From a virus (taxonomy: Duplodnaviria; Caudoviricetes): a stretch of DNA of 27,564 nucleotides. Below are positions 1 through 27,564 of the stretch, in pieces (positions within the stretch are counted from its first letter, which is position 1; every line of letters starts with the position of its first letter). The notes under the pieces are model-generated. The model was given only the letters and a program-made list of their open reading frames with translations. It did not search any database and was not told where the DNA came from. Location: the IMG/VR virus record IMGVR_UViG_3300021514_000012, positions 1-27,564 of that record; one strand, written 5' to 3'. A program made the translations under genes and the position numbers.

Positions 1-14
1 CACTGGCTGTTTGG

Positions 15-209
15 ATGCTCCTTCTCCTGATATTTACCTTGACGGGTTGCTCGACGCAGACCGCGCAGCGAAATCCGGCTTTGACTAAGGACTGCGATTA
101 CCCCGCATTAACCAAGGCACACAAGGCACCAAAACAACGTGATGTCGTACTGATTAAACGTGGTGAAGCTTTATCTGAATGCACTGCTAGGATGCGTAAA
201 CTCAGGTAG
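15..209 (+). CDS. Putative o-spanin (Rz1-like lipoprotein); may start upstream of the window
   Basis: Hydrophobic stretch LLLLIFTL then lipobox LTG-C; short mature part with Pro and two more Cys; frame is open to the window edge. Confidence 0.55.
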   Translation: MLLLLIFTLTGCSTQTAQRNPALTKDCDYPALTKAHKAPKQRDVVLIKRGEALSECTARMRKLR

Positions 210-399
210 CAGCCTTCTTGTCTTTTTTTCTTTGCTTCGTAATAAGTCGAGACACCTCTACACTGGCGTTCCTACCAGAGCATGTGTCTTTATGGATTGA
301 ACCGTCAGCGTTTAATGCGCCCCATTCACCACTGTCTAACTTCCTATTAAAAACCACTAAACCACATTTTTTACAGGTTGGTTGATTGTTTTTTTTCAT
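202..399 (-). CDS. Small basic hypothetical protein, possible Zn-binding (CxxC...HxxxC)
   Basis: AAAGGT RBS upstream of ATG; CKKC and HKDTC motifs. Confidence 0.65.
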   Translation of the reverse strand: MKKNNQPTCKKCGLVVFNRKLDSGEWGALNADGSIHKDTCSGRNASVEVSRLITKQRKKDKKAAT

Positions 400-416
400 G
401 ATTACCTTTTTTTAAA

Positions 417-438
417 TATAGAGATACCACGTGTTTCC
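417..438 (-). other. ColE1 RNA II/ori-like motif (GAAA tetraloop hairpin followed by TGGTATCT)
   Basis: Minus strand reads GGAAACACGTGGTATCTCTATA; pUC/ColE1 ori (from memory) reads GGAAACGCCTGGTATCTTTATA, 19/22 identical; local hairpin CGTG-GAAA-CACG. Confidence 0.4.
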
Positions 439-632
439 ACGATAAATTTTCCAATGGTGCATTACTGCAGACAAAGGGCACCCACACGCAGTCTATTGTC
501 ACGCTGTTTTGTGTCGCTCCCAGTACCATGGGATTGACGAGCGCCGTGGATATAATAAATAGCTCTCTGGTTTGGAATCCCAGAGCCTCGAGCGCCAACA
601 TGAGTGTGGGCTTGGTTTTTAAATGTTTTTTA

Positions 633-661
633 TTGACTTCAAGTGGTATGAGGAGGATACT
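633..661 (+). promoter_or_regulatory. Sigma70 promoter for the small antisense RNA
   Basis: TTGACT-17 nt-GATACT. Confidence 0.65.
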
Positions 662-667
662 CTTCAC

Positions 668-744
668 ATCACTTGTAGGTCGCACGCCAACCAAGCGATA
701 CGAGAATGCCCTATTCAGAGAAATCTGTCTAGGGTATTTTTTTT
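668..744 (+). ncRNA. Putative ~77 nt two-hairpin antisense (counter-transcribed) RNA
   Basis: Own promoter; hairpin 672-704 with loop ACGCCAACCAA; terminator hairpin 706-737 plus T8; complementary to the 5' end of the predicted leftward transcript. Confidence 0.6.
706..744 (+). terminator. Intrinsic terminator
   Basis: ATGCCCTATTCAGA-GAAA-TCTGTCTAGGGTAT followed by T-run. Confidence 0.75.
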
Positions 745-750
745 ATCTCA

Positions 751-779
751 ATAATACTGGTTAAATTTTACTCGTCTAA
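751..779 (-). promoter_or_regulatory. Leftward sigma70 promoter, back-to-back with the rightward one
   Basis: Minus strand TTAGAC-17 nt-TATTAT; predicted start near 744. Confidence 0.55.
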
Positions 780-808
780 TTGACACAGCCACTATCTGCT
801 AGTATCTT
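780..808 (+). promoter_or_regulatory. Rightward sigma70 promoter
   Basis: TTGACA-17 nt-TATCTT. Confidence 0.75.
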
Positions 809-815
809 CATAACT

Positions 816-1064
816 ATGAAAAAGCAAAAAATGATTAATCACATCAACATGCTGGCAACCATGAAAAAGGCGCTTGAGCGTAATCGTGGTAACTGGCCAG
901 CTATCGCTATTAAAGCAAAGGTCTCGTACAGCTGGTTGATTCACGTAATGTCAGGACACACTAAGAACCCACGTATTCAGGAATGTCAGCGCGTTCTCGA
1001 TGTTTTGCACCGGATGGCCATGAAGGATAATCCCAAACCTCAGCCATCCACGGCGGTGCAATGA
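816..1064 (+). CDS. Cro-like HTH transcriptional regulator, possibly leaderless
   Basis: WPAIAIKAKVSYSWLIHVMSGHTKNPRI resembles an XRE/Cro HTH; ATG at 816 lies at the predicted start site (the track's TTG start at 780 is the -35 box). Confidence 0.75.
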   Translation: MKKQKMINHINMLATMKKALERNRGNWPAIAIKAKVSYSWLIHVMSGHTKNPRIQECQRVLDVLHRMAMKDNPKPQPSTAVQ

Positions 1065-1103
1065 ACCGGTGCGGTCTAACTAAGGCAGTCGCACAGGTTT
1101 TTG

Positions 1104-1138
1104 GCTCGACGTGAACACATCACGCCGGGCTTTTTTTT
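1104..1138 (+). terminator. Intrinsic terminator
   Basis: GCTCGACGTG-7 nt-CACGCCGGGC followed by T8. Confidence 0.75.
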
Positions 1139-1154
1139 ATCTCAAACAAATAGC

Positions 1155-1183
1155 TTGCATAATTAAACTACCTCAACTATCCT
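1155..1183 (+). promoter_or_regulatory. Early sigma70 promoter
   Basis: TTGCAT-17 nt-TATCCT, followed by leader AGGAGAAGTGAGATG. Confidence 0.65.
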
Positions 1184-1219
1184 AATCTCAACAGTTAGAT
1201 ATTATTTAGGAGAAGTGAG

Positions 1220-1507
1220 ATGGAGTACGAAGCAAAATTTGCTGCAGCTAATATGACGCTGGAAGCAATCCGCAAACAAATTGAATTTGTTCACGACCTG
1301 AATGAATCTCTAAATCTAAAACCCACCCTCGAGCAGTATGAACTGCTTACTAAGTCAGCTATTACATCAATTGCCAGTTACAACCAACTAATCATCGATA
1401 TTAATGACATTGGCGAAATGCTCAGGAAGAAAAGTAACCATAGCGATGATGATTGCGGTTGCGTAGAGCTCGGTAGCGAGTGCCCATCGTGTGAGGTGGA
1501 ACAATAA
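1220..1507 (+). CDS. Hypothetical protein
   Basis: Strong AGGAG RBS; helical body, Cys-rich C-terminus. Confidence 0.75.
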   Translation: MEYEAKFAAANMTLEAIRKQIEFVHDLNESLNLKPTLEQYELLTKSAITSIASYNQLIIDINDIGEMLRKKSNHSDDDCGCVELGSECPSCEVEQ

Positions 1508-1710
1508 TGGCTATGTATAGATGTGAGGAATGCGACCAACTTATAGATGGTGATTACTTTCCTTGCGTTGAGCACCCAACCATCCCGGAAGCATTTTGTT
1601 GTGAGGAGTGTGCAGCTAATCTCGAAGAAGAGGTTGAGATGCAAAAAGAATTTAAACGTATGCGCTCGGCTAATCAGCGTGAAGTTGAGTCAGGCTTAAG
1701 GAGAAAATAA
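1507..1710 (+). CDS. Small Zn-finger-like hypothetical protein
   Basis: CEEC...CCEEC; TAATG stop/start coupling. Confidence 0.7.
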   Translation: MAMYRCEECDQLIDGDYFPCVEHPTIPEAFCCEECAANLEEEVEMQKEFKRMRSANQREVESGLRRK

Positions 1711-1899
1711 ATGTACCTGAAATTAAGAGCTAAAACCGGTGGTGGTCATACGCATGTCACCTTTTTTATGGGCCAAGGCTCAAATTACACGCTGGCAAAC
1801 TGTGGCACCATTGTTGTGAACAATAAAGACCTGCCAGCATTTTTAGGCCGTATCAAGGCCGATGTCATTGAGGATGTAAATGAAAATGATAAGCCGTAA
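1711..1899 (+). CDS. Hypothetical protein
   Basis: AGGAG RBS; abuts neighbouring genes. Confidence 0.7.
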   Translation: MYLKLRAKTGGGHTHVTFFMGQGSNYTLANCGTIVVNNKDLPAFLGRIKADVIEDVNENDKP

Positions 1900-2185
1900 C
1901 CAAACAATTACCGAAGAGCTAAAGGCTCTCGATGACATGATTGAGAAACTAGTTATTGAGCGTGACGTTTATCGTTCCGAGCTGGCCTTACTTTTATGCC
2001 CATTCAGCCTTGACCAAAAAGTTATTAACAAACAAGGGGAGAAAGCGGTTGTTACCACCATTAGTTGGAGCAGCTTTTCCGAAAAATACAAAATGAAGGT
2101 AACGAGAATAAAGAAGAACGGCGAACTTTATCTTGGTGACCAGCGTGTTTGGAGTCGTGATGAATGGAGTGCCTGCGATGAGTGA
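1880..2185 (+). CDS. Hypothetical protein
   Basis: GAGG RBS; tight operon packing. Confidence 0.7.
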   Translation: MKMISRNQTITEELKALDDMIEKLVIERDVYRSELALLLCPFSLDQKVINKQGEKAVVTTISWSSFSEKYKMKVTRIKKNGELYLGDQRVWSRDEWSACDE

Positions 2186-2378
2186 AGAAAACAAACCGGT
2201 TTATCTCGATAGCTACGAGCCTGACTATGAGCAGGAGTGTGAAAATTGTGGCCAGACCCCAGTAGTGACCGGGGTAGCAAAAGGTAAAGTGGTGTACGAC
2301 TCTGGCATGTGTGGACCGTGTACCTTTGGAACGGCTCGGGCAATCGACCCGGCTTGGTGGAACTCAGACGAGGATTAG
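2178..2378 (+). CDS. Small Zn-finger-like hypothetical protein
   Basis: ATG 2178 after GGAG; CENC...CGPC. Confidence 0.7.
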   Translation: MSEENKPVYLDSYEPDYEQECENCGQTPVVTGVAKGKVVYDSGMCGPCTFGTARAIDPAWWNSDED

Positions 2379-2382
2379 TAAA

Positions 2383-2583
2383 ATGCTTGATTGCTATAAC
2401 TGTAAATATAAACGAAATATCCCCGGTGACGCCCATGTCAGCTGTGTAAACCATGACCCAAAAGTGAAGGGTGATGCGCACGGTATTGAGAGTGGCTGGT
2501 TTTTTTACCCGTTAAATTTTGACCCTATCTGGGGTAGTGGCTGCACAAACTTTGAAGCAAAGGAAAATAGAAATGACAGATGA
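2383..2583 (+). CDS. Small Cys-containing phage protein
   Basis: ATG 2383 after GAGGA; CYNC...HVSC...GWFFYPLNFDPIW...C. Confidence 0.7.
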   Translation: MLDCYNCKYKRNIPGDAHVSCVNHDPKVKGDAHGIESGWFFYPLNFDPIWGSGCTNFEAKENRNDR

Positions 2584-3379
2584 AACCGAACAGGTTGACC
2601 AACCAGAAATAGAAGAACTGACAGAATCTGAAGTCGAACGCATTAGTGGCCTCAATATTTACCAGCGCGTTAACGAGGTTCGAAAAGACATCTCATATCT
2701 GCGTAAAGAGAAGCAGGTTGGCTCCGGCAACATGTCTTACAAAGTTGTGACTCATGACCAAGTGACCGGTGCTATTCGTGAATTACTCATTAAGTATGGC
2801 GTGATGGTGGTGCCGAATGAGCTGGACGGTCAGGTTATTTTAACCGGAACAGAGACAGCTGGCGGCACTCCATGGATTCGTTATGAGTCCAAGTACCGCA
2901 TCTCATTCGTTAACTGCGACGACCCTGACCAGAAAATTGACATCGAGGTGGCGGCACATGCATTGGATACCGGTGATAAAGCTCCCGGCAAAGCACTGAG
3001 TTACGCAACCAAAATGGCAATGCTGAAATTATTCTCCATCGAGACAGGTGAAGATGAAGAGGAACGCCCAGAACAACGACGTGGCGACGAAGGGTTCACC
3101 CCGCAGAAACTCTATAAGCGAGCATCGCTTCACATGACTGCTGTTATGGACAACATCGAAACAGTGACAGCCATTAAAGGCTACTTGGCTGCTGGTGATT
3201 TAGACGCAGCCGCTGAGGCATGGGCCGAGGTTACCGACGTCAAGGTTATCAGTGCGCTGGCCATGGCACCAACCAAAGGTGGCTGCTTCACTGTTGCTGA
3301 AGGCAAACTTATGAAGAGTGATGAGTTTAAAGGCTTCATGCTGAATCATCGTCAAGACAATCCGTTAGTTGGATTATAA
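2573..3379 (+). CDS. erf: ERF-family single-strand annealing (recombination) protein
   Basis: NIYQRVNEVRKDI...DTGDKAPGKALSYATKMAMLKLFSIETGEDEE matches the ERF signature; ATG 2573 after AAGGA. Confidence 0.85.
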   Translation: MTDETEQVDQPEIEELTESEVERISGLNIYQRVNEVRKDISYLRKEKQVGSGNMSYKVVTHDQVTGAIRELLIKYGVMVVPNELDGQVILTGTETAGGTPWIRYESKYRISFVNCDDPDQKIDIEVAAHALDTGDKAPGKALSYATKMAMLKLFSIETGEDEEERPEQRRGDEGFTPQKLYKRASLHMTAVMDNIETVTAIKGYLAAGDLDAAAEAWAEVTDVKVISALAMAPTKGGCFTVAEGKLMKSDEFKGFMLNHRQDNPLVGL

Positions 3380-3382
3380 GTC

Positions 3383-3619
3383 ATGACCGACACATGCAAA
3401 AAATGGAGGTCAAGCATAATCAAGATGGTTGAAGACGAAGGCTGCGAATTTATAGAGCTGCGCTGGCACCGTAACCATCTCAAGATATATACAGTTTTAC
3501 CCAGCGGCGAAGAGTTCTTTTTTGTTACCTCATCGTCACCCTAAGACAAACGGTCCTTTATGAATTTAAGGTCCAGCGTCAGAAAAAAAGTAAGGAGCAT
3601 AAATGATGGCACGATGTAA
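3383..3619 (+). pseudogene. Small phage gene (HicA-like fold) interrupted by an in-frame TAA at 3542-3544
   Basis: MTDTCKKW...HRNHLKIY...VTSSSP*DKRSFMNLRSSVRK; frame continues coherently after the stop, where a S/T-P-S-D-x-R motif is expected. Confidence 0.6.
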
Positions 3620-3950
3620 ACATGGCAAAACAGTATCAGACGAATTAATCGAGTCCCTGCCTGAAAATCAAGGCGGACCGGGTCGACACAAGTGTGTAGT
3701 TTGCGCTTATAAGGCTGGCATTAATGCTGGCAAACTTCTCCCAAAATCAAAGGAGGGTGAGGCGTGGGTATTACGTAATAAAAATTATTACATCGTCTTC
3801 CCCCCATGTAGCGGTATAGCGGCACACACTTTCACCGTCATGGCAAAGGCCGAGCATGGTATTAAGCTATCCTACGCACAATTAACCCAGCGTATTGTTA
3901 GCAAGCTTGACTTACTTACTGCTGGAACGCTCAACAAGAGGTCATTATGA
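3603..3950 (+). CDS. Hypothetical protein
   Basis: AAGGAG RBS; CKHG...HKCVVC. Confidence 0.7.
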   Translation: MMARCKHGKTVSDELIESLPENQGGPGRHKCVVCAYKAGINAGKLLPKSKEGEAWVLRNKNYYIVFPPCSGIAAHTFTVMAKAEHGIKLSYAQLTQRIVSKLDLLTAGTLNKRSL

Positions 3951-4258
3951 CAAATGAAACAGAAAGACCGATGCCTGACGCATTTGAGCACCACGGTATG
4001 TATTTACCTCATCACATGATTGGTGGCATTCAGCGCTACATTAGAAACGGCGTTCCACCGGGAAGTTTCCTGTCCGCTGTGATTAACAATGACCTTCAGA
4101 CAGCTTGTGGTTGCGCTGACGACCAGAACGAGCGGATTATCCCGGCATACGTTGCCTACCTGTACAATCATGCCCCTATCGGCAGCTGGGGCTTTTCTGG
4201 CGCTGTAGAAGACTGGACAAAAAGACTTCGTAAGGAGAGAGAAGATGAGCGGATTTAA
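3947..4258 (+). CDS. Conserved phage hypothetical protein
   Basis: GGIQRYIRNGVPPGSFLSAVINNDL...ADD...YLYNHAP..SWG pattern seen in phage proteins; ATGA overlap. Confidence 0.75.
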   Translation: MTNETERPMPDAFEHHGMYLPHHMIGGIQRYIRNGVPPGSFLSAVINNDLQTACGCADDQNERIIPAYVAYLYNHAPIGSWGFSGAVEDWTKRLRKEREDERI

Positions 4259-4583
4259 ACCAGAAATGTTCTCACCACAGCAAATGGCTGAGTTTATAAA
4301 TGAGACCGACCCTGAAAAGGTGCGCGAACTTATCGGTCGCACTATCGACCAAGCTGTTACCGGTATGCGTCAGGCATCAATCTCAATCTCTAATAACCCC
4401 GGTTTCTATGAATTTATTTTAACAGATAACCCGTCCATCGACCGCGAGTCGTTCACCAAAGGCATCGCCGCAGCTATCAGCTCCGTTGAGGGCACAATTT
4501 TAACCGTCGAGTCAAGCATGGAAAGGCTAAAGCAAGAGCTGTATGACGAGGTTCTTAAGTACGCAAACACAACAATGAATTAG
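4245..4583 (+). CDS. Hypothetical protein
   Basis: AAGGAG RBS; operon packing. Confidence 0.7.
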   Translation: MSGFKPEMFSPQQMAEFINETDPEKVRELIGRTIDQAVTGMRQASISISNNPGFYEFILTDNPSIDRESFTKGIAAAISSVEGTILTVESSMERLKQELYDEVLKYANTTMN

Positions 4584-4591
4584 GAGGCACC

Positions 4592-5047
4592 GTGGGCGTT
4601 AATCAGGTAATTTTAATCGGTAATCTTGTTACTGATATTGAGATGCGAACATCGAGCGGTAAGGGTACCAAGATGGTGTCCAACCGCATCGCAATCAATG
4701 AAAAATGGAAGGACAGGGACTCAGGTGAAAATCGTGAGCATACCGAGTACGTGTCACTCGTGTTCTTTGGTCGCCAAGCTGAAGTCGTGGCACAGTATTG
4801 CCATAAAGGCTCAAAACTCTTTATTGAGGGTAAGTGGCAGACACGGAAGTGGTCAGATAATGACGGCAAGGACCAGTACACCACTGAATGCGTCGTTAAG
4901 AGCTTCCAGATGCTGGATAGTCGACCAAAAGGCGGCCCAGTAAACAATCAGGCAGCACAGCCGAAAGGGTCCAACCAAGGGCAACAACGTCAAGGTGTCG
5001 CTGCGCAAGAGCCTGACCCTGACTTCGATGACGATATTCCTTTTTAA
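4592..5047 (+). CDS. ssb: Single-stranded DNA-binding protein
   Basis: VNQVILIGNL OB-fold start, KGSKLFIEGK, acidic tail DFDDDIPF; AGGAGG RBS with GTG start. Confidence 0.95.
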   Translation: MGVNQVILIGNLVTDIEMRTSSGKGTKMVSNRIAINEKWKDRDSGENREHTEYVSLVFFGRQAEVVAQYCHKGSKLFIEGKWQTRKWSDNDGKDQYTTECVVKSFQMLDSRPKGGPVNNQAAQPKGSNQGQQRQGVAAQEPDPDFDDDIPF

Positions 5048-5060
5048 AATCAACAACTTA
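5048..5060 (+). promoter_or_regulatory. IHF-consensus site
   Basis: AATCAACAACTTA fits WATCAANNNNTTR; identical copy at 12140-12152. Confidence 0.55.
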
Positions 5061-5078
5061 TAACAACGAGGTAACAAA

Positions 5079-5591
5079 ATGACTGAAGAAAATATTGGGA
5101 AAGCCATGGCAGATAGCGGCATCTCTGTCGGCAAGCAACTACTTGCTGCATTGGTTGATGAGATTCGCCAGCAAACAAAACCATGGAGTGAGTTAACACA
5201 ATTCGAACAGAACCAAGTTATCTACCGACTCAAGAACCGGGTACGTAATGAAGTGGTTGAGGCGGTTAACATTATTGCAGCAGCTGAGAGACCGGTCCTT
5301 CAGGCAACTGTTGAACAGGTTGTCTTTAAAGGTGGAATCAAAGCAACGCTTGTTATGAATGCTGGAGACCCGGCTGCTCATGATTTGGCTGATGCCGCAG
5401 GCCACCGGGTGCTGATTGTTATCACAAAACCTGACGAAGACACCGAGGGCATGGATGACATCGAGGGTGAAAAGGACCAAGGCGACTTCATTGAAGATGA
5501 GCAGTCAAATGTAGAGGCTGCTATTCAGAAAGCGTGGGACGAAGAAGACAAAAACGAAGCGGTGGTTGAAAGTGGCTCGCTCAAATCTTAA
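5079..5591 (+). CDS. Conserved phage hypothetical protein with acidic tail
   Basis: GAGGT RBS; KPWSELTQFEQ...AVNIIAA...KGGIKATL. Confidence 0.75.
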   Translation: MTEENIGKAMADSGISVGKQLLAALVDEIRQQTKPWSELTQFEQNQVIYRLKNRVRNEVVEAVNIIAAAERPVLQATVEQVVFKGGIKATLVMNAGDPAAHDLADAAGHRVLIVITKPDEDTEGMDDIEGEKDQGDFIEDEQSNVEAAIQKAWDEEDKNEAVVESGSLKS

Positions 5592-5910
5592 GGGGCGCAT
5601 AGACGTCAATCAACCCGAGATTATTGCGTGCTTTAAGAAACTGGGTATGTCTGTGGAAACCACATCCGACTTGGGTGGTGGCTTCCCGGACATTCTCGTA
5701 TCGTTTGGCCACGTCACTGTCCTTGTAGAAATCAAGGATGGTGAGAAGCCACCGAGTAAGCGCAAATTAACCACTGATGAACAGGTCTTTAGGAACAGGA
5801 CTCTCGCGTGGTACGAGGTCATCGAGTCAATTCCGCAAGCTTTTAGCTTGGCGAAAAAGATTCGTAAAGTGGCTTCATTTATTGCACAGGCACAACTCGG
5901 AATCATTTGA
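5572..5910 (+). CDS. VRR-NUC-like PD-(D/E)xK endonuclease/resolvase
   Basis: DVNQPEII...GGFPDILV...LVEIKDG...KLT..EQ. Confidence 0.8.
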   Translation: MARSNLKGRIDVNQPEIIACFKKLGMSVETTSDLGGGFPDILVSFGHVTVLVEIKDGEKPPSKRKLTTDEQVFRNRTLAWYEVIESIPQAFSLAKKIRKVASFIAQAQLGII

Positions 5911-5935
5911 CATACTAGTAAGATTGCACTAGGAT
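5907..5935 (+). promoter_or_regulatory. Early sigma70 promoter
   Basis: TTGACA-17 nt-TAGGAT, followed by leader AGGAGAAGTGAGATG. Confidence 0.75.
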
Positions 5936-5966
5936 AAATATTAGTCAGTTAACGAGGAGAAGTGAG

Positions 5967-6203
5967 ATGAGAAACGCATATTATTACATTGTCGAGAGGT
6001 TCGTAAAAATTAAAGGCGGTGACTCTGTTATCGGAGAGGGTGACTGTTATCAGTGGCAGCCACTTGAAGATGTGAAATTATACAACCATGCAAGCGCCAT
6101 ACGATTCGCCAGAACCAAGCCAGAACTCCCAAAAAACAAAAGCTATAGAGTCGCAAAGCGAGACAATAATGACGTGCTTCTTGAAGTGTGGCCAGTGTTA
6201 TGA
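5967..6203 (+). CDS. Hypothetical protein
   Basis: Strong RBS directly after promoter. Confidence 0.7.
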   Translation: MRNAYYYIVERFVKIKGGDSVIGEGDCYQWQPLEDVKLYNHASAIRFARTKPELPKNKSYRVAKRDNNDVLLEVWPVL

Positions 6204-6505
6204 CATCAACAGAAAATAGAAAAATATATCTGCAAGGCTTTAATGCTGGCGTTAGCCATGGCGCTGCAAAGATAAAAAAACTGGAGGGTGAGCTGAAGGA
6301 AATTAAGAGGCTTGTTGACTGTAAGCACCTAAGAAAACACAGCGTCAGAACAGAAAATGGTTATCAGTACGATTGCCTGACCTGTGGCTATGAGTGGTTC
6401 GAGCTTGATGACCCCATGTCTGAAGATGACAAGTTTGATAAAGCTCAGTTTAAAGCATGGCAGCATCACGAGAAATATTTAAAAGATAGCGGGTACAAAA
6501 AATGA
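6200..6505 (+). CDS. Hypothetical protein with CxH...CxxC
   Basis: ATGA overlap at 6200; CKH...CLTC. Confidence 0.65.
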   Translation: MTSTENRKIYLQGFNAGVSHGAAKIKKLEGELKEIKRLVDCKHLRKHSVRTENGYQYDCLTCGYEWFELDDPMSEDDKFDKAQFKAWQHHEKYLKDSGYKK

Positions 6506-6672
6506 ACCTGAAAGAAATAGTTGACGTATTACGGGTGGTAATTTCAACCTCCCTGCTGGTGGTTAGCGGGTACATGGCAATCATTAGTAATGTCGATGGC
6601 TGGGGTTGGTTCTTATTCGCTGGGTTATTTATTTACCCGACGCAAATCAACATCGACTTTAAGGAAAGATAA
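6502..6672 (+). CDS. 56-aa membrane protein (not in ORF track)
   Basis: MNLKEIVDVLRVVISTSLLVVSGYMAIISNVDGWGWFLFAGLFIYPTQINIDFKER; coupled to both neighbours. Confidence 0.7.
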   Translation: MNLKEIVDVLRVVISTSLLVVSGYMAIISNVDGWGWFLFAGLFIYPTQINIDFKER

Positions 6673-7253
6673 TGACAAAGGCTGAGCTGACTGAGTGGTT
6701 TAGTGACACCTTCTGGCAAACTTATCTGCTTTTAGTTAAGACACCGTTCCCGACCAAATTTAAGCAGGGTAACCGTGGTCAGGCACTGCAGAAAATATTA
6801 TCCATGAACCCATCGGCTGACTTACGCGAGCGGATACAAGCATCATTACTGGCTCAAATAAGGAACCGCAAAAAATTATATAGCCAGTGTGGCTCGATGC
6901 AGAAATACATCGAACGCACTGAGTACCAGAAACTATATGCAAACAGGCATTGCTCAACTTGGTTGAACCAAATGGGCTACGAGGATGAGATACCAACCAT
7001 TGAACAGGTTGAGCTGGAGACACCCGGCGTAGCTCTCACATGCCAGAATAAGGACTGCAACGAGGAACGCATGGGCCCAACGGTTCCATGGTGCCAGCGC
7101 TGCTACCCGGACACACTTTGCTGGACCCCATTACTTAGAAAACAATTTAAGAAAATGGGCTTGGTAAAAAACGAAGGCGAGACCACTGAACAGTGGAACA
7201 GCCGCATTAAACAGGAAGGCATTAAAGCCATCCGTAATAGACTGAAAAGGTGA
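6672..7253 (+). CDS. Protein resembling the C-terminal domain of phage replication/replisome-organiser proteins, plus a Zn finger
   Basis: F..FWQTY...P.K...A...HCSTWLNQ..YEDE; CQNKDC...CQRC; no N-terminal wHTH apparent. Confidence 0.5.
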   Translation: MTKAELTEWFSDTFWQTYLLLVKTPFPTKFKQGNRGQALQKILSMNPSADLRERIQASLLAQIRNRKKLYSQCGSMQKYIERTEYQKLYANRHCSTWLNQMGYEDEIPTIEQVELETPGVALTCQNKDCNEERMGPTVPWCQRCYPDTLCWTPLLRKQFKKMGLVKNEGETTEQWNSRIKQEGIKAIRNRLKR

Positions 7254-7256
7254 TAT

Positions 7257-7709
7257 ATGAAAGACGACAGCGTAGCTACACAGCAAGCAGAAGAACAAAC
7301 TGAAAGTAAAGCTCCAGAAGTGGGAGTTACTGAAAATCAGGACGCTAAAAAACCAAGCGACAAAGAAAAGTTTGAAGAAAAAACCGGTATCACGTACTTC
7401 GATAAAGAAGACATGGTCAACGAGAAGGGTGGCAAGATTAACGTCATTCTTGATGAGTTATATGAAGCCTGCAAAGAAGAAGGTCTCCCATGTGCAGCGT
7501 TCATCAATTACAAAGTCACTGATGCTGGAGACGGTTATGCATGTGAACTGCGTGGTATGCGCGTCAACAACGGTAACGGCTTCATGCCACCTATGCTTCA
7601 AGCGATTATCTCTGTGAGTGAAAATGACACGCTTGCTGATGTTGTAAGAGTTATGTCAAGTGACCCAAAGGCGCTCATGTTAATGAAGCTTTTGGATATG
7701 GCTGACTAA
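7257..7709 (+). CDS. Hypothetical acidic protein
   Basis: AGGTG RBS; 150-aa ORF in operon. Confidence 0.7.
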   Translation: MKDDSVATQQAEEQTESKAPEVGVTENQDAKKPSDKEKFEEKTGITYFDKEDMVNEKGGKINVILDELYEACKEEGLPCAAFINYKVTDAGDGYACELRGMRVNNGNGFMPPMLQAIISVSENDTLADVVRVMSSDPKALMLMKLLDMAD

Positions 7710-8134
7710 TGAACCGGGTCTGGGTATTAATTAACTCCCGGCAGCGTGAAGCCGTCCATAAAGCGATTGATGAACAACCGCTGGACGGCTCCATTCGCAT
7801 CACTATGGGTAAAAACAAAGTGAAGCGGTCGGATTCCCAGAACGCCCTGTACTGGATGTGGATTACTATTTTGGGTGATGAAATTGGTTACACCAAAAAA
7901 GAAATGCATGACGCTATGAGGGCTGAGTTGCTGGTAATGGAGAGCTATCGGGACCTTCAGGGCAATCTGCATGAGTGCCTGCCAAGCACATCAAAAATGA
8001 AGTTAGGTGATTTTGCTCAATACCTCAATGCCATCGAGCGCTGGGGTGCAGAGCAGGGTTATATCTTACCAAGACCGGAGGACCAATATTATGAAGCGAT
8101 GGGCTACTCCAGAGAAAAACCAAAGGAGAACTAA
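7709..8134 (+). CDS. ninB: NinB-family recombination accessory protein
   Basis: KRSDSQNALYWMW...STSKMKLGDFAQYLNAIERWGAEQG. Confidence 0.85.
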   Translation: MNRVWVLINSRQREAVHKAIDEQPLDGSIRITMGKNKVKRSDSQNALYWMWITILGDEIGYTKKEMHDAMRAELLVMESYRDLQGNLHECLPSTSKMKLGDFAQYLNAIERWGAEQGYILPRPEDQYYEAMGYSREKPKEN

Positions 8135-8135
8135 T

Positions 8136-8249
8136 ATGAAGGGCAAAAACAGCATGAGTGGTGGTGACCTAGCGAGGCTGGCAGCCATATTTATCGTGTG
8201 TTATGTGGTGGCTCAAGTGGTGGTTTTATTTTTACTGCAGGGCGACTGA
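8136..8249 (+). CDS. Small single-pass membrane protein
   Basis: AAGGAG RBS; LAAIFIVCYVVAQVVVLFLL. Confidence 0.6.
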   Translation: MKGKNSMSGGDLARLAAIFIVCYVVAQVVVLFLLQGD

Positions 8250-8252
8250 CAG

Positions 8253-8573
8253 ATGTTGAAACGAGAACCAATAAGACTTACAAAAATTACCCAGTCAGCG
8301 AGAGGTGAGTTTTGCACATTCCGTTTTGCTGGGTGTCGCAACGATATACCGACCGTGGTCTGGTGCCACTCAGAAGAGATGGAGGACGGCGGCGGTACCA
8401 GCACAAAGGCTGACGACATCTATGGCGCTTATGGTTGTCATCACTGCCACGACGTTTATGACCGACGTAAGAAGCCGATACACGAGATGTCAGAGAGTCT
8501 GAGGCGTGAAGTATTTCACAAAGCCATGAAGGAAAGCTGGCGACGACTATTCGATAAGGGGATTTTGTCATGA
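8253..8573 (+). CDS. DUF1364/YbcO-like nuclease-domain protein
   Basis: SARGEFCTFRFAGC...TVVWCH...K.DD..GAYGCHHCHDVYD. Confidence 0.8.
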   Translation: MLKREPIRLTKITQSARGEFCTFRFAGCRNDIPTVVWCHSEEMEDGGGTSTKADDIYGAYGCHHCHDVYDRRKKPIHEMSESLRREVFHKAMKESWRRLFDKGILS

Positions 8574-8830
8574 CTGGAAAAGACAGGATTAGCAATATGA
8601 GCTTAAAGGAAATAGGTAGCAATCTACGCAGACTTAGGGAGGTGGCTTGCTTATCACAGAGTAGAGTGTCAACGCTTATCCAAAAGAATAGAGGCACTTA
8701 CAGGCGGCTCGAGAAGGGCGAAGCGGTGCTCGATATTACCTCCATGGTCAAGCTTTGCTGGCTATATGGAGTTACCCCAAATGACATTCTTAAGTTTAAA
8801 ACTTTTTCTATTGAGGTGAAAACAGAATGA
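8570..8830 (+). CDS. XRE-family HTH regulator
   Basis: IGSNLRRLR...LSQ.......R.TY.RLEKG....I..M.KLC..YGVTPNDIL. Confidence 0.85.
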   Translation: MTGKDRISNMSLKEIGSNLRRLREVACLSQSRVSTLIQKNRGTYRRLEKGEAVLDITSMVKLCWLYGVTPNDILKFKTFSIEVKTE

Positions 8831-9066
8831 AAATGAATTTAGAAAAATGCCCTACATGTGGAGAACAGCTGGATGCAGCAACGCCGATTGATGGTGAGGC
8901 CACTCCCACTGAGGGGGACCTGTCGATATGCCTTTATTGTGGCGAAATAATGGAGTTTGCCGAGGGGATGAAATTAGTGAAGGCTGATATTGAATCCATT
9001 GTTACCGCTGACTTCATTGAATTACAGAAAGCACAGAAAATTGTCCGAGCATTTAAGGAACGATAA
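8827..9066 (+). CDS. Zn-ribbon hypothetical protein
   Basis: CPTC...GDLSICLYCG. Confidence 0.7.
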   Translation: MKMNLEKCPTCGEQLDAATPIDGEATPTEGDLSICLYCGEIMEFAEGMKLVKADIESIVTADFIELQKAQKIVRAFKER

Positions 9067-9069
9067 GTA

Positions 9070-9098
9070 TTGACTAGCTAGTTTAATTGTACTATCGT
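9070..9098 (+). promoter_or_regulatory. Early sigma70 promoter
   Basis: TTGACT-17 nt-TATCGT, followed by leader AGGAGAAGTCAGATG. Confidence 0.7.
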
Positions 9099-9138
9099 TA
9101 TTACGTAGTCAGATGAAATCACAAACAGGAGAAGTCAG

Positions 9139-9969
9139 ATGAACGTAATTAGCCCTAGAAATGAAGCCCCATTATCAAACGACCAGCTACTTAGTGTAGC
9201 GCCAGCTATATTCGCTGAAAACCCATACCAAGAAGTTTCGGACCGTTATGTGTTCGTACCAACCATCGACGTGGTTGATGCATTACGTGACAACGGCTGG
9301 TTCCCAATCAACGCAAGCCAGTCAAACTCAAGACGTGAGAATGGCCAGCTTGCTGCGAAGCACCAAATCCGGTTCCGTCATGAAACTGGCAAAGCAATCG
9401 AGGAAGTGAACGACGTTTCTCCAGAGGTTATTTTGTACAACAGTCATGACGCTGGTTCTTCATTCCAGTTACACGCTGGCTTGTATCGCAAAGTCTGTGC
9501 AAACGGTCTGGTTATTGCTGACCAAACTTTTGCCAGCATTAAAGCGGTCCACACTGGTGATGCGATTAGTGAAATCATCGAGGGTTCATTCGAGGTGATT
9601 AACGAAGCACCAAAGGTACTCGAGAAGGTGAAAGCGTTCCAGAGCATCCAGACAACCCCGGCAGAGCAGCTGTTATTGGCTGAGTCAGCCAGCTTGTTAC
9701 GCTGGAAGCAGGGTGAGGCACCGATTGAAGCTTCAAAGCTTTTGACTCCACGTCGCTACGGTGATGCTGAATTTAAAGACCTTTGGGTCCAGTTCAACAT
9801 TATTCAGGAGAACTTGGTCCGAGGTGGTATCCGTGGAATCAACGCCAACGGCAACCGGTTCAGCACCCGTGAAGTGAAAGCACCTCACCAGCAGATTGGC
9901 TTGAACAAAGCGCTCTGGGAGTTGGCTGAAGGCTTCGCAGCATTAAAGCAGCAGCAACACGCTGCATAA
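9139..9969 (+). CDS. DUF932/DUF945 family protein
   Basis: SDRYVFVPT...GWFP...KHQIRFR...PEVILYNSHDAGSSFQL.AGLYRKVCANGLV...LWVQFNIIQENL..GG...LNKALW. Confidence 0.9.
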   Translation: MNVISPRNEAPLSNDQLLSVAPAIFAENPYQEVSDRYVFVPTIDVVDALRDNGWFPINASQSNSRRENGQLAAKHQIRFRHETGKAIEEVNDVSPEVILYNSHDAGSSFQLHAGLYRKVCANGLVIADQTFASIKAVHTGDAISEIIEGSFEVINEAPKVLEKVKAFQSIQTTPAEQLLLAESASLLRWKQGEAPIEASKLLTPRRYGDAEFKDLWVQFNIIQENLVRGGIRGINANGNRFSTREVKAPHQQIGLNKALWELAEGFAALKQQQHAA

Positions 9970-9984
9970 CCAAGTAAGTGGCGA

Positions 9985-10017
9985 GAGTGCCGGGGTCGAA
10001 CCCGGCATTCGTGTTTT
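9985..10017. terminator. GC-rich hairpin, probable terminator or processing stem
   Basis: GAGTGCCGGG-GTCGAA-CCCGGCATTC followed by GTGTTTT. Confidence 0.5.
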
Positions 10018-10035
10018 AATCACTGGAGAAATAAA

Positions 10036-10218
10036 ATGAGTAACGAATTATTGTGGTGGGCATACCGACACACCAACGGAACCATCCAAGTGAAAAGATA
10101 TTTTGATGATGATTACAGACAGGACTGCGCTGAGTCGCCGTACGTTAAGAATTACACAACCCCATTCGGGGCTAGGTCCCGTGAAGAGGCGGTCAGCATT
10201 GCAGCTACTAAAGTATAA
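10036..10218 (+). CDS. Small phage hypothetical protein
   Basis: GGAG RBS; WWAYRHTNGTIQVKRYF...PF.A.SREEA. Confidence 0.7.
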   Translation: MSNELLWWAYRHTNGTIQVKRYFDDDYRQDCAESPYVKNYTTPFGARSREEAVSIAATKV

Positions 10219-10327
10219 CAACCCACACGCCGTCACGAATGCAGGCCAGCTCTGGGCTGTTACCATTGTCTCGCAGTAGCTTCATTAGAGCAGCTGCAGT
10301 CAGGTCATTTTTTAATACGTAAGCCAT
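10208..10327 (-). CDS. 39-aa minus-strand small protein (not in ORF track)
   Basis: AAAGGAGG RBS; MAYVLKNDLTAAALMKLLRDNGNSPELACIRDGVWVVIL; upstream TTGCAA-16 nt-TATGCT. Confidence 0.55.
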   Translation of the reverse strand: MAYVLKNDLTAAALMKLLRDNGNSPELACIRDGVWVVIL

Positions 10328-10415
10328 TGAGACGCCCTCCTTTGTGGGTTAAACTAGCCTTTACGAGCAAGCATAGTCTCAATCGTGCAAATTGCAACAC
10401 AGAAGAGGTCATTAA

Positions 10416-11192
10416 ATGTTCAAGCTAATAGCGGGTCCCTGCGTAATTGAGTCAGAAGAACTCTGTATGTCAGTAGCCACTCACATGAAAAAGATTGCAG
10501 ACCGCCTTGGTCTCGATTATTACTTTAAAGCCAGTTACGACAAAGCCAACCGCACCTCTGCAAGCAGCGTTCGTGGTCCGGGCCTACACGAAGGTGTCCG
10601 CATCCTCGAGAAGGTTAAGCGTGACATTGGTGTCAAAATCCTCACCGATGTCCATGATGTACGGCAAATGAACTGGGTGGCTGAGTCCACTATCGACGTC
10701 GTTCAAATTCCAGCATTACTATCTCGCCAGACTGACCTCATCCAAGCAGCAGCCAAGTCAGGCAAAATTGTGAACATCAAAAAAGGCCAGTTCATGAGCC
10801 CAGTTGATGCATTGATGGCTGTTACCAAAATTAACCCAAAAGAACCCGGCATGGTCTGGCTCACTGAGCGTGGTACCACTTTCGGTTATAACAATCTGGT
10901 TGTGGATATGCGCTCACTAGAATCCATGAAGAGTGAAATGATTCCAATTATCTTTGACGCTACTCACTCTGTGCAACATCCCGGTGGCCATGGTAGCCGT
11001 TCATCTGGTGACAGACGGTTCGTCGAGCCATTGGCCCGTGCAGCCGTTGCTGTTGGTGTTGATGGTCTATTCTTTGAGACACACCCAAGCCCGGACATCG
11101 CTTTATGTGATGGACCCAACATGGTGCCACTGGACAAGATGGAACCTATGCTCGAGCGATTAATGAAAATTCACGAGGCAGCGAATGACTAA
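10416..11192 (+). CDS. kdsA: 3-deoxy-D-manno-octulosonate 8-phosphate (Kdo8P) synthase
   Basis: LIAGPCVIES, FKASYDKANRTS, QIPALLSRQTDL, NIKKGQF, ERGTTFGYNNLVVDMR, FDATHSVQ, LFFETHP.P..ALCDG. Confidence 0.95.
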   Translation: MFKLIAGPCVIESEELCMSVATHMKKIADRLGLDYYFKASYDKANRTSASSVRGPGLHEGVRILEKVKRDIGVKILTDVHDVRQMNWVAESTIDVVQIPALLSRQTDLIQAAAKSGKIVNIKKGQFMSPVDALMAVTKINPKEPGMVWLTERGTTFGYNNLVVDMRSLESMKSEMIPIIFDATHSVQHPGGHGSRSSGDRRFVEPLARAAVAVGVDGLFFETHPSPDIALCDGPNMVPLDKMEPMLERLMKIHEAAND

Positions 11193-11385
11193 AACAAATT
11201 ACAGCGCACCCCCGGCAATAATAGCAGCGTGGAGAGAGCAGGCTCGCCAAGCAGAGCCGAGAATGAAGTTTATTAGTAAGTGGTTGGCTTTTGACAAGAT
11301 TCGCAGACAGCCATTTTTTGGTGAACATAAGCCAAGAGACGTGAATAGAGTTTACATTGGTATAGATTGGGCCAAAAAAGCATGA
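11185..11385 (+). CDS. Hypothetical protein
   Basis: Overlaps both flanking genes by a few bases. Confidence 0.55.
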   Translation: MTKTNYSAPPAIIAAWREQARQAEPRMKFISKWLAFDKIRRQPFFGEHKPRDVNRVYIGIDWAKKA

Positions 11386-11981
11386 ATAATATTTTCAGCC
11401 ACCACCTCCATGTATGTCAGGACGTTATGCGCACTGGCATTTACGCAATGAGCCCACTTGAAATTGATGCAGCCATCGAACTGGTGCGAAGGTTCGACCG
11501 GGTGATTATCTGCTCAATGGGGAAACCTGCCTTCGCCGTAGCCAAAACCGTGTACACCGCTCGAAGCTTCGGACTTGACTGGCATGAGCTTGATGCCACT
11601 CACGCTTTTCATGGTGATATGGGTGTCATTAAACAGTTCGACCTCGTTATTATTGTATCGAAGTCTGGCGAAACTAAAGAAACAACCGAGGTGGCTAAAG
11701 CCTTATTTAGCGAGGGCCATGTCACACTGGCCATCACTTCAGACCCGGATAGCGAATTACCAAAGTGGTGTACTCACAAACTAATCGTTCCGGTAATGGA
11801 AGAAGCATCCCCGTTTGGCTATGCACCAATGGCATCCACCACCCTGTACATGATGGTCCTGCACGCATTATTGTGTGAGGCTATCGACGCTCAGGGTTGC
11901 ACCATCGAGCAATATTCCAAGAACCACACGTCCGGTGCTATCGGACAATCACTGGCTGAGGCCGTAAAGGAGAAAGCATGA
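11382..11981 (+). CDS. kdsD: SIS-domain arabinose-5-phosphate isomerase (KdsD/KpsF/GutQ-like, no CBS domains)
   Basis: MGKP...K..T..SFG, AFHGDMG, SKSGETKE, EEASPFGYAPMASTT, H.SGAIG; ends after the SIS domain. Confidence 0.8.
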   Translation: MNNIFSHHLHVCQDVMRTGIYAMSPLEIDAAIELVRRFDRVIICSMGKPAFAVAKTVYTARSFGLDWHELDATHAFHGDMGVIKQFDLVIIVSKSGETKETTEVAKALFSEGHVTLAITSDPDSELPKWCTHKLIVPVMEEASPFGYAPMASTTLYMMVLHALLCEAIDAQGCTIEQYSKNHTSGAIGQSLAEAVKEKA

Positions 11982-12136
11982 ACCAATACACACCAATAAC
12001 AATCTACCCAAATGAAGACGGTTATACCGTTGTAACCCGTGAACCAACAGAGACCGGACTACGTGAAGTCTCAGACACCTTTGCTGATTATGATAGTATG
12101 GATAAACACCTTAGAAAAACCTTCGGGGAATACTAA
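11978..12136 (+). CDS. 52-aa hypothetical protein (not in ORF track)
   Basis: AAGGAG RBS, ATGA overlap; MNQYTPITIYPNEDGYTVV... Confidence 0.6.
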   Translation: MNQYTPITIYPNEDGYTVVTREPTETGLREVSDTFADYDSMDKHLRKTFGEY

Positions 12137-12139
12137 GAA

Positions 12140-12152
12140 AATCAACAACTTA
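12140..12152 (+). promoter_or_regulatory. IHF-consensus site upstream of terS
   Basis: AATCAACAACTTA fits WATCAANNNNTTR. Confidence 0.55.
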
Positions 12153-12165
12153 GAGGTTAAACGCT

Positions 12166-12504
12166 ATGGGTGCAAAAGCAAAGGGTGATTACGCACCTAC
12201 AATGCGTCGAGCCCTGTTTCAAGGACTCAGGATTGCTGCAATCAAGCAAGGGTTAACGCTGCCTGAGATGACTGCCCTTTGGTGGGAAGAAGACTGGAAG
12301 AAAGCCGCCGATGTTATGACTAAATTCTTACCCAGAGAACATACGATTGCAGGCAAAGTGAAACATGAACATACCCATGAACTTGTACCCCAGACTCTTA
12401 TCTTCATTGAAGGAGTGCTCGGAGAGGGAGCGGACGACGCACTTAAGATGGTTGGCCCGGAACGACCTGTACTTCCTGTTGCGTTACCTGTTGAACAGAC
12501 CTGA
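12166..12504 (+). CDS. Putative terminase small subunit
   Basis: Position before terL, GAGGT RBS, helical core followed by KFLPRE.TI.G.V.H.H beta-strand-like tail. Confidence 0.6.
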   Translation: MGAKAKGDYAPTMRRALFQGLRIAAIKQGLTLPEMTALWWEEDWKKAADVMTKFLPREHTIAGKVKHEHTHELVPQTLIFIEGVLGEGADDALKMVGPERPVLPVALPVEQT

Positions 12505-13924
12505 TGTCGAAGACCCATGGCTATTCGCTCGTTGCCGTGAAGTACAGGCGCACCCCAACGGATACCTCGACCTCTGGGCCCGAGAACATTACAAATCGAC
12601 AATCATCACATTTGCCCTCACTATCCAAGATATACTCGCATCACATGGTGAGGACCCACTGCCTTGGTGGGGAGGTCGGGAAGCAACTATTGGCATATTC
12701 AGTTTCAACCGTGGTATAGCCCTAGGCTTCCTCAGTCAAATCAAATCAGAGCTAGAAGACAATGCAATACTCAAGCACTTATTCCCGGACATTCTGTTTG
12801 CCAGTGAGGCGGATGCAAAGAAAAGCTCCAAGTCATGGTCAGAGATGGGCGGCATTGTCGTTAAGCGTGAAGGGAATCCCAAGGAAGCCACTGTGGAAGG
12901 TTGGGGACTGGTCGACTCCATGCCAACAGGGCGTCACTTTTTCGGTCGAATATACGATGACATCATCACTGAGCGCTTCGCCCGTACACCGGAGATGATT
13001 GCCAAGTCCACTGAGTCATGGGAGTTATCCCTGAACTTGGGTGCCCGGGGAGGATATGAGCGTTATATTGGCACCCGGTACAATTACAATGATTCATACC
13101 GCACCATCATGAAACGTGATGCGGCAATACAACGTATCTACCCGGCAACACTCAACGGCAAGGTGGATGGTGAGCCAGCATTCCTGACACGTAAGGAACT
13201 GGACGACAAGCGCAGAAAGATGGGGCCATACATATTCGGGTGTCAAATGTTACAAGACCCTAAAGCTGATGAAGTCCAAGGTTTCAAGAAGGACTGGCTG
13301 CTGTACTACGAGGCAGATAACTTCCGTGGAATGAACTTCTACATCCTTGTTGACCCAGCTTCAGAGAAGAAGAAGACGTCTGACTTCACTGCCATGGTGG
13401 TGATTGGGCTGTCTTCAGATGGTAATTACTACCTCGTAGACGCTGTCAGGGACCGCCTGAACCTCACGGAACGCACCAAGAACCTTATGAGGCTGCACCG
13501 CAAATGGAGGCAGCATGGCCCTGTAAAGCAGGTCGGATACGAGAAATACGGCAAGGACTCAGACATTGAGCACATTGAGTCAGTCCAGAAAGACGAGAAC
13601 TACCGCTTCATCATCACCCCGCTGGGTGGTTCCATGGCAAAGAATGACCGTATCCGTCGACTTATCCCTATCTTTGAGAGTGGTAAGTTCTACCTACCTA
13701 AAGCCCTGTACGCTACTGACTACACCGGCAAAGAGATTGACCTTGTTGAACAGTTCATTAATGATGAGTTCGACCCGTTCCCGGTTGGTGTCCATGACGA
13801 TATGCTTGATGACATTGCACGAATACTCGATGAAGATATAATCCTTGTGTGGCCCAAAGCTCCATTGGAGGCCAAAGACAGGTATCAACCAAAACCAAGA
13901 GCCAGAAGCTGGGTCACGAGGTAA
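12365..13924 (+). CDS. terL: Terminase large subunit
   Basis: Walker A-like AREHYKST, TGRHF...IYDD Walker B, IGTRY, nuclease ILVDPA...SDFTA...HDDMLD. Confidence 0.92.
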   Translation: MNIPMNLYPRLLSSLKECSERERTTHLRWLARNDLYFLLRYLLNRPDVEDPWLFARCREVQAHPNGYLDLWAREHYKSTIITFALTIQDILASHGEDPLPWWGGREATIGIFSFNRGIALGFLSQIKSELEDNAILKHLFPDILFASEADAKKSSKSWSEMGGIVVKREGNPKEATVEGWGLVDSMPTGRHFFGRIYDDIITERFARTPEMIAKSTESWELSLNLGARGGYERYIGTRYNYNDSYRTIMKRDAAIQRIYPATLNGKVDGEPAFLTRKELDDKRRKMGPYIFGCQMLQDPKADEVQGFKKDWLLYYEADNFRGMNFYILVDPASEKKKTSDFTAMVVIGLSSDGNYYLVDAVRDRLNLTERTKNLMRLHRKWRQHGPVKQVGYEKYGKDSDIEHIESVQKDENYRFIITPLGGSMAKNDRIRRLIPIFESGKFYLPKALYATDYTGKEIDLVEQFINDEFDPFPVGVHDDMLDDIARILDEDIILVWPKAPLEAKDRYQPKPRARSWVTR

Positions 13925-13929
13925 TTACA

Positions 13930-15831
13930 ATGAGCGAAGAAGAATCATTATCAGGTGATGTCGTAGAGACACCGTTCACCAAGCTGGCCAAGCGCCGGTA
14001 CACAGATGCAAAGAACCATGCGTCGAAATGGAAGGACGAGGCTCGTATCTGTTATGACATGGTAGCCGGGCATCAACTTACCACTGAAGAACGTGCTGCA
14101 TTAGAAGAAGCCATTCGACCCGCCATCGTATTCAACCGGATTGACCCGGTAATCTCATCCGTAACCGGACACCAAATCAACAACCGACAAGAAGTACGCT
14201 ACATCCCCCGGGAACTGGGCGACATCAAAGTGTCTGAGATATACACCTCAGCTGCATCATGGGTTGACGATGAGTCCGATGCTAATGATGAAGTCAGTGA
14301 TGCATTCTGGGACTTGGTTGTGGTTGGCATGGGTTGGACCGAGACACGCATTAGTTACGACGAGGACCCTGAAGGTAAAATCTACGGGGCTGAACGTGTA
14401 CCACCACTCGAGATGAGCTGGGACCCGAGTGCAAGAAAGCGCAACCTTGCTGATGCTCGTTATCTTTTCAGGGGTAGTTGGTATAACCGCAAAGATGCTG
14501 AAGCCAAGTGGTCCAAACTCAAAGATATTGACTTAACTGACTCAGATATGTGGGCTGATATGCGTGATGATGACGCAGAGCATGAAGCTGACCAAGCGTG
14601 GAAATATGAGAATGACCAGTCAATGTGGTTCAAGAAAGAAGAGGACGAGGTCTTCATTCTGCATTACCAATACTGGGAACTTGAAGCGGTTCACTTAGTG
14701 GGTGACCCTCAGTCTGGTCGTATGGTTGAGTTCGATGAGAAGCGGTACCGACGTCTGGCTCAACGTATCAAGGAGACCGGCTTACCTCATATCAAACAGA
14801 TGCGCCGTAAGTATAAGCAAGCCTTCTTAATCGGTGACATTGAACTCGAGAAGAGTGATTGTCCTTGTGACCATAGCTTCACACTACGTTCAATGACCGG
14901 TAAGCGTGATGAAAATAAGCATCACTGGTATGGATTAGTCCGCCCAATGATTGACCCACAAAAATGGTCGAATAAGTTCTTTGCTGAGATTCAGGACATC
15001 ATGAGCAACAACCGTGTAGGCGGTGCCTTCATTGAGGAGTCAGCATTGACTGACCCACGTAAGGCAGAAGAAATCTGGAATGACCCTAACCCACTTATCA
15101 TTGTGGCTGATGGTGCTCTGGCTAAAGGTGCCATTCAGGAACGTAACCCAATTCAGTACCCGGCTGGCATTGACCGCATGATGGAGTTTGCTGTTGGCTC
15201 AATTCCACAGGTGACTGGCATTAATCAGGAAATGATGGGTCTGGTGGACAGAAACCAACCCGGTGTTGTTGAGTCTACCCGTCGTAGAGCTGGCATGACG
15301 ATACTTGCTGGCTTGTTCGACTCATTACGTCGGTATCATAAAGAACGTGGCAGAGTGCTGCTGTACTTCATTGATGAGTACATCTCCGATGGCCGACTTA
15401 TCCGTGTTATTGGTGAGGATGGTAAAGAGCGTTATGTGCCGTTAGAGAAGCGAAAAGGGAAACAGAAATATGACATCATCGTCTCAGATGCACCAACGTC
15501 ACCTAACCAGAAAGAAGAAACCTTCGCAATCCTCAGCCAGATTGTTCCAATGGCCATCCAAATGGGCATCCCGCTACCTCCAGAGGTACTGGACCACATG
15601 CCATTGCCAAGTTCATTGGTCGAGAAGTGGAAGAAAATGCTCGAAGACTCCCGTAATAACCCGGCAATTAAGAAAGCCGAGCAGTTAGATTCACAACTTA
15701 AAGAAGCCGTGGTCATGAAGGACAAGTCAATCACAATCCTTAACCAAGCAAAAGCAGTCGTCGAGAAGATGGAAGCCAAGTTGATGGTGTTTGAACAAGC
15801 AAGTAAGATGGCTGAACGCGGCGATAAATAG
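13930..15831 (+). CDS. Portal protein, P22-like
   Basis: Follows terL; GHQ...RPAIVFNRI...G.GW, YGLVRPMIDPQKWSNK, VTGINQEMMG, KYDIIV; coiled-coil C-terminus. Confidence 0.88.
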   Translation: MSEEESLSGDVVETPFTKLAKRRYTDAKNHASKWKDEARICYDMVAGHQLTTEERAALEEAIRPAIVFNRIDPVISSVTGHQINNRQEVRYIPRELGDIKVSEIYTSAASWVDDESDANDEVSDAFWDLVVVGMGWTETRISYDEDPEGKIYGAERVPPLEMSWDPSARKRNLADARYLFRGSWYNRKDAEAKWSKLKDIDLTDSDMWADMRDDDAEHEADQAWKYENDQSMWFKKEEDEVFILHYQYWELEAVHLVGDPQSGRMVEFDEKRYRRLAQRIKETGLPHIKQMRRKYKQAFLIGDIELEKSDCPCDHSFTLRSMTGKRDENKHHWYGLVRPMIDPQKWSNKFFAEIQDIMSNNRVGGAFIEESALTDPRKAEEIWNDPNPLIIVADGALAKGAIQERNPIQYPAGIDRMMEFAVGSIPQVTGINQEMMGLVDRNQPGVVESTRRRAGMTILAGLFDSLRRYHKERGRVLLYFIDEYISDGRLIRVIGEDGKERYVPLEKRKGKQKYDIIVSDAPTSPNQKEETFAILSQIVPMAIQMGIPLPPEVLDHMPLPSSLVEKWKKMLEDSRNNPAIKKAEQLDSQLKEAVVMKDKSITILNQAKAVVEKMEAKLMVFEQASKMAERGDK

Positions 15832-15856
15832 CAACTAAACGAGAGGAACAAATGTC

Positions 15857-16939
15857 ATGTCAAAAGAAGAAATTGGGTCTATCCATGAAGGCTTCGATGC
15901 GAATGAAGAAGAAGAATTTAAGGCGATGCTCATCCCGGACGAAGCAGGAGCAGGAGCAGGCTCAGACGAGGAAGCAGCGACGGCAGCGGCTAAAGCGGCA
16001 TCGGAAGAAGCGTCAAAGGCAGGTGGCGACGAAGCTACAGCCGAAGAACTTGCTATTGAGTTAGCTAAGAAACAAGCAGAAGAAGCTGCAGCCTCTGACA
16101 AGACAGTTCCACTTGAGGCATTACACGAGTCCCGTATGGAAACCCGTGAAATACGCAACCAGATGATGGATGTCCAGCGTCAACTCGGAACGATGATGGG
16201 CTTAAAGGATGAGCTTCAGGCATTACGTCAGAAAGACGTTAAGGATGAGAAAGCAGAACTCATTGCAGCTGAAGACAAACTCTTTGAAGATGACCCAATT
16301 GCTGCACTACAAGCCAAGGTTACCCGATTACAGGGTGAGCAGGATGCTGTAACTGCAAGCAAGACCGAAGCTGATGAGACAACAGTAGCAACACAAAAGA
16401 AAATGGAAGAGAACCAAGCAGCAATGGTCACCTTCCAAAACGAGGTGAAAGCCAAAGTGGCTGAGTTCGAAGTAGAGAACCCGGATTACCCTGATGCATT
16501 CAAGTTCCTAATGGAGCGACGCATGAAGGACTTTGCTGCGCTCGGAATTAATGACCCGATGGAACAGCAAAAGAACTTCGATATTGAAACTATGGCTATG
16601 GCCAACAATGCTCTACAGCGTGGTGTTAACCCTGCCAAGGCTGCATACGAGCTGGCTAAGAATTGGGGCTACACTAAGGCGGCAGCGCCGGGAGAAGGTA
16701 ATGATGATAAGAATGGTGGTGATGAAGCAACAAAAGCTGCGGCAGAACTTGCGACTAAGAAGAAAGCTTTACAGGACCAGATTGCTGCACTTGAGAAAGG
16801 CCAAGCTGCCTCTAGCACTCTTGCTGGGGCGGGTGGTGGAGCACCAGAGTCTGGACCATCATTGACCGACATTGAGCAGATGTCAGACCCTGAGTTCGAT
16901 AAGTTGTGGGACTCCATGGAAAACAGCAGTATTTACTAG
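15857..16939 (+). CDS. Capsid scaffolding protein
   Basis: Acidic, Ala-rich coiled coil; VPLEALHESR; C-terminal DIEQMSDPEFDKLW; lies between portal and capsid genes. Confidence 0.85.
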   Translation: MSKEEIGSIHEGFDANEEEEFKAMLIPDEAGAGAGSDEEAATAAAKAASEEASKAGGDEATAEELAIELAKKQAEEAAASDKTVPLEALHESRMETREIRNQMMDVQRQLGTMMGLKDELQALRQKDVKDEKAELIAAEDKLFEDDPIAALQAKVTRLQGEQDAVTASKTEADETTVATQKKMEENQAAMVTFQNEVKAKVAEFEVENPDYPDAFKFLMERRMKDFAALGINDPMEQQKNFDIETMAMANNALQRGVNPAKAAYELAKNWGYTKAAAPGEGNDDKNGGDEATKAAAELATKKKALQDQIAALEKGQAASSTLAGAGGGAPESGPSLTDIEQMSDPEFDKLWDSMENSSIY

Positions 16940-16940
16940 C

Positions 16941-17100
16941 TTGCCTTTCATACTTCCCTGAGTATTATTAATCCCTCGTACTCAGGGAACGTATCTCTGA
17001 ACTGATTCAAATCGTCGTCAAACGTACTTGACACCTCGGCGGTGGCCGGAACCACGAAGCGGATGCAGACGTAGCTGCAAACACAATTTGTTTAACGACT
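16941..17100 (+). promoter_or_regulatory. Structured leader of the capsid gene (possible promoter, 11-bp inverted repeat, three ACGUA-loop hairpins)
   Basis: TTGCCT-16 nt-TATTAT; TTCCCTGAGTA/TACTCAGGGAA; hairpins at 16982-17000, 17017-17032, 17064-17079. Confidence 0.6.
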
Positions 17101-17117
17101 TAAAAGGATTATTCCTA

Positions 17118-18197
17118 ATGGCTATGACAGAATATGGTGTCAATGCCCCTGAAGCCGTCAAGTTGTGGTCGCGTAAACTCATGCGAGAAGCCCTCAAGCA
17201 AACGTGGTCTTCAAAGTTCATGGGACGTGATTCCAACAGTTTGTGTCAGGTTCTAGATGACGCAAGCAAAGGCCCGGGAGACCGAGTTCGTTGCATCTTA
17301 CGCATGCAATTGAAGGGCGACGGTGTTCAGGGTGACGACACTCAAGAAGGCAATGAAGAAAGCCTCGTGACGTACACAGATGACGTATACATTAACCAGT
17401 TACGACATGCAGTACGCTCCAAAGGTAAAATGACTGAGCAACGTATCCCGTTCTCTATTCGTGAAGAAGCTCGTATGGGCCTTCAGGACTGGTGGGCTGA
17501 CCGTTACGATACTTGGTTCTTCAATCAACTAGCAGGCAACTCTGACCAGACGGATACCCGTTACACCGGTAACCAAGTGGCACTTGCTCCTGACTCAGCT
17601 CACCGCATTTTTGCTGGTGGACATTCAACTGAAGCATCGTTAACCGCGACAGCATCTGCAATCTTCTCTCTCGAGTTGGTTGATGCAGTAGCAATGAAGG
17701 CTCGTACTTTAAGCCCGGTGATTCGTAAGCTGAATACAGGTAATGCACAGGCTAACTACGTGATGTTTATCACTCCAGAACAGCACTACGATTTACGTCG
17801 TAATACTACAACTCTGGAATGGGCTGACGTTCAGAAGGCCGCAATTCAAGGTGGACAAATTTCCAAGAACCCAATCTTTACCGGGGCACTTGGTCTGTAT
17901 AACGGCGTGCTGATGCATGAAGCGTTCCGTTTACCTGTACTCACCTCAGATGGTGGTTCCAAGATTGGACGAGCCGTACTGTGTGGTGCTCAATCCGCTG
18001 GCTTTGCGTTTGGCCGTGGTTACAGCTCAAGCCGCATGGACTGGGTTGAAGAGTTATTCGATTACAAGAATAGCTTGGGTGTGTCAGCCGGTTGTATTGG
18101 CGGCATGAAGAAAATGCGTTACAACAGCAAAGACTTTGCAACCATTACCGTGAGTACCGCTCATAGTACGGAAGCAACGAATGCGTCTGGCCGATAG
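17118..18197 (+). CDS. Major capsid protein, N4-gp56/DUF4043-like
   Basis: MAMTEYGVNAPEAVKLWS...GDRV...EGNEESL...INQLRHAV...NPIFTGALGLYNGVLMH...WVEELFDY; AAAGGA RBS. Confidence 0.9.
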   Translation: MAMTEYGVNAPEAVKLWSRKLMREALKQTWSSKFMGRDSNSLCQVLDDASKGPGDRVRCILRMQLKGDGVQGDDTQEGNEESLVTYTDDVYINQLRHAVRSKGKMTEQRIPFSIREEARMGLQDWWADRYDTWFFNQLAGNSDQTDTRYTGNQVALAPDSAHRIFAGGHSTEASLTATASAIFSLELVDAVAMKARTLSPVIRKLNTGNAQANYVMFITPEQHYDLRRNTTTLEWADVQKAAIQGGQISKNPIFTGALGLYNGVLMHEAFRLPVLTSDGGSKIGRAVLCGAQSAGFAFGRGYSSSRMDWVEELFDYKNSLGVSAGCIGGMKKMRYNSKDFATITVSTAHSTEATNASGR

Positions 18198-18209
18198 GAG
18201 GAAATAGAT

Positions 18210-18620
18210 ATGCCTACTTTCAATAGTACTGATATGACCTCTGGTCCAGTTAAGAGTATCCACGCTGGTGTAAACACAAAGTTGTCGACCTTCTTGCAGG
18301 AATCAACAATCTCTGCAGCTGGTCAAATCAACATGATGCGTTTACCCGGCGGTGCTCAAGTTGTAGCAACGAAGCTCATGGTCGATGGTGTACCGGGCAT
18401 TGGTCTGGCTGTTAAAGACAGTCATGGCAATGTCTACATGGATACAGCAACGGCAGCAGGCGTGGCAATGATTGGTACGGGACAAGGCTTCGGCCAGCGT
18501 CTTGCATCAAGCGCTCACGTTTACATTGAGCAGAAGGGCGTACAGGCCGTTCAGGATGGAGCTGACTCAGCGAATTATCGTCTGATTGTTAGTTACCTTA
18601 CTGAGTTGTCTAGCGACTAA
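18210..18620 (+). CDS. Putative capsid decoration/cement protein
   Basis: Directly after capsid gene, AGGAGG RBS, beta-rich small protein (LPGGAQVV). Confidence 0.65.
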   Translation: MPTFNSTDMTSGPVKSIHAGVNTKLSTFLQESTISAAGQINMMRLPGGAQVVATKLMVDGVPGIGLAVKDSHGNVYMDTATAAGVAMIGTGQGFGQRLASSAHVYIEQKGVQAVQDGADSANYRLIVSYLTELSSD

Positions 18621-18640
18621 GTAACTGCGCTAAGTTAGAG

Positions 18641-18668
18641 AAAAGGGAGGCTTCGGCTTCCCTTTTTT
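18641..18668 (+). terminator. Intrinsic terminator of the capsid operon
   Basis: AAAAGGGAGGC-TTCG-GCTTCCCTTTTTT. Confidence 0.9.
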
Positions 18669-18685
18669 ATGTGCTACAATAAAGA

Positions 18686-18763
18686 CCGTCAAACGGTGCG
18701 TATATTCTGCGTCCCAGCTAGTGTTAAGTTCTAGCTAAAGGCTGCCTTCGGGTGGCCTTTTTT
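18686..18763 (+). ncRNA. Candidate ~78 nt small RNA between two terminators
   Basis: Extended -10 TGCTACAAT at 18672-18680; hairpins ACCGT-CAA-ACGGT and AGCTAG...CTAGCT; ends in terminator. Confidence 0.35.
18737..18763 (+). terminator. Intrinsic terminator
   Basis: AAAGGCTGCC-TTCG-GGTGGCCTTTTTT. Confidence 0.88.
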
Positions 18764-18810
18764 AATATCACTAATAGGTGTATGCTAGCCCAAAATAACA
18801 AGGGGGAAGC

Positions 18811-20259
18811 ATGGCCGAGACATTACACCAGCTATTGCAGAAGACGCAAAAGCTCCACAACGAAGCATCTGAACAACGTAATTTCAAGGGTCTCGAGCAG
18901 GCACTTGAACAATACAATCAGCTGTTAAATATGGCTCCCGACGAAGCACACCTCGTATTTCTCGTGGGTACAGTCAATCTCCAATTGGGTAACAACGGCA
19001 CCGCTATCAACATGATGATGCGAGCCCAGCAACTTGCACCCAAACCATTACCTGAAATCTGGAACAACATGGGGTCAGCTTATAAAGCCGAGCACATGGA
19101 TAAGGATGCAGAGCATTGTTTCCTTAAGGCTTTAGAGTTAAATGAAGTCACTGACTACTACAACAACCTGTCCACCCTCCACATCAACAGCGGCACTCCA
19201 GAGAAAGGATTGCCATTCTCACGTAAAGCACTCGAACTTGATGAAATGAATGTCAAGGCACATTGGAACCTGTCGCTTGTCCTGCTTGAGTTGGGTCAAT
19301 GGTCAGAAGGTTTTGCTGAGTACGATGCAGGCATCCTGACTCATGACCGGATGGACCGACACTACGACAACAAGCAATCGATTCCATACTGGCAAGGACA
19401 GGACCTGACCGATAAAACCATTGTGGTGTACGGTGAGCAGGGACTGGGTGACGAAATTATGTTCGCCTCAGCCTTGCCTGACCTGATTGCTACCGGGGCT
19501 CGTGTCATCTATGAATGCCATGAACGTCTCGAGACAGTGATGCGTCGCAGCTTCCCTGAATGTGAGATTTATCCTACAAGAAAGTCTGACTACATTGACT
19601 GGCCAAAGAACCGTAAAATCGATTACCGCTGTGCTATTGGTACGCTGTTCCGTTGGTTCCGTTCTGATGGACAATTCCCACGTAAGCAATACCTCAAGGT
19701 AGATGAGGCCAAAGTCAGCCATTATCGCAGCATGATTGAACAACTGGGTGATGGTCCTTACATCGGTATCGGTTATAGCGGTGGCCATAAGAAGACCCAT
19801 GGACATGCTCGGTCACTGCAACTCACACCACTCAAACCTATTCTTGAACAAGACTGCACCTTCGTCTCATTACAATACTCTGATGGTGCCGGTGATAAGT
19901 TCGAGCGATTCCATAACGACACTGGTATTCGTGTTCACCACTTCCCGGAGGCGACTGAGGCATGGGAGTCTGAAGGCGTAAAGAACCCGGGTTGGGATTA
20001 TGACGAAGCACTGTCACTGATGGCAGCGATGGACTTCTGCATCCTACCCAATACCACAGCGGTACATGCATGCGGTGCATTGGGTCAGAGCGTCTGGACA
20101 CTGACACCTGATGCCTGCGCTTGGCGTTATGCGCAAGGCGGACCAAGAATGGTGATGTATGGGAATTGGGTTACACAGTACCGTGAAAATGGAGACTGGG
20201 GCAAAGCCATCAACTCAATGGCTAAACACCTAGAAATGAGGATTAGTGATGGGCATTAA
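18811..20259 (+). CDS. TPR-repeat plus GT-B glycosyltransferase (GT9-like / FlmG-like architecture)
   Basis: N-terminal TPRs (EIWNNMGSAY, YYNNLSTLH, AHWNLSLVLLELGQWSEGF); WQGQDL..KTIVVYGEQGLGDEIMF; FVSLQY; HACGALG. Confidence 0.85.
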   Translation: MAETLHQLLQKTQKLHNEASEQRNFKGLEQALEQYNQLLNMAPDEAHLVFLVGTVNLQLGNNGTAINMMMRAQQLAPKPLPEIWNNMGSAYKAEHMDKDAEHCFLKALELNEVTDYYNNLSTLHINSGTPEKGLPFSRKALELDEMNVKAHWNLSLVLLELGQWSEGFAEYDAGILTHDRMDRHYDNKQSIPYWQGQDLTDKTIVVYGEQGLGDEIMFASALPDLIATGARVIYECHERLETVMRRSFPECEIYPTRKSDYIDWPKNRKIDYRCAIGTLFRWFRSDGQFPRKQYLKVDEAKVSHYRSMIEQLGDGPYIGIGYSGGHKKTHGHARSLQLTPLKPILEQDCTFVSLQYSDGAGDKFERFHNDTGIRVHHFPEATEAWESEGVKNPGWDYDEALSLMAAMDFCILPNTTAVHACGALGQSVWTLTPDACAWRYAQGGPRMVMYGNWVTQYRENGDWGKAINSMAKHLEMRISDGH

Positions 20260-20584
20260 AGCAAGACCTTTGGATGAGCGGTTTCATGAAAACTACATCC
20301 CTGTGACTGAGACCGGCTGCTGGCTATGGGAGAAGGCTGGTAACGGTCGATATGGTGACTTTCAGTTATCAAAGATAAACGGGAAAAGGTTAAGAATGTC
20401 AGCTCACCGATTTAGTTATGAGTTGCATTACGGGCCAATTCCAAAAGGTATGAGCGTATTACATAAATGTGACGTAACAATGTGTGTGAACCCAGACCAC
20501 CTAACCCTTGGTACACAAGACGACAACATGAAAGATATGGTTAAAAAAGGTCGTCACTGGAGTCAGACGTGGAGGAAGCAATGA
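20249..20584 (+). CDS. HNH endonuclease, homing-type
   Basis: GCWLW...YG...AHRFSY...GPIPKGMSVLHKCD...CVNPDHL..GT...NMKDM..KGR. Confidence 0.9.
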   Translation: MGIKARPLDERFHENYIPVTETGCWLWEKAGNGRYGDFQLSKINGKRLRMSAHRFSYELHYGPIPKGMSVLHKCDVTMCVNPDHLTLGTQDDNMKDMVKKGRHWSQTWRKQ

Positions 20585-21273
20585 AAGCAATTATCGTAGG
20601 CCATGGTCCGAGCATCATGGGTGAAAAAATGGGTCATCTCATTGATGAGTATGACGTGGTTATCCGACTTAAACGGTGTCAGGAAACATTGAAGATGCCT
20701 GAATACTTTGGCACCAAGACCGACATCGTAGGTGGTTCCATGACCATTGCTGGTGGCTTACGAGAGATAGCAGTTAAGAATGGGTACTGGGTTTTCCTTG
20801 ACTCACGTCATGAGAACTTGCCTGACAGTAATATCGATGTCATAAAGCGAATCTTCAAAGGTTACGGTACCGTTCACATCAATCAGGAACTGTGTGATGA
20901 GTGGGATGCGTTGTACCGGGAAGCACGTACCGATGTCGAATCCTTCCCAAGTAACATGGACTTAAAGCACAAATCGTGCGACGAACGCGGTGAAAGACAC
21001 CTATCTCAGGGTTTTAAAGCGATTCTATATGCCTGCACTTACATCGATGAGCTGACCCAGTTAACGCTGGTTGGTTTCGATAACATCATGCTTGGTGAGT
21101 TCAACTGGTCCATCACTCGTGGTCCTGATTGGACACACTACCCTCCACATCGTTGGGACATTGAGCACAAACTACTCAAGGCCGTTGAAGACACTTACGG
21201 GGTTGAGATTGGTTACTTATTACCTGAACAAAAAGAGGAGGTGCCAGATGGAAACAAGTCCGAGAATGGTTAA
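20581..21273 (+). CDS. GT29-like (sialyltransferase-like) glycosyltransferase
   Basis: Sialylmotif L-like IVGHGPS...G.LIDEYDVVIRL...GTKTD; S-like LSQG..AI...LTLVGFD; VS-like HRWDIE. Confidence 0.75.
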   Translation: MKAIIVGHGPSIMGEKMGHLIDEYDVVIRLKRCQETLKMPEYFGTKTDIVGGSMTIAGGLREIAVKNGYWVFLDSRHENLPDSNIDVIKRIFKGYGTVHINQELCDEWDALYREARTDVESFPSNMDLKHKSCDERGERHLSQGFKAILYACTYIDELTQLTLVGFDNIMLGEFNWSITRGPDWTHYPPHRWDIEHKLLKAVEDTYGVEIGYLLPEQKEEVPDGNKSENG

Positions 21274-21433
21274 CTTTTGGTACTGGTTGGTAAACATGCT
21301 ACCTAAAAGGCTGGTTTATTTCAGCTTTATGCATGTTATTGCACACGCTACTACCGGAAAGCACGGCAACACAATCGTTCCAGAGCTAACAGCAATGGAA
21401 GCAATAGAACGCTACGCAAAGGATAAATTATGA
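21248..21433 (+). CDS. Small hypothetical protein
   Basis: GGAGGT RBS before ATG 21248; ATGA overlap with next gene. Confidence 0.6.
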   Translation: METSPRMVNFWYWLVNMLPKRLVYFSFMHVIAHATTGKHGNTIVPELTAMEAIERYAKDKL

Positions 21434-22746
21434 AGCAAACAATTAAAGTGGTGAGTTCATTCGCACCTGATGGATATAAACTCTACGGCCAAAAGTTCAT
21501 TAAGTCATTCCTGAAACATTGGCCTGAAGACGCTGAGCTTCACATTTATCATGAAGATAAAAAGCCTGCTTATACCCATAAGAGAATCAAGTATCACAAC
21601 CTATTTAAAGTGCCCGGCTGTATGCCAACACTACAGGCTCTTGGCACCTTCCCGGTGACACAAGGACAAATTAACGGTAAGCGTATCTATCAGATGGATG
21701 CCTTCCGTTTTGTTCGTAAGATGTTCTCCCAAGTGGATGCTGCTACCGGGTTCGATGGTCTGCTTATCTGGTTGGATGCTGATACAGAGTTCTTTGAAGA
21801 TGTGCCTGACGAGTGGATTCGTGACCGGTTTATTAACCGTGAAGACGACCTCGGTCTTGACCATTCACTCACCTTCATGACCTATATGGGTCGACCTGAC
21901 TGGCACATGTGTGCTTCGTTCATTGGTTGGAACTGTGCTCACCCACATAACCCATCATTCTGGAAGGCTTATTATGAACTCATCTTGAGTGGCCACTTCC
22001 TGATGCTACCGGAATGGCATGACTGTTACTGGATTGACTTCCTGCGTGAGCAAATGAAGTTCGATGCTGTGAATATGTCCAGTGGTATGGCACTCGGTAA
22101 AGGCCCTGTGAACGTGTTTAACAAGGTATTCGGTACCATGGGTAAACATGCCAAAGGTAACCTGAAGTTTGCTCAGGGACCACAACGCTACGCCCAGCTC
22201 ATTGATATTGTGAAGCAATTGAAACCCAAGACCGTTATCGAGATTGGGACATGGAACGGGGTACGTGCCGTTGAGATGCACAAGGCTTCACCGGGATTTA
22301 AGTACGTTGGTTTCGACCTGTTCGAGTCCGCTACTGATGAGACTGATGAGTATGAAAAGAATGTAAAGCCACATCATCATGCTGAAGACGTATCCAAGAT
22401 GCTAAATAAAGCGGGTATCGATGCACTGTTGTTCGCGGGTGACACCAACGAGACCTTCCCTACATTCCTTGGCACCTTCCCTAACCAGAAAATTGACCTC
22501 ATCTATATCGATGGTGGCCATGCTGTTGGGACCATTAAGTCTGACTTCGAATGCGCACTCAAAGCAATTGCCCCGGGTGGGATGATTGTCCTTGATGATT
22601 ACTATGAAGACATGCCAGATGAGAACATTGAGAAGTGGGGCTGTAACAAAGTGCTCGAGCGCTCAGGCTTAATGTTCGACGTATTGCCTATCGGTGACCC
22701 GGTGAAGGGTGGTGGCGTGACTAAGATGGCGGTCGTTCGGGGCTAA
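21430..22746 (+). CDS. Fusion of GT-A-like domain and class I SAM methyltransferase (Methyltransf_24-like)
   Basis: N-half LIWLDAD and EWHDC; C-half VIEIGTWNG, YVGFDLF, DLIYIDGGH, GGMIVLDDY. Confidence 0.8.
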   Translation: MKQTIKVVSSFAPDGYKLYGQKFIKSFLKHWPEDAELHIYHEDKKPAYTHKRIKYHNLFKVPGCMPTLQALGTFPVTQGQINGKRIYQMDAFRFVRKMFSQVDAATGFDGLLIWLDADTEFFEDVPDEWIRDRFINREDDLGLDHSLTFMTYMGRPDWHMCASFIGWNCAHPHNPSFWKAYYELILSGHFLMLPEWHDCYWIDFLREQMKFDAVNMSSGMALGKGPVNVFNKVFGTMGKHAKGNLKFAQGPQRYAQLIDIVKQLKPKTVIEIGTWNGVRAVEMHKASPGFKYVGFDLFESATDETDEYEKNVKPHHHAEDVSKMLNKAGIDALLFAGDTNETFPTFLGTFPNQKIDLIYIDGGHAVGTIKSDFECALKAIAPGGMIVLDDYYEDMPDENIEKWGCNKVLERSGLMFDVLPIGDPVKGGGVTKMAVVRG

Positions 22747-23291
22747 TGCTGATTAGCGATTACTATCGGGAGATGAATATCCATCTCCATAAGCATGCTC
22801 ACTATGGTGCTCGTGGTGGTAAGTGGTACCCGGCTGTTCTTGAATTAATGGGTCATTACTGCACTACCGATGTACTGGATTATGGTGCTGGTAAGCAGTC
22901 ACTCAATGATGAATTACCTAATGTCACATCTTATGACCCAGCTATCCCGGAAATCTCACGTTTACCTGACATCCACGATATTGTTGTATGTCTGGATGTG
23001 TTAGAACACATCGAACCTGACTATCTAGAAGAAGTATTGCTCCATCTGTTTGCTGTGACGAAGGTGATTGGCTTGTTTGTTATCGCTACACGCCCAGCTA
23101 GGAAGACTTTACTGGATGGCCGTAATGCTCATCTGATTATTAAGCCAACAGTCTGGTGGATGAGTCATGTAGGTAAGTATTTTAAAATCATCGAAGTGCT
23201 GGAATTGCGTGACGGTGGTGAACTTGTTTTATATGTAAAACCTCGGAGGAAAGACAATGCAACACCAAGCAAAAATTACCGACCGGATTGA
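22746..23291 (+). CDS. Class I SAM-dependent methyltransferase
   Basis: VLDYGAGK, YDPAIP, DIVVCLDVLEHIE, DGRNAHL. Confidence 0.85.
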   Translation: MLISDYYREMNIHLHKHAHYGARGGKWYPAVLELMGHYCTTDVLDYGAGKQSLNDELPNVTSYDPAIPEISRLPDIHDIVVCLDVLEHIEPDYLEEVLLHLFAVTKVIGLFVIATRPARKTLLDGRNAHLIIKPTVWWMSHVGKYFKIIEVLELRDGGELVLYVKPRRKDNATPSKNYRPD

Positions 23292-24234
23292 CAGTATCAC
23301 CGGGATGACTGACGAACATCGTCACACCATCCTCAAGGCACCAAAGTCGGTCAAGATTGAACTCTCACCACGATGTAACTTTCGTTGTGGCTTCTGTGCA
23401 TTACGCACCCGGGAGAAGCAACCAAAGGACGATATGGACTTAGATATGTTCAAGCGCATCACCAAAGAAATGTATGACGCTGGCGTTGAGGAGATTGGCT
23501 GCTTTTATCTAGGTGAGTCAATGATGGCACCTGAGTTGTTGGTTAAGGCCATTACTTACTTGAAGCAAGAACTCAAGATGCCTTATGTGTTCCTGACTTC
23601 AAATGCTTCACTGGCAACCCCGGCTGTCGTAAAACAACTCATGGAAGCTGGTTTAGACTCACTGAAGTGGTCTGTTAACGCTGGCGACGAAGACCAGTTC
23701 AAAGACATCATGGGTGTAAAAACCAACCTGATGCACGATTCGTTGATGAATATCGAAGCAGCGTGGACGGTTCGTGAGACGGGGAACTACGCAACCAACC
23801 TGTACGCTTCATCTATCCAGTACGATGGTGAGCAAGCAGATAAAATGGAATCATTACTCGATAAGCACGTTCGACCGTTCGTTGATGAGCATTACTTCTT
23901 ACCGCTGTACGGCATGGCTGTGGCTTCTAAGCACATCAAAGAAGAGTTAGGTTATGTGCCAAACCATGGGAATGTGGGTCGTGTGGGTGCTATCCGTAAG
24001 CCTATCCCATGCTGGAGTGCCTTCACTGAAGGTCATGTGCGTGTAGATGGTGGCATGAGCGTCTGCTGCTTTGGTGCTGATGAGCGTTTCGACGTTGGCA
24101 ATTTAAACGATAAGTCATTCATGGATTTATGGAACTCTGAGAAGTTTCAAGAGGTTCGAGCAGCACATCTCCGTGCTGAAAAGAACGGTATCGGTGAACT
24201 GGCTGGCACAATGTGTGAGGTATGTATCGAATGA
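23257..24234 (+). CDS. Radical SAM enzyme with SPASM/Twitch domain
   Basis: CNFRCGFC (CxxxCxxC); C-terminal C...VDG..SVCC...VGNL...DLWN...CEVC. Confidence 0.9.
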   Translation: MQHQAKITDRIDSITGMTDEHRHTILKAPKSVKIELSPRCNFRCGFCALRTREKQPKDDMDLDMFKRITKEMYDAGVEEIGCFYLGESMMAPELLVKAITYLKQELKMPYVFLTSNASLATPAVVKQLMEAGLDSLKWSVNAGDEDQFKDIMGVKTNLMHDSLMNIEAAWTVRETGNYATNLYASSIQYDGEQADKMESLLDKHVRPFVDEHYFLPLYGMAVASKHIKEELGYVPNHGNVGRVGAIRKPIPCWSAFTEGHVRVDGGMSVCCFGADERFDVGNLNDKSFMDLWNSEKFQEVRAAHLRAEKNGIGELAGTMCEVCIE

Positions 24235-24935
24235 TGCCATTACGAATTTTCATTGGTTTCGACCAAGCTGAGGCGGTTGCGTACCACACGTTATGTCACT
24301 CCATCCTGTCCCGGGCAAGTGCCCCGGTCTCCATCATCCCCATCAAGCGCAGTTTGCTGAAGGGCCTGCATACTCGCAAGATTGATTCAAAGCAGTCGAA
24401 CGAGTTTGCCTTTACTCGATGGTTGGTGCCGTACCTGTCTGGCTATGAAGGTTTTAGCGTGTTCATGGATTGTGACATGTTAGTAACTACTGATATTGTT
24501 GAGTTGTTTGACCTTGCTGACCCAAGTTTTGCTGTACAGGTGGTGAAGCATGATTATGTTCCTCACGACAAAGTAAAATATCTCGATACGATTCAATATC
24601 CATACGAGAAAAAGAACTGGTCATCAGTGGTGCTGTTCAATAACGACGCATGTCGCTCACTGTCAACCGGGTACGTGGACCAAGCAACCGGGCTGGAGTT
24701 ACATCAATTCAAGTGGCTGCAAAACGACAAACTTATTGGTGAATTACCGGCTGAGTGGAACCACCTTGTTGGTGAGTACCCCAAGACTGATAAACTGCCT
24801 AAGTTGATTCACTACACCGTGGGTGGTCCTTACTTCAATGAGTTCGAACACGTTGATTACGCTGAAGAGTGGTTCAGTGAACGTGCGCAGATGACAGCCT
24901 GCCTGCAACGACAGCGACCGGAGGACGAAGCTTAG
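24231..24935 (+). CDS. GT-A glycosyltransferase (GT8-like, similar to the plant CDI-type family)
   Basis: IFIGFD, SNEFAFTRWLVPYL, FMDCDML, KNWSSV, EWNHLVG, IHYTVGGP. Confidence 0.85.
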   Translation: MMPLRIFIGFDQAEAVAYHTLCHSILSRASAPVSIIPIKRSLLKGLHTRKIDSKQSNEFAFTRWLVPYLSGYEGFSVFMDCDMLVTTDIVELFDLADPSFAVQVVKHDYVPHDKVKYLDTIQYPYEKKNWSSVVLFNNDACRSLSTGYVDQATGLELHQFKWLQNDKLIGELPAEWNHLVGEYPKTDKLPKLIHYTVGGPYFNEFEHVDYAEEWFSERAQMTACLQRQRPEDEA

Positions 24936-24966
24936 GCTTGTAAAGCAGCGTTTCATGATTAGAATT

Positions 24967-24991
24967 AGGGGCATCGCGCCCCTTTTTCTTT
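24967..24991 (+). terminator. Intrinsic terminator
   Basis: AGGGGC-ATCGC-GCCCCT followed by T-rich run. Confidence 0.7.
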
Positions 24992-25001
24992 GGAGACCAT
25001 C

Positions 25002-25613
25002 ATGAGCTTTGGAAGTATTCGAAATGACGTACTGGATGAGCTGTTCAAAACCGGTAGTCTTACAGCACAAGCAGAGAACCATATCAAGAAAGCTATCGAG
25101 CATTATAAGTACGATGCATTCTGGTTTAATGAGCAAATCTCAACAGCACAAACCATCGCAGGTCAGGAGTACATGGCGCTGCCAGATGACTACGGTGATG
25201 ACTTCAATCTATCTATCACCATCAACACAAACTCATACCCGTTAAAGCGTCGCACATTCAAAGAGATGGAGGAACTGTACGTATCCTCACAAGATTACAA
25301 CGGTTACCCACAAGATTATTGCCTGTTCAAGCGTGAGCTTCGTCTTGGACCTATTCCAGCTCAAGCATGGAAACTCACCATGGCATACCGACGGTTCCCA
25401 CTGGACTTATCAGCATCGGCTGACACCAATATCTTCACCGACAATGCAGAGAACCTCATCTTGTCACGGGCAGCCAGCACTGTTTCTGGACGTATCCTGC
25501 GTGACCAGAAGAGAGCGGTTGAATTTAAAGCACTGGAAAAAGAGGCCCGGCAAAAGCTTAGCGGAACAACAGCACGTTATGTAATGCGTGGCCACGGACA
25601 ACGGAGAAAGTAA
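25002..25613 (+). CDS. Putative head-tail adaptor protein
   Basis: T.AGQEY.ALP.D...GYPQDY...LRLGPIP...LT..Y pattern of podophage adaptors; GGAG RBS. Confidence 0.7.
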   Translation: MSFGSIRNDVLDELFKTGSLTAQAENHIKKAIEHYKYDAFWFNEQISTAQTIAGQEYMALPDDYGDDFNLSITINTNSYPLKRRTFKEMEELYVSSQDYNGYPQDYCLFKRELRLGPIPAQAWKLTMAYRRFPLDLSASADTNIFTDNAENLILSRAASTVSGRILRDQKRAVEFKALEKEARQKLSGTTARYVMRGHGQRRK

Positions 25614-25645
25614 TTATGGTTGTCTGCGGTTCTTAGTAATATTGT

Positions 25646-25927
25646 ATGAAACTAGTCAGGGTTAGAAAGTGCGACGGCCAATGCTGTAAGGAGGCACCAC
25701 GGTTCCCGAACAGCGATAGGTCTGACTGCGTTTATCATGTAAATAATGGGTGTAACTTAATGCGAAATCATAAATTAATTCCAGTCGGTGCCTGCCCTGC
25801 ACGACCACACATGACAGCGGTCGATGATTTTATTTTTACATGTAAGCAGTGGCCACAAAACACCCCGCCACACAAGCAGAACGAAAAGAATAATGGCGGG
25901 TGTTGCTTGCAGTGGGTGAATGACTAA
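25646..25927 (+). CDS. Cys-rich small protein (CxxxCC cluster type)
   Basis: CDGQCC...C...C...C...CKQWP...CC. Confidence 0.6.
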   Translation: MKLVRVRKCDGQCCKEAPRFPNSDRSDCVYHVNNGCNLMRNHKLIPVGACPARPHMTAVDDFIFTCKQWPQNTPPHKQNEKNNGGCCLQWVND

Positions 25928-27564
25928 TGTCTTTAGACATCCTATATCCAAATGGTGATGATGGTGGCTGGCCAACGGGCAGTTATCTGGACATCGATGA
26001 AGGAACAGATTCGCCTAGCGATGTCGACTTCATGTCAAGTCTTGCTAATGGTGAGGGTGACATACTCTTTCTTGATTTTAGCTCTACTGTTATCGCTGAT
26101 GCAGATACAGTCTCAAATATTGATGTCAAAATCAGAGTTCGAGATAGCCTTAATGCGGCAAGCGAAACTTTTAACTGCTATTTAATTATTGGTGGGTCAC
26201 GAACTGGGGACGTTGCTAGTAATGATACAGATGGCACCTTTACAACCTACACATTTAATGATGTAGGCTGGAATATCGACTTTACTGCTGCTGAACTTAA
26301 TGGAATGCAGATTGAAGTTACCGGCGCTCAAGCTGGTAAGGGTGTTGATTGCCAATGGGATATTTCAGCGGTACAGGTTGAGATTACTTACACCGGTGGT
26401 GGAGCAGAAAACGAAGTTCTCCCGGTACAGGGTATTGTAAACACTATCGGGTCAGCGCCAAGCGTACAAGTTGAACACGAAGCCCTTCCCGGAGTTGGTA
26501 TCGCAGCTGAGTCTGGTTATGCACCGACGGTTGAGGCGATTACTGCTGCAGTTATTGTTCTCCCGGGTGGTGGCATCTGTACAACAACGGGTTATACACC
26601 TGTAGCAGAGGTCATCAATACCCTAAAACCTATCGATGGTTATGTGACAGAGAGCGGTTATGCTCCGACGGTTGCTTTCATTGCAGAGGTCACTACATCA
26701 CCGGACAGTGGGCTGGTAACAACAATCGGATACACTCCAAGCATTGGGGTCACCGTAGAAGTCTCACCTGAGAACGGCTTAGAGACAGTCACTGGGTACG
26801 CTCCAAACGTACAATCTGGTGCCGTTTATAATCTTGAGCCGGTCACCGGTATTGTTACGGAGGTGGGTTCATTACCAGCGCTGGAAGTTATTAATAATAT
26901 TTCAGCTGTCGATGGTCTCGTTATCGTTTCCGGTTTTGTTCCTCTGATTGAGGCTATTACTGCAGCCATCAACACTGAGCCCGATAGTGGGTTGGTTACC
27001 GTAACCGGTAGCATCCCAACGGTAGAGAATGAGAACACAATTAGCCCGGTCAGTGGTTTAGTGACCGAGGCTGGTTATTCTCCTAGCGTGCAAGCTGTAC
27101 AGGTGTTCACTGTTACACCGGGAGTTGGGTACGTAACCGAAGCTGGCTACGCCCCGGACATCACTCGAGAGTTATCAGTTAGCCCAGATTCAGGCTTAGT
27201 AACTGTTGTTGGAAGCACCCCAAGTATCGATGCAATTAACAACCTATCACCACAGGTTGGTATTGAAACAGTCTCTGGGTATGCACCGAGTATCAGTGGA
27301 ATTATTATCAGTACAACCAGCCCTGAAACAGGTCTGATTACTGAGCAAGGTTACGCCCCGTCCATTACTGGCAGTGTCACAAAATCTCTGGCCCCGACAA
27401 CAGGGATTATCACTACCACTGGCGGGGTACCTTCATTATCCGTTCGTAACGATGTTTACCCGGGTAGTGGTCTCGAGGTAGCTGCCGGGTATGTGCCAAG
27501 TATCGGCATCGATGTCACCACAGCACCGGATGTTGGGCAGATTAATGAGTCCGGGTACGTACCA
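25927..27564 (+). CDS. Virion fibre/spike-like protein, 3'-truncated (at least 546 aa; not in ORF track)
   Basis: Open from ATG 25927 to the window end; acidic beta-rich N-domain (~160 aa) followed by tandem repeats. Confidence 0.85.
   Translation, partial: MSLDILYPNGDDGGWPTGSYLDIDEGTDSPSDVDFMSSLANGEGDILFLDFSSTVIADADTVSNIDVKIRVRDSLNAASETFNCYLIIGGSRTGDVASNDTDGTFTTYTFNDVGWNIDFTAAELNGMQIEVTGAQAGKGVDCQWDISAVQVEITYTGGGAENEVLPVQGIVNTIGSAPSVQVEHEALPGVGIAAESGYAPTVEAITAAVIVLPGGGICTTTGYTPVAEVINTLKPIDGYVTESGYAPTVAFIAEVTTSPDSGLVTTIGYTPSIGVTVEVSPENGLETVTGYAPNVQSGAVYNLEPVTGIVTEVGSLPALEVINNISAVDGLVIVSGFVPLIEAITAAINTEPDSGLVTVTGSIPTVENENTISPVSGLVTEAGYSPSVQAVQVFTVTPGVGYVTEAGYAPDITRELSVSPDSGLVTVVGSTPSIDAINNLSPQVGIETVSGYAPSISGIIISTTSPETGLITEQGYAPSITGSVTKSLAPTTGIITTTGGVPSLSVRNDVYPGSGLEVAAGYVPSIGIDVTTAPDVGQINESGYVP
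26422..27564 (+). repeat. 17 degenerate protein repeats, period 22-25 aa
   Basis: Core P-x-x-G-h-x4-G-[YSFG]-x-P, e.g. PDSGLVTTIGYTP, PETGLITEQGYAP. Confidence 0.85.

Follow-up and report, generated by a model that had tools for sequence, protein, structure and literature searches.

In tailed phages, the decision between growth and quiescence is usually made by a protein repressor. In the phage DNA analysed here, the cI position is occupied instead by a predicted RNA unit and a leftward zinc-finger gene, and the question is what this unit does. A sequence-only reading took it for a possible plasmid-type, RNA-primed origin under antisense copy control; antisense control of the zinc-finger gene, or no antisense pair at all, may be considered as well. 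The window, i.e. the whole stretch of DNA under analysis, comprises 27,564 bp and corresponds to the entire contig, in which no terminal repeat was found. It is a partial podophage genome from which the tail-to-lysis part is absent. Metagenome runs with the window's sequence are labelled hydrothermal vent metagenome, and run X1 may be the source of the contig. In run X2, 10 of the 11 pieces compared with the window were at least 99% identical, and the near-identical pieces of runs X2 and X3 contained no variants between 200 and 2400.

A scan of 49 ORFs identified the end of a spanin gene, a Cro-like repressor, Erf, SSB, NinB, HNH, a second HTH protein and DUF932, followed by KdsA/KdsD-like genes, terminase, a P22-like portal and capsid. 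The KdsA-like synthase and SIS-domain (KdsD-like) genes (10416-11981) are located directly upstream of the terminase, and TPR, methyltransferase and radical SAM genes are found among the head genes (18811-24935). An integrase, cI, a primase, a helicase or a complete initiator was detected neither in these 49 ORFs of the 27.5-kb fragment nor in a further scan of 27 ORFs. The same two scans yielded no partition, resolution/resolvase or plasmid Rep genes in this genome fragment without terminal repeat. The genes and the rightward promoter around the unit are as follows.

15..209, plus strand: Rz-like spanin, end of the lysis cassette (phrog_456, E 2.4e-4; Pfam LysC below cutoff)
202..399, minus strand: 65-aa zinc-finger ORF, CxxCG...GxW...NxDG..H...C, with an AAGGU ribosome site 5 nt before the ATG
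780..808, plus strand: promoter-like site of the rightward early operon, TTGACA-17-TATCTT, 10/12
816..1064, plus strand: Cro-like repressor (phrog_9425, E 2.3e-10; 32% identity with PAJU2 Cro)

The spanin gene may begin before the contig end; at its 3' end it shares a tail-to-tail overlap with the zinc-finger gene. The cro message may be leaderless, because the cro ATG (816) lies only 7 nt past the -10 box (808-818 region). A relative of the Cro protein, P0003, shows 61% identity. Directly after cro, a second two-hairpin unit (1060-1145, z -4.3) ends in 15 nt identical to 737-751 (1131-1145). The heptamer ATCTCAA at 745, 1139 and 1185 is a possible operator half-site.

The predicted RNAs and their promoter-like sites lie between the zinc-finger gene and cro.

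633..661, plus strand: small RNA promoter-like site, TTGACT-17-GATACT, 9/12, past an A/T tract
668..744, plus strand: predicted antisense RNA of 77 nt, a weak 5' hairpin followed by a terminator hairpin (702-736) and U8
751..778, minus strand: long RNA promoter-like site, TAGACG-16-TATTAT, 9/12, back to back with the cro promoter
400..744, minus strand: predicted long leader RNA of about 345 nt, its start placed from the promoter-like site only

Two convergent promoters had been proposed at 633-661 and, leftward, at 751-779. The sites are present where they were placed, but each matches 9 of 12 positions, and their number is at chance level (six promoter-like sites in the region versus 4.8 +/- 2.3 in shuffles). 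Weaker leftward promoter-like alternatives at 517 and 474 are closer to the zinc-finger gene. A third promoter-like site (TTGACT-17-TACTAT) occurs at 9069-9097 before the DUF932 gene, and TATTGACT is common to it and the site at 633. The proposed two-hairpin unit of about 77 nt with a terminator ending at 744 was recovered as a predicted RNA: 668-744 comprises 77 nt, and folding of 668-750 gave two hairpins plus U8 with z = -4.47, a value equalled by 1 of 200 shuffles. The low fold energy derives mainly from the terminator hairpin. This hairpin has a GAAA loop and prefers the plus strand (-19.6 versus -11.5 kcal/mol); the terminator at 702-744 was missing from the listing of a pattern scan.

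On the minus strand, folding of 380-745 gave z = -3.15, with 0 of 100 shuffles as good. Three segments at the 5' end of the leader form two mutually exclusive helices.

706-692, minus strand: segment X, pairs with Y in the target hairpin
660..678, minus strand: segment Y, with X (target hairpin) or Z as exclusive partners
637..655, minus strand: segment Z, rival partner of Y, inverted repeat I2 and 13-nt imperfect repeat of X
658..706, minus strand: target hairpin X-Y, 19 pairs including 5 G-U, loop GCGUG/GGCGUGC
470..610, minus strand: downstream multi-stem leader domain, the same in constrained folding with or without the antisense-covered part

The target hairpin prefers the minus strand (-16.3 kcal/mol versus -8.9 on the plus strand). 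The Y-Z helix reaches -15.7 kcal/mol on the minus strand versus -22.4 on the plus strand. In stepwise folding, X-Y formed at transcript lengths of 80-95 nt (ends 665 and 650) and Y-Z from 115 nt onward (end 630). None of 3000 shuffles reached the joint X-Y/Y-Z energy, the two pairings being free to be on different strands; about a dozen other genome windows, mostly more GC-rich, matched it. In the folding model, the nascent leader is thus predicted to refold from X-Y to Y-Z, as in ColE1 and MRB RNA II. The stronger Y-Z helix on the plus strand fits a longer plus-strand transcript or a DNA palindrome and is unexplained by the antisense model. The claim that the small RNA overlaps the 5' end of the long RNA holds for the layout in sequence and folding, with strand-specific G-U helices and an X-Y/Y-Z switch, while both RNAs are predicted ones only.

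The resemblance to kissing-loop systems fared less well. CGCCAA occurs at 685-690 on the plus strand, and UUGGCG at 690-685 on the minus strand overlaps the target loop; the two had been read as a kissing pair. In the best folds, the loops are CGCAC in the antisense RNA and GCGUG in the target (5-7 nt; GGCGUGC in near-optimal folds), and only 1 of the 6 hexamer bases is looped, the hexamer being off-centre and partly paired. CGCCAA is fully looped only in alternative folds with an RNA start at about 669-670. A further copy of the motif was unnoticed in the sequence-only reading.

593..599, plus strand: second CGCCAAC, read in the leader as GUUGGCG immediately past AUG 601

Among 5000 shuffles, the fraction with two copies of CGCCAAC was 0.0006 and that with one copy 0.055, figures uncorrected for the many windows scanned. 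A duplex between the small RNA seed and 599-593 was calculated at -15.7 kcal/mol, and a seedless site gave -14.0. The second copy lies in a plus-strand hairpin (576-620, -12.3 kcal/mol), after which T5 comes at 616. With a perfect TATAAT upstream of it (552-557), this hairpin is possibly a second small RNA or an insulating terminator.

The long RNA had been described as running without a convincing gene. This description does not stand: ORF 399-202, the only convincing leftward gene, possesses the AAGGU site, gene-like codon usage (+0.07 per codon) and homologs. Eight matches besides itself were found at E<=1e-3; one was left out by eye as a repeat-protein artefact and seven were aligned. Invariant are C9, C12, G13, G24, G33, H36 and C40, in the pattern C-x2-C...H-x3-C. 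Family scans of the ORFs returned no known family for the 65-aa protein. The homologs are located at five viral loci (four distinct) and one genome locus, in early operons or beside other genes, and the stretches examined upstream of them contained no similar RNA unit. In 400 sampled genomes, the zinc-finger profile had one match, and one more was unscored. In two loci (L125/L126), a 190-aa ORF, presumably an initiator, immediately precedes the zinc-finger gene. A complete temperate phage of 59.9 kb (G003) has a noncoding stretch with G5-TTA-G6 directly upstream of its zinc-finger homolog (L128, 1226-1239). Judged from its sequence, this stretch would fit an R-loop origin better than the window does.

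The leader upstream of the gene is open in one frame from 742 to 371.

371..694, minus strand: 107-codon ORF with TTG 694, also GTG 685 and ATG 601, frame open from 742, a possible leader frame

It overlaps the zinc-finger start by 29 nt. In 5000 shuffles, the chance of such a stop-free frame was 0.0024 on the same strand and 0.0074 on either strand. The codon score of -0.14 lies between those of genes (minimum -0.06) and of shadow ORFs (median -0.23). The ORF is without a ribosome site, and homolog searches with it were empty. The frame recalls plasmid R1, in which control is reportedly exerted through a leader peptide.

The preferred reading, given a probability of about 0.4, is that the 77-nt antisense RNA may control the leftward zinc-finger gene, possibly via the stop-free leader frame. 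The nascent leader would first fold X-Y, exposing the GGCG-containing loop. Some 30 nt further on, Z would capture Y and the target hairpin would be lost. Because the target hairpin is short-lived, only small RNA already in the cell could catch the leader. The resulting 77-bp duplex would silence the zinc-finger message indirectly, either by double-strand cleavage and decay or by a block of leader-frame translation; the ribosome site would not itself be hidden by the duplex. On entry into a naive cell, a burst of zinc-finger protein would be expected, followed by repression as the small RNA builds up. As the unit stands at the cI position, it would sense genome dose and perhaps act as immunity.

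Direct masking of the zinc-finger ribosome site was rejected. With 744-668 held unpaired in constrained folding, this site and the 610-470 domain were almost unchanged, so that no direct folding link leads from the antisense RNA to the ribosome site. A leftward terminator made by antisense binding was likewise rejected; the one candidate, a weak hairpin with UUUAUU at 559, forms whether or not the antisense RNA is bound. A single-stranded DNA hairpin origin is regarded as improbable, its DNA energies being only -4.7 to -8.6.

The antisense reading draws on observed sequence elements, folding statistics and protein homologies, the RNAs, their pairing and their function being predicted. Points in its favour are the strand-specific helices, the two partners of Y, the real gene family downstream, the frame running into its start, the unrelated phage units with looped CGCCAA located before protein genes and the absence of cI and integrase from the 49 ORFs scanned. 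Against it stand the chance-level promoters and the weak leftward sites closer to the gene, the mostly paired hexamer, a leader ORF with intermediate codon usage and neither ribosome site nor homolog, the stronger Y-Z helix on the plus strand, the missing folding link to the ribosome site, the dozen or so genome windows of equal joint energy and the lack of a similar unit in the stretches examined upstream of zinc-finger homologs.

Known antisense systems allow a closer placement of the unit. Lambda OOP and P22 Sar are phage antisense RNAs which cover a coding region or ribosome site directly. They resemble the window's small RNA in size (about 70-77 nt), in having their own promoter and terminator and in their position in a phage control region; unlike them, the small RNA is positioned upstream of the start codon, at a distance of 270 nt. 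ColIb-P9 Inc/repZ and R1 CopA/CopT share CGCCAA/UUGGCG at the first hairpin and a long leader with an open frame into the start of the next gene. In contrast to these systems, the hexamer of the window is off-centre and partly paired, and no CGCC partner for a pseudoknot is found near the ribosome site. The gene that follows encodes a 65-aa zinc finger, not a Rep protein, and there is no Rfam match. In the available part of one source, the hexamer belongs to I-complex systems controlling a rep message (PMC10724649).

For RNA-primed origins, ColE1 and four Vibrionales plasmids named in the supplement of PMC8683028 served as controls, the latter for the MRB type, with RNA II limits set by eye. 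CGCCAA was present in the RNA I/target region of none of the five. G-rich tracts have a role in hybrid formation. G5-6 tracts occur in RNA II of all five controls; in the window, the longest G runs are G3 within the leader and G4 at position 323. The best blastn hit of the window to ColE1 and the four MRB-type plasmids had an E value of about 1. A search for Rfam families, suggested with the sequence-only reading for RNAI, CopA, Inc and PAGEV, matched no family in the window, RNAI and PAGEV included, while two of the four plasmids scanned as controls were matched (RNAI in ColE1, PAGEV in pPHDP10). No relatives of the RNA region were found in annotated phages or in 72,556 plasmids. A gapped pattern scan returned at least 120 loci, none similar among the matches listed. 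Queries with Cro and the zinc finger gave no related locus in viral contigs or genomes, and in metagenomes only the window's own record (L121).

The ColE1 RNA I/RNA II pair, as far as the accessible text of PMC8683028 describes it, is alike in its 5' overlap and in the predicted refolding of the nascent long RNA. It differs in having three hairpins where the window has two, in length (about 100 versus 77 nt), in GC content (55% versus 42%), and in the G6 tract and RNAI match, both absent from the window. According to the available sections of PMC3035462, MRB origins are free of ORFs; their RNA I, about 68 nt long, forms two stem-loops and falls within an RNA II of about 465 nt. In the MRB plasmids pB1067/pES213 of Vibrionaceae, as in the layout predicted for the window, the small RNA has two hairpins and a promoter and terminator of its own, and the longer RNA from the opposite strand covers it fully (PMC3035462, same sections). 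A further parallel is that the small RNA promoter falls within the helix that the long RNA forms next. The switch plan is alike because, in folding, the MRB target hairpin likewise gives way to a longer helix that spans the RNA I promoter. The window differs from MRB in its lack of sequence similarity, of a PAGEV match and of G5-6 tracts; in addition, a gene with a ribosome site follows, and the setting is a phage control region. An ORF-free origin region, as in MRB, is not what was found, since the 65-aa gene and the 107-codon frame are present. The unit of the window may work like ColE1/MRB at the switch, but would not be a member of these groups. PAGEV is termed plasmid-associated in the text at hand of PMC5737381, and the accessible part of a phage-plasmid survey contains no mention of ColE1 (PMC7969092). 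In the literature covered, mostly open-access papers, no proteobacterial phage was found to carry an RNA pair of the ColE1/MRB kind. Non-RepA prophages of cluster A mycobacteriophages possess RNA-based origins beside parABS, with proven replication (PMC7157519, as far as available). They resemble the window as tailed phages that lack repA and have a noncoding RNA region; no par genes were found in the window, and an origin there would be hypothetical, whereas theirs is proven.

The only initiator-like product of the window is a stand-alone protein.

6672..7253, plus strand: 193-aa protein, O-like C-terminal half without the N-terminal DNA-binding half

Its profile matched residues 97-167 of the 'DNA replication protein' of Rhizobium phage RHph_Y1_10 (hmmsearch E 9.4e-5 among 3297 ORFs; hhalign 95%). 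The match of the protein to phrog_270 reached only E 0.12, and leads to Phg_2220_C and a replisome organiser remained below threshold. The structure model is poor (pLDDT 63, pTM 0.39); it had no fold match at E<=0.001, and no solved structure was matched by sequence. Four homologs of 193-196 aa were obtained in a search limited to 106-338 aa. They represent a stand-alone initiator C-terminal family with a four-cysteine tail; in L130 (1305-1895) the gene is located between the small and large terminase genes, with no control region. L131 contains a stop-interrupted 23-residue match to the profile.

Similar units were sought in other viral contigs. A scan for a promoter, CGCCAA and T6 found 43 loci (31 distinct), and a permuted hexamer also found 43 (25 distinct). 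A stricter filter demanded a terminator of -12 kcal/mol or better and at least five hexamer bases in the loop. It left 3 of 31 loci for CGCCAA versus 0 of 25 for the control hexamer, a suggestive difference that does not reach significance at these numbers; the window itself does not pass. The three remaining units, unrelated to the window, lie opposite leaders of protein genes. Control of a protein gene is favoured as the usual output of such units. In L168 (about 830-3722), a two-hairpin RNA with looped CGCCAA lies opposite the leader of a DnaD/initiator-like gene and beside a partition protein, making it a candidate phage-plasmid with an antisense-controlled replication gene. A 68-nt unit with a perfect CGCCAA hexaloop and a terminator occurs opposite an early phage operon (L151, L185 and L186). 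As a near miss, L162 (about 2000-2110) combines promoter, hairpin and terminator opposite an integrase leader, downstream of a repressor gene.

Three other explanations compete with antisense control of the zinc-finger gene. The region may hold no antisense pair: 702-744 would be the late (lysis) terminator before the early promoter, the zinc-finger gene would be transcribed from a separate promoter close to it, and a palindromic regulatory region would have given rise to X-Y, the hexamer and the site at 633-661 as by-products. Between the spanin stop and 737, no plus-strand terminator is stronger than -12.3 kcal/mol, and the terminator after cro is followed by the identical 15-nt tail (737-751 = 1131-1145). 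Promoter matches at chance level, the stronger Y-Z helix on the plus strand, a single hexamer in 5.5% of shuffles and the equal yield of 43 loci for CGCCAA and control in the promoter-hexamer-T6 scan point in the same direction. A plain terminator nevertheless leaves the G-U-rich hairpin specific to the minus strand unexplained, as well as the three-way X/Y/Z repeat (0 of 3000 shuffles), the two CGCCAAC copies (0.0006) and about 390 nt without a gene-like ORF in a gene-dense genome; it is regarded as rather unlikely. Convergent arrangement of a small RNA and a small protein is a common toxin-antitoxin plan. A real small RNA might thus act as antitoxin against a harmful product of the zinc-finger gene or leader ORF, or in trans on other messages via its CGCCAAC seed, for which the second seed match at 599-593 (-15.7 kcal/mol) could be invoked. 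The duplex energy is uncontrolled, with -14.0 kcal/mol at the seedless site; the zinc-finger protein is not a hydrophobic peptide, and its homologs occur in phage early operons without such a unit. This possibility is judged very improbable.

The proposal of an RNA-primed replicon would make the long RNA a replication pre-primer or an origin-opening R-loop, which replaces the DNA-binding half of the initiator under antisense copy control, the phage persisting as a plasmid. What survives of it is the layout, parallel to MRB RNA I/RNA II, and the switch plan, with a target hairpin refolding likewise in MRB RNA II. The absence of cI, integrase, primase, helicase and complete initiator from the scans, with an O-like C-terminal half only, agrees with it, as do the lack of an effect of antisense binding on the ribosome site in folding, the position of the zinc-finger gene after the presumed initiator in L125/L126 and the RNA-based origins of mycobacteriophage prophages (PMC7157519, in the part available). 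The step to an RNA-primed replicon is weak, because a real gene follows the leader and G5-6 tracts are absent (longest G run 3 in the leader, 4 at 323, versus G5-6 in 5/5 controls). Similarity to ColE1, the four MRB-type plasmids, the 72,556 plasmids and Rfam RNAI/PAGEV is lacking; CGCCAA is missing from the control RNA I/target regions and is typical of systems controlling a rep protein; and the 27.5 kb yielded no par or resolvase genes. The complete temperate phage G003 carries the same zinc finger and no O-like profile match, yet has integrase-like and repressor-like ORFs by eye; a missing initiator therefore does not imply a plasmid state. The RNA-primed origin is considered improbable, and retains some weight, since the contig covers only part of the genome and its one initiator-like gene encodes just the C-terminal half of an O-like protein. 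In its fullest form, one RNA pair would do the work of cI and also of the DNA-binding half of the O-like initiator in a podophage without repressor and integrase. The long RNA would open or prime the origin; the 77-nt RNA would determine copy number as well as immunity, and helicase loading would fall to the orphan C-terminal domain. Only a small probability is assigned to this variant.

If antisense control of the zinc-finger gene is real, an RNA-timed control module would be added to phage biology, the whole unit being compact at about 600 bp. It would also open a first way into the study of a zinc-finger family and of stand-alone initiator C-terminal domains. If the variant with one RNA pair were true, the locus would represent a ColE1/MRB-like replicon that arose independently and has no G tracts. 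An RNA-only origin in a phage would not be unprecedented, because RNA-based origins are known in mycobacteriophages. Should the long RNA also prime replication, a further type of RNA-only replicon with a compact new origin would be added.
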